Shown: positions 1-63,923, numbered from the whole stretch's first letter. The stretch: 63,923 nucleotides of DNA, filler included, from Basidiobolus ranarum (GCA_040143965.1; 4 parts of 4 records of this genome joined end to end with filler, not necessarily neighbours in it); one strand, 5' to 3'. Notes: generated by a model not told the origin, from the letters alone. Made by a program: numbers and translations.

Positions 1-1485
1 GTGAGCGGATGTTTCATAAACTACACGAGCCATATTTATCGCAATCTGCTAACCAATGAATCTAAATCCCGCTCTCACACGAGGCTGTTGGTGGTGCACC
101 TAGCTTTGAAAGATGCTTTTGGATGTTTTCGTATCGTTCCTATTCAGAGAAGTTGGTATAATTTTGACTGCTATTGTGATGAAACCTACCGTTTCCTCCA
201 ACTTGCTTAATTTGTCACGCTAAAATATATCCGGAATGATGTAGCACCAAATTGCTTAAATTTGATTCAAAATGGAGTAGTCCATTAGCCAGAGATAGAA
301 TTCCCGCATTTATCAAGAAAGAGATTGAATTCCCTCATATTCATCATATTGGTGGGATTAGCAAGCAATCTATTTTCCTGTTTCCAGAGCCTCTGTTGGA
401 TTATTCTCACAATTCCCCTGAATGAATTCAGATCTACAACGCAGACCACAAGGGTGATGACCGAATACATCTTTTTGTAAAGGTAGTAGTCGTGTTAGAA
501 CACCTTTTGATATGAAGTGTTCAGGCTAAAAGTCTGCCTACTAGTTAATGTAGTACATTCTCAACTCTTCGTTTGAATGAATCGGAGTGCATATAGATAT
601 ATCTGTTTCAGTATATAAGTGAGCACTTCATGAAGTTCATTGTTTTTCGCCAAGTGATTATGCGTCATTGAGTCATTTGGAACTCGAAGAATGATGCTGG
701 ACCCGGTAATTTGCATAGTATTTTGGGATGCATTAGCTATGACTTTGTATCTGTTGAGCCAGAAAAATTAGCCATCTTAACCACGACAGATCCGTCACGA
801 CAAAATAAACTTGATGAGCGTGCTTGGTGGCAGGGTTGTTTATGCTGTGGATACGCCGTCATAAATATCCCCCTATTTGATTCTGTTTGAGGAGAAGACG
901 TTTCGTATTATCGGTTCCCATTAAACTAAATCAAACCTCTGAGCTTTTCACACTCGTTTCTAGAACAATATTGGGATTTGAACTGTGGTTTTTAGTAGGT
1001 TTCAGAATAGAAAGACTTTTCATATATGCTTAGGGCTCCATATGGATGCCGCCTTCGAAGTCAAGATTCTTCTTCTTGGCCAAAAAGTATTTAGCCATTG
1101 GTAATATCCATAAGAGAATAAAGCAAACAAGGAGCTTTTATAGGGGCTAGGTATAAAATACGTTACGTTGAAAGCAGAATTCAAGCTTAGTCGTTCTGTG
1201 AAATCAGTTATATAAAAATACCTACTGATCAACATCTTTAATATTCTTTGCATCAGTACATGTATGGTGTGAGTGTAGACTGACTACATAGATGAATTCC
1301 TTTAGTTTCCAGTAGGGCACTGAATACCTCACATCAAGAGATATTTGAATAATGAATCTATAAATTTGGTACCAAGAGTTAATACTATCTTGAAGCGCAT
1401 ATATCTAACAAATCGCGCAGTATCACTGAATGCATCATAATACTTAAAGACTGCACGTCGCTTATTGTATGCTCGAGTATCAGAA

Positions 1486-4400
1486 ATGACTTCTTACTCA
1501 GATCCAGATAAACACCTCAATCTACGAAGTTTACTTGACTTCTCATACTTGCGTTATAAGAGGTCCAAAGGATACACGGTAAGCTCTAACCAAGGCTTAC
1601 TCACTTGCATCATATACCTGGATAGTATTTACTAAAGATTTAACATAAAGGAGCCGTATTTATTGGACTTGGACAGTAAGCTTGAGGAGGTTGAGTCTCC
1701 ATACACAAAAGACAATATTAGCCTGTTATCCAGTCCGGAGATATGTTCAAGCCCTAATGAACCAAAGGATTCTCGAAGGATTTGCCTTGAAAACTGTATT
1801 CCTTTGATAACTAAATTTCGTATGGTTGAGATGTAACTAATCAATATTAGATATTTCAAGGTATCACGAAGATGCTTTTGCTAAAGCTCTGGAAATATCT
1901 AGAAAACAGAAAATCGAGGTATAAAAATATACCTATCTACTTGTTCCTTGTTTTTCATTGTATTTACCAACTATTTTATGAAAGCGGCAATCCATATATC
2001 AACACTACTCCATATTATTGGAAATCGATCCATTGAAGCTTATACATCATGATGGTATTTAGTAGCTATTTATATGATAATCTTATATCTCTATTCATTT
2101 CTGCACAAATAGTACAACTAGGCCAAGATCTTTTAGGGGGATTTCAGAATCATATTCTGGATTTGATATCAAGTGTTTGTCTCGAGATACTTCGATTTCA
2201 ATCGGGACCCGCTCACAAAATATTTTCAGAGCAGCTGCATCTCATTATCCGACTCGAATATTTCCCATCCTTCGTAGAGTATGTATTTGGGTATTTTCAG
2301 CTACTTCGTATTTCTCCTAAATAAATTGAATACAGACGTCACTTAGATTCACCCGCCGAGTGTCTTTTGCAGCTTCAAACGGCAAAGAAAGCCTCAAATA
2401 GCGAATTCTTCCAGATCACTGGTATCATCGTCGAAACTAAAAATCCTGTTCATAACTTGTTAGTGCATATGAAAGCTTGCAACTCTAAATAGATACTAAA
2501 TCTAATTACACTAGAATCAACCAAACCTATAAATGTAATAATTCTGGATGTAATAATCCAAATTACATTTATATCACACTAGTTCGAAATGGGTACAAGG
2601 TTACTAGACGATCCGACTTGAATACTTTTATCGAAATTATCCACCTGTTCGTCAAGTCTAATTTTGAGTAGAACATGAATTAATGTGTTAATATGCTATT
2701 TTTATATCTAGAAACCATGCTAAACATATCGACAAAGATTGTTCAAACTGCCAAAAGGAGATGTCTGAATTGACTAATGATCGCGTGTATCTGGGTATCG
2801 AAAATTCACAAGTATTTTTATAGTATAGCTTGAGAGTGTGTTGACGTTATTTGTAGATAGGCAAACCGTCATTCTTCAGAGTTTGGAATCAAAGATGAAG
2901 GGTTACAATTTTAATCGTATTGGTTTAGAACTACAAAGTATAGTTTTTATCTATTACTCACATGAGCTGTTAAATGAATCTAATTCACTCACAAGACGAA
3001 ATGGTCGACAGCTTACACAAAGGAGTTGTAGTTGAAGTAGTGGGGATAGTTAAACGGGGTGTAGATTCTGGTATGTTCTCGTATATATCGTACACACGTT
3101 TTCACCATAGATATATACTCAAGTACAAATTGTAAGCGGTAGTTGAGAACCGACTCAGAACTTATGACAACAACCTGGAGTTTTCAGTATGAATAAGAAT
3201 CTATTAGATCATAGTTTTTCGTCTACTAATAAGGCAGCAATAGGTTTATTGCTATACTCTGTTGGAATATGTAACCAACCTATTCATTATATAATCTCGA
3301 TTACATACCAGAAAATTAATGCAAAACTATACATACGTATAGAGGGTCAACTACAGTTCAAGTTTTCCAAAGAAAGCTCTCCCCATCATCCTGAGAAATT
3401 GGATACCGCGGATGTCTCTCTTCCCTACAAATTCAAATTATGGCCCGTCCACTTTAGATAAAATTAAAAAGTCGGATATATGGACATATTTGCAGTATAT
3501 GATTGATAGATTTTCAGGTAAATAATTATACCACATTTTTGTTGCTATTTTAACTTTAATTTCTCGCAGCTGACATACTACCGAAATCATTGTGGCGAGC
3601 TCTAAAAATGTCTTTGCTATTAAGGTGCGATGCATATCTATACCATTATAATATCTATTCGGAGTAGTAATATCGATCTGAATTTAGCTTGGTTTTAGTT
3701 GATTCTGAAGCCAGTGAACCGAGTCAAGGGAAACTTAACATCATGGTTATAACCTACGGTCGCATACCAGTATTGCAGAGGTTCCTTAAATACGCATCTG
3801 CTTTCTCGCCGTAAGTATGAATGAACAAAGCTTATTTCCAATGTCTAAATCTCATATTGTTGATAGCTCTACACATTATTCATTTCTACCAAATGGTGTC
3901 AAATTTCACCAACTTTTTCAATCTCGGAGTAGGTATTTATTTTCTTAACAAAGAGAAGCGTATTCTCTCTTGAGCAAATGTCCACTACTGACAAACTTTT
4001 AACTTGAAAGGGGATTATTTTCCTTTAAGTAGAAACGGAATCTTATTGTTTGATTTCTCAATACTCCAGCAACAAGACTATCCATTTCTATCATCCAGTG
4101 AGTGCATCCCGTGTTTTGTTGAATACATCAACATATATTTCTATTAACCCCAATATAGTATTGGCTAGTGAATCGACATATGACCAAGAAGAGGAACCAA
4201 CGACCAATACTCTAAATACTTGCTTTTGGAGTTATGCAGATGATATTATCTCATGCGAAGCTAAGAAATCTCGGAAGTATTCTAGGGTATAAATTATCAT
4301 GATTTCTTAAATGAATCTTTTCTAAACCACTACTTCATTAATAGCAACACTCAGATGTCACCTCTCTTTGCTTGAATCAGTAAGTGTGAAGAAGCAAGAG

Positions 4401-5280
4401 CGATCAAACCAGTTACCCATTTAACGGTTTCTTAGATTATTTCCAATTGTTTTACCTGTTTATATGTCGCAAGAACAGGAGAGTATACTAGCTTCCCACC
4501 TGTTACATAGTTCTTCTGATAGTAGTGCTGACGATTTGAACGATCTCGCCAGAGTAAACTATATTCTATATTTTTGACAAGAACTACACATTTACTTTTA
4601 TTTTTAGTTCATTCAACTAGCACGAGAGACTAAGACTAGGTTTACTACTCTTTACATTAAGAAAATATTTAGAGTTCTTTTAACTTATCAATGATAATCT
4701 AGATTGTCGCCAGAGTGCGAGTTTCTTTTAAAAAAATACTTTCTGGCTTATCGAAAGTTCATGATTCAAAACTTGGTTCAAGATGGAAGCTTAACTACAA
4801 TGAAGGTTTTATTTTCTAATTCACAATAGAAACTTGAGCAAAATATTAATTAAAAGTAGACTCTGATCAGCTTGGCGACCGCTTACTCGAAGGTAATGTT
4901 GTTAGATTTGAACCTCAGGTTGTACACTCATCTAAAACAACAATTAGTTACGACTTAATAATCTAGCAGGAGCAGAAGAGGCAGTCATGAGGTAAAAAGC
5001 GATCTAGTCTTATGAGAGGCATTCCAGTAGGGAGTCTAAACATTCTACAAATAGTATTGTTATGTTTGATGTGATTATCTGCGGCAAATATAATCGATCT
5101 TTACTAAGGCCTCAATGTGATTCAACTTATCCGTATGAGAGTATTGTGGTAAGTGTGAGCAGTTTATCAATTGTATTGGCAATGCTTTAATACTAGGGTA
5201 ATATACAGGAGATCTTCTCATATCCTTACTCAGATATCCTACTTCAGGTGATGAATCAATTGAACCACCTGGTTTGCTAG
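1486..5280 (+). CDS. MCMDC2: MCMDC2-like (MEI-217/218-type) catalytically dead MCM-family protein, about 26 short exons
   Basis: Hand-spliced GT-AG exons give, in order: SILLEIDPLKLIHHDVQLGQDLL...SVCLEIL...QLHLIIRLEYFP (MCM N-domain); FFQITGIIVE; Zn finger YKCNNSGC...CSNCQKEMSELTNDRVYL.DRQ; OB strand VVVEVVGIV; ILPKSLWRALKMSLLLSLV; degenerate Walker A LNIMVITYGRIPVLQRFLKY; degenerate Walker B NGILLFDF; NTCFWSYAD; lid LSPECEFLLKKYFLAYRK...TLISLATAYSKLRL...MFDVIICGKY; stop TAG 5278-5280. These blocks are colinear with human MCMDC2 as I recall it. The start codon and junctions near 2600-2710 and 3130-3345 are uncertain. Confidence 0.82.
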
Positions 5281-6269
5281 CCCTAACGCTAAATGGAATT
5301 TTATGTGATAGCCAACATTCTATTCAAACCGTATATATTTTATAATTGCAGAATAAATAGCCTATGCTTAGGAGATTAAATGTTTCATATTAATCTAATT
5401 TTTAAATAGTTTTGGTCAAACATTAGTTTCCTCTTTAGGAGAAGAGAGATCCACCAATAAGTTCATTGTTACTCGTTCAATGTTTACAATAGTAATAAAC
5501 AAACCACTGTAGAATCCTTATGACTACATGAGGTCATTACATAGCAGATCGACTGCCTAAAAAATACCTCGCTAATGGAAGACACAACGGGAGGAATCCT
5601 TGGTGTGCTCCTGCATCTTCTCCTAAGTGTTTGAGAAGATCCTCAAACATTCAATAACTAATTAGAATTTATTGATGTATAGAGTTAGTGAGTCCAACGA
5701 AGCAGTCACACCATAAGAACTTTGGCATTATGGCTGGTAGCATATTGTGGCTACGGTTGTCCGACTTTTCAACTTGCTCGCATAAAAGCCATTAAAGCCT
5801 CTTCGCCATACTAGGAGTTTATGTTGCAGTAATGATCCCTGCATTAAATGCGACTATTATGTCTACTCAAATTATCTATTCTCCCGACAGTTTAGATCAC
5901 TTGTCTCTACTGAATATTGGTCCCGCGCCATAAGGATGTCCAAATCCGCTCTAGTATATCCGCATAGATATGCTGTGATCTACTTTGTCTATATAATCAA
6001 ACGGAGTATTTCTTTTGTCTCGAATCTCTAGGCTACTTCATATTCTTCAACTTTTGAGGCCAATTCCCAGGCCTTTCATTTGTATATTTACAGTTCTATG
6101 AATACTGAATATTCTACATATTTCACTTGTTGAGTTACAACATACAGTTCAGTGCTGGTAGTATTTCGATCAATTTTATGCGAATAGTCATATACATTAA
6201 GCATTTCATTTTTTATTTCCACTCACTCCACTTCTCTATTCTGACTACCAAACATATATACAAGCCATT

Positions 6270-9200
6270 ATGTCAAGCATAACTACCGAGCAGATGCTTG
6301 AATCATCGACGGAGGCCTCTCATCTTATACTACGTCCAACCATAGATTTGAGTGATTGTGTCCAACATGTAATTCATTCGATACAAATCAATCTTGACTT
6401 AATATCTTCGACTCTCCAACAGCCCGAAGACGTGAAAGAAATATCAAGTGAACCTATTCAAGTTTCGATAGCGAATAATCTTCAGAATATCCTTATTGAG
6501 GTTGAAAAATGTTTGTTGCAACCAACTGGGGAGGTACAGATCCCATCACCAAATCCACCGTTGGTACCACTTGAATCTCCGATGGAATTTCATCATACTA
6601 AAGATTTGTTAAAACAAAAAGCGAAAAATATCCGACCGTTGTTAGATGACTTTGAGCAATGCTTTGGACTAATCAATGTCAAACCCGAAGATGAAGTAAC
6701 TTTGGAGCATTCTCCATCAATAACTGGCCAGGAAAAGGAAACCCCCGGATTAACCCTAAGTAATGAAAATCCACAATCATGGCTTAAATCATATACGGAC
6801 CAAATGGACACACTTCAAATAGATTTACAAAGTCAAGTCAAGAAATTTGAAAGATTCATTTCAAATGATTTTACTATATCAGAAGTGGAACGAAACCAGA
6901 TAAAGGGACAATTACTCCGATTCGAAGATATCATGAAGAAATATATTGTTCAATTATTTCAATATCTTCAGTTTGATAACTCAGATCAATCCACTGATTC
7001 TATTCTTTCAGATGTGAACAAAACAATCGGTATACAGACCTCGGAGGAGCTTTCGATCGTACAATTGTCACATAATAAGTATGTTCATCATAAAGTAAGA
7101 ATTTCCGAACTGTACGAAGAGTTGAAATCTACGAAATATCAGAGTGAACTATATCAATCAAGTCTAATGGAAGCTGAATTACGTGAACAGGAGTTCACCA
7201 AAGCCATCTTTGAATTCAACGAACAAATTGACATGATCCAAGGGCGACTATACACCAGTCAACAATATACCGATTTACTTGAAAACGAAGTGATCAAACT
7301 GTCTCAACGGAACGAACAACTGGCAAAGAAGCAAGAAAGTGAGAAATTCAATATCACATTACAAGAAATTCGGGATGACTTTACTAGAGAAATCACTAAT
7401 TATAAGGAAAAAATGATTCAACTTGAAGAGGAGCTTGAAACTACTCTTTTACATTTGAAAGCGTCCGAAGAGAATGTGGATCATTTCTACTCTATCGCTG
7501 GGGCTTGGAATAAGGAATTCAAGCAAATCTTACAAACACTCACTATAGCAAACAAGAAGGAACTTTTGCTAGATTCCTTAATATCTACCATGGCCTCATT
7601 GGAGAATGTGGGAAATAATGAGATATTGTCTGATCTGGATCATCTCGAAAGTCTTCGCCAACAATTGTGCGATACTGAGGCCAATTTAAAGGATGTATCG
7701 TCACGTAAAGATCAAATGGCCATTGAATTAGGGGATGGTCAAATTCATCTTCAAATCGTACTTGAGAATTCGTCGAGATTAGAGAGACAACTTGAACTAG
7801 CCAATATCGGACAATCCTATGTAGACTCAATTCACCAAAAGTTGGAAATGAATGAGTTACTTGTAGCTAAATCGAACTCAGAATCGGAATCTGAACAACT
7901 GGTGTTACATACTAAGACTGAGGAACTAATCGATAGCGTAGAAAGAGATCATCTAACTCCCATTCAAGATATACCAATCTTAATGGCAGATACCAATAGG
8001 CAATTAGAAGAAAATAAAACCTCACTCTTCGAAGCTGCCCAATTGAAAGAAGTAACAGAAATTGTCCAGAGTATTGCGCAAGATCTTGGGCTACAAATTG
8101 ATGAGAAGGATGCAGGAATACTAAGCCTAGCACCGAGTCTTCAGGATGTAAGGGAAGAGCTCTTGAAACTTACTAAAAGGGCTGGCCATATTGAGGAACT
8201 AACTGAGGTAATTTTAGAGGCAGAAACCAAAGAAGAAGAATATATTCGAGCCATATTCGAGTTGAGTCAAGAGGTCATACAAGCGAAACAATCCCAATCT
8301 GATCATGAAAAAATCACTTGTTTACTAGAGTCGGCAATTCAAGAGGAGTTAGCTTCGAATAAGAAGATTTGTGAGGAGCAACGCTTTGAACATCTGGCCA
8401 AAGAAAAAGAATATCTGAGCACTGTATATAGTCTGAATGCAGAGCTTAAGGAGAGGGAAAAGTCACTTATGGAGAGTGAAAAGCGTGTCCTTCTATTCGA
8501 AGCCCATACCGAAGATACAATCACGTTATTGAAATCAAATGAACAAGTGATTTCTCAATTAAGAGAAGAGCTTACCAATGCTGATATGACGGAGAGAGAG
8601 TATCTTCAGCGATTCGTCGAGTTAACCAAAGAGCTCGATCATACGATACATTCTTTGGTTGAGCAGCAAAAGCAGACTCATTTGTTCGAATCATCAGTTA
8701 ACTGTAAGCTGTTGGAGTTAGAAGAGATGAGACTCCAAAATAGAGACGCTCTTCATATTTCCAGAAATGAAATATCCACCTTAGAGAGCCATATCAAGCA
8801 ACTTGAGTTTTCAGCCGGAGGACTCCAAAGCATTGTTGAGATGAAAGAGCTTACCATTCAAAATCTTCAAGCTCAAGGAAACGAGGGTGTAAAGCGTCTT
8901 CATGATCTGACCCAAGCGTTAGAGCTACAAAACGTGGCTCTTCATGCACACTTTGATTCTATACTTCGTTTGGGGATAGACATCGGTCATGATTCTACTC
9001 AGTCTAACCTATTGTCGATACTCAATTCATTACCACAGAAGTTACAAGATTGGCTGGTGGATAATGAAAATCAATTTCGAGACCAAAAGATCTTGTTCAC
9101 GAAACAGGTAGAGGAGCTTGAAAGTGCTTTAATTCAATGCAAGTTGAAGATTACTGAGCAAGAGAAACTCCTTAACACCTCATTGCTAAGGGAGCAAGAA

Positions 9201-11222
9201 ATTCTCGAGCGATCGCGATTACTGCAGATTGAAGATGAGAAAAAACTTTCGAATTGTACACGACAGCTAGAAGAAACATTAACGGAGTTGAAAACTGCTC
9301 AACAGTCCATTGATGAACTCCAGACAGAGAAGTCAAAGAGTACTCAACCTTTCATTGATAATTTGGAGAGTGACCACCAAGACGATACAAATCGCGCCTC
9401 TCAATCAATTGATTTCAATGCTATTAGTGCCTCAACATCTGAACACGACCATGACTCCGCTGTTGCTTTAGATGATGAATCAGAGAGTAACGAGGAACAA
9501 GAAATCAATCCTAATTCTGTCACCAAGTTAGCAAAGCAGCTTTCGGAGGCACAAGCTCAAGTACGGACCACTCAAGCTTCTTATAGAGATATGGATGACC
9601 AAATGGAACTGTTGCACCACAAGTTAAAGGAGACAAAGATTCAACTTGCTAGTTGTGATCGTAGTCGCGAAGCTTTCGCAATTTTCATCTCTGATATAGG
9701 AGCGATGCTGGGCGATCCAAGATCCGAAATTGAAGATGTTATCACGTTCTTTTTCAAACAAGAGGCAACTCTTGAATTGAAAGAGGAAACCAGAAGATTA
9801 GCTTTTGGGAATTTCAACTCATCCACCCTTTCCGTAGTTTCTAGATCAAATGAGAATCTTATCAAGAATGATATCTCGTACACTTCTAAGGAGTCTACTA
9901 GGGCTCGGGCATCTACATTCTCTGGGAATACTGCTCAAGAATTTCGAAAACTACGAAATGAGTTGAATATCTATGCAAATGAAATTGAAACTTTGAATGC
10001 TCAAAAGAAAGATTACGAAAAGCAATGTCATAGCTTTCGAGAGGCTATCGTGGTATCGCAAACACGCGAGGGAAGACTCAGTAGAGAGGTTCAAGAACTT
10101 CGTTCTAGACTAGAAGCTCATAAGGTTGAGTCCATGTGCGCTCTGGCTGACCTTCAAACCAAGTATCGCGAGTCATTTATGGAGGTTGATGTTAAAAATA
10201 GACAACATATCGAGGAATTGGAAAAAGAACTCTTTATTACCAAAAAAAGGATTGTACGTCTCAAGGAACAAGTTATGTTGACGGAAAAAGTATGTACAGA
10301 TGCAGTCGCTTTAACAGAGCAGCTAGAGATCGAACTTGCGCGTACCTGGAAGGAGAAACGTACTGCAGAAAAGAAACTATTGGAGTCACAGCAACGATGC
10401 GAGGATCTAAATAAAGACTTAAGAGTCAAGGAGATTGAAGCCTTAACACAGAAGCAACTCTACGAAAGTAAATTGAAAGATTTGGATTTAAAAGTTCGGA
10501 ATCAAGCCAAATCTATGACCAATGCTAAAAGAGAAGCTACCCATAATTCATCCGAAAAAAGAGCAAGCTTTTACCAACAGCTTCGTAGTAAGTGGAGTGG
10601 TAGTACAACTGAAGAATCTCGCTCTATCATGGAACCCCGAACTATAAACGAGTCAGAAAAAGGTTTTCAAGAGGAAGTGGATATGCATGTAACAACTAAT
10701 AAGTTGCTACAAACAGAATTATGTGAGATTCAAGCCAAAACAGTTGAATTGGAGCTGCACAAAGAATTATTGGAGACTCAGCTCAGTGAATTACGCTCCC
10801 TTCACGATCAGTCAGAAAGAACTTTAACCCAACTGAGGCGTGAGGCTGAGGAAAATCAACAAGCTACTCTAGTTTCACTTGAAAGAGCTCAAGCAGAAAA
10901 GCAGAGTTCAGCACGTGTGGAACTTGTGACTATACAAGCCGAACGCGCATCACAAGAGCGCATCATATTGGAGCTCAAGAAAGAGCTCTGCAATTTACAC
11001 GACGATCAAAATCAAAAAACAAATGAACTGCAAATTGCTAAACAAGAGATTGAGGTCCTGAGGCGTTTATCAAGCACTAATGCTGAGACAAGGGCCGTTC
11101 TGGAGGCTTTGACTCGAGAGAAGTTCAATTTAGAGACAAAGGTGAATGAATTGGAAACTCAGTTAGACGATATTCTAGCAAAGAATGTGGCGTTTGCAAT
11201 GGAATTAGCAGCGGTAAAATAG
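6270..11222 (+). CDS. 1650-aa single-exon, E/L/Q/K-rich long coiled-coil protein, function unknown
   Basis: Uninterrupted 4953-nt ORF with heptad-like composition throughout and an internal repeated motif. No globular domain recognised. Confidence 0.85.
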   Translation: MSSITTEQMLESSTEASHLILRPTIDLSDCVQHVIHSIQINLDLISSTLQQPEDVKEISSEPIQVSIANNLQNILIEVEKCLLQPTGEVQIPSPNPPLVPLESPMEFHHTKDLLKQKAKNIRPLLDDFEQCFGLINVKPEDEVTLEHSPSITGQEKETPGLTLSNENPQSWLKSYTDQMDTLQIDLQSQVKKFERFISNDFTISEVERNQIKGQLLRFEDIMKKYIVQLFQYLQFDNSDQSTDSILSDVNKTIGIQTSEELSIVQLSHNKYVHHKVRISELYEELKSTKYQSELYQSSLMEAELREQEFTKAIFEFNEQIDMIQGRLYTSQQYTDLLENEVIKLSQRNEQLAKKQESEKFNITLQEIRDDFTREITNYKEKMIQLEEELETTLLHLKASEENVDHFYSIAGAWNKEFKQILQTLTIANKKELLLDSLISTMASLENVGNNEILSDLDHLESLRQQLCDTEANLKDVSSRKDQMAIELGDGQIHLQIVLENSSRLERQLELANIGQSYVDSIHQKLEMNELLVAKSNSESESEQLVLHTKTEELIDSVERDHLTPIQDIPILMADTNRQLEENKTSLFEAAQLKEVTEIVQSIAQDLGLQIDEKDAGILSLAPSLQDVREELLKLTKRAGHIEELTEVILEAETKEEEYIRAIFELSQEVIQAKQSQSDHEKITCLLESAIQEELASNKKICEEQRFEHLAKEKEYLSTVYSLNAELKEREKSLMESEKRVLLFEAHTEDTITLLKSNEQVISQLREELTNADMTEREYLQRFVELTKELDHTIHSLVEQQKQTHLFESSVNCKLLELEEMRLQNRDALHISRNEISTLESHIKQLEFSAGGLQSIVEMKELTIQNLQAQGNEGVKRLHDLTQALELQNVALHAHFDSILRLGIDIGHDSTQSNLLSILNSLPQKLQDWLVDNENQFRDQKILFTKQVEELESALIQCKLKITEQEKLLNTSLLREQEILERSRLLQIEDEKKLSNCTRQLEETLTELKTAQQSIDELQTEKSKSTQPFIDNLESDHQDDTNRASQSIDFNAISASTSEHDHDSAVALDDESESNEEQEINPNSVTKLAKQLSEAQAQVRTTQASYRDMDDQMELLHHKLKETKIQLASCDRSREAFAIFISDIGAMLGDPRSEIEDVITFFFKQEATLELKEETRRLAFGNFNSSTLSVVSRSNENLIKNDISYTSKESTRARASTFSGNTAQEFRKLRNELNIYANEIETLNAQKKDYEKQCHSFREAIVVSQTREGRLSREVQELRSRLEAHKVESMCALADLQTKYRESFMEVDVKNRQHIEELEKELFITKKRIVRLKEQVMLTEKVCTDAVALTEQLEIELARTWKEKRTAEKKLLESQQRCEDLNKDLRVKEIEALTQKQLYESKLKDLDLKVRNQAKSMTNAKREATHNSSEKRASFYQQLRSKWSGSTTEESRSIMEPRTINESEKGFQEEVDMHVTTNKLLQTELCEIQAKTVELELHKELLETQLSELRSLHDQSERTLTQLRREAEENQQATLVSLERAQAEKQSSARVELVTIQAERASQERIILELKKELCNLHDDQNQKTNELQIAKQEIEVLRRLSSTNAETRAVLEALTREKFNLETKVNELETQLDDILAKNVAFAMELAAVK

Positions 11223-11519
11223 AAACAATGACTGCATTTCGTAGAGTTGTACAACTGCTGCTATAATAGTGTTGACCTTCTCGTGTCCATTCAATTTATT
11301 TTGTAAATATTCATCTGTCAATAAATGAAATCCATCGATCTTACCTGGCTAGAGTCCCGGTTGAAATCCAAAAACAATGAATTCTTCTGATTGGTGAGGA
11401 TTTGTTTTGTTTTCAGATGGACGATGGCCATTTATAACTCGAAAAACATTTCAAGCAAAGCTACCAATATCAACCAAATATCCAACCTAAGCCAATATTT
11501 CATACATACTTGATAGAAA

Positions 11520-13039
11520 ATGTCTGTTTACCAAGAGGCTAAAGCGTTGTTTCGTCGCTCAACTATACCAAACCAACTGGTGGGTAGAGAAGAAGAGCGT
11601 GAGGTTTTAATCCACTTCTGGGACGAACATGTTACGGGTAACAAACCTGGTTGCTTATATATTTCTGGCAGTCCCGGTACTGGAAAAACTGCCCTCTTAA
11701 GTCAGTTATGCGAAGAGTTCAATCCCGACGAAGTTGACCATAAGGTTCAACTTATCAAGATCAATTGCATGAGCGTAAATGACCCAAAGGCCATCTATAC
11801 CAGACTCCTGAGTGAAGTTGGAGCTAGCAGTTCGGCTTCTAAGGATGCCTCTAAAACTTTAGAAAAGAAATTTCTCCACGGAACCACCTTATAGTAAGTA
11901 CACCGAGTCCCCTCTCCTCCAAAAAACTCATTCCCTAATGCACAATAGTGTTGTCATTTTAGACGAAATCGACCACCTGATTACCAAAGATCAAGATGTT
12001 TTATACAAACTTTTTGAATGGCCCACTCTACCTGAAGCGCGTTTAACTCTTATCGGTATTGCCAACGCATTGGATTTAACTGATAGATTTTTACCTAGAT
12101 TAAGGGCTAAAGATTGTAAGACTTCACATCAATTACCTGTCAAGTGGACTGCCCATTGAAGAATTATCTTTTGTAGGTGAACCTCAGATTCTAAATTTCA
12201 ACCCGTACAAAGTCCCCCAAATCATTGATATCATCAAAAACAGACTTCTCTCGCTCTATAGTGAAAGTCAGCTTGCCGATTTGAATGGTTCAGGTAAAAA
12301 GCCACCAGTGCCCATTATGCAGGTGTCTGCAATTGAGCTGTGTGCTCGGAAGGTTGCTGCCGGAACTGGTGACTTGAGAAAAGCCTTGGACGTTTGTAGA
12401 CAAGCCATTGAAATGGTTGAACTGGAGAGAAAAAAAAGTAGTGAAGTTGACGAAGCGGAGACCTTGATAAGCGCACCGAAAGTAACTATCAAGCACGTCA
12501 TGAAAGTGGTGAATTCTATGCTGGGATCCTCTTCCATGAAGAAAATCCAAGATCTCAATCTCCAACAAAGACTGGTGCTTATTTCCTCCGTTTTATTAAG
12601 TAAAAGTAAAACGATGGAAATGTCATTGGGAACGGTACTCTAGCCTCATATTACATGGACACTCCCTATCATCAACTAACTCAATTTATAGCTATATGAA
12701 CGCTACATCTCTCTCTGTCACATCAACAAATTCTTTACTCCAGTCACCCGTTCCGAATTCTTTGATTTGACCAACATGATCGAATCTACCGGCCTGATCA
12801 TCATTGCTAAGGGTAAAGATGAGCTACTGAGAAAAGTATCATTGAATGCCCAGGAGGAGGATATTCTTCGGGGGATCAAGGATAATGAACTTCTACTACA
12901 AGTGTATAACGAGGGGCTGAGTCAGGTCAACGAAGAAGCCAGTCAAAGTGAAACTATGACTCCCAAGACTCCTCGTACTCGTGCTGCTAAATCAACAAGA
13001 AGTGGCACCCCAGCTCGTTCCCTTCGTCTCCGGGCTTGA
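11520..13039 (+). CDS. CDC6: Cell division control protein 6 (AAA+ ATPase plus winged helix), 4 exons
   Basis: Walker A LYISGSPGTGKT, INCMS, Walker B VILDEIDHL, IGIANALDLTDRFLPRL, GDLRKALDVCR. GT-AG introns start at about 11894, 12116 and 12635. Confidence 0.95.
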
Positions 13040-14112
13040 TCCGGGGAACTGACCTCGTATTTGAACTATACACTTATCCATTTATTAATTAGCAAATGTA
13101 TTATTTATTTCTTCCATTGCGTTACCGTGACCTCTACTCATGTATAGTTAAAATACGTTCCGAATGTAATCTTTTGTAGTTATTCCCAGCTACAGGTAGC
13201 TTTATTGACTGTTTTTATTGTCAATAAATTGTCAATCTAACATTCATGGAGGTAGCTGGTCAACAACATTCATATATATCCATCGAGATATTGGATATTC
13301 ACCTAGTATACTGGAATATTAATTTGCCTATCTGAAAATTGGTTATGCTATGGAGATGATTTCGGTGAGCATTTAAGTACCCACCAACATACTAAATCTG
13401 GCAATGGTCAAATGTTTAGTCAGTTTATGCTTAGTTGGATTCCAACCTAGAATGTTAGTACTATATTTATAGGCTTGCGACCTCAGCTTGTGATGGATGC
13501 TTTTGGAATAATCCTAAGGCAGATCAGTATGGTGTGAAGTCAAAGACTGTGATATATATATAATTACATATAGACACCTCCAGTACTGCCTTGGTTAAGA
13601 ATAGGACACAAAACAACTTACTTCAGGCCAGTGAAGATATGGTTATGGTACTAATTGGAGTAAAAGGCATGCTCACAATATCAATCACCCAGAAAGTTAT
13701 CTGAGGGTGGCAACTTTACCAGATTCTACAGCAGCTAGCTACATTACAGCAAATTTGGTTAATGGTGTCACAATGCTCAGATCATGGGTTTTGCCCACAT
13801 CAGCAAACACTTCCTTGAGTTCTAGTCCAGCCATAGATTAAGGATCACAACATTTCTCAGTGTTTCTCAGCAAATTCAATATTCCCCTCTCATTTCTATC
13901 CAAGCCTAGTATCCACTAGCACCTACAGAACACCAAGCCTACCTGCCTAGCAAACCTACTCTCTACCATAACATAGCAACCCACTGCTATTCCCAAGACA
14001 TATATTAGTTAGATCTGTTCTGCTAATATATCCTGCTTGAGCAGTTCTAAGATTCTGAACTTAACAGTTACTTTGGTTCAGTAAAATTCAAGACTTTTTA
14101 TCCACTTTTCTT

Positions 14113-14919
14113 TTGGATATAACATTTTTTTTGTTGAATTCCATAAATTTCAACCACCAACTCAACATGGCCTCACCCACCAGTACTGTAAGTCTCAATA
14201 TTCTTGATGATGCCAGAGTAGCCAATGAAAACATATCCCAACAACTTGGTCAACATTTGCCTGAGAAAGATGCACATGTTTTGGAGTATGCTTCCCTTCT
14301 TCAATCAAGAACAGATGTAGAGCAAAGACAAGACCTACAGGAAGTCATTGCTTCTGAAAAGGAAGAAATCATCATTCTTAAGGAAAGTCCCCAAGATCTT
14401 GCCAAAACAATTCTCAACATTGAGAATCCTCAGATATATGGATGTTTCAAACTAGTGCTAGAAGCCCCAAACTTTGAACACATGTTCCTGGGACCTTCCT
14501 TAACTTGTTCTACATGTTAGTTTGTTTACATCTTGACAAAACTATCAATGTCAACTTGCTTTGCAATAAATCAATAAGTGAAAATCACCAATTCCACTAA
14601 TTCTCCAAACCACTTCCAACAGGCTCCCAAATACTTTAACAGACAAAATGCCATTAAAGACCCCATCAGCTTTCTTTACAAATTCATTAATGTCTTGGTT
14701 GCTTACCAATTAGAGACAGACACCAACTGGGCAAGATTGCTTCCACTTTGCCTTACTGTGCAAGATGCAGACTGGGTTGAGCATAGCATACCAGCAACCA
14801 GTTTCTGGAAAGATGCCCAAGACCACTTTTGCAAGCACTTTGATGACTCACTCAAAAAAGCTCACTTATACTATGATCTTTGGAGAATCAGAATCCCTGA
14901 CAAAAATAAATCAATTTGA
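14113..14919 (+). mobile_element. Decayed Ty3/gypsy-type gag relic interrupted by a copia LTR fragment
   Basis: KDPISFLYKFINVL...NWARLLPLCL...WKDAQDHFCKHF resembles fungal retrotransposon gag. The region is broken and extremely CpG-depleted, with decayed sequence on both sides (about 13500-16032). Confidence 0.55.
14429..14641 (+). mobile_element. 5'-truncated copy of the copia LTR
   Basis: Matches the 3' ~210 nt of the LTR at 16856-17194 (GAAGCCCCAAACTTTG...CCAAACCACTTCCAACAGGCTCCCAAATACTTTAACA). Confidence 0.9.
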
Positions 14920-16032
14920 TCCATATTGGATCCACCCTTCAGGATCATCAAACCATCAGAGATCCATCACAATATTGGTGGCTTGCATTCTGCCAAGGAT
15001 TGTGATGGTGAGACAGCAGCTTCTTGACAATATTTCAATGTTATTGTTACATGTTAAAATTTTGATCCTCATATTTGGCAAGTGTTATTTCATTTCCAAT
15101 GATTTTTGCAAAAATCTAATTTTCAAATGGCAAATTACTGTGTTTACTGCAGTAGGAATTCAAATTAATATGCATGCCTTTATTTAGATATTTTAGGCTT
15201 TGTATACCAGCTGTAATGATAATCAAAGAATACAAGAATCTCATTGTGTTTAGTCTATACCTATGCACATACTTGACTGATCAGACATAGCTCAACAACA
15301 TCAATATGCTCTACCAGCAAACAAATGGTTGAAAAGTTGCTAAACATCTGAAATTATGAATAGCACTGACACTTGGTAAATAGCTGACTCTTGTTACTGT
15401 TCACAATGAGAATAAGCTCTTGGATTTTGGCAAATTGCTGTAAAGAACTCAGCCAAAATATCCCCAACTCGCAGTCAATAAATGTCCTGCCACAAGTAGC
15501 TGTGTCATTGCTTGAATAGATTACCCCACAGCTAAAAAATAATACTGCATATCTCAATCTATCTCACCAAGAAGTTCATCTTGCAGCTTTCCTAGAAATA
15601 CTGACAGATTATCACACAAACAAATTAGTTCAAATTATGGTGGTACTTACTCTGTACCTATGGATTGGGTTTTGTTGCTGTTATTGTGCTCAAACATGCA
15701 AAATCCCATGAGCACATTGAAAAGGGCCCTTTGTTGGAGGGTTAATATACTCTGGAGTTACCTTAACCCATTGCATTACATCCACAACTAATTTTGCTGA
15801 AACATTGTTAATCAGGTTAGCATAAGGTAATAGTAATGCTTTGACATGGAGCACCATTTCACCACAGGTGTGCTCCATTGGGAACTTCCAGAATGTATAG
15901 CAAGGGCCTATAATCTCTAAGCATTGTGAAAGATGCAGCAGAGAATAAATTGAATACCAGCAGAGATGCTGCCTCTCTTCTTTAAACCTGTAATAAAGTT
16001 TTTCATATCCAATTACAAAATCTTTGCACAGT

Positions 16033-16132
16033 NNNNNNNNNNNNNNNNNNNNNNNNNNNNNNNNNNNNNNNNNNNNTTAATTAATTAANNNNNNNNNNNN
16101 NNNNNNNNNNNNNNNNNNNNNNNNNNNNNNNN
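16033..16132. other. Artificial 100-nt spacer (N-run, TTAATTAATTAA, N-run)
   Basis: Seen directly. The linker has stops in all six frames and is identical to the other two spacers. Confidence 0.97.
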
Positions 16133-16559
16133 ATATTCCTATTTAGAATATAGGGGCTATAGATACGTTGCTTTCTGTTTCTGATATATGTATCATAACT
16201 AAAGTTAACTATGATGTTGAATAAAGATTAATTATCCAACAATCCTGAAGTCAGAAAATTTGCTTCCTTTATTGAACATGCTGAGAAGCCCTCCCTTGCC
16301 TACCAGGAATACTTGGTGGACCTTTGGCAGCAATATCTTCAGAAACACACTCATTTTATGCTTTATGTTAATCCTAGCCTCATTCCACTAATTTCTATTG
16401 TTGACAAACCATTTTTACCTTTATTACTCCCTCCTACTCCACTTAATAGTGTCTTAGACTCTACTGACTTAACTTTTCTGCTTTGCAATATTCATACCAA
16501 TACTCCAGAACTTCACACTTTAATTAAGATGCTACAAAAGTAGCTATGGCTTCTTTGCT

Positions 16560-17194
16560 TTGTTAGAAATAAAGATTTCACCTGTTGGTGACTGTCTCCC
16601 CCCTACAATATTTCAACATAATCAAAGGTGTATAAAATTAGCTAAAAATTCCACATTTCATAATAGAAGCAAACATATAGATATTAGACATTGCTTTGTT
16701 AGAGAGACTATAGAGAATAAGTTTAATGACTTAACTTGTTGTTCTACAGAAGACATGATTGCTGATATATTAACAAAACCATTAGCTAGACAGATATTGA
16801 AGAAATTTAGACCTTCCTTAGGATTAGTTTATATGACTATTTAGTTGAGGGAGAATGTTGAAATTAGCATTGCCTAAACACCTATATAGTCACATATAGC
16901 TTAGTACTTAGTTATCTTATATTTCACTAAGACATTACCCATTATTCTCAATTGGAGTTTACTTAGGATATTTTCACCAACTTAGAAGTTCTCAGATATA
17001 TAAATTTTTTAAAGAAGCCCCAAACTTTGCACACATGTTTCTGGAACCTTCCTTAACACATTCTACACGTTAGTTTGTTTACATCTTGACAAAATTATAA
17101 ATGTCAACTTTCTACTCAATAAATCAATAAGTGAAAACCACCAATTTCTCTAATTCTCCAAACCACTTCCAACAGGCTCCTAAATACTTTAACA
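16560..17194 (+). mobile_element. 3' end of a Ty1/copia retrotransposon: RNase H tail, polypurine tract and 3' LTR (16856-17194)
   Basis: FHNRSKHIDIRHCFVRE...DMIADILTKPL is the copia RNase H C-terminus, with a stop at 16844. The PPT GAGGGAGAA lies directly before TGTTGAAATTAGC, and the LTR ends TTTAACA. Confidence 0.93.
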
Positions 17195-17582
17195 GTTTTG
17201 ATATCAAGCAACCGATCGGAACAATCCCGTAATGAATAAAACAGAATAACCAGTTGTTGAGGAATCTGAGCAAAGCAAAAGCCTGCATATAGTTTAGCAT
17301 AGTCCAAAATTCTGACAATTGTATCAACCACAGCGCCGCAATTGTATAATTGTTCTGCCTCAACATGAAACAAAATAATCAACCTCTTTAAATTTTATCC
17401 GATTTCTCTGTTCCAATCACCACTAATCGTGTTTAATTTAGAGATGTGATTAGAATTTTTATGATGGTTATTGATGGCTACTGATGAATTACACAAGCGG
17501 CCACTGCTACTGCTACTATTAACTCCACGAATCTTTATTTACTTCCTTTCTACGAAAACCTAATTCTTTTAAAATCAAGCCT

Positions 17583-19642
17583 ATGGTTAAACCCAAACTC
17601 GAAAACTCCGAAGTTCCCCAAAGAAAACTCTCTACAATAGACAACAGTACTTTGATATATTACTATAAGTAAATTATTGGATTTTCTTTTTAAATTAGAA
17701 CTCTCCCAGTAGGGACACAAGGGGAAACGACGGGTGATGTATTCGAAAAAGAAGAGTCCGAGGTCAGTCGCCCAAAATATATAAATAAGTGGAAAAGTTT
17801 ACTTAGATCTTCTTTTAGCCTTTCCAAGCATCTTCGTCACAAGTCTCTTCAGATCGCCTCAATAATCGAGCCTCAAAACCCCCAATTCCTCCAAATACCA
17901 AGATGCAATCCTCCTCGTGTAACAAAAGTTGGTGTTAATATGCATGTATCTTAAGATCAACATATTTGCTCAAACTTTTCTACCCTAGAGCGTGAACATA
18001 CGGCTGCACAAACCACCCTTACAACGCAGAAAGCAAAAGTAAGAGCGAAAATTTGTCACTTGGCGGAAAAATTTCTAATGCCTATGGGCGATTTCAACTA
18101 GGTCCATAAAAAATTGGAAAAAGTAGCTGAAGATCGGTATAATTTATGTAATGGTAAGTTCAATGTTATCAGTGTTCTGCAGAGCTAGTGGTTTAACCTT
18201 TGACTTTTGGGTTTTGCTTCTAGAGACGGTGTCTTCCAATTCTTCCTCTAACCCAGTAAATAACAATCGGATATATGATATAAATTAAAGCCAAGCTAAT
18301 ACTGGATCATTTTCTTCAGGTAAATGGGAACAATGTAACTGATGGTGAACGTTTTACTGGATCTTCGGGATGTCCAAGTGATTCTCAAGGTATGTCTTTA
18401 AGCACTATGGCCTCATTTATGTGATAGTTATCTAACTTATCAAAGAGCAAACCATGCAAAACTCAAATATGGTTGCCATGTCTATTGCTGAGCCATCAAA
18501 GGTAATTCGAATTTCCCACATGTCGTACTCGATGACCAGCACGTACTAAACCATTTTGTAGCGACTACTCTTCATTAATAGAGAGAAGAATGTACGAGAC
18601 TTGCCTGAATCTCCTCGTTCACCTACTGGGATTGGTACGTTGAATTCGGTTTAAGATTGTTCTAGTCGCAAAAGTAAAAACTGGAGTTACCATAGATAAT
18701 CAGCCCATGACTAGAGTTCCATGGGAGCCTCAAACTCTACATGATGTCTATACCCCTGAAACGCCTGTTCCTTCAACTTCGAGTATGAATTTAGAAAAGA
18801 ACCCTTTTGTATGGACATTAACTGATGGGTTACCATTTTGTATGAAAACGTATTCTTCTTAGGTAATACCACCATCCCAACTACAGTTCATGATGTAGAG
18901 CCTCTTCCCCAGGACTCTGCCCACGTCAATGAAGTTATTGATTTAACACCGAACACTCCATCTTGGCGTCCACGGGCTAATGCACAGACAAGATCTCAGG
19001 TTATTACCATTGAAAGCGACGAAGAGCCAGAGGTCAGGCCCTCTCCACTTACATTTGCTCCTACCGCACAGAACGTACCATCGAGAAACCCAAGTCAGGG
19101 GACTCGAGGAAGTCGACGCCCCAATCCTCGTCGTCGCCGTTCACCTCGCTACGATTTTCTCAACTCAGTGTACTCAGATTTTCGGTTTATACATGGTATT
19201 GTATCAGCTTTATCTATTTATATTCTCTATCAAAGTTAAACTGAACTTTTCTCAAACAGCATTTGAGAATCTCTTTGGTCGAAATCTCATGAGAATGGAA
19301 TCTAACCTACCGACTCCCGAAACATTTCATCTATTTCACGGTGGAGAAGAGGAATTTAATCGTAGTCCGACACCACCACGGCCAGTTGAGCGTCCGCGCC
19401 CAACGAAAGTCCCCGATAACTTGATGAAATTAGAAGGAAAAGGGTATAGCGTGAATGTTCCAACCGAACAGGATGGCCTGATTGTATGTGCAAAGTGTGA
19501 GGAACGTCCACAGAGTATGCATGCTACGGGATGTGGTCACGTTTTCTGTGAAGAGTGTATCAGTCAAGTGATGGAAGCCAAAAAGTGTCCATGCTGTAAC
19601 AAACGTTTAAAGCCCAAAGATGTGATTAAACTGTTCATATAA
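17583..19642 (+). CDS. RNF4/Slx8-like SUMO-targeted RING E3 ligase, about 13 exons
   Basis: Exons splice in frame from ATG 17583. A disordered N-terminus carries SIM-like EVIDLT and VITIESDEE. The extreme C-terminal C3HC4 RING is CAKC...CGHVFCEECI...CPCC...KDVIKLFI. Confidence 0.75.
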
Positions 19643-20054
19643 GCATGAGACTACTTTTCGAGAAGTGAGATTTCCGCATTGGATAGTATATTTGTAGATT
19701 TTTGGATTCCCTCATCTACATTTACTATCTCATAGATGAATATCGCTTTTTTAAAGACATATTATTGTAATACTTCCCCCCCCCATTTATTTACTTCTCC
19801 CTTCTTGTATATTGTTTGCTTGTACAATAAAAACTATGCTGAATATTTCACGCATGTGATACTTTTCCATTTCACTGGTTTTGAAGGGATTTTACTCACA
19901 GATACCGATTCTCTACTAATCACGAATCAACACTAATTGGAAGATGAGCGATATGAGTAGAAAAGGGTCAAAGAAGAACCCACTTTATGTACAAGAGGAT
20001 CCGAGTATGAGTTATGTTAAGGTGGTATATAGAGAGAATCCAAGGTGGGAATTA

Positions 20055-21149
20055 CTAAGCTGGATTGTCATTATCTCTCATTTCGAAGCCCTCAATTTTA
20101 GACTTGACTAAATCTGCGCAAGATTCCACCATTGCAGGATTTTTTCCTACGAAAGAAACGACCACATTTACGGTATCATTTTTCCACTTTGGATAGCTTC
20201 CAATTTTTACTGCTGTTCCAACCTCCTCTTGGGCTTCACTCAAGATCTGGGCAATTCTGGATTCCATTAAAAGAGTGCCGATCAATCTACGATGGAACTT
20301 AGCAGTACCTGATAGCTCTGCAGCCATTTCCGGTCGATAATCCTCCAACATTTGTTGGAACAGTCTAGGAACTCCTGGAAGTATGTATACATTGGAAATA
20401 ATGGCTAATGGAACCCACAAACCATGACTAGTATATACGATTCTTGCATTTTCGGGAATCAGAGCCATACGTTTACGAGCTGGAGTTAGCTCCAAATTTG
20501 GGGAGACTTGTCGCATACGAGATAAAGTAGGTTCATGATAAATTACTTTTTGTTCGAAAGCTTTGGCAATAGATTCGTAAGTAATATCGTCGTGAGTAGG
20601 ACCTGTAGTGTGAAGGTTTATATGAGTTAGAAATAGGGGATATTTATGGAATAGATTTTGAATAAATATATCAAGTACCAATGCCACCACTAGTAAAAAC
20701 ATAGTCATGGTTAGCAGAAAGACGTTTTACACTTTCTACGATATCTTCCGTTATGTCTGGAACAATCTCCACACGACGCATATCTAAACCCAAATCAAAG
20801 CAATATTGTGCTACAAAAATATCAAAGTGTTCAGCTAAGAAGTCACTAGGTTTGATAGTAGAAGGTTATATTTACCCAAAAAATGAGTGTTGGTATCTTT
20901 GGTTTTCCCATTGAGTATTTCGTCCCCAATGATACAAGCAGCGACAGTTTTACTTGGGGCTACGTCTGTATTAATGGGTTTTTGTGTAGCACATAGCTTG
21001 CTAGAATGAAAACTTCTCTAAGCACATAGGTGACGTGAGTTTCGAGTAGAGTTCTACGTTGTCAAAGAAGTAAAGATAGTTACCAAAGAATATCTGTTTA
21101 TTAGAGGGCCTTGAAATAGCGAAAAATGAGTTCTAAACACTCCTTTCAT
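20055..21149 (-). CDS. Molybdopterin-binding/CinA-like domain protein (FPY1-type FAD diphosphatase family), probable mitochondrial presequence, 4 exons
   Basis: AACIIGDEILNGKTKDTNTHFL, TSGGIGPTHDDITY, VYILPGVPRLFQQML and IGSYP motifs. The N-terminus MKGVFRTHFSLFQGPLINRY is basic and lacks acidic residues. Confidence 0.85.
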
Positions 21150-21447
21150 GATAGTGAATAAAATAAGCCAGTGAAAGGCGATATAATGAGCGATATGATG
21201 AATGACAAGTTCAAGCAATACTCAAACTTGAAGATATATTTATCTCAGTCAGTTTTCAGTTTTTAGATCTCGCATTAGATGAGCAGATTCCACATGGCAT
21301 GTGAGACAAAGATAAATATGGACCAATCACTAATGAAGTTGATTGTTTGGTTTAATAGCGGTAAGCATTGGTATAGTATCATTTGAAGCTGTTGCTAGTA
21401 CATTATCTTCTATTACAAAATATCCGTGTATTGTCTCTTATATACAA

Positions 21448-23259
21448 TTACCACTCATCAAAGCCATCATGGGATGTCATCCGGATTCTTCCTCGGGCCG
21501 GATTCACATCGAACAGTTTGATGTTGGGATGCATGCACGATTGAGTAATTCGGTTGCGAGAGAGATTTAGAACCAAGTGTTTACAGTTTGGCCCCGAAGA
21601 CAGAGCCTTAGAAAGCAGTTCCAATCCAACATCGGTGATATGATTATTACTTAAATTTAACTGGAGAATGTTAACTTTGTGTTGCTGAATTTGCCTTGCC
21701 AAGGGCTCGATAGCTCTATCGGAAAGCCGACTGTTTGGGAGTGATAAAGCAGTCAAGGTGAAGAGTGGAAGATACATGAATAACCGGTCACTTAGGGTAA
21801 ATCCAGTGGCATTACTAAAGCAGAAATCAATGCTCATGTGTTGTAGGTTTGGATGTTGTGTCAACAAACACAAGAGTGCCTTAAAGGATGCTTCATTATT
21901 GATAAAGTTCCCGAGAAAAGAAATCTTTTCCAGTTTTTCACAACCTAGCAGCCCTTCCAAAAGACACGAACTTCCGTCGACTCCTGGTTGACAGTGATCT
22001 AGATTGATACAACGGATCCCTCTGTTAAGCTGGAAAGCTTTCTGGAATGCTTGTGAGCCACTTGAGCCCAGGCTAGAATCAGAAATATCCAGAGTGCGGA
22101 GGGATTTGTTGACAGAAAGGCTCTGGGTTAATTGAGGTATCGCATATCCGTCTAAATCACAATTGGCCAAATCTAGTGTTTTTATTTGGCAGTTTGGCGA
22201 GGACAGTAGATCCCCAAGTACCTTTAGGGTCATCTCGCCTACCTCGTTGTCAGTTAGTTTGATTTCGGTCATTTGTGGAGATTTGCAAATGACTTTTTCA
22301 ATTAAATATCCTATTTCTTGGTCACTCGAGTCGTTGGAAGATAGCCGAAGTTTTTGAATGGAAACTCTCGACAGAAAATTACCCAACGCATCAATAGAAG
22401 GGGAATTGATTCTCGTCGATACCAACTCCAAATGAAACTCGCGCTTGGCTGGTATATCCAACAGCTTTGCTAATGATTCCATGATATCTCGAAAGATTCT
22501 TCCGTCGTATAATTTACAAAACAGAAATCCTACTCTGGTTAATTCCTCAGGATTGGAATTTTGAAACAAGAGTCGTACATTCTGTGCTATCTCTGGTTGA
22601 GTGAGTAACGTATGGAATTCCAGGTGGCGAACACCAACAAGTTTACGTAATACTGGATGCAAATTGACTTGAGAAAGAAAGCTGTGGTGAAGCTTTAACG
22701 TTCGAACATTTTTCAATATTAGAGTCAATACTAAGTCTAAAGGTGTTGCGGAATCTAAAGCCATCACCGGCCGTAGAACGTCAATCCAACCAGTGGCTTG
22801 TAATAGATTACATAGCTTTTGGCTATAAGATAAAGTTTTTGGACGTTTATCTCCATGCTTTTCCTGGGATTGGTTGCTCTTTAACAACACAGTAGCTATC
22901 TTCTCTAGTGCATTGTCCTGCTCACACATACCTGTCTGAGTTTGTGACTGATGTAAGGTAACTATTTCTTGCCAATGGTATTTCCACAATCTCTCTACGT
23001 ATTCTTCTTTACTTCGCGAGACATCTCGTTGATTTAGAGAAGGCCAAGAAAAATGAAACTTTAGACTGGCTGGTTTTTTATCCTCAATTTCTAATAATTC
23101 GTCTAGAATGAGCAACTGGAGGGGGGATAACAAAAGAACAAGTTTTTGACGCCAGGATCTTCTTAACGAGGGCCATATTTTATGAAAAATTATTCCGGGC
23201 GGAAGTGTAGCTAATATTTGAAAAGTCAAACATAGTAGACTTGGAACTCTCGCATTCAT
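21448..23259 (-). CDS. Single-exon RNI-like leucine-rich-repeat protein with an N-terminal BC-box/Elongin-A-like segment (LRRC41-like architecture)
   Basis: About 10 RI-type LRRs (LRTLDISDSSLG, IKTLDLANCDLD, LNLSNNHITDVG). N-terminus reads VPSLLCLTFQILATLP...LSPLQLLILDE...ERLWKYHW. Confidence 0.75.
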   Translation of the reverse strand: MNARVPSLLCLTFQILATLPPGIIFHKIWPSLRRSWRQKLVLLLSPLQLLILDELLEIEDKKPASLKFHFSWPSLNQRDVSRSKEEYVERLWKYHWQEIVTLHQSQTQTGMCEQDNALEKIATVLLKSNQSQEKHGDKRPKTLSYSQKLCNLLQATGWIDVLRPVMALDSATPLDLVLTLILKNVRTLKLHHSFLSQVNLHPVLRKLVGVRHLEFHTLLTQPEIAQNVRLLFQNSNPEELTRVGFLFCKLYDGRIFRDIMESLAKLLDIPAKREFHLELVSTRINSPSIDALGNFLSRVSIQKLRLSSNDSSDQEIGYLIEKVICKSPQMTEIKLTDNEVGEMTLKVLGDLLSSPNCQIKTLDLANCDLDGYAIPQLTQSLSVNKSLRTLDISDSSLGSSGSQAFQKAFQLNRGIRCINLDHCQPGVDGSSCLLEGLLGCEKLEKISFLGNFINNEASFKALLCLLTQHPNLQHMSIDFCFSNATGFTLSDRLFMYLPLFTLTALSLPNSRLSDRAIEPLARQIQQHKVNILQLNLSNNHITDVGLELLSKALSSGPNCKHLVLNLSRNRITQSCMHPNIKLFDVNPARGRIRMTSHDGFDEW

Positions 23260-23765
23260 GAGTTAAACTAGTAATAATAAATAATGAATAAAGATTGAAG
23301 ATATCCATTTATTGTTGATTTCTGGTCAGCGATAATATGATCGTTCTTTTAATTTTCTATTTCCCCATTTGTCATTTTTTCGCATTCTTTCTATATTGGA
23401 GGATTCCAAGTGTCATCTAGTTACAAGCAGGATCAGCACTTACGTTATTCACACTGCATGCATATAGCACCAGTAACTGAACTCTAGATTTGATCTCTGT
23501 CTTGGTGGTGTGATGATGACAAGGCGTAACATAGATTACGTACTATGGAATCTAGGATATATGCTAAACTAAGTAAATACTTTCATATTTGAATACTCTG
23601 ATCAATGAGAGAGTAGATACATGTTTGGTAATAAAATATGCAATGTCCAAGTAACACAATATTTGTGAAAGAAGTTGATCAAATGATGCACACGGACTGC
23701 TTCTCTTAACACTACTTAAGAAACATAGTTTCCCAAAAACCCCTCAAACCAAAACCTCGTGAAAT

Positions 23766-25252
23766 ATGACTATTGCCTCTAGTCAAGCCTACCACTTTTC
23801 CAGAACCATAAAACGTATTGCCATTATTGGCGCCGGTGCTTCCGGTTTGGCTACTGCGAAAACACTGCTCTCTCAATTAACTTCTCCCAAAATAAAGATC
23901 TTCGAGCGAAACTCTAGTGTTGGCGGGACATGGTAAATACGAGTTACTTTTCTATTTTATCTTTTCGTTGGTTAACCCTTTCGAGGTATCTTTAGGATTT
24001 ATTCCGAGAAGCGAGGGCCTAAAGTGTATTTCCCAAGTGTCGATCCTTTAATTGCTGATCCTGAAGACCCTCCTCGCAACTATAATAGTAGTATTTATAG
24101 TTCTCTGAGAACCAACCTCCCACATCCTGTTATGTCTTTCCGGGACCATCCATTTCCGGAGGATACTCCTCTTTTCCCGGGTCATGGCAATGTTCTGGAA
24201 AATCTTGAAGCCTTTGCAACGGAAAATGAGTTACTTCCTTATATAACATTTAATACTGTTGTCCAACATTTAGACTACGTGGAGGATCAGTGGAAAGTCA
24301 CTCTACTTAGCGATGGGAAAAAGCAAACCGAAGATTTTGACGCCGTTATTGTCTGTTCTGGACATTATTATGTGCCATACATACCTAACATTAAAGGGTT
24401 GCATGAACTATCAGAGAAGCAACCCAATAGACTGTTACACTCTAGGGAGTATAAAAGACCAGAGATCTACAAGGATATGGTGTGTATACATTGCCTGTTC
24501 AACATTTCATCCAACTAATTCTTATTCTCTCACCTTAGTCAGTGATGGTAGTAGGAGCCGCATCTTCCGGAATTGACATTGCACGTGATCTGTCATTCCA
24601 TTGCAAATCAGTATATCAGTCGGTTCGTAACAACCAAGGCAGTGCTGACATTGGAGAATCGCCAGGGACAGGCTCCGCTTCAGAAAATAAGATTCAATTC
24701 AAACCGGAAATGGAATTCATTGATACCACCAACAATAAGATCCATTTTGTTGACGGGACGCAACTTGATATCCCCGATGTCATTCTTTTTGCCACCGGTT
24801 ACCTTTATTCCTTCCCATTCCTAAGTCAGCTTGAACGTACCAACAAAAGCGTAGAGAAGGTGGATGATGACTCGGTACTAATTACTGATGGGATGCAAGT
24901 GCACAATGTTTATCAACAAATCTTCTACATACCGAACCCTACCCTGGCGTTTATTGGCTTGCCAGTGAAAGTTGTACCATTCCCAATGGCACAATACCAA
25001 GCTGCATATGTTGCCCAAGTATTCTCCGAGAAAGTGAATCTACCCAGCCAGCAAGAGATGAAAGAATGGTATCAAGAACAACTGGAAAAGGTCCATGGGA
25101 GAGACATACATATATTGAATGGACCCAAGGAAGCTGAGTATTGCAATCGTCTTTCTGACTTTACCAAGGGAGTAATTCCCAAAGTTCCTGAGTGGTGGGT
25201 TGAGATGCGCGTTCAAGCACTTGCACTGCGCAAAAAAACCTTGGGATATTAG
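23766..25252 (+). CDS. Flavin-containing monooxygenase (FMO1-like), 3 exons
   Basis: FAD motif IAIIGAGASGL, FERNSSVGGTW, LLHSREYK fingerprint, NADP motif VVGAASSGIDIA, FATGY. Confidence 0.93.
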
Positions 25253-25386
25253 AAGGGATTCTAAGAATATTTTTGAATGTTTGATTAAACATAATTTTGT
25301 TACGTGAAAGATATATTTGTTTATTATTCAAGTACATGAATTATTGGTTGGTAAGTAGTGTAGTATAGGACGAGATAAGATCAGCA

Positions 25387-25767
25387 TTACTGAGTAAGAG
25401 TAGTGGTTACAACATCGATTAACTTGGCAGGGTTAGCACCAATAATCTCGTTGACCTTTTGACCATCCTTATAGATATGGAAGGTAGGCATGGAACGAAC
25501 CGAAGCTGAAGCGGCAAGATCTGGAAGTTCATCAACATCTACTTTAACGAAGATAGCATCTGGGAAACTTGAGGAAAGTTTTTCGAACTTGGGACCAACG
25601 AGTTTGCAAGGGCTAAAAACTCAAACTATTAGAACACGTGTTTATGTTAAGAAATCATGAAAGATTACATACCCACACCAAGTAGCGAAGAAGTCGACTA
25701 CAACGTACTTGCCACTGTTTAAGAGTTCTTCAAATTCGGATACTGATTGTACGTGTTGAATAGCCAT
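25387..25767 (-). CDS. TRX: Thioredoxin, 2 exons (not in ORF track)
   Basis: MAIQHVQSVSEFEELLNSGKYVVVDFFATWCG|PCKLVGPKFEKLS...FVKVDVDE...VRSMPTF...IIGANPAKL. The intron falls inside the WCGPC codons. Confidence 0.95.
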
Positions 25768-26471
25768 GATGAATATACTAATTGTGTTGCGCTTTTCAGT
25801 GTGAAACTAGCACTATTTATACCCAACTCATGAATCCTGTATTAAGCTTTACTGGCGATTCTTACTAAGCATTCATGATAGATGAAGCAAAATAAACAAT
25901 ATTACTAAGCAATCTCAATTGATTAAGTAAAATCAACAATATTCCAAATTCTTCGCTGATAAGCACTAAATAAATGTCAACCACGATGGAGCTTTTTGAG
26001 ACTGGGCCATGTTAGTTGCTATGTTTTCTATATATATACCCATTTACTAATATTCTAGTTCCCTTGTGGTTCTGTCTACTCGTTCCGTTTTGGCCAGATT
26101 TACCAATACTGAGTTTGGCTCGATAAGCATAATATTAGTAATTGGAGTTTAAGATACCAAAGTAGTCCAATAAATGACCATTTGTTTTATCTATCCAATA
26201 TATATAGTCTTCAAATGACAAAATACGAATATATCCCAAAGTTGTTCTTTTACAATACATATTCAGTGGCGCTCATCATGCCATAATAGTTTCTGGAACT
26301 GTGACTGATTACCCAATCAGTGAAAATAGAAGATGTATTATGAGTACCAATACCAATTGGCTGAACTTATCTTGCTGTTACAAATCACGTTACTCGATTT
26401 GGATAATTCTTGTGAACGAGTTAGGAATGGTTTCTATCAATCTTTCTCTATAGTAACAAGTTACTAAGCAA

Positions 26472-27535
26472 ATGTCTCGCTTCAACATTCAAGTTATTGA
26501 GGATAATCTAGTCATGTTAGGGGCAGCAGAGGACTCTGCAGGTTGCGTATTGAGAGGTTGCGCAATACTTCAACTTACGGAAAGTATGAAGTTAAAAAGC
26601 ATTAAGTTAACTTTTGAAGGAAAAGTGAAACTATCAAGTCATAAAAGTTCCTGTGGTAAGTCCGTTTGAATATAACCAGATGTGTTAAAATGAATGAAAA
26701 CTTTTTCTAAACCACTTTTTAAAAATCTTTAGATATTGGTACACATCAAGAATTATTGATTTCACACGAATGGAATTTTTTAGAGACTGATAATAAACCC
26801 AAAAAATTCCCTTCTGGTAAGTATAAATATAATTTTGAACTTCCTTTAGAAGGGGAATTACCTCCTTCCATGCAGGTTGATGGTGGTGTTATCGAATACA
26901 AATTAAAGGGTATTGCTGAAAGAGCTTCTCTCTTTGGAAACCTTACTGCTGAAAAGAAGATAAATATTCATCGATTACTTTCACTTTGGGCATTTTCTCA
27001 GACCCATTCGAGTAGTAAGGGTACATGTACAAATAGATTCAATTATGAACTCGGTCTTTCCAAAAACTTCTTCCACCCAAATGAAAGCATCGGTATTACG
27101 GTGAACATAGAGGCGTTAATTCCCGGATTACGTATCAAAAAAATCGCCTGGGGAATTATTCAGAATACGAGTTATCATGTTCCTAGCAAAGGGGACTTTG
27201 GCCCTTGGAGTAAAGTAGTCACCCAAGTATCTCATAAAGTTTTGGAACTTGTGGAAGATAATTTTGAGAAAACATGGTATCTTCCCATTCCCAACGAAAA
27301 ATTGATGTCATATGATGGTGAAAGTTCGTTTATTCAAGTTGAACATAAAATCATCGCAAAATTGGAGATATTTGATGCTTATGGTGCACGTAGCAAAGTT
27401 AGAACTAGTCTACCTATTGTGATCATTCCTGAGCTTAGTAGTCAATATAACGCAACCCCTCGTTATTCTCGAGCTGCTCTTACTTTACCCTCGTATACAG
27501 AAGTGATGCTTCCTAATTACGAGCCAGTATGCTAA
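26472..27535 (+). CDS. Alpha-arrestin (arrestin N/C domains), 2 exons
   Basis: LRGCAILQLTESMKLKSIKLTFEG, GKYKYNFELPLEGELPPS, GGVIEYKLKG. C-terminal PY-like motifs PRY, LPSY and LPNY. Confidence 0.88.
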
Positions 27536-27896
27536 GGTGGACATATCCTTTTAGGGAGGGGGTTTTCCATCAAGCGCTCTACATGTCGACCAGACCTAGC
27601 TACCCACTGCGATTCTGTACGTGTTGACAAAGTAGCTAGCACTCTGTGTCTATCCTTATTACCACTCTCCGTTTCACACTTGTAAATTACATCAGCATTA
27701 GACATTATTTGAAATACGACCCATTCATATCATCTCTTTTGTCATGATATCGATCATTCCATACCAAAGTCATCCAGAATAAAATCACAGTTTATAGTTG
27801 ATAGCATGCATATATTATGCTGACAAATAACATAAATAAACAAATCTATTTTACATGATTTTTATTGTCCACTAGAATGTCTACTAGATAGGGGTA

Positions 27897-29630
27897 TCAA
27901 GAAGAGGTTACAATAGTTTGGTTGTCTTCGTCGCCTCCAGGTGGCTTGGTTGGCTCGACAAGGGGAGAATCAGTTTTCACGTAAGGTTGTAATAGCTCCA
28001 ATATAGGTTGAATTTGAATGATTTCATTCGCTTTAGCTTCAGTGAAGAGTATATCAGCATAAACACCTTCAATGAAGCATCGTCTGATGTATGGAATGAA
28101 GCAATTAACGAACAGTTCACAAAATTTTTCGAAGATCGATGTTTCTTCAGGACGACTTGACCACACATCTGATTTATAAATGGCGTATGCTTGGATAGAC
28201 TTTGAAGCGTCGAGTAAACACTGATTAATATGAACACTCAAATCTCTCATAATAGAGATAGGTGCCAATAGTCGAAGTGAGTTAAAGGCTGAAAGGAAAG
28301 AATTGGTAAAACGAGCTAGTGGCGGAAAATTCATCAACGAAGTGGGTGGTGCGAAAGCCGATCTACTTGTAGTTTTAATGGTTTCAGGGTTTAGTGCTTT
28401 ACTGTTGGTCAACCAGGAGACATTCTTTTTCATGACCTCTTTGATCTCCCATTTAAACTCTTCTGTTCCATCAGTGATGAATTCCTTTACTATGGTACTG
28501 ACTCTACGTTCAAATACATTTCCGATAATTTGTCGAAAATCCAATCCAATGCGACCTAGTGACATACCACAGAACATCGCTTGAGTGAGTAGTGAAGATA
28601 AGGCACTTATATCTTGAATAGCCGATGTTTGTTTCGTAAGAGTATCTGTAAATCGAATAAAAACCTGGGATATATAATCGGAGCAAATGCTTTTTGTAGA
28701 TAATTTCTCACTGACATCGAAGTTAACTTTATGCTCCTTCTCATCCCCATCCCCATCCCCGTCCTCATTCTCACTCAGTGCGGTTTCTTCTTCGGAAAAG
28801 ATGGCTTTGTATTGACTTACGATATCAAAGAGCTCCTCACGGTACAAGTCAATATATCTACGTAGGAATTTTACCGGATCGATCATTTCCACCGAGAGTT
28901 CATGAATCAGTTGTTCAAGATACGAATCTCTTGATTTCAAGAATAATACTCGAAGTTCCGCTTCATTAAACACTTCCATGCGTCTCAAAAATCCAATCAC
29001 TCGTAAGCAGAGTGGAAGTTTGATGGGTCCACGTAAAAGCACCAATAACTGCGACAACATGTATGCGATAGACTTTTCTACATCCTGAGAGACTTGTTCA
29101 AGTAGATTGACTGTGGGGTGTCTCAAGCATAAACGTCTCACATGAGAAGATAGCTCCAAAGCTTCAGCATAATAACCATTTCTCACACAAGTATCTACCA
29201 ATTGAGGTATCTCCAAAACCTCCAAAAGGTTACTATAATTGTTTAATATCAAAGATAGTTTACTACGATCAGTCTGTATACTAGTCACTTCGACATTGAA
29301 GGAAGTATATGCCGTTTCCAAGGAAGGTAATACGGAAAGTAAAGTGGTTAATTTCTGGTCAATAGACGATAAGGTACTTGTCACGCTTTCGGAACAAGTG
29401 TAAGCACTAACAAAACCAAGATATTCTTTTTTCGCCAATTCTTTTAGCTCTTCGGTTACTTCTTCTTCCCGGGTTTCTAACAATATCGGCTCCTGACGTA
29501 AGTCATTCAAAGATAGGTTCGTCAGATGATCCAAGTAATCTTTACACCAATCCTCCTTGATGAGTTCTTTCTGGGTGGAGTCAACGGTAGATTCAATTAG
29601 AGTATGAAAATAATCCTCTATTTTCGACAT
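27897..29630 (-). CDS. COG8: Conserved oligomeric Golgi complex subunit 8 (Dor1), single exon
   Basis: LLEVLEIPQLVDTCVRNGYYAEALEL, IKLPLCLRVIGFLRRM, SLGRIGLDFR, PPLARFTNSFLSAFNSLR. Confidence 0.93.
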   Translation of the reverse strand: MSKIEDYFHTLIESTVDSTQKELIKEDWCKDYLDHLTNLSLNDLRQEPILLETREEEVTEELKELAKKEYLGFVSAYTCSESVTSTLSSIDQKLTTLLSVLPSLETAYTSFNVEVTSIQTDRSKLSLILNNYSNLLEVLEIPQLVDTCVRNGYYAEALELSSHVRRLCLRHPTVNLLEQVSQDVEKSIAYMLSQLLVLLRGPIKLPLCLRVIGFLRRMEVFNEAELRVLFLKSRDSYLEQLIHELSVEMIDPVKFLRRYIDLYREELFDIVSQYKAIFSEEETALSENEDGDGDGDEKEHKVNFDVSEKLSTKSICSDYISQVFIRFTDTLTKQTSAIQDISALSSLLTQAMFCGMSLGRIGLDFRQIIGNVFERRVSTIVKEFITDGTEEFKWEIKEVMKKNVSWLTNSKALNPETIKTTSRSAFAPPTSLMNFPPLARFTNSFLSAFNSLRLLAPISIMRDLSVHINQCLLDASKSIQAYAIYKSDVWSSRPEETSIFEKFCELFVNCFIPYIRRCFIEGVYADILFTEAKANEIIQIQPILELLQPYVKTDSPLVEPTKPPGGDEDNQTIVTSS

Positions 29631-29753
29631 GTTAGGCACCTTCCTCGCCAAGACAAACTAAATATAATAAGATGAATAATGCATAAACATACGCAGGCTC
29701 AATATTAAGATCATTCCGATTTATTTAATAATAATTGACCAAGAAGTTCAATT

Positions 29754-29820
29754 CTAACCCATCTGCATAACTAAGCAAGATCCTAACCCATCTGCATAAT
29801 TAAGCAAGATCCTAACCCAT
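29754..29820. repeat. 29-bp tandem repeat, about 2.3 copies
   Basis: CTAACCCATCTGCATAA(C/T)TAAGCAAGATC repeated between the NSE2 stop and the COG8 start. Confidence 0.9.
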
Positions 29821-29896
29821 TTGTTTGAAAATAGTTTAAGATATTGATTGAAAGATCAGGCCATTGAAATGCAGATATATATATACAAGTCTAAAT

Positions 29897-31108
29897 CTAC
29901 TCCACATCCATATACTAGAAAAGTATCAATCAGTTGAACATTCAGAAATGATAAAACCACATGGACCGTTACCTCTTCTTCTTCCTCTTCTTCCTGTGAT
30001 TGCAACCATTGTTTTACTCTACGAGCTAACGATTTGTTGGGTTTCAAGTCGGAGATCTTGATGTATTTGCTGCAACCTGAAGATAACTTGTGTTACGAAT
30101 TGCCTATCATTTCTAGCAACACACTCTATAACCGAACCTGAAACCGGACATGACGCGGCCACTGTACGCGACTGACGAATATGGCCTACAATGGCCTCTT
30201 TAGAAAAGCTGTGTTTACACACTTGACTATTAAGGTAGTTAGTATTTAAGCTCATCAAAACCATTGCTACTTGATGATATACCTTGTGACTGGATCTTCA
30301 AGATAGGTAGTGGTTATTGGACATTTTAGAGTTACCGTAGAAGTACTCATAACCATAAGATCTTCATCTTGCTCACCGTCGTCCACTAGGGGCGGCATAG
30401 GGTCATTGGGATGATTGACTTCCTAAAAAACGATATTTTCAAGTCAATTATCTTGTTATCACTATATCCACAGACCGAACCATAAATACCCAAACTTTAG
30501 ACTTGAATTCGAGATAATTTTCATTACGTAAATAACGAACATCTTCTGAGCGACTATTCCATTTTTGAAGTACGTTTCTATATTCATTTTTGAAGTGTTG
30601 AACCAAGTTTGGCTTTAATTATCGACCACGATAACCCATAAGGAAAGTTCTCTAGTTAGTAAAAGAAAATCTTTTCATTTCCAATAAAAAGAAAGTTTTT
30701 TTACAATCTGTTCACCACGAGATATTCTCATTTTTATATCGTTTAAAAGGCGTTGTTGTAGTTTTAGTTGAGCTTCAACGTCGATGACTCTTTTTACCCC
30801 TTCGTCTAAAGGTTGAGTCTGATTAAAAAGGACACAAAAAAGAAGGTATCTTTAGTATGTTGAATTTTGGCAATAGATACTTTTCATTAAAATAGGGAGC
30901 ATACGTCTGAGTTGATATTTTCAAGATCTACAGCTGCTTCAGTGAGGTGACCATATGCTTCGTTAACTTGGTTGAGTAAAGAGTCAAAATCGGTCAAATA
31001 GGAACCGATCTTGGTGGCGTAAGTTGGATCGAAATATACTTCTGCTGAAGTAGATTCATCTACTTGTGTAGCTTGACGGGAACTTTCACCCACTGAACGT
31101 TGCGACAT
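29897..31108 (-). CDS. NSE2: SMC5/6 SUMO E3 ligase NSE2/MMS21 (SP-RING), about 7 exons
   Basis: Spliced KCPITTTYLEDPVT.QVCKHSFSKEAIVGHI...CPVSGCSKYIKISDLKPNKSLARRV, preceded by an N-terminal coiled coil and YLEFKSKVWEVNHPNDPMP. Ends EEEEEEEYMDVE*. Confidence 0.88.
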
Positions 31109-31586
31109 TCTCGAAAGGTGCTATTGAGAGAAGATGATCTTAAAATTGACTCTAGTGTTTGTTTATTTGATTATTTACTAGAAAATCGATGTTCATTAAT
31201 TTCATAACTAAATTTATTCATAAACGCATATACTCTAACGAATGCTGCGGTAGAAATCTACCATCCTGATTATTGACTAAAGAAATAAAAAGGGAATTGT
31301 GGTACTTGAAGGTGAGTGTGCGAGATGTTCAAGAAATTCAAATGAGTTGGAAGGAGTCTTGATGGATATGAAGAAAAGAGGAACTAACTTAGACCTCTAC
31401 TAGGTTAGTGTTTTTTTGTCGATGTTTTAATAGGTCTGAATAACAAAGGTATATATCCTTTTGGAAGTAATGCTACAAATCATATTTAGATCAATTATAA
31501 TATTTATTCTCCCTAAAATTGAGCTTAAAAGAAAATGCCCTCACATTTTAGGTTTAGAACATTTGTTATACAGCTGCGATTAGGTA

Positions 31587-31954
31587 TATTGAAATTAGCT
31601 TTGCCTAAACACCTATATAGTCATATATAGCTTAGTATTTAATTATCTTATATTTCACTAAGATATTATCCATTATTCTCAATTGGTATTTACTTGGAAT
31701 ATTTTACCAACTTAAAAGTTCTCCAATATATAGATTTTTCAAACTTGTGCTAGAAGCCCCAAACTTGGCACACATGTTCCTAGGAATTCTCTTAATATTT
31801 TCTACACGTTTTTTAGCATACTCTAAATGTTAGTTTGCTTACATCTTGACAGAACTATAAATGTCATCCAAATACTCAATAAATCAATAAGTGAAAACCA
31901 CCAATTTCTCTGATTCTCCAAACCACTTCCAACAGACTCCCAAATACTTTAACA
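31587..31954 (+). mobile_element. Full-length copia LTR copy (begins TATTG; small internal insertion)
   Basis: Colinear with the LTR at 16856-17194. No matching target-site duplication seen. Confidence 0.92.
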
Positions 31955-31981
31955 AAAAGTAGTCAATGACAAAGATGTTAA

Positions 31982-32126
31982 TGTTGAAATTAGCATTGCC
32001 TAAACACCTGTATAGTTGTTAAAGTATTTGGGAGCCTGTTGGAAGTGGTTTGGAGAATTAGAGGAATTGGTGGTTTTCACTTATTGATTTATTGAGTAGA
32101 AAGTTGACATTTATAGTTTTGTCAAG
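31982..32126. mobile_element. Nested LTRs: forward LTR start (31982-32016) interrupted by a reverse-orientation LTR (32017 to contig end)
   Basis: TGTTGAAATTAGCATTGCCTAAACACCTGTATAGT is followed immediately by TGTTAAAGTATTTGGGAGCC, the reverse complement of the LTR 3' end. Confidence 0.88.
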
Positions 32127-32226
32127 NNNNNNNNNNNNNNNNNNNNNNNNNNNNNNNNNNNNNNNNNNNNTTAATTAATTAANNNNNNNNNNNNNNNNNN
32201 NNNNNNNNNNNNNNNNNNNNNNNNNN
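32127..32226. other. Artificial 100-nt spacer
   Basis: N-run, TTAATTAATTAA, N-run. Confidence 0.97.
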
Positions 32227-32285
32227 GTTGCCTACACATCACAAAATCCTGTATCATCCTGTAACAATATTCTCCCCACTCCCCC
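32227..32285 (-). mobile_element. Possible PPT and start of an LTR of a second family
   Basis: The minus strand reads GGGGGAGTGGGGAGAATAT then TGTTACAGGATG... running to the contig end. Confidence 0.4.
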
Positions 32286-33955
32286 ATAAACACCTTAGGA
32301 TCCTAAATTCGGTTGCTCTGATGTTTCTTATTGCAAGTGAGACTTAGAAACCTTGACTCCGAATCTCTCCAGCACTTCAATGCTGATGTGGATCAAGCAG
32401 AATCAGTCACACTTAGGTCTCAATCACATGTGGTATCATGTGACACCTGAGAAAAGGGAAAGAAAACTCACTAACACTGCGGCATTGCACGTCTTCTGAT
32501 TGTTGTAGTAACAGTTGTAAAGCACACAAGCCTAGGATTGGTGGGGTATATCTAGTTACTAATCAATAAAATAAGAATTGAATTCTGACTTGCCATTTGT
32601 CTATAATTATAGGTACACCTCTATTTGGGGCATGCGTACGGGTAACGGATATTTAGTGAGTGAAAACCATTTCTTGGCTACTCAGTTTCGACAGAAGCTA
32701 CGACCGAAGCATCTTTCCATACCTAATAATTTCGTCAATTTAAGCCAATGATGCAAGAAGGGTCTAGATGGTTGATATCATTTTTTCGGGAGCCGGTTGT
32801 GGCAACCCTATTCGTCAGCAGGCTCACGGATCACAGAGAAGATTCGGCTTATCAGTCAAGGCTGGGATGGGTTCAGCTAAGAGCCCCTAAACCCTTTGCG
32901 GGTTTCCTAACCCAATCCCTATGCTCAAGTCAGTCGACAGATTGCTGTAGCAGAGTTGCAATCAAACCAAGCAACATTTCATATGAACTGATCCTGAGCA
33001 AAATGATTCAGTATTGCTAGATGGAGTCTGTGATGTAGAGTGAATCCTCGCAATCACAACAATGCAATCAGGTGACTGCCATGGGCTTCTAACACTAGGT
33101 ATCATGGCATATCCATATCCTAGCTACAAATCATGGCCAGAATCAAGTGATGATCAGTGCAAAATTCGTTATGGAAATAATACGTAGTTGCTTCAGCGGG
33201 TATCATTGCCTTGATCTCAGTTCACTTAGACACAAAGATATGCTGAATACATCATTATTCCCTAATCTGACACAGGTAGCGGTTTGGTCAATTGAGTAAT
33301 TAAACTGCAACTGATACTAATTTCAATCAGTATGTAAAGGAAAATTATGTGCTTCATAAATATGGTCTCCAGTAGACGCGTCTCAATGAAGCGGCGATGC
33401 ATATTCGACGGAAACTACCCACCGCTCTCCCTAGGTCTTTCGACCAACAGCTCCACTCTGCTTGTGTCTGCATACTGATATCAGTGTCGAATTAGAGCTG
33501 CCGTCTCCATTAATTAGTAGATGCCCTAAACATTAAGCAGGGGAGTCCAATGTTATCCAGACATTGAGCTCATTTATTCAATCGAATGATAGATAAAAGC
33601 TAATATCAAATTGCTTATGGATCTAAGATTGGGTCTGTGTTTTGCTTGACCTTCGTATATCAAACGAGCCCATTGATCTAATTTGATACATGCCAGGCAG
33701 GTGACCAATCAATCCTGGATCCTGCTCAATATAAAATCTCTATTGGTAATCACTCTCCAATTGGCCCACTAAACATAGAAGACATTGCAAAAAGACTGCT
33801 TAAACATCACTAATTTGGACCTATTCGAGTAGTCATTCCAACGCATATATAACCTCGTTAGCCCGAGTCCTAACTATTTCCAAATTATTTATTGTTGACT
33901 CTTTTCCATTCAAACTCGATTATTCATTACTTCATTTTGACTTGTTATTTAAACG

Positions 33956-35256
33956 ATGGTCGTAGAGCAAAGAGTCAAACAGAATCGTTGGGAGCAATTC
34001 GCGAGTCTATTTAAGAGTTCGGAGAGTGTTAAGCCAAACTTACGAGACCGTTGGAAAATCCTTCTTTCACGCAAGCACACTGTCAATAAACAGACCCCAC
34101 ATCAAGAAAGAGGTAGGGAATTTTTAGATTCAACATGTGCAAGATTTGCCACTAAACCACCATTGAATTAACAGCTTCCCATGAGCCTCTTTTTGGTGCC
34201 CCCTTGAGTACTTCTACCAAGTATGCAGCTACTGTAGTCAACCTTGGTAGAAATGGAGGTTATTTAAACTGCTTGGTACCCATAGTCGTCGCCGAATGTG
34301 GCACATATCTCAAAAAAAATGGTAAAAATTATATTGTTAACTTGTTCCAATTTGGACAAAATTAACAGTTCGATTATTAGGAATTGATACCAAAGGAATC
34401 TTCAGAATTAACGGCTCTACTAAGCGCGTAGGCCAACTTCAGGAGCTTTTCAATGCTGGTCCACTATACGGTCGTAACGCTTCGTGGAATGGCTATACGG
34501 TCCACGACGTAGCCAATCTACTTCGTCGTTATTTGAATTGTTTACCAGAGCCAGTTATCTCACCCCATTTGTACTTTCTTTTCCGTGAAGCATACAGTAA
34601 GTACTTACAGTTGGATCCATTCCTGCTCCAATTCTGCGACTGACTTTGATTTATTGATAGAAACCCATGAAGAAAATGGAGAGATGCAACTACAAGCTTT
34701 TCAAAATTTGCTATCATATTTACCAAGACCCAATCAAAGTCTTTTATTATACTTAATGAACTTACTGGCATATTTCGCTGAACACCAAGAAACTACCCTA
34801 ATGGATGCTGACAACCTTGCCACCATATTCCAACCATGCATCTTAGCTCATCCTTCGCACACACTGCAGCCAATGGAGTACAGATACTCCTCACTGGTTG
34901 TCAGGCGTTTGATTGAACACTCTAATCAACTAAAGGTTCCACCACATCACGACATACCACTGCCACTGCAACCGGTAATCGAATATGACTATAGTCCAAA
35001 GATCATGAAAGAGAAGAAAATAGAAATGTTCAGTTTGAATCCGTTACCTACACCACCCCTAAACCAACTCTCACGTTCACTATCACTTGGAAAACGCAAA
35101 TACACTAAGAAGCCTAGCCTTATGAGATCCGATTCACAAACATTTCTTCAAATAGTTCAAGAATCATCGGATTCTTATCAATTCAAAATGATGAACGTAA
35201 AAAGAAGCGCAACTCTACCGGGAAAACAACGTAAAATGACTCAGGAATACCACTGA
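33956..35256 (+). CDS. RhoGAP-domain protein, 4 exons
   Basis: LFGAPL, VPIVVAECGTYL, GIFRINGSTKRV (arginine finger), HDVANLLRRYLNCLPEPVI, MDADNLATIFQPCIL. Confidence 0.92.
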
Positions 35257-38052
35257 TAGATTGGTTGGATAAATGGCGATATTTTCCCATCATGCACTTA
35301 AATCACCTCCCCGTCAGACAGGAGTTATAAGCTATATGGATCACAGTTGCAAACCGAATCAACAGATTTATCCGTATGTATCTCATTGCATATGAGGCTT
35401 CGGATCCATCCACGTTCTTGTTAAATATTTGTACAGTACATCAAGTTTAATATATTCAAGAAATATATCCATCACTGAACCGCACCTGTGAATAGTCTCA
35501 TGGCATAACAATCAAAAGAGCCGAATCTTTTGGATGGATACTTCTGAAGAACTATGCATCTTCATTGACTTAATCATATTTTGTATGATTATATACACTT
35601 ATCAATAAACTAATATCACTAATGTTGCAATCTAAAATCCATTCTTCATGCCACTCGTCGTTTATTTGCCACTTGAAACCACCAGGGAAATTCTCTAGGG
35701 TTTAGGGGATCTGGTATGACCAAGCTTTAGCCCTGGTATTATAGGGGCACAAGCATGACTTTTGTATCCGCATTTAGGTTAAGGATGGAACATATCACAC
35801 ATCATCGAAATCATCAGATATGTAGTAGGTGACGGAGTGGACATGGATATGTAGTGTGTGGAATTAGCCCTGAGCGAAGAAAATCACCAGATGACGAGAA
35901 AAGAAGGAAAAGGATTCTCGGAAACAATGATGACGGTACTTGAAGCACTTTTTGTTGATATAGACAAGACAGCCTATGGTCTGGTGAGTTACTGTTCCTT
36001 TAAGTAAGAACCCGGTCAAGGGTATCCATCATATGTGAACACAAGGAGGAGGGAATGAAACCGTGACTATGATTCATAAATGTCTTCATCTTGGTATGCG
36101 ATGACATAGCATATTTACCATGGTAAACCATTTGCGGCTTTTGAACAATTCTTTTATTTCAGTAGAAATAATTACTTCATCTTAACACTGGGGATAAAAT
36201 AGCATGTAGTACCGGAGAGCTCACATCATATGTAGCTGTATAGACAAGGTTGGAAGCATCTACCGCTTACCGGAAGAGCCATTGGCACTCGAATAGTATT
36301 TGAGGAACACTTGGCTATATGGAGAATATCATTACTATTCAATGACATCGAGTATAGAGTAACTTTACCGAATAATGTTGGATTGGAATGTCCTGAATAG
36401 TATATGGACATAAATACACAATCAGATGATCTGGTGGAATGTGATCTCTTCTCAGATGTGTGCTCTACTCCTTACGACGAACAAATACGTGTATTCCGGC
36501 TTCAAATAACACCATCAATATACGGAGAGAGGCTGGATGGATATTTCAGGCAGATGTCAATTAAAACGCCCTGACAGCGCATACTCTGACTATAGATAGA
36601 TAATATAGAGTGGGATGCAAAGATCTACGTAGAATGAAATAACAGCACCACTCACGGGAAAGCAATTACGGTAGAGCTCATTGGCTGTTCTGGTCGATGC
36701 TTGGGCTGATCTATGGCAATATAAAACAGGTAATGAGTAGCTTACATTAATCGCGAGGTAGCCGGATATGGTTGCGAACCACGGTAAAATTGGAGGGGGT
36801 GATTATTAATTTAGCTTTCTAGGCTAAAGCCAAGATTGATCCTTTTGTCTAAAGGGTAAACCTAGCGGGTTGAGTTTGTTCCGTGCGGTTAAGCAATTCC
36901 TACGGGACGCAATCAAGGTATGTATCACATTGTAATTCATGGGACGGACCTTATTTCGTGCGCCAGATTTTGGATACTCACAACTCTCTTACCTGCTGTT
37001 GCATCAGTTCGAACTAAGTATGTATTTTCGCCACTGACTATGGAAATCTAGGTGACTCAAACTATCATTAAATTTAATTGTCTCCACTAATTATGGTGAA
37101 TATTGATGAAAACGGACTTTTTGACTGGATAAATTATCCACATCGACCGCTCGAATGCTTAGTATGAATTGGGAAACTCGCATCCAACGGAGATTCTGGG
37201 AAAGTTATATCCTAACTGAGGAAATAATGCACTATTCTAGAATTGCTTCTTGCCAAATTCTTGATCAGCCCATATCCAATGGGATTATAGTTGCTGCATA
37301 TTTTTGCCAATATTTAAATTCGGATTCTCAAATTGGGTAATTTATTAAGCAGTTATACAAATATGTACGATACAATATAACGATATATGTGCACCTCGGG
37401 ATTTGAAACTGCGTGATATTTGACCTATAGCCAGAGGCGTTCCGAACTAATCCTAAAGGAATAGAGGAGCTTACATGTATCTATTTTAAAGTACCTAATG
37501 CATGGATATCTCGTTTCAGATGGAACGCCCCTAGTGCATTAGCATATCTCTATTGGTTAAAGTACAATTAAATACTCGTAACGTATTTAACTTTTAAGTT
37601 AAGTTGCACTAAATATTTTAGAGTTACCAACATATCAACACCAAAGGGTGAGGTGTCTTAGTTTACATCTTGCATTAACATCACAGTATTTGTGAGAGAT
37701 GGAAATCCAAGAAATTCACTATTTATAGATTACAACTTTTTACAAATCAAATTATGTCTGCAATGTAACCTCGCCCCACAATTGTTATGTTAGGGATACC
37801 ATGTTGCCAAATGATCCGTTGTCATTTTCGAGTTTCATTTAATCTTGGTCAAGTGAATGAGATTAGCATGGAGTATGCTCATTGTAGCGTTACTTAAATT
37901 CATGAATCGAGCTTACAATAAATATCTGTTGGTCATGTATATGAAATGTCTATTTAGCAAGTGGGAGGCGAACCAGGTGTTAAAAAGGCTTTAAAGCAGT
38001 ACCAAAGGGAGTGAAGACAAAATCAATAGAAATCCAATGCATGTTGAATTTC

Positions 38053-38381
38053 TGTTAAAGTATTTGGGAGCCTGTTGGAAGTGGTTTGGAGAAATAGAGA
38101 AGTTGGTGGTTTTCACTTATTGCTTTATTGAGTTAAAAGTTGACATTTATAGTTTTGTCAAGATGTAAGCAAACTAACGTGTAGAATGTGTTAAGGGAGG
38201 TCCAAGAAACATGTGTGCAAAGTTTGAGGCTTCTAGCACAAGTTTGAAAAATCTATATATCTTCAAACTTCTAAGTAAATTCCTTATGAGAATAATGGGT
38301 AATATCTTAGTTCAATATAAGATAACTAAATACTAAGCTATATATGACTATATAGGTGTTTAGGCAATGCTAATTTCAACA
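38053..38381 (-). mobile_element. Solo copia LTR with a perfect 5-bp target-site duplication (ATTTC)
   Basis: Reverse-complement LTR, TG...CA, with ATTTC at 38048-38052 and 38382-38386. Confidence 0.95.
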
Positions 38382-39963
38382 ATTTCTACATTGGATATAT
38401 AGAGTCTTACTATTTGTCATCGAAAAGATAAACAGGACTGTCACCAAGAAAAGAACTATAGAATGTAAATTTCTGCTTCCACATCAATATGGCAATAGCA
38501 CTAACAGGTCTAAGAAGCTGCAAAATCAAAATTTTAGAATTTCTCTGAGTGATGCTAATAAGCAAATCTAATGTCACCTCCTTTGTAATGTGATCACATT
38601 TGTTTATCTACAATATAAAAAGGAAAGTTAGTATAAGATGGTTTTGATTGATTCTTGCTAGGACATCCAGAGAAATAGTTCAGGCCAACTCTTGGTGATA
38701 CAAGTTCTTCATGGCAAGCCTACAGTTTTTTGCGAAGCCAATAACATTCAAAAGTGGAGTCATCAAACAAAGCCTAGTTCTTGCGTTTCCATAGTGTATC
38801 CAATATATTAGCGAATACTGATGATGTAGTAAGAAACTAGCTAATTAATACTTGGCTGGATACCAAGTGTACGTGCCGTTGAAGAAAGTAAAAGCAAAAA
38901 AGTAGCCATAAGAATATATTACTGTATGACTTGGATGCACTTAAAACATTAAGGTGTGTACAATAAAATAGAAGCTGAAGTTGGGGTATCTAGTGTTCTA
39001 TGTATTCTGGAGATGTCCCAAAAAATAGGTTCAATGCTGCAGAACTTTCAAGATGCAAATTCGATAGAAAGAATTTATAAATAAACCATAATTAAGATAT
39101 GAGTTATGTATATAAGTGTTTCTTCCTAATATTGAGTGTCTATCCCAGAATAAGAGCTCATTAGGTGGCTAAATAAGCAGATTGCTAAAAAGGATTAGGG
39201 AAGAGCGAGCGTAACTCAACACTTAAAACCTTGGGTTATAATATTCAATAACTATGGTGCATTATGCCATAAAACTCGAATCTTCATCCTTTCCTGACAG
39301 CCCAACTTAGTAATATTGGAATTGTGGGCGGGCGAGATAATATGAGAAGAGATTGTAGGTGATTCTGGAATTTTCGATCCCAGAGATGAATGGATACTTG
39401 CGGCCAAATCGGCAGTCACAGAGTGACGGTATTTTTCGGATGTGTCATATTGACTTGATATCGAATGCTAACATGCGTGGTTTCGATCCTCACTAGCAAG
39501 GATGCTTGGGGACCAAAGCTGGAGAGCAATGGCTGGGTGGCGAGGATTCGATGGGACTTTCAGATCCAGATAGTAGATGCTGATGGAACCAAGTAAGATA
39601 AGGCTAGTGTTGTGCGCAGAGCTTGTTCGTTCACGTTGCTCATAATAGAACAGTGGTATGAGATCATGGTGATGGGATGCATCCTTTTAAACTCAGTGGT
39701 CAATTTGCAACTGGAATTGAATCAAAAGCTTACTTTTTATGTCATCATTATGAACCAAATGGAACTAGATATAAAATTCTCATTGATTGGTCGTAGTACG
39801 CTTATCTGATAGTGGTTTGCAATTGAATCATGACAGTTTCCAAATCAATATTTAAGCCAGCTCGTTCCGTGTGTGAGTCTGAAATAGGATTTTTCACCAG
39901 AGCTGTTTGTTTCACTCTTCCCAGCTCGTTGTGAATGCGCTTATTTTGTAACCAATCGTAGTC

Positions 39964-40719
39964 ATGTCATCTATTATTCAACGCATCAGCTCGAGATACT
40001 CTCAACGCCTACATACACACCCTTTATCCACCTTGGCGTTAACTAACGGCGCACTTGCAGTTATTTCGGATATTCTAGCTCAGAGTATCTCTACGCCACC
40101 AAACCCCGCCCCACCCGAAGGTGACAATTTCATTAATACTGAGGCAGCCATCGCCGAGAAAAATTATAACTTTGCCCGTACTGCTCGCTTGTCTTTTTAT
40201 GGCTTTGCTACCGCTCCCTTGATCAACAAATGGTATACTGTCCTTGACAAAGGGTTCCCTTTACCTAAAATACAGGGCTCTAAGAATGTGCTGCAGAGCA
40301 GTGTTGTGAAGGCTGTCATCAAGCGCGTAGCTGCTGACCAAATCCTTTTTGCACCATTCGGTCTTGTTTTGTTTTTTACCTCGATCAGTATCATGGAGGG
40401 TGCTTCATGGGAAGGTATTAAGCACAAATTTGAGAAGGTAATGCAATGTGATATCATCTTCTAATATTCCCCTCTTACTAACGCATACTTGAACTAGGCC
40501 TACTTTCCAGGAATCACGGCCAACTATCAATTATGGCCACTAGCACAGATGATCAACTTCTTTTACGTCCCGTTGAAGTTTCGTGTTCCTTTTGCTTCAA
40601 CTGTGGGGGTTTTCTGGACTGCATACCTTAGCTGGTTAAACAGCAAGAACCCAGTTTCCTCAGATAGAACGACGCAACACCAATTAGAAGTCAGCGATCC
40701 TCTTCTTACAAAGATTTAA
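39964..40719 (+). CDS. SYM1: MPV17/SYM1-family membrane protein, copy 1, 2 exons
   Basis: HPLSTLALTNGALAVISDILAQ, RTARLSFYG, KRVAADQILFAP, ANYQLWPLAQMINFFYVP, FWTAYLSWLNS. Confidence 0.92.
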
Positions 40720-41191
40720 TACTACATCCGAATACCACTCTTTACCGTCTTCTCATAGTACATATTTACCTCAGTTCTCCATGGTCATTATTACAATCCT
40801 AGCCGCTTTAGTGCTGTGCTTTCACTATGCAGTACCTCATCCAGCCTCACACATGTCTATTTTTATCAGGTTACTGCACCTGTCAATAAAAACGATTCAC
40901 TTCAAATAAACTTATCTCTCCATAATGCTTTCAAAGTAGTCACAGGAAAGATATTTGCTTAAGTTGAGAAGCAGCACAATGATACAAAATTTAGTGGACA
41001 TTCTCATGAAATTTGATACGCCACATAAATCGTAAACTGTTGGATGATTGGACAGCGGGTCCAGCTGAAATTTTGATATTCCCAGACTTCGTGCTCTTGA
41101 TTATTACTCCTGTACCTTGGCCCGTTGCTGTTTAGATATATAGCGGAAGCTTAGTTAAAGCTTTGTTATTTGTCAAAGGCCAAATTCAATT

Positions 41192-41957
41192 ATGTCGTTA
41201 TTTAGACGTATAACGTCTACGTACACACACCGCCTTCAAACCCATCCGCTTTCAACATTGATGGTTACTAATGGCGCCTTGGCAATTATATCTGATGCAC
41301 TTGCACAGCAAATCTCGAAGACACCAAATCCAGCTCCTTCCGAAGGGGATGCGTTCATCAATACGGAGGCAGTAGTTGGTCAAGATGAATATAATTACGT
41401 GCGCACTGCCCGTTTATCTTTCTACGGATTTGCAACCGCACCACTGTTCAATAAATGGTATACCTTTTTAGACAAAAGATTTCCAATGCCGCTGAATCAA
41501 GCGAAAGAAGCGACAAAATCCGGTTTGAAAAATCCTGCGGTTAAGGCTTTGCTCAAGCGAGTGGCTACGGATCAGATTCTCTTTGCTCCTTTTGCGATTG
41601 GTCTTTTTTTCGTCTCCATCAGTGTCTTGGAAGGAGCTTCTTGGGAAGGTATTAAGGAGAAATTTGAAAAGGTATTTCTTTTAGTCAGTCTCTCTTTTGG
41701 CGACCCATAAATTCTCCAGTTTGTTAAAAAAATCGGTTTTATTATTTCACAAGGCCTATGTTCCAGGTTTATTAGGCAATTATCAATTATGGCCGCTAGC
41801 TCAGCTTGTGAATTTCTTCTACGTACCGCTCAGCCTTCGTGTGCCATTCTCCTCTACTGTGGGTATCTTCTGGAATGCTTACTTGAGTTGGTTAAATAGT
41901 AAGAATCCGCCATCAAGCAACCACCTGATACAGAATGAGCCTCAGAGCGAAAAATGA
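41192..41957 (+). CDS. SYM1: MPV17/SYM1-family membrane protein, copy 2, 2 exons
   Basis: Same motifs and same intron position as copy 1; ends FWNAYLSWLNS. Confidence 0.92.
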
Positions 41958-42279
41958 ATATAACTCCCTTTGAAATACCTATTGATCCATGTGACCAAAA
42001 ACAATAATCCCAGTTATACCATTGCTTTACATTCGTGATACCTTGTCATATTAAACCAATTACAATCATACATTCAACATAATAGATGATTGACAATTAT
42101 AAAAGATCTTGGTTTGAAAGTAGTTATAAACATTTCACCATTCTCAATCGCCGATATTGTTTCAATCAACAGTCTTTGAATTGTTCTCACTATACTCGGG
42201 TTAGGGTATATAACACCTATAGAACCTGGATTATGAGTAAAAAAAACTTCAGCTCTAGTTGGATTTTATCATGATCAGA

Positions 42280-43560
42280 TTAGTTTGTTCGAACATCTCT
42301 GCGTTTCGAGTGGAAACAATTAATAGGGACTAGTTTAGGCAATGAATACTCATAGAAAGGGTCATATGTGGGCTGCTTAACTATTGCTCTAAGTGGATGC
42401 TGAGAAGAAGTAGTTGGGGAATATTCAGAAGAAAGCTGACTGGCCAACTCGACATAGTTAATTTTGGCCATGTTAACATTCCCACTTTCAATGAGGCTAT
42501 TAATGCGTTTATCCAAACCCAGCAGGGACAGGCTCAAATGTTTGTGACTTCAACAAACTACTATAGTGGTTTGATAATGCCAAGGAGAAGAGAGGCTCCA
42601 ATGAACTCTACCTTCCGTGAAGTACAGCCCTATCATGAATTCTCATCAACAACTATCACACTGTTACAGATGTGAGCTGATATGCAGATTCATGTACTTC
42701 AATTACCATTGGGTATTAGCTTTCAACTCACGCACTGGATTCACTCAGCCTGTCAGAAAAGCACCCACCTTATATTGCGCTCGGAAAGCAAGATTGAGCT
42801 TGCTTAGCCGGAGGATCCAGTCTATATGTTCTCCCCTGGCTTTGGTCATCTTGTTTCTCCACGGTCTTACACCCATTGTGTTTGTGACATTGTCCTCCAA
42901 CAAATCAGATGATCCACAAGCCCCAGGCAAGCGATTTTTCTAACATATGTAAGTTGGTTCTATCTCCTCATAACACTTTGCCCTTGTTTCCGATGCAGGA
43001 GTATTTTGGGCTTCTGGTGGCTCAACTCAACCAACCAAAGCCATGGCGAGATATGGCCTGCTCTGATTCACATCAGTATCACTGTATAGATCAGTATCAC
43101 TATATACATTCTTGTATATATTGGCCCTTCTACCAATAACACCTGAACAAATTCGCTACAGCCAGATCACCCCAGCTTGATACGTTGGATTGACTGGAAA
43201 ACGGAATCTGCTGGCCTATGTTCCCTCAGTTGATAGGATATTTATGAACTGGAACTTCAGCAGTAGACTAGAGTCTATCTGAATAGTATGTTTAGCTTTG
43301 CTGATTCTAGATTTAGCCAAATTGTTTTTGCCCCAAGTGCATGCTTGAAGCTACTCGGATTAATCCATTTTTTCCCTACATGCTCAACTAATCTTGTCAT
43401 CTGACTCTACATATGACCAGAGTTCTTTTATCTGTGATCCCACTCGGCACCGGTTGGGCATCCTAGAGATGTCAACATGTTCAGCACCCACTTCATCGTC
43501 ACCCAAATGGGTCATATGACGCAGATCAGAGTTGTTGTCGAGCGCCTTACTCTTGCACTA
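42280..43560 (-). mobile_element. Heavily decayed, internally deleted Ty3/gypsy pol relic
   Basis: Stop-riddled minus-strand frames with DWILRLSKLNLAFRAQYKVG (gypsy RNase H end-like), GLDKRINSLIESGNVNMAK (integrase Zn-region-like) and HPLRAIVKQPTYDPF, in gypsy order (RH before IN). Confidence 0.45.
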
Positions 43561-44181
43561 ACCAAAGTTCCGAGAGGAAACGAGGTGTTATGTGTGCGCA
43601 GAAGGCGAAACAGGAGTAGGAAAGACACACGTTGACGTGTAAACATCAACAACGCCATTCCCATCCCCATCTAGCCATCGGAATAGTGAATCCCATCTAA
43701 CATAACAGACGCTGAATTAACCGGAATATTGGCCACAGCATTGTACTAATTAGCGGGTGAGTGGCTGTATGAAATTCTCCAAAATGACTATTTTTGCAAC
43801 TGGTCCATTTTCTTCCTTAATATATTAGTTAAGCACAATGACTTGATGGATCAATATTTGGATCCTGCTCTGATTTATCCTATTTTCGATTATTTTTGGA
43901 TGCTTGACCTTATGCAGAGTCAAGGATCATGTGATCAAGAATTCCCCTCAGCTGAAAGATACTAAGTCAACAGTTGGACGAATGTTACAAAAGAATGAAA
44001 AACTTGAATTCATTCCTTTCCCAGAGAAAAAGTATTCCAGTTTTCGACCGCTTGCCTAAATAGCATCTCTTCTCTTCACCTATTGTTCCAGACAGAGTAA
44101 GAGCATTTGAAGTGCCCTCTAGTTTGATACAGTTTGCTTGCTCCACATTTTAGCGTAAACAATCCAAACTTGTCCTCCAAA

Positions 44182-46298
44182 ATGACCACCTCCACTGGTC
44201 AGAGTCGCAAAAGAGCAGTAGACTGGAACGATTTCTACAGAAACGGGTTTCCTCAAGAAGTTATAGTAATAGATGATTCTCCACCACCACCACCTCTATC
44301 AATCCAAAGTTTATGCCCTCAAGATACGAATACTACTTTTTCCACCACAATCCAAAGAACCCACTCCTCACTGCTAGTTCCATCCGTGGCTCAGGCCACT
44401 ACTACTAAACGTCGAAAAAAGGAGGTTCCACAAAGCCAGTTAAACAAGACTGCTTACAACTTCACAAGTAACTCATTGAATCAAGACAAGGTAGGTTGCT
44501 TGAATTGTTTATCAATTAGCCTCTCAGCAATGAAATGGCTGGTTTTCTGTTGTAAAGCCAATCATCTCGAACAAATACTGCTAGCCTTGTTTTAACTCTA
44601 CTGTACTCATTTCTTTTATTTTTAGGTACATGCTTCTTCGTCTTCCAGCAAGCAAAATGGGCAACATCCTCCCCATGATGATAAAGAGGGGCATTATATC
44701 GTAGTTGAGAACGAGGACTTGACTCCAAGATGTATAACAAATTTTCGTTCTTGAATTTCAACAAATAATAACCAGTTTATGATATTTAGATAAGATCATG
44801 CAGCTCCTAGGTCAAGGAACGTTCGGAAAAGTCGTAGAGTGTTGGGATCGCATCAACCGCTCATACTGTGCCATCAAGATTATTCGTGCTGTTCAGAAGT
44901 ACAGAGACGCTTCCAAAATTGAAATCCGTGTCCTAAAGACCCTTAAAGAGCGGGATCCTTTTAACTTGAAGTATGCTCTGTTATTATTATTATTCTTACC
45001 AAGTCTAAAGCTAACTTGTAATTCTTGTTCGTAAAGCAAATGCATTCATTTGAATGACTGTTTTGACTTTCGTAATCATATATGCATGGTATTTGATCTA
45101 TTAAGTCAGAGTTTATTCGATTTTCTGAAGGACAACGTATTCGCTGCTTTTCCACCTCATCATATCCAACATTTTTCGAAGCAATTATTGACCAGTGTGG
45201 CCTGTAAGTGTTTCCTTTTTTTACAAATGAACATGTGCTTTGTTTTTAATAAATCTTTTTCTTTAGTTTTACACGACCTACGCCTGACTCATACTGATTT
45301 GAAGCCCGAGAACATATTGCTTGTCAACAATGATAGTAGAGTAGTTCCATCGACAGTAAGCGACATTGTATCTTCTTTTCTTATTGTATTCAACAAGCTC
45401 ATTATCTCTTTCGCCAGCGGTATAGCAATAAAACTATGAAAGTTTTATTGGATACAGAGATTCGTCTTATCGATTTTGGAAGTGCCACTTTTGAGGAGGA
45501 GTATCATAGTTCTGTCGTTTCAACAAGACATTATCGAGCTCCTGAAATCATTTTAGGTATGGCTTGCGACACTTTCCTTGCTTCAATAACTTCGAGTGTT
45601 CACTCCATCGCCCCTTTGTATTAGGAACTGGTTGGTCTTATCCTTGTGATATGTGGTCTATTGGATGCATTCTGGTTGAGCTATTTACTGGCGATGCTCT
45701 GTTCCAAACCCATGATAATCTTGAACACTTGGCAATGATGGAGATTGTTATTGGGAAGATACCTGAGCACATTATTAGAGGCCTCGGGTAAGCAGCTAAT
45801 TACTCCTACGAAATCTTTTTTATCATCTGGGCTTATTTACATTTCAATATATTGCTTCTCCTTTGGTCCTCGCAGACGCAATACGCAGAAATACTTCAAA
45901 AACGGCCGTTTAAATTATCCTAATCAAGACACAAACCGTACAAACCAGAAGTTTGTCAAAAATATGAAACCTATAGAGGTGAGTACTCGCGTTCACCCAG
46001 TCTTTCCTTGAGATTCTTACTCATACATTGTGAAAACTAGTCTATCATTCCTCCTACAACCAATTGCAACGCTTATCTTTTGGACCTTGTCAAGAAGATG
46101 CTTACATATGATACATCACAGCGTATTACCGCTCGAGAGGCCTTAAGACATCCTTACTTCACCATTCAATTCGACGACGGGGGAGACGAAGTTATACCTA
46201 CACCAACACCAACACATTATCCTACGGTGGATTATCCATCCCGGGCAACTGGCCTTTCGAATGCTTGGCCAACAAACTCTGGCTATGATATTCGGTAA
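44182..46298 (+). CDS. LAMMER/CLK-family dual-specificity kinase (Lkh1/Kns1-like), about 9 exons
   Basis: [56 protein letters not shown]. Fungal N-terminal motif [18 protein letters not shown]. Confidence 0.95.
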
Positions 46299-47422
46299 TA
46301 CATTAAAATCACATCTCATTCTTCATTCATTGTTCTACTTTGACTGCTGAATCTCGCAAGTTTGAGCCTAACACATTCATTTCTATTTTCATTAAAAGAT
46401 GTGCCGGTCAGCCAAATTGGGCCTATCAGTATTAGACTTATTGCAGCCATATATTCCACTCATGCATACTGCTCTCGATGCCACCCATCGACAAAGATTT
46501 ACTCCAATTTTTCTAGGACTTTTTGCCCTTCGTGCCCATTCAAGTAAAGCAACTCTAGACGTACCTTCCTCACCGAACCTACATTTCCGGGATCACCTTA
46601 CCCATCTCTTTACTCCCACCGCCTTTCGCTCTCCCATCACCATTTATGCTTTCAGCTTAGGAGCACAATTTGTCCTCTTTCTTTGATGCATTTGGATATG
46701 AAAAGCATATACGGGTATGAATCCTTTGATATCTATTCTTTCCTTTCCTCTTTTTTTCTCAAAGTGAGCTACTAGTGTCTCACTTTCGGATTGTACAGCC
46801 CTCATCTCTGACCCTCACCTCAGTCATGCAACCTTCTCCATTCCATTCGAATAATAATAACAAAAATATCGACTCGCCTACATCTTCGCATTTTCGTCAC
46901 GATTCATACGTACCATTTTTTGGCCCTTCTCCTTTTATTTCCACTTCAATATTGTATGTGCTATCGTGGTATCTCACATATATACTCATTTACCAAATAA
47001 AAGCTCTGATATTCCACCTGGTAAGATGATCGATTCCAATAGACTCGTCTTAATATCAAATCCAATAAATATCTGCGACTGAGTAAACCTCGATATACGA
47101 ACCAACAATCTCAGGTGATTTAATGCCAACCACTTAACATTATCGCAATGTTTTTGACTGTCATGCCAAATATTCAGGATTTCTCAATTCTCCGACCAAA
47201 TAAACTCTAGGATTAGCTAATCATATAGATCATCGTACTTGAAGGAAAATATGTGACAAAATCGGAATTTTCCACGACCATTTATTTGACACCGTTTAAT
47301 TTAAACAGTTTATCTGGTTTAAAAACGATGATTGAGTAAGATAATTTTTCATTCAACAGAATCAAATATAAAACTGGTATACACAGTAATACTGTGGGTT
47401 TCTGGATAACCAAACAACAAAT

Positions 47423-48197
47423 ATGGCTGTCTGTAAATTCTTCCTTCAAGGGAGATGTGCCTTTGGAGCTTCTTGTAGAAATGAACATCGTAGACCAAAC
47501 GAGAGTGCTCCTGCCGCCACGACAAGTAACTCTTGATCAAACCATGAACATGTCATTTCTCCGACTGATCCTTTTTATCTCTACTTTCTCTAGCTGGCTT
47601 TGGTGCTAAAACCGGTTGGAAAAGTAATACTAACGATGGGTTCTTGAATAAGGCCAAATCCACTGCACTTACAGAGAATATCACGTAAGTTTCGCTTGGC
47701 TTACAATTTATCACTCTTTAATTTCCTTTCTGACTAAGATTTCCCTTTAGTCCACAAAGTGTACTTGAAGATCTTACAGATGCACAAAAACCTATGTGGC
47801 CCTTCTCCGTTTATTCACCTTTAAAAACGGGACCAAACTTAATCTCAGGAACCGATCTATCTTTTGAAGAAGCTCGCTTACAATATTATACAGAAATGAA
47901 AAGTTTGGGAAACGCCAATCAATATGTAACCATTTTTTTTTATTCATTCCTCAAAAAGTTCTAGAATAATTTATTCAATTTTACCTCCCACTTTTTTTAA
48001 AGATCGCTCAACTGAACAATATGCAACAAAGTGTTAACTCGCAAATCAATAATATCAAAGGAAATCCTCGCGCCGCTATCGATAGTGTTAAAAATGATAA
48101 TAAGGGATCGACTTTTGGTAGTGGTGGAGCATTTGGAGGCGGCGCATTCGGCAGTGGAAATACCGGTGGTGCATTTGGCGGTGGAAATACTGGAGGT
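47423..48197 (+). CDS. Nucleoporin NUP42/AMO1/NUPL2-like (CCCH finger plus FG repeats), truncated by the contig end
   Basis: MAVCKFFLQGRCAFGASCRNEH, PMWPFSVYSP...DLSFEEARL, then GGAFG repeats running into the spacer. Confidence 0.85.
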
Positions 48198-48297
48198 NNN
48201 NNNNNNNNNNNNNNNNNNNNNNNNNNNNNNNNNNNNNNNNNTTAATTAATTAANNNNNNNNNNNNNNNNNNNNNNNNNNNNNNNNNNNNNNNNNNNN
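48198..48297. other. Artificial 100-nt spacer
   Basis: N-run, TTAATTAATTAA, N-run. Confidence 0.97.
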
Positions 48298-49371
48298 GTA
48301 ATAAGGATAGATCGAACTTCAACCATTCCTCCTTTGTCTTCCAACCTAACCAATTTTTAGTAGGAACTTTCCTTCTTGAAGAGTAAAATTCATTTGCTGA
48401 CATATTACTGAGATAAAAAGTCAACGATATGGAGGAAATATATTTACTTTGAAAGAAAAAAGATTTGATTGATCATACGTCAACTAGGAATATCTTAGAA
48501 AGTACATATTAACCTCCACTAACCAAAATAATTCAAAGTGTAAGTTTCGAGTTTCGAAATTCTTGCGCATGAAAGCTTATATCATTTAATCAATTTGGTT
48601 CTATAGATAAATTTATTTCCATCATCATCCCACCAATTTGGAATGCATCAATATTGCATTCAATATGGTCGAAGTTACATATAAACGGAATTCGGAGAAT
48701 CTTGGTCCGATAAAATGGACTTTGCCAAGCTCAAGCTAGAATGTCGAATTTGAATACAAGCAACTAATTTCGGATTTAATCAATATTATGACGCGACACG
48801 ACGCGATTTACACTAGAATTCATATCATATTCGACTCCTGGCAACAGATATTCACCAACATATTGTGGAAATATCTCATTGGTTTTATAAATTTTCACTT
48901 GGTATTTTCTGAATTGAATATTGTCATATTTGACTTCTGTCTGAGTTACATATCGTTTCTAATAATGTCAATAAAAATTGAAAACATAGCCGTTAACCTG
49001 GTACATTCAAAATTACCGCTCAATCATCGTTAAATATTGGTCTTTAAGCACCAACTAGTCAAATGTAGATGATATATCTCGTACATAATCCATAAAGAAT
49101 TAAGCCAAGACATGTCCAGTTAGCATTATTATTAGTGTGTACAATTCAGACACGTTCTGAATAATCAACATTCAACTCAAGAAGTTATTGGCTTATATTT
49201 ATGTATACATTTCAACTCCCACGATAGCATAAAACGCGGTATTAATAAAGAATATCCAAATTTGGAATATATATAAACAAATCGTTGATCACGAACATTT
49301 CGGTTGGATATAAAAACCACGTTCAGGATGGAGACTACGCGAATAGAATTGGCACTACTTCACTCTTTTTC

Positions 49372-50322
49372 ATGTTAGCTCAACCACAGATTTACCGGTC
49401 AGCGCTGGACCATCATCAGTTTCAATATCCTCAAATCCCCAGAAAGCAACCACCCTCATTACCCAAGCGTACTCATCCCTCTACTTCAGTACTTTACTAT
49501 GATTTATCCAATCAACTTCGTCGCCATCTTATAGGTAAGAACAACCACTTTCATTTTTATTCCCTGGTTTCCTTGGCTAAATCCCAATCTTCGCTCACGT
49601 CAGATATCACCACCGCCATTGTTAATACCTTGTATAAATGCGATACCAACTTGGACCCAACCAGCACACCTTTAAGAGAATTCATCTCGGAATTGATACG
49701 ACACTCTAAGGTACCTACTAATAATATCCTTTGTGCTTTGCTCTATTTAGTTCGTATGAAACGTAGACATCCAGAATGTCAAGGAACTTTTGGTGCAGGT
49801 TATCGACTCTTTCTAGCGGCATTAATCATATCTAACAAATACCTTTACGATAATCCATACCAAAATCAAAGTTGGGTAAAGATTAGCGGTAACCGCTTTA
49901 CCTTACAAGAGATCAACCTAATGGAGTTCGAATTACTTTACTTTTTAAATTTTCATCTTAACGTTACGAAAGAACAATGGACCAATTTCGTAGAATTAAT
50001 TGATATTAAAGTAACGGAGAATTGGTCGAAATTGGAATATAATGTCCCTAGGAAATTCCTTTATTCAAAAGCTATATCCGGTATTGATGATGCTTTGGGG
50101 AAATCTAGTCGTTTACCTTTCTTAATGAAAATGAATCAATTTCGTGAGGAATCGGCTCCTACTTTAAATCATCTTCATCCTTCTTATCCCTACACAGCTT
50201 TCATGCAATCTCCCGAGTCACCTGGAGTACCTTCACCCGTTGACAGTCAACATAGCATGGAAAGTGCGAATAGTATATACAGCAATGATAGTGGCCCTAA
50301 AACACCCGATCATTATCACTAA
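49372..50322 (+). CDS. Pcl/Pho80-family cyclin, single exon
   Basis: PLREFISELIRHSKVPTNNILCALLYLVRMK...YRLFLAALIISNKYLYD...N.SW...EINLMEFELLYFLNF. First ATG at 49372. Confidence 0.9.
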   Translation: MLAQPQIYRSALDHHQFQYPQIPRKQPPSLPKRTHPSTSVLYYDLSNQLRRHLIGKNNHFHFYSLVSLAKSQSSLTSDITTAIVNTLYKCDTNLDPTSTPLREFISELIRHSKVPTNNILCALLYLVRMKRRHPECQGTFGAGYRLFLAALIISNKYLYDNPYQNQSWVKISGNRFTLQEINLMEFELLYFLNFHLNVTKEQWTNFVELIDIKVTENWSKLEYNVPRKFLYSKAISGIDDALGKSSRLPFLMKMNQFREESAPTLNHLHPSYPYTAFMQSPESPGVPSPVDSQHSMESANSIYSNDSGPKTPDHYH

Positions 50323-50653
50323 TCGCATCTGTACCTTCCACTATCAACCACTGTCAAATAACGCAATGATCCGCATAACCCCAGCCCTAGCCCCCCGACT
50401 GTGTATATACCGACCACTCATCAGCCAATCATTTTATCACGTCCAACCCAGCCACCATAAATCCCACATGGTGTTTGTCAAGGTAAAGTGTAGTGAATTG
50501 CATATATATACGATATTATACTAATCTATCTTTATATTATGCCTTGCAATTCATTTCACGCTGAGGGGTAATTACCAAGAACAATAAATAACCTCAATTA
50601 AAGTCACTTTAATTCCTATTTTTATATATTGACATGATGTTTGGTACATAGAG

Positions 50654-51741
50654 TTACTGTTTAATCACAGGATTCTCCAAATCCGGGCCATTTCCAAGAG
50701 GAACTACTTGGGTAGGATTGATGTTGATATGGCTCATGTAGTAGTGTTTCTTGATGTGCTCCATGTTCACCGTTTCCTTGATGTTAGGTAATTGATAAAT
50801 TTGTCTGGCCCATCTTAAAATATGGGGATAATCTTTCTCGATACTTTTGATATTACATTTGAAATGACCATGATAAACAGGATCAAAACGAATGATGGTT
50901 GTCCATAGACGAATATCTGCCTCAGTGAATGTCTCACCTACCAAAAATTCATGCTCCGAAAGGATCTTTTCAATTTTATCCAATGATGAAAATACATTGA
51001 CACAATTCTTCTCATATGCCTCTTGAGTGGTAGCGAAACCAGATTTATATACTCCATTGTTTACCGTGTCATAAATCCATTCATTAATATCATCAATCTC
51101 TTTACGAAGTTTTTCCGGATAGTAGGAAACTCCTTTGGCATGTTCGGGTACAAATTCATCAAATGCGGAATTGAATATACGAATGATCTCGGAACTTTCG
51201 TTATTGACAATCGTCTCTAATTTTTTATCCCAAAGAACGGGTACAGTGAAGCGTCCATCATACTCTGGGTTCGCTTTGAAATAAATCTCTCTAATGTATT
51301 CGGAATTGTACAGAGTATCCGGGATACTTCCAGGTGTTTCTTCGGGTGTACTGAACTTCCATCCTTTGGATTGCATAAGATAGTCAACAATGGAGAGTCC
51401 TATGACATCCTGAAGCCCCTTAAGAGCACGAACAATTAGTGTACGATGTGCCTAAAGAGGTAAGGTGTTGATTAAAAGTGATTCAAAAGTTACAGTAGTT
51501 CGGTGAAAACATACCCATGGACAGGCGTAACTAATGTACAAGTGATAGCGACCCCTAGAGAATACGAATGAATATCGTGTCTTTGTATTCTAATTAACTT
51601 TGAAACTTACTTCTCTGGCTTGAAGTCAGAACCTTCTTCGTTGGAAATAGTGTTGCGGAAAGTAGAAGGCTTACGACGGAACTCGCCATCTTTACTGGCC
51701 CATTTGTAGATGTTTTCTCCGGGTTTATCTTGTGTGGACAT
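50654..51741 (-). CDS. ECM4: Glutathionyl-hydroquinone reductase / ECM4-type (omega/Xi-class) GST, 3 exons
   Basis: [80 protein letters not shown]. Confidence 0.93.
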
Positions 51742-52112
51742 GGTTAAAGGACGTAGAAAATTCAACGGTGTAGCTTTATTGATGTGAAGAGACAACTGAG
51801 GATTGAGATACCTTGAAAAATGAGTCAATTTAAATGTTTGTAAGTACCATTAATGCGTTGCCTTTTAAATATTTGTTACTAACCGAATGAGCGGATAAAT
51901 CACCACCTCAAAAAAAGGTTCGGATAATATTCCCTTTTTTGATCGGGGTACATACGTAATGCGATGATGAGTCACGAGCAACGTAATGTTGTGGCTTATG
52001 GATAGAATGAGTAATTGAATGGACAGAGTTTATTTTGGTATTGATTCAGAACTCCGCAAATCAGGTTAAAAATAATGGATGGTGAGTGAATGTAAGCGTC
52101 GTATTGTAGAGA

Positions 52113-55100
52113 TTAATGTAGCCTTAGCATTTCCTCAACTATTTTGCTTAGTTCTTCTACGGTTGTGTTCAGTGGAGATCCACCCTTCTTTCCGGTAACC
52201 ACTTCCTGCATATGTTCTCGTTTTAAATCGAGATAACTTTCAATCAAATCACCGTCCAAAAATCCGAATGGCCTTTGCGATTTACGTTGCTTATAATATG
52301 AACGCCATCTGGGAAGTGAAAATGGTCAATGATTTGGGATTTGTAATGAGTTGATGGTTCGTGACTTACTCGACATAATCTAAGCCTCCAATACCACGGA
52401 TAACATGGATCAAGTTTTCTTGAACTTTCGTTAGGAAATCGTAACGTTCTTGAGATATGGTCAGAATATAGCCAATTGCTCCATCTACTGTGCAGTACAT
52501 AAGTGATGGGACCTGCTCATCGCTTTCTAATGGATCAACGGCAAGAGAGCCTAATTTCATCAATTGAATTAGTTGCTGCTTCAATTCTCCTCTGATACAA
52601 TGAGAAATAGCTACAGATAGTTACCATGTCTAAAACAATTCACCACATCCCCTAAATGGAACCTCCCAACAGTATGTAATATTTCCTTCTGATCATCCCC
52701 CATATCATAGTGCTGCTTCACTATGAAAATATTACCAGCTGTTTCGGCACCAATAAATGTATCCCCATCAAGAATCTCTGCACTTGACAACCAGTTGGTG
52801 CTATAATCATTTGCAGCCACCTCAAACAATCCATCCATGGCATTATAGGTGAGCAAAGTTATTGACCGTAAAACGTCACCAACAATCAAGAAATCTCCTC
52901 GAGTGGCTATGTATAACGCCAGTATGTGAACTCGGTGACTGCATATCTGAATAAGCTCGGGTTCGCTCTCTGGACTATTACTCCAATGATAGAGATTAAC
53001 CTAGATAAATTGGTTCTCGTACTAAGTAGTTGGATAAGTAGTTAGATTCCTCAAGTTCACTGGACTTACTTGATTGTTAATCCCGGTCAACAACCGCCCG
53101 TTGAATTGATTGATGTTGTAAACTGCTCCATTTACACGTTGTGAAAGCATGAGTAGTAGCTGTCGACTATCAGGGGCCAACCTGAAGATTAGAATGCGAC
53201 CACTCTGCGGTTCACTTTCCTTCTCTATCATGTATGCTGTCCCAACAGCATAGTACATACAAGGGTCATTCTCGAATGTTAGACTACCAATACTCAAGGC
53301 CTTCTCACCTTTGTCCATCTGGAAACTAGCAATGGCTATTCCCATTGTTTGAAAAAGAAATTAGCAGCTGTGTCAATTTGAATGAAATTTATCACTGTGA
53401 ACGAACTAACCTTCAAAAGATTGATGATTAAAAATCCTTAAAAAGGAGTTTTCCTCTTGTTCACCGCTAGTAGAATCTATCACAAGTTTAACGGTGAGGA
53501 CTCCAAAGCTTTTTGTGCTAGCTTGGTGAACTATACGTCGAGGCATTTCACCTAACGGTATTGTGCGAATATGTAATTTCTGGATCTCATTAATCGTACC
53601 AATAGTCAAGTCACTATCCGCAGCCAAGACTAATGAGTTGGGGAAGGATGAGGAGTTGAACGGACACATGTATGAAATTTCCTACAGAAAATCAGTCAGA
53701 AACACGCAGAATGGAGTATGCTAAACAGGCTTGCGGATTACTTTTATATTGACGTTAGAGAAACCGAGTTTTTGATTGCGACTGTATATAATTATCGGAC
53801 GGTCGGATGAGCAGAAAATATGTGAAGCTCCATTGGATTTAAATGGAGTCAGTACAATTGGTTGGGTACCTAGAGTAAGCCTCTTTCTGTTCGTGATTTC
53901 ACCAGTGTGGGTGTCCAATAAAAAACTAAACATATGGCCATCCCCTAAAGAAAGTTCAGAATTCCGAGATATGGACAGCGCTATAAATTGAACTTAAACC
54001 AACCTAAAGCAATAAATAGATAATTGATGCCTTCGAACTCAGCCATTAGAGTGGATCTCGGAATAATTTCTAGAAACAACATCAATGAAAACTGTTGAGG
54101 GGATTGAGGTTAAAATGAAATGTACCTCCACCCAGATTTTGCTTAGAGACGATCTGAAGGTCAGGTAAGCGTAACACATTGACACTAATTTCTGTCCATA
54201 ATCCCACAACGCAAAAGTTAGATGAATGTGGAGATGCTGGGTTGATAGGGTTGATGTCTAAACAAGCGATCTCATATTCAAGCTGAGTGCGGCTATAGAA
54301 TATCTTTAGAAAATCATCATCTTCAATTCATATATTGTAAGATGGGGCTACTAACTCTATCTCTTTGATTTCCTGGTTGTGAATCTCAAAGTAAATGAGG
54401 GTACCCCCACCAAGGGCTGCAACGATTTGAGTGGGATTGATAGAGGCCACGTTGATTTTACTTCCTGAAGGAGGTGTCCACTCAGATACCAATCTTTTAG
54501 CAGAGTAGTTAATAAGTCGCATTGACGATTCAGTAATCTAGAAATTAAAAATATAAATGGATGTTCCACGTTGCTTCACATGACTCCGAACTTACTTGAA
54601 CTATGAAGTCGCCTAAAACATTTGCTGTACAAATGGTCATTTCATCTAGTTGAAATCCTCCATAATCTTCCAACTCTTGCATTTCCTCCCCTTCAAGAAC
54701 AAGAATACGAGTCTCACCAATAAACGATATTACAAGGATATCTTCGAATCTAAATTCCAGATGTTTGTCTTACCAACTGTTGGATATTATTAAAAGGTTA
54801 CGCTACCATGAACGCTTACTCAGTATCGTAAGAATTTCTTAGTGACCAAGTCCCTTTGATGCCACTCATTTCCAGCTTTGCTTGTTCCTTTACTCCAACG
54901 CCATTTCGAATAACACGCAATGATCCATCTTTAAACGCTCCAGAACAAGATATCATATTGTTCTAGTCGAAGAATTAGAAACGCTGTGGTAATTGAACGA
55001 CAATAATGTGAGCTATTACTCTTTCTCGACTATCCACATCAACTATGCAAAAGTCGGCGATAGGCGCTAAATTGGCAAAATTTTGGATCACTTCAATAAA

Positions 55101-56625
55101 ATCTCCGTTCGCATTTGGCAGACTGTTCAGCTTTATCAATTGCGAATCACCAAAATGTGAACCTATGAATGCATAACTGTTATCTAGATATACGATACAA
55201 GTCCCAACAGCGGTCTAGAATGATGGGAAATGATACAATTAGGGAATGTTCACAGCACATAGAATCGATCACACGTAGTGGATTCAAACCTCGCCGAGCC
55301 TTTCTAACTTTAATTCGGTTATAATGCCATCGTTATGAAAAAGGACCAGTATATACAGGTTTCCTAGATAATCTCCGAGGAGAAAACGTGAGCCATCAGC
55401 ATCAATTTGACCATATCTACAATTGAAAAGTCAAGGATATCACGGTATACATGTCAAGCTGTCACTTTCATACTACAATCAGGATACGTATTCATAACAG
55501 TTTGATTTATCTCCAACGAAACGGTGTGCTCGCCGTTGACGTACAATATGTTCGCTTCACCGACAACAATGACACCCCCTAAGGATTAGATCGTCGAGTA
55601 AGTATTCAGATATGTTACTTGTTAAAAATGTCCATATGAAAAGTGTACCAAATGGCCGTGGAATAGCAAACATAAGGTTAGAGCCAACGGGGACATTGGT
55701 CTGATACCATGGTCCCTCGATGATTTCTTTCTCATTCATAAGAACTTCGTATGTTCTGATATGACGTTTCTCTTTTGTATCTTGATGTAAGATAGCAATT
55801 GTGGGATGAACTGTGCCGTACAAAAATGCCATGGAAATCACTTGCAGCTCCTCCAACCTAAAGGCAATCATTATCAGTTTCAAGTCTGAAATCAGTAACC
55901 AATGGATCTAAATCGTTCAATACAAAGGGAAAGCTCACCTAATATTGAATGGCTCTCTCAGGTCACCTATTCGTGAATGTACGCCATTGGCAACATCAGA
56001 TGTGGGGAAATTTGAAGCGCGAACCTTGAGAGTCTCTTCATTCTCAATGGTGATTATCTTGAGTGCTCCTTCGTATAAGTGTAACCCGATTAGACGACAA
56101 TCATGATCCACCAATCCTATCTGGCCACATTCGCAAGGTACACCCCGAAAATCTTCGAGGTCTCCGTTAGCCTCCGTTCTAACGGTATTTTTTGTCTGGT
56201 CAAAAGAAAGCACCAAGAATTTGTAACGTTCAGTAGAAATAAAGAGTAGATCAGTTGTTCGATTCTGTTGCATTGATTAGTATCATACTGTTAGTGAATC
56301 CAACTATTTTGTAAAAGTTGAGAACAAAGCAAACATACTGGCGGTCTATATAATCCCATAGAAGCTATTCTGCCAAGGATATTGAACTCTAAATAAGGCC
56401 TGAGGCCTTCAGGTGCTAGTAGATAGATTTCAATCCTGGTGCCTTTACTATAAAAATAGGACTTTAATTAACATGTCTTATCATTTCGCCTATGTTGGCC
56501 TTTATGCTCCTACAAAAGGCTTACCTGACTATCAGATTGGTGTCAGTTGAGCTAGTAAAGTTTCCTTTAACAGCAGCCTGTACAGAAGTTGGTTTGTGTG
56601 CGGTCACTACATAGTTATAGGACAT
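52113..56625 (-). CDS. DDB1: DNA damage-binding protein 1 (CUL4 adaptor), about 18 exons
   Basis: [104 protein letters not shown]. Confidence 0.96.
55417..55487 (-). other. Probable U12-type (minor spliceosome) GT-AG intron within DDB1
   Basis: 5' splice site GTATCCTG; branch site TCCTTGAC at 55437-55430 with the branch A about 14 nt from the AG. Removal keeps the frame ([19 protein letters not shown]). Confidence 0.7.
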
Positions 56626-57292
56626 TGTATATTTATCGGTCGAAGTTAAAGGTTAAATAGATAGAAAATAAGACTTTAAGCTAGACAAAGAGAAATTAGC
56701 TCGCAGTAGAGGAGACACAAAGTATAAGTGAACCTGTATGTTACCCAACTTAAGGTTGTGGCTGTTCCTAGAAAGAACAAAGTTGATGGTCTTGGCCCAT
56801 TAGATGATTTATCACTCTATCAAAATTAGGGTTCATACAATAGGTGATCCATTCTAACTCTATGAAGCATCAGCCAGGAAATTCAGGATAATATATGCTA
56901 TGACGAATCAAGCAACAAATTTTGGAAGTAACGACATGTTTAGGAGCAAATTCAGAGGTAATTGAGATTGTAGAGATGCTAATCGTCAAAAACAGGACAA
57001 AACCAAATCTTATCCGAATGAGTTACTGAGCTATCATAGTACACGTGACCAGATAATTTAAACTAGGTTATATGCCAAATAGACTTTATATTGATTAACT
57101 TCTGAGAAAATTAAGGGCCTAAATGAGTCACCTTTCTGTTGGGTATTCGAGATCTCCCCAGATCCCCCGCTTTATTAAAAATTCCAATTGTCGGGGTGGA
57201 AGGGAAGGGGGGAGGGTTTTGAGAGAAACTTTAAGATTTAGTAAAGCCATCCACTTGCGGAGATTGTTTTACTTCGTTGGTAATTTATAAAC

Positions 57293-57809
57293 ATGGTACG
57301 AGTCGCTTCTAGAGATAGACATTTACGAGTGATCATAGAGTTTATTCGAGATTTTTATTGAACTTATGTTACTCTTATTAGGGTGCTGCTCCTCGTTCTC
57401 CTTATCCAAAACAAGTTTGGTAAGTTTCACATTCCCGTCTTTTCTAGAGCCATTCACTTAACTCTGTGCTTATACCTATAGGTCCCCAGCTGGTGGTTGG
57501 TGGTCTCGTCCCGCTAACTGGAAATCTAACACCGTAGTTGCTGGAGTTGGTTGTACTCTTTTCATCGCTTGGGTTTGGAAAATTTCCGCTGACCGTGAGG
57601 TATGTTTTTCCGAGAAGTTTTCAAAGAATCTTTACAACATATTACTAATGAGCTACTTATACTTTAATATTAGGTTCGTCATCAACATCCTTCCAGATGG
57701 ATCCCTTCTATGATGTGGGCCAAGCAATATAGAGTTAGTATATTTCAATTCAATCGGCACTTTGCACAGGCGAACTAACGAGTATTCTTAGGACCTTCGT
57801 GAGAAATAA
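57293..57809 (+). CDS. Small single-TM protein of the fungal complex I accessory subunit NUUM type, 5 exons (not in ORF track)
   Basis: Spliced product MGAAPRSPYPKQVWSPAGGWWSRPANWKSNTVVAGVGCTLFIAWVWKISADREVRHQHPSRWIPSMMWAKQYRDLREK*. All four introns are GT-AG. Confidence 0.85.
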
Positions 57810-58110
57810 AGCTTTTCACCACCCCCTTTTACTTTCATCAACCAACATCATGAATCAATTCGATTGCCGTAATAAAACATGTAACTCAATAACGTTCAGC
57901 TTTTTGACTCTTTTATTCAGTAATCATAATACTTTAAAAGGATGTTCTTATGACGACGATTTTCTACGAAAAAGTGACATTTAACAGTCAATTCTACATC
58001 GTAGAGATAAAAAAATATATTCAACCAGAGAAACCACATAAACAAGAAATACAAATGACTGTGTAGAGTGTAGAAAAAAGCGAACTGTACAAAGTAATTC
58101 TTAACATCCT

Positions 58111-59017
58111 TTACCGTCTAAATAATCTTTTTTGGTAATTTACTGAAGGAATTAGTCCTGTCTCTTTATCATATTGTCGATAAGCTTCTCTAAGATGATG
58201 TGGTCTAATCGGTCCCTTATCGCCCCACGCTTCCATGACCTCTTTGGCTAGTAAGAAAGAAAAAAGGGGTAAATCTTACGAAAATTGCACATGTCATTTA
58301 AACTTCAACTGGTACCTTTCTCTACCATCTCACCAACGAATACTTTGGCAAATCCAGCTACTACGAACGCCATGGTTGGTGATATTTGTTGATTAATAAT
58401 ATTACCAACGAGCTGGCAAGGAAATTTCGAAAATACTATTAGTCGAAAGAAAGTAACTCAATAAAAAAAATTCATACTTTTTTGACTACTGATTTGTTCA
58501 AAGCTGAACGTCTGTATACTTCATATCGTTGTAGTTGCTCTTCTGAAAAATTATCCAGCAAAGCTCTTTACAAAAAAAATGAAAAAGTGTTAAAAATATG
58601 GTGTTTTCAAGAGGAATAAATTCGCAATGAAATCTGCTTTCATCTAAGTTTGGGATCTATAGAAGAGAATAAGGTTCCGTGTAATAATATATGTACATAC
58701 TTCAGCTCCTCTTTGCTTCTTCCGTGAATCTGCATTAATTCTTTAAAATCATCGTCAGCTATGATACCCTCTTCCTCCTCTTCTTCTTCCTCCTCCTCTG
58801 GCTGTTTTGTTTCTTTGGTTGCCTCTTCTTCCTTATTTTTTTCCTCTGGTACTTCTGTACTAGGTGTTGGTGGTAGAGAAGATGTTTCGGATTTTTTGCG
58901 AGGTTTTTGAAGGGGGGTACTAGGAGTGGCTATGACTTGTTTCTTCACTGTTTTACCACTTACTGACGAGCTACTTGGGTGATTAGGTTTACGTTTCTGT
59001 GGTGTGATCGATGACAT
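58111..59017 (-). CDS. TAF11: TFIID subunit 11 (histone fold), 4 exons
   Basis: LLDNFSEEQLQRYEVYRRSALNKSVVKK...[39 protein letters not shown]. Confidence 0.93.
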
Positions 59018-59477
59018 TTTACCTACAAGGTCTCAAAGATGGATGAAAATGGAGATGATTTCCCAAGAATAAATATATTCAAGAACGAGCGATTTTGTTG
59101 AATAAATCTTTCACACATGTCTGATATACACAAACAAGACATTTAAAATCCCAATAAATGATGGCTAAATTTATTAAAGTTATTGTAAAACATTATTAGT
59201 ATCCAATACAATATAATTTAGTAGCTTGGTAATATCCATTAACATCATTTAATTCAAGCCTCAGTTCAAAATTTTTTTAGATCCGTGTAATTCTATAGAT
59301 TCAAATCAAAGGTTTAATTCTGGTCCTGACCTCAGGAAGTAACATAATGTACAGTAGAAAGACAATTTCTAGAGAGGAAAGAATAAAAAGACTATTGGAA
59401 GTTCAGGTCAGAGATTGTTGGTTGGGTATTCTAGGTAGTAATAAGCAGAGAAGTGACAACTAATTATAGTAGGCAAA

Positions 59478-60473
59478 TCATAGCAAAAGATTTGGTTCAT
59501 CCTCCCAGCCAGGTTTTCTTAGAGACTCGCGGTACGTATCAGCAATCAGGTAGGCTTCGTTCTCAGTCAATGGGGAGATTTGAACGTTACTAGTACTAGC
59601 ATTTCCGAAAGTACCTGATCTATCTGATGATGACATACCAACATCCTGACTTTCATTTGTATCAATCAAGGCTGGGGATTTTTCTCTGTTACGGCGTATA
59701 GCGAAAACAACAGCACCTCCTAGTAAAAGTGCAGCTAGTATACTTCCAATCACAATCCCTACGGCTTTTCCAGTTGAAACGGATTTACCGGGGCTAGGCA
59801 CATAAGTGGAAGGTGGGCGATTAGAAACTATTGGCATTAACGTTGCCTTTGCCGTCACCGTTACCTTAGCGGTAGTCGTGGTGATGATGGTTGCGAAAGT
59901 AGTCCTACTCTCTGGAATGTCTGAAAAACAGCAACATAAGCTTAGATTCGTTAAAAAACATAATGGTACAATCTAATACGAATACGCTACCTTCGATGGC
60001 AAAAATAGGACAATCATTTACTTCTCTAGGTCTACCATCCCAGGAAATCACAAGTTTAACCCATCTTCTAGGAACTTTTTCCACAACTGGAAAATAATCT
60101 CTAGTTAATGTTATCGTGAGAAAACCTTCATTATTGTACTGTAGCCATTCCTTTATAGGGTAAGTTGAGTTGGACAAGTCGTAGAGTCTAATATCGACCG
60201 TTTCGGTTAATGGAGGAAATTGTGTATTCCAACGTAAATACTGCACGGTGCCAAGTTTCCAAACGTCGTTGTTTTGTGGATTGCAATAAAGCTTCGGTCC
60301 GCAAGGGATATCTATGAAAAACACAGCAAGGAAATCACTATTTAACAAAAGGTGACCAGTGAATGAAGACAACGATTGAAGAACCAACCCTGTGAAAGCA
60401 AACTTCCAAGCGATATGTTTGCAAAAGATAGAAATGCTCCAAAAAAGCAAAGAAGGGCGTTATGGAACAACAT
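59478..60473 (-). CDS. Type I single-pass membrane protein (signal peptide, small beta-rich ectodomain, S/T stalk, TM, cytoplasmic tail), 3 exons
   Basis: Signal peptide MLFHNALLCFFGAFLSFANISLG; ectodomain CNPQNNDVWKLGTVQYLRWN; T-rich stalk; TM AVGIVIGSILAALLLGGAVVFAI followed by RRNR; tail LIADTYRESLRKPGW. Confidence 0.8.
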
Positions 60474-61301
60474 ATTTTGAAGTAGCGATTTTCACAGGGG
60501 AATCAGGACTATGAGCATACGCTTGAGATATACAGGAGAATATCTACTCTTCGTTGTCAAGTATCTGGGTACGGGAAAGGTTCTAAAAACACTACTAAGT
60601 GGGGGAGAAAAACGCAGAATTTGGAGCAACGTGTGTGCAAAGAGGAGAGCAAACATGTTCCCAAATCACCACCCAGCAAAATAAGTGTACATTTCTAAAA
60701 TTCACCAACTGTCGCTTCTATTTAGAACCAACCGTAAACTGAACATCGCGATAGGAGGTTTTGGGAATAATTATCATTTCGATTTACCAAAAAAACGCGG
60801 TTTAAAATAGATATGCAATGTGATTGGTAGGAAGTAAAATCCAGCTAAATTAGGGAGTTTGGGCATGAAAAGTTATCATAGTAGTTTGAGTGGATTTGAT
60901 CTAGAAACTCTCTATTCTGGCTAAGGCTTGTTTGATTTGAACTCACCACAATTCATATGTCGTAGAACCTTCCAAAGTTTTAACCAGCCTCAACATTTTC
61001 TAACTAACCTAAGATTTTGATTACCGCTCGCGTTATGTAAACGTATATTATTATCCTATATGAGAATATAGATATTTATTTTCCAAAATGTCGATGATTT
61101 CATGGTAACCGAGAGATTGATGATGGTAATGACTTCCTGGTACGAAGATTAAGGCGCTTAGATGGTGATGATATTATTCCCAATACTGAGGGGAATAGTG
61201 GATTAACTTGGCTTTTGTTACTGAGCACCATTTAATGTATGGCATAATGGAAACTTTACACAAGCTATATATAAATAACTACATATAGGCTGCTTAAATG
61301 G

Positions 61302-61350
61302 ATGGTATGTGCGAATGGTATGTGTGAATGGTATGTGCGGATGGTATGTG
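61302..61350. repeat. 13-bp tandem minisatellite, about 3.8 copies
   Basis: ATGGTATGTG(C/T)G(A/G) repeated. Confidence 0.85.
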
Positions 61351-61815
61351 TAGCATTCCTTACTCGTTCAGCATTGAAGGTGAGTTGCCGAGTGTTTGTG
61401 GTAACCCATGCATTAAGATATCTCTCGGGTAATAGATGAATTGATTTGCACATTGAGACTGGTGAAATGTTGTGGAAGAATTGACAAACATCTTACCTGC
61501 TTATACAAATATATATAGCAAAAGATGGGGTTTGTTGGTCGAACTGGAACGAATCCAAATTAATTAGTCGTAATTCAATCAATGCTGATGGCTTTTTGGG
61601 TAATGCCATATATATATAGTATGAATATTTGGCTATCCTAGTCTAGGATAAAAGCATAGTCAGTCTTGGTAGCACCCTCGAGGGATGAAGTACATGTTTG
61701 AGAAGGGAAAAGTATACTGAAGTGATTCAACGCTGCTTGCAATATCCCGTTAGCTGATAATGAATCTCAGTTTATTATAATTTTATTCATATTTCAATTC
61801 AATTAGCATTCCTGA

Positions 61816-62145
61816 TGTTGAAATAAGCATAGCCTAAACATCTATATAGTCAAATATAGCTTAGTATCTAGTTACTCCATATTGAACTAAGATGTCACCC
61901 ACTATTCTCAAGAGGAATTTACTTAGAAGTTTGAAGATATATAGATTTTGATAACTTGCGCTGGAAGCCTCAAACTTTGCACATCTGTTCCTGAGACCTT
62001 TCTTAGCACATCTTACATGTTAGTTTGCTTAAATTTTGACAAAACCATAAATGTCAACTTTCTACTCAATAAATCAACAAATGAAAACCACCATTTTCTC
62101 TAATTCTCCAAACTACTTCGAACAGGCTCCCAAAATACTTTAACA
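61816..62145 (+). mobile_element. More diverged solo copia LTR
   Basis: TGTTGAAATAAGCATAGCC...CAAAATACTTTAACA, colinear with the other copies but with more substitutions. Flanks (CCTGA/AGCAT) do not match. Confidence 0.9.
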
Positions 62146-63678
62146 AGCATAATCTACACACAGTAACAAGCTTAATTCTAATATCTTAGTAAAAGCTGAT
62201 TGCTGCTTTTGCATATAATGTTCAATGATAATATTACTATGTAGGCTTATTGAGTGAATTGTCGTTTGTTGCATAACCTAATTGAAGCCCAAGTAGCAGC
62301 TTTTGTTATTTTAGTAGTGCTCCTCCTGATGATTTCCAGATATTCATATTGATTGAATTTTGTAAATATGTTGTAAGCCTAACTAATGCTTGTACTGATA
62401 TTATAGCTAGAAGATTGGTGAAACTTCATTAAAGATATTTGCAAGTATAAGACTAATGAATATTCTCCTATACCTATAAATACGTAAGCTGTATCAGAGT
62501 CCATGAGTTAGCATTTGGTTATATATAAGAAAAATTACAAATGTAATTTCCTTCTTGCCTCGCAAGCCAAATAATCATGTTGGTTTACAAGCTGAAGAGA
62601 GCATCTATATATCCAAGATTCAGATGAGTAGGCTATATAGAAGCTTATTTTTGAATTCATTGCAAGCTTGATTACCATCAACACACCTTTTAAAATACTA
62701 TATATATCCCAAGTGTAACAAAAACAGGCCAAAACATAATTCACCGGCCATGTGTGCTTATTTATCGATTTATTACCTTATACAAAGAGAGGGCTGGCAA
62801 AACATATTACCCCAAAGCCCATATCATAACAAAGGGAGTTCCAGAAGCTTTGTGAGCAATGAGAAGACTTGTTACTGTATATACACAAGCAATTTCAAAA
62901 CGCAGCACTCTATCATAGATCTAGCCATGTTTTGGCATCATATGTACCCACCTACACTAATAGAAAGAGTCAACAAGTAACTCATTAATGTGAGACCAAA
63001 ACTAATTCACTAATAGTGCTGAATATAAATTTAAATAGAGCCATCAGAAGAGTGGTGGATTTACTTTCTCAACATCACAGATAATTAGTGGGCCATCGAT
63101 AAGTATCAAGTTGAATCATGAAGCCAATGTAGATTCAACCAGTAGCACATTATCTTTACAGATATTGTGGATGAAACTTTGTTACTTTTCCTAGTCATTT
63201 TCTTTCTAAATATGAAAGAAATCCGAAGCTAAAACTCTAATGTAAAGTCCCCTTATCAAATATTTGCCGATTAAATTTAAATCTCTTTCAGTAAATAAGA
63301 ATACATGTTGGTTACTCAAAAAATCAATTTCGAAATTTGTTTATAAAACTTGTAAAATCAGTTCACTTTCTTGGTATGAAAACGTTATCATTAGCTAACC
63401 CTAAGACTACTACTTCTGAAACGTGGCGTTAGAATGTCATGATTCGTACAGCGTAGCTTAGAAGAAGACTCTACTTCTGGCTCTGACATGTGTAATCTAG
63501 ATTATTAAATTGAATCGGATTTAGATTCAAAGGTATCAACCAGATTTCTTGTTTACAGTGACTACTTGATGGAGAGAACTAGTCTCAGGTGATAACTTAA
63601 AAAGACACTGAAAAGTACTCAATTTCATTTCAATGGGAATTTATTCATTCAATATCTGCACAGCGGATAGTTCTATAT

Positions 63679-63923
63679 TTAAATTCTTGGTAACCAGACC
63701 TTTAATCTACTGATGCCAGAGGAATGATACACCACTGCCGGTGTTGAAGTTGCCATAGGAAGTGGTGTAGACTCCACCTTGTCCATTGAACTCGTAGTTC
63801 CAGTTACTGGTGTACACGCTACCGTCATTGTTGATACTCTCAACAACGGCAACATGGCCAGTAGAGCCACAACCCTGGTAGCCTGGTTGAATGACGATGA
63901 TGGAGGGAACACGAGGTTGACTC
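63679..63923 (-). CDS. Possible 3' end of a Ser/Thr/Pro-rich protein entering from beyond the window
   Basis: Higher-GC open frame to the window edge, followed by AT-rich sequence. No family recognised. Confidence 0.3.
   Translation of the reverse strand, partial: VNLVFPPSSSFNQATRVVALLAMLPLLRVSTMTVACTPVTGTTSSMDKVESTPLPMATSTPAVVYHSSGISRLKVWLPRI

Follow-up and report, generated by a model that had tools for sequence, protein, structure and literature searches.

The plus strand of Basidiobolus ranarum DNA between positions 1486 and 5280 of the window (the whole stretch that was analyzed, 63,923 nucleotides in length) is predicted to hold a single intact gene with 26 exons, and the evidence supports a product that is a full-length MCM-fold protein with eroded ATPase motifs. 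Our main reading, to which we assign a probability of roughly 55%, is that this intact, spliced gene encodes an ATPase-dead MCM protein that is probably a non-catalytic subunit. In animals its counterpart may be the meiotic factor MCMDC2.

Gene structure and splicing

Joining of the short open reading frame scraps in this region gives a predicted coding sequence of 2259 nt, with 752 codons and zero internal stops. The start codon at 1486 is the first ATG past an in-frame stop, and the frame ends with a TAG at 5278–5280. All 25 introns have GT-AG boundaries, with lengths of 52–82 nt, and no frameshift is required at any junction. This bears out the roughly 26 exons joined by GT-AG splicing that had been claimed in a preliminary description of this DNA. 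The donor begins with GTA in 19 of the 25 introns, and weak donors (GTTCGT, GTTTAC and GTTTTA) are found among the others. It is noted that ordinary scans based on open reading frames overlook the 26-exon gene at 1486–5280, as only scraps of it are visible to them.

Two stretches, 2600–2710 and 3130–3345, had been feared to force frameshifts, but both close in frame. The former is explained by a single 65-nt intron at 2647–2711 (GTTCGT...TCTAG), across which the frame is preserved. The latter contains two micro-exons, with introns of 72, 57 and 72 nt before, between and after them. Exon 11 (3143–3186, residues 343–357, ENRLRTYDNNLEFS), bordered by the introns of 72 and 57 nt, was located only via ORY03275.1, a protein of a second Basidiobolus species that guided the final exon model of the whole 2996–3517 region. 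Exon 12 (3244–3270, residues 358–366) encodes VYCYTLLEY, in which 7 of the 9 residues are identical to VYGYHLLEY of ORY03275.1.

The first three exons precede the region that could be aligned with MCM proteins. Exon 1 (1486–1578, residues 1–31) begins at the ATG, is followed immediately by the donor GTAAGC and is outside the coverage of ORY03275.1. Exon 2 (1651–1819, residues 32–88) forms an N-terminal extension, with GT-AG flanks and the frame preserved. Exon 3 (1872–1918, residues 88–103) follows a 52-nt intron, also with preservation of the frame. Its 5′ boundary is the least certain of the model, as use of the alternative acceptors at 1850 or 1860 would shorten the intron to 31 or 41 nt, respectively. 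In a preliminary 24-exon version of the model, the GC content was 38.1% in exons versus 29.9% in introns, and the summed codon log-odds were +30 in frame versus −230 and −286 out of frame.

A relative in Basidiobolus meristosporus

The single relative identified is ORY03275.1 from Basidiobolus meristosporus (phylum Basidiobolomycota), whose annotation lists it as a truncated 'hypothetical protein'. The preliminary description had placed the DNA in an early-diverging fungus, and the origin of this sole relative supports a lineage of that kind or close to it. The spliced protein and ORY03275.1 share the same residue at 237 of the 409 positions aligned (57.9%), and at least nine exon junctions are spanned seamlessly by ORY03275.1, as counted on the alignment. 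The longest identical runs fall on the former motif blocks. The retention of the same eroded blocks in ORY03275.1 indicates that the gene is under constraint. It should be mentioned that the lid region of ORY03275.1 is itself mis-modelled, and that its gene model is short of the N-domain and of three exons.

Word-index searches for homologues, restricted to longer proteins and using 3343–3517 and 2037–2324 as queries, returned no relatives. A metagenome locus that matched an 8-residue seed pattern and a weak tail was rejected as a chance match, as the other exons were not collinear with it. A second match among representatives, a bacterial-type repeat protein, was likewise attributed to chance. 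Pfam found no family in ORY03275.1 even at E ≤ 10, MCM_lid and PF09739 included. An AlphaFold2 prediction made from ORY03275.1 alone had a mean pLDDT of 35 and a pTM of 0.27, too low to be of use.

Retention of the MCM fold

The profile used for comparison was built from 51 archaeal MCMs, chosen out of 113 loci. With HMMER, the spliced protein scores 28.5 bits against this profile (E 2.6e-11, Z=1), in two collinear domains that cover the OB/zinc region and the lid. Among 500 shuffled sequences the highest score was 3.0 bits, and reversal of the sequence gave −3.2 bits. With hhalign, the spliced protein alone is aligned at a probability of 96.3% in a single alignment of 496 columns, from residue 114 to residue 702. 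Addition of ORY03275.1 to the query gave a probability of 97.3% and an E-value of 2.3e-11 over 493 columns (residues 115–702). Across runs against the archaeal MCM profile the hhalign E-values ranged from 1.5e-9 to 2.3e-11, and the best of 30 shuffled sequences had a probability of 1.9%. The identity to the MCM profile was 17% in the hhalign alignment of a preliminary gene model.

The alignments place the exons along the MCM architecture as follows. Exon 4 (1985–2054, residues 104–127) begins the N-terminal helical subdomain, with the hhalign alignment starting at residues 114–115, and exon 5 (2113–2278, residues 127–182) continues helical subdomain A, aligning with profile columns from about 30 onward. 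The first OB strands are encoded by exon 6 (2336–2458, residues 182–223), within the first HMMER domain. Exon 7 (2515–2646, residues 223–267) carries the first Cys pair of the zinc finger, KCNNSGC at 2531–2551, on the Cys-x-x-Cys column of the profile; an alternative 48-nt intron at 2535–2582 in this exon would also be in frame. The second pair, DCSNCQ at 2737–2754, falls in exon 8 (2712–2786, residues 267–292) on the second Cys pair of MCM. The four-cysteine finger, inserted in the OB fold, is composed of Cys-x4-Cys from exon 7 and Cys-x2-Cys from exon 8, both aligned to the Cys pairs of the profile, with an unusually long spacer of about 40 residues between them.

The OB fold continues through exon 9 (2861–2937, residues 292–318), which is covered both by ORY03275.1 and by the first HMMER domain, and exon 10 (2996–3070, residues 318–343), which contains the OB-fold signature strand. 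Exon 10 is matched by ORY03275.1 and by the MCM profile, and is the best six-frame piece against that profile in the whole window. After the two micro-exons, exon 13 (3343–3517, residues 367–425) supplies the end of the OB fold, the linker between the N- and C-terminal domains and the first AAA+ helix according to the MCM profile, with the ORY03275.1 match covering its second half. Exon 14 (3570–3624, residues 425–443) is missing in the ORY03275.1 gene model; it was placed by its GT-AG flanks, the reading frame and the MCM profile.

The lid starts in exon 20, described below, and extends through five further exons. Exon 21 (4608–4639, residues 628–638) lies within the second HMMER domain and is missing in the ORY03275.1 model. 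Exon 22 (4703–4805, residues 638–672), which ends at the sensor-2 position, is supported by the same HMMER domain and by ORY03275.1. Exon 23 (4860–4892, residues 673–683) encodes the lid helix past sensor 2, as placed by the HMMER and ORY03275.1 alignments. Exon 24 (4948–4991, residues 684–698) is within the second HMMER domain and has a poor match in the ORY03275.1 model. The end of the lid and the C-terminal tail are encoded by exon 25 (5055–5148, residues 698–729), with a match in ORY03275.1, and exon 26 (5209–5280, residues 730–752, including the TAG) is matched by ORY03275.1 up to its C-terminus.

The architecture that had been claimed for this gene, in which an N-terminal domain, a C4 zinc finger and an OB fold are joined to an AAA+ core with its lid, is recovered collinearly by hhalign, and HMMER covers the OB/zinc region and the lid. 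On these alignments, the predicted 752-residue protein belongs to the MCM superfamily and has its complete body plan. Its domain order is the same as in the archaeal and eukaryotic replicative MCM helicases (PF14551, PF17207, PF00493, PF17855), and the profile similarity to archaeal MCM is collinear from subdomain A to the lid. In contrast to the replicative helicases, the ATP-handling motifs are gone here, the spacer between the Cys pairs is much longer, and neither the exon scraps nor ORY03275.1 reach a Pfam threshold. Among 20 exon scraps there were zero Pfam matches, PF00493, PF17207, PF17855 and PF09739 included, and a phmmer search of the PDB with the scrap of the exon at the Walker A position also gave zero matches.

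Loss of the ATP-handling motifs

The erosion is seen in the exons of the AAA+ core. In exon 15 (3688–3810, residues 443–484), hhalign puts ITYGRIPVLQ (3731–3799) on the GDPG..KS columns of Walker A. This block has no lysine and is near-identical in ORY03275.1. Exon 16 (3867–3928, residues 484–505) is followed gap-free by ORY03275.1 over both of its junctions. In exon 17 (4011–4097, residues 505–534), LLFDFSIL (4034–4078) occupies the IDEFDKM columns of Walker B, where the first Asp is retained and the Glu is gone; this block is conserved in ORY03275.1. The helix-2-insert and sensor-1 region is assigned by the MCM profile to exon 18 (4159–4286, residues 534–576), with a block CFWSYADD (4209–4244) that is identical in ORY03275.1. 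Exon 19 (4345–4379, residues 577–588) is matched by ORY03275.1. At the position of the arginine finger (SRFD), exon 20 (4436–4553, residues 588–627) reads LFPIVLPVYM, also identical in ORY03275.1, and the surroundings of this block have no Arg. The Arg of sensor 2 is replaced by Lys, and is Arg in ORY03275.1.

Pattern scans of the spliced protein and of ORY03275.1 found zero occurrences of [AG]x4GK[ST], GK[ST], hhhhD[DE], SRF or RFD. A scan of every plus-strand frame of 1400–5400 similarly found zero P-loop, GK[ST], D[DE]FD or SRFD patterns. These scans and the alignments agree with the earlier claim that Walker A, Walker B, the arginine finger and sensor 2 have all been eroded, and together they show the loss of the ATP-handling motifs in the predicted protein. 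The signatures of an active MCM2–9 helicase (Walker A, the acidic pair of Walker B and SRFD) are absent from the predicted sequence. We infer that the 752-residue protein would be unable to act as a motor.

Possible relationship to MCMDC2 and alternative assignments

In excerpts of PMC5070785, PMC6553819 and PMC13060065, MCMDC2 is described as having an MCM-like N-terminal domain and an AAA+ domain in which neither the Walker A nor the Walker B motif is conserved, and it is dealt with as a protein of mammals and flies; the lack of conservation of Walker A and B is noted for fly and mammalian MCMDC2 alike in PMC5070785 and PMC6553819. The phylostratigraphic study PMC10380301 assigns MCMDC2 to strata 4+5. 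The protein described here is MCM-like with non-conserved Walker A and B, a combination also stated for MCMDC2. Like mouse and human MCMDC2 and the fly pair MEI-217 and MEI-218, it has an MCM-like N-terminal domain and an AAA+ domain that no longer conserves these motifs. The length class is similar as well, with representatives of the MCMDC2 clusters in the ESM Atlas at 576–678 residues compared with 752 residues here.

In the ESM Atlas, where the model of ORY03275.1 has a pLDDT of 0.51, the two nearest structure clusters are named MCMDC2, with TM-scores by query of 0.68 and 0.69. Canonical MCM clusters follow them among the matches listed, with TM-scores of 0.64–0.70 that are practically equal to those of MCMDC2. 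In the comparison of language-model features, a cluster of viral MCMs ranks first (0.94), and more MCMDC2-like clusters are found at 0.90–0.91. The Pfam family MCMDC2_N (PF26063) is also named in the Atlas output. MCM_lid, which is not matched by ORY03275.1, is listed on 68–96% of the members in two chordate MCMDC2 clusters and not for the arthropod cluster; this difference was weighed against the kinship, with the mis-modelled lid region of ORY03275.1 in mind. The likeness to MCMDC2 comes from these structure clusters of ORY03275.1 and from the loss of motifs, not from sequence alignment. As a lead drawn from modelled structures, we favour a true kinship with MCMDC2. The stronger proposal, that the gene is a true orthologue of animal MCMDC2 and that the ATPase-dead subunit of the mei-MCM type is older than the animal-fungal split, as by implication would be an MCM8-MCMDC2 recombination module, is tentative, and we place it somewhat below even odds.

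The alternative that survives best is a fast-evolved, lineage-restricted paralogue of a canonical MCM (for example MCM8 or MCM9) whose ATPase disappeared independently within the lineage of Basidiobolus, with no kinship by descent to MCMDC2 and with a role that could be in replication or repair instead of meiosis. It is consistent with the finding of a single relative, itself from Basidiobolus, and with the Atlas TM-scores, which overlap between MCMDC2 and canonical MCMs. PMC6922451 moreover describes dead MCM paralogues from flies, from mammals and from a ciliate. However, MCM2, MCM4 and MCM5 of eukaryotes score at most 0.7 bits, whereas the top-scoring archaeal MCM reaches 21.6 bits, in a comparison set made up of MCM2 (Musa), MCM4 (Microtus) and MCM5 (Culicoides). 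No MCM8 or MCM9 cluster is among the Atlas matches listed, and the 17% identity to the MCM profile, obtained with the preliminary model, implies that the divergence was not recent. We regard this alternative as less likely than the main reading, and give it more weight than the two that follow. The preliminary description had named grouping with MCM2–9 as a recent decayed paralogue as an outcome that would overturn its reading; our check covers MCM2, MCM4 and MCM5 alone, and for those three no special affinity was found. A further search with an Asgard MCM core, limited to longer proteins, returned mostly intein-bearing archaeal MCMs and a few eukaryotic records, and those eukaryotic records that were inspected were artefactual fusions (MCM2, MCM4, MCM5 and one unassigned).

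The ciliate protein in question is Mcmd1 of Tetrahymena, an MCM-derived protein acting in meiotic recombination, for which the relevant section of PMC6922451 describes helices at the N-terminus, a putative zinc finger and beta-strands, together with an MCM domain probably lacking ATPase function. Compared by description, it likewise combines N-terminal helices and a putative zinc finger with a probably dead MCM domain; it differs in its C-terminal winged-helix-like region, as the protein here stops about 50 residues past the lid. Mcmd1 indicates that dead-MCM proteins also occur far from animals (PMC6922451), a point that was weighed against the MCMDC2 reading.

Assignment as a fungal orthologue of the MCM-binding chaperone MCM-BP (Mcb1/ETG1) is very improbable. 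MCM-BP is related to MCM and has a motif-poor, MCM-like fold without a working ATPase. The language-model features point in its direction, as 12 of the 30 Atlas feature matches of ORY03275.1 are MCM-BP clusters that carry PF09739 (MCM_bind), with scores of 0.93. However, PF09739 itself is matched neither by ORY03275.1 (E ≤ 10) nor by the exon scraps, the ten Atlas structure matches listed include no cluster of MCM_bind, and the protein here retains clear similarity to canonical MCM over the zinc finger, the OB fold and the lid. Equally remote is a decaying pseudogene or annotation mirage, in which the frame would arise from frequent GT and AG in AT-rich DNA: single exons have no database match and several donors are weak, but against this stand 752 stop-free codons over 26 exons, tightly grouped intron lengths, a codon bias that is positive in frame only, collinear MCM homology over about 500 columns and 58% identity to a protein that was predicted independently in a second species and has the same C-terminus.

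Proposed role and implications

MCMDC2 and the fly mei-MCMs are required for meiotic recombination, and MCMDC2 (MEI-217 plus MEI-218 in the fly) is thought to act with MCM8/REC in stabilizing meiotic strand-invasion intermediates. By analogy with this arrangement, the ATPase-dead protein of B. ranarum would most likely be a non-catalytic subunit, with its OB/zinc N-terminal domain and AAA+ shell binding DNA and an active MCM-type partner. Sensor 2 of MCM acts in trans. As a speculation, the conserved basic residue at this position (Lys here and Arg in ORY03275.1) could reach the ATP site of a neighbouring subunit.

If the gene is indeed a fungal counterpart of MCMDC2, this factor would have arisen no later than in the last ancestor shared by animals and fungi, and it would be another ancestral gene that has been retained by an early-diverging fungus. 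It would also provide a microbial system for the study of an ATPase-dead MCM. True orthologue status would imply survival of the gene in Basidiobolus and its loss from Dikarya and the model yeasts, and the eroded blocks that are frozen between the two fungal species would then represent a conserved non-catalytic interface. Whatever name it finally receives, the locus illustrates how a real gene of 26 exons is passed over by scans based on open reading frames.

A spliced 26-exon gene

An ORF scan of the plus strand at 1486-5280 finds short open stretches only. A rough gene model was obtained with a simple splice-aware dynamic programme and then curated by hand against the sequence. The final model has 26 exons and a 2259-nt coding sequence of 752 codons, from the ATG at 1486 to the TAG at 5278-5280, with no frameshift or internal stop. 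Its introns, GT-AG in 25 of 25 cases, measure 52-82 nt. Two micro-exons, 3143-3186 and 3244-3270, had been missed by the hand model and were uncovered by tblastn of P0121, a Basidiobolus meristosporus relative of the gene product, on the window. The preliminary description had proposed a spliced gene of about 26 exons with open junctions at 2600-2710 and 3130-3345. The former is a single 65-nt intron (2647-2711), and the latter consists of introns of 72, 57 and 72 nt flanking the two micro-exons. Both junctions are therefore ordinary, splicing normally with no frameshift needed. As measured on a preliminary 24-exon model, the GC content is 38.1% in exons versus 29.9% in introns, and the summed codon log-odds are +30 in frame and -230 and -286 in the other frames. 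The segment 1486-5280 is confirmed as a real 26-exon gene.

MCM architecture without ATPase motifs

Single exons gave no Pfam match and no PDB match. For comparison of the spliced protein, an archaeal MCM profile was built from 113 loci fetched by a Walker B DNA pattern, with 51 complete ORFs of 550-1100 aa kept. HMMER scores the spliced protein at 28.5 bits (E 2.6e-11 for one target) in two collinear domains, corresponding to the OB/zinc region and the lid, while the best of 500 residue shuffles reaches 3.0 bits and the reversed sequence -3.2. With hhalign, the spliced protein alone aligns over 496 columns (residues 114-702) at a probability of 96.3% and E 1.5e-9, compared with a best probability of 1.9% among 30 shuffles of the same protein. 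Adding P0121 raises the probability to 97.3% (E 2.3e-11, 493 columns). The alignment is continuous, beginning in the N-terminal helical subdomain and extending to where the lid ends. The OB exon is the best six-frame piece of the whole window against the archaeal profile. The MCM zinc finger is matched by two cysteine pairs, located in exons 7 and 8 and separated by a spacer of unusual length. These collinear matches, with shuffles scoring far lower, bear out the complete MCM architecture claimed previously.

The positions of the catalytic motifs were taken from the alignments of the spliced protein to the MCM profile. The P-loop position reads ITYGRIPVLQ and lacks the lysine. At the Walker B position, LLFDFSIL, the first Asp is retained and the catalytic Glu is gone. 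No arginine is found near the SRFD position, and the sensor-2 arginine is a lysine in the window protein and an arginine in P0121. Pattern scans detected none of [AG]x4GK[ST], GK[ST], hhhhD[DE], SRF or RFD in the spliced protein or P0121, and no P-loop, GK[ST], D[DE]FD or SRFD in any plus frame of 1400-5400, so no real motif is hidden by a mis-splice. The reported erosion of Walker A, Walker B and the arginine finger thus stands on both alignments and pattern scan. The product of 1486-5280 is confirmed as a full-length, ATPase-dead MCM paralogue.

A relative in Basidiobolus meristosporus

When the exon-15 scrap (3671-3814) was run with HMMER against the full set of 1.84 billion representative proteins, it retrieved P0121, a 435-aa protein matching at E 4e-5 with 67% identity. 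Cluster look-up identifies it as ORY03275.1, 'hypothetical protein K493DRAFT_297530', of B. meristosporus CBS 931.73, which NCBI taxonomy places in the phylum Basidiobolomycota, Fungi incertae sedis. This Basidiobolus protein is the sole relative found. BLASTP of the gene model against P0121 gives 412 bits (E 8.5e-142), and 237 of 409 pairs aligned by MAFFT are identical (57.9%). The P0121 gene model is imperfect, being apparently truncated and mis-spliced: its N-terminus lies inside the OB fold, 18 extra residues occupy the site of window intron 9, and exons 14 and 21 are unrepresented, as is part of exon 24. It spans at least nine window exon junctions gap-free and shares its C-terminus with the window model. 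The longest identical runs coincide with the lid and with the blocks that once formed Walker A, Walker B, sensor 1 and the arginine finger; therefore, the replaced motifs are themselves conserved. Judged from the sequences, 1486-5280 is unlikely to be a pseudogene.

Surroundings of the gene

The window is eukaryotic, with neighbouring ORFs carrying COG8/Dor1, arrestin, cyclin, RhoGAP, GST and Cdc6/ORC-type domains, and its GC content is 32-42%. The longest ORF of the window, 6201-11219 (+), is uninterrupted over 1673 codons and matches no Pfam family at E<=0.001. Two plus-strand pieces, 11517-11891 and 12104-12640, contain AAA_16/AAA_22 and Cdc6/ORC-like lid domains. They appear to belong to a replication-licensing gene of the Cdc6/Orc1 type, located some 6 kb downstream from the MCM-like one. 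The COG8/Dor1 gene at 27900-29657 (-) is a single exon of 586 codons, whose exact protein is present in the ESM Atlas from residue 10 onward. The neighbouring ORFs 39952-40461 and 41159-41707 (+) have very similar N-terminal sequences and are apparently a tandem duplicate; the former matches no Pfam family. A run of N at about 15693-16076 was read as an assembly gap and gives X in a minus-strand ORF. The N count of the whole window is 264.

Which kind of dead MCM

An MCMDC2-type meiotic factor is the favoured reading, plausible at about even odds on indirect leads. In the ESM Atlas, the two structure clusters nearest to P0121 bear the name MCMDC2, with TM by query of 0.68 and 0.69, followed by canonical and viral MCM clusters (TM 0.64-0.70), all from a query model with pLDDT 0.51. 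The AlphaFold2 model of P0121 has a pLDDT of 35 and is unusable. According to the ESM Atlas, a family MCMDC2_N (PF26063) exists in Pfam 38.1. The scores speak against a recent origin from the MCM2, MCM4 or MCM5 subfamilies, as the spliced protein reaches at most 0.7 bits against the few eukaryotic sequences of these three that were compared and up to 21.6 bits against archaeal MCMs. MCM-BP identity was rejected since P0121 matches no Pfam family at E<=10, hence not PF09739, despite MCM_bind clusters making up 12 of its 30 ESM Atlas language-model feature matches.

Loss of ATPase motifs has precedent in MCMDC2, with passages in Finsterbusch et al. 2016 (PMC5070785) and Hartmann et al. 2019 (PMC6553819) describing Walker A and B of the fly and mammalian proteins as not conserved and MCMDC2 as a possible modulator of a complex with MCM8. 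The same MCMDC2 link is drawn for mouse MCM8 in part of a 2026 preprint (PMC13060065), where the fungal mention in that part concerns loss of MCM8. In another paper that names both MCMDC2 and fungi, MCMDC2 is confined to the bibliography. Section 7 of Shodhan et al. 2019 (PMC6922451) describes Mcmd1 as a ciliate dead-MCM meiotic protein, and a passage of a phylostratigraphy paper (PMC10380301) places MCMDC2 in its strata 4+5. Within literature on MCMDC2, MEI-218, Basidiobolus and early-fungal MCM8/MCM9, no report of a fungal MCMDC2 was found; a published taxonomic survey could have escaped. From the MCMDC2-type reading we infer that the gene product may have a meiotic role, and that the factor would date to the opisthokont ancestor.
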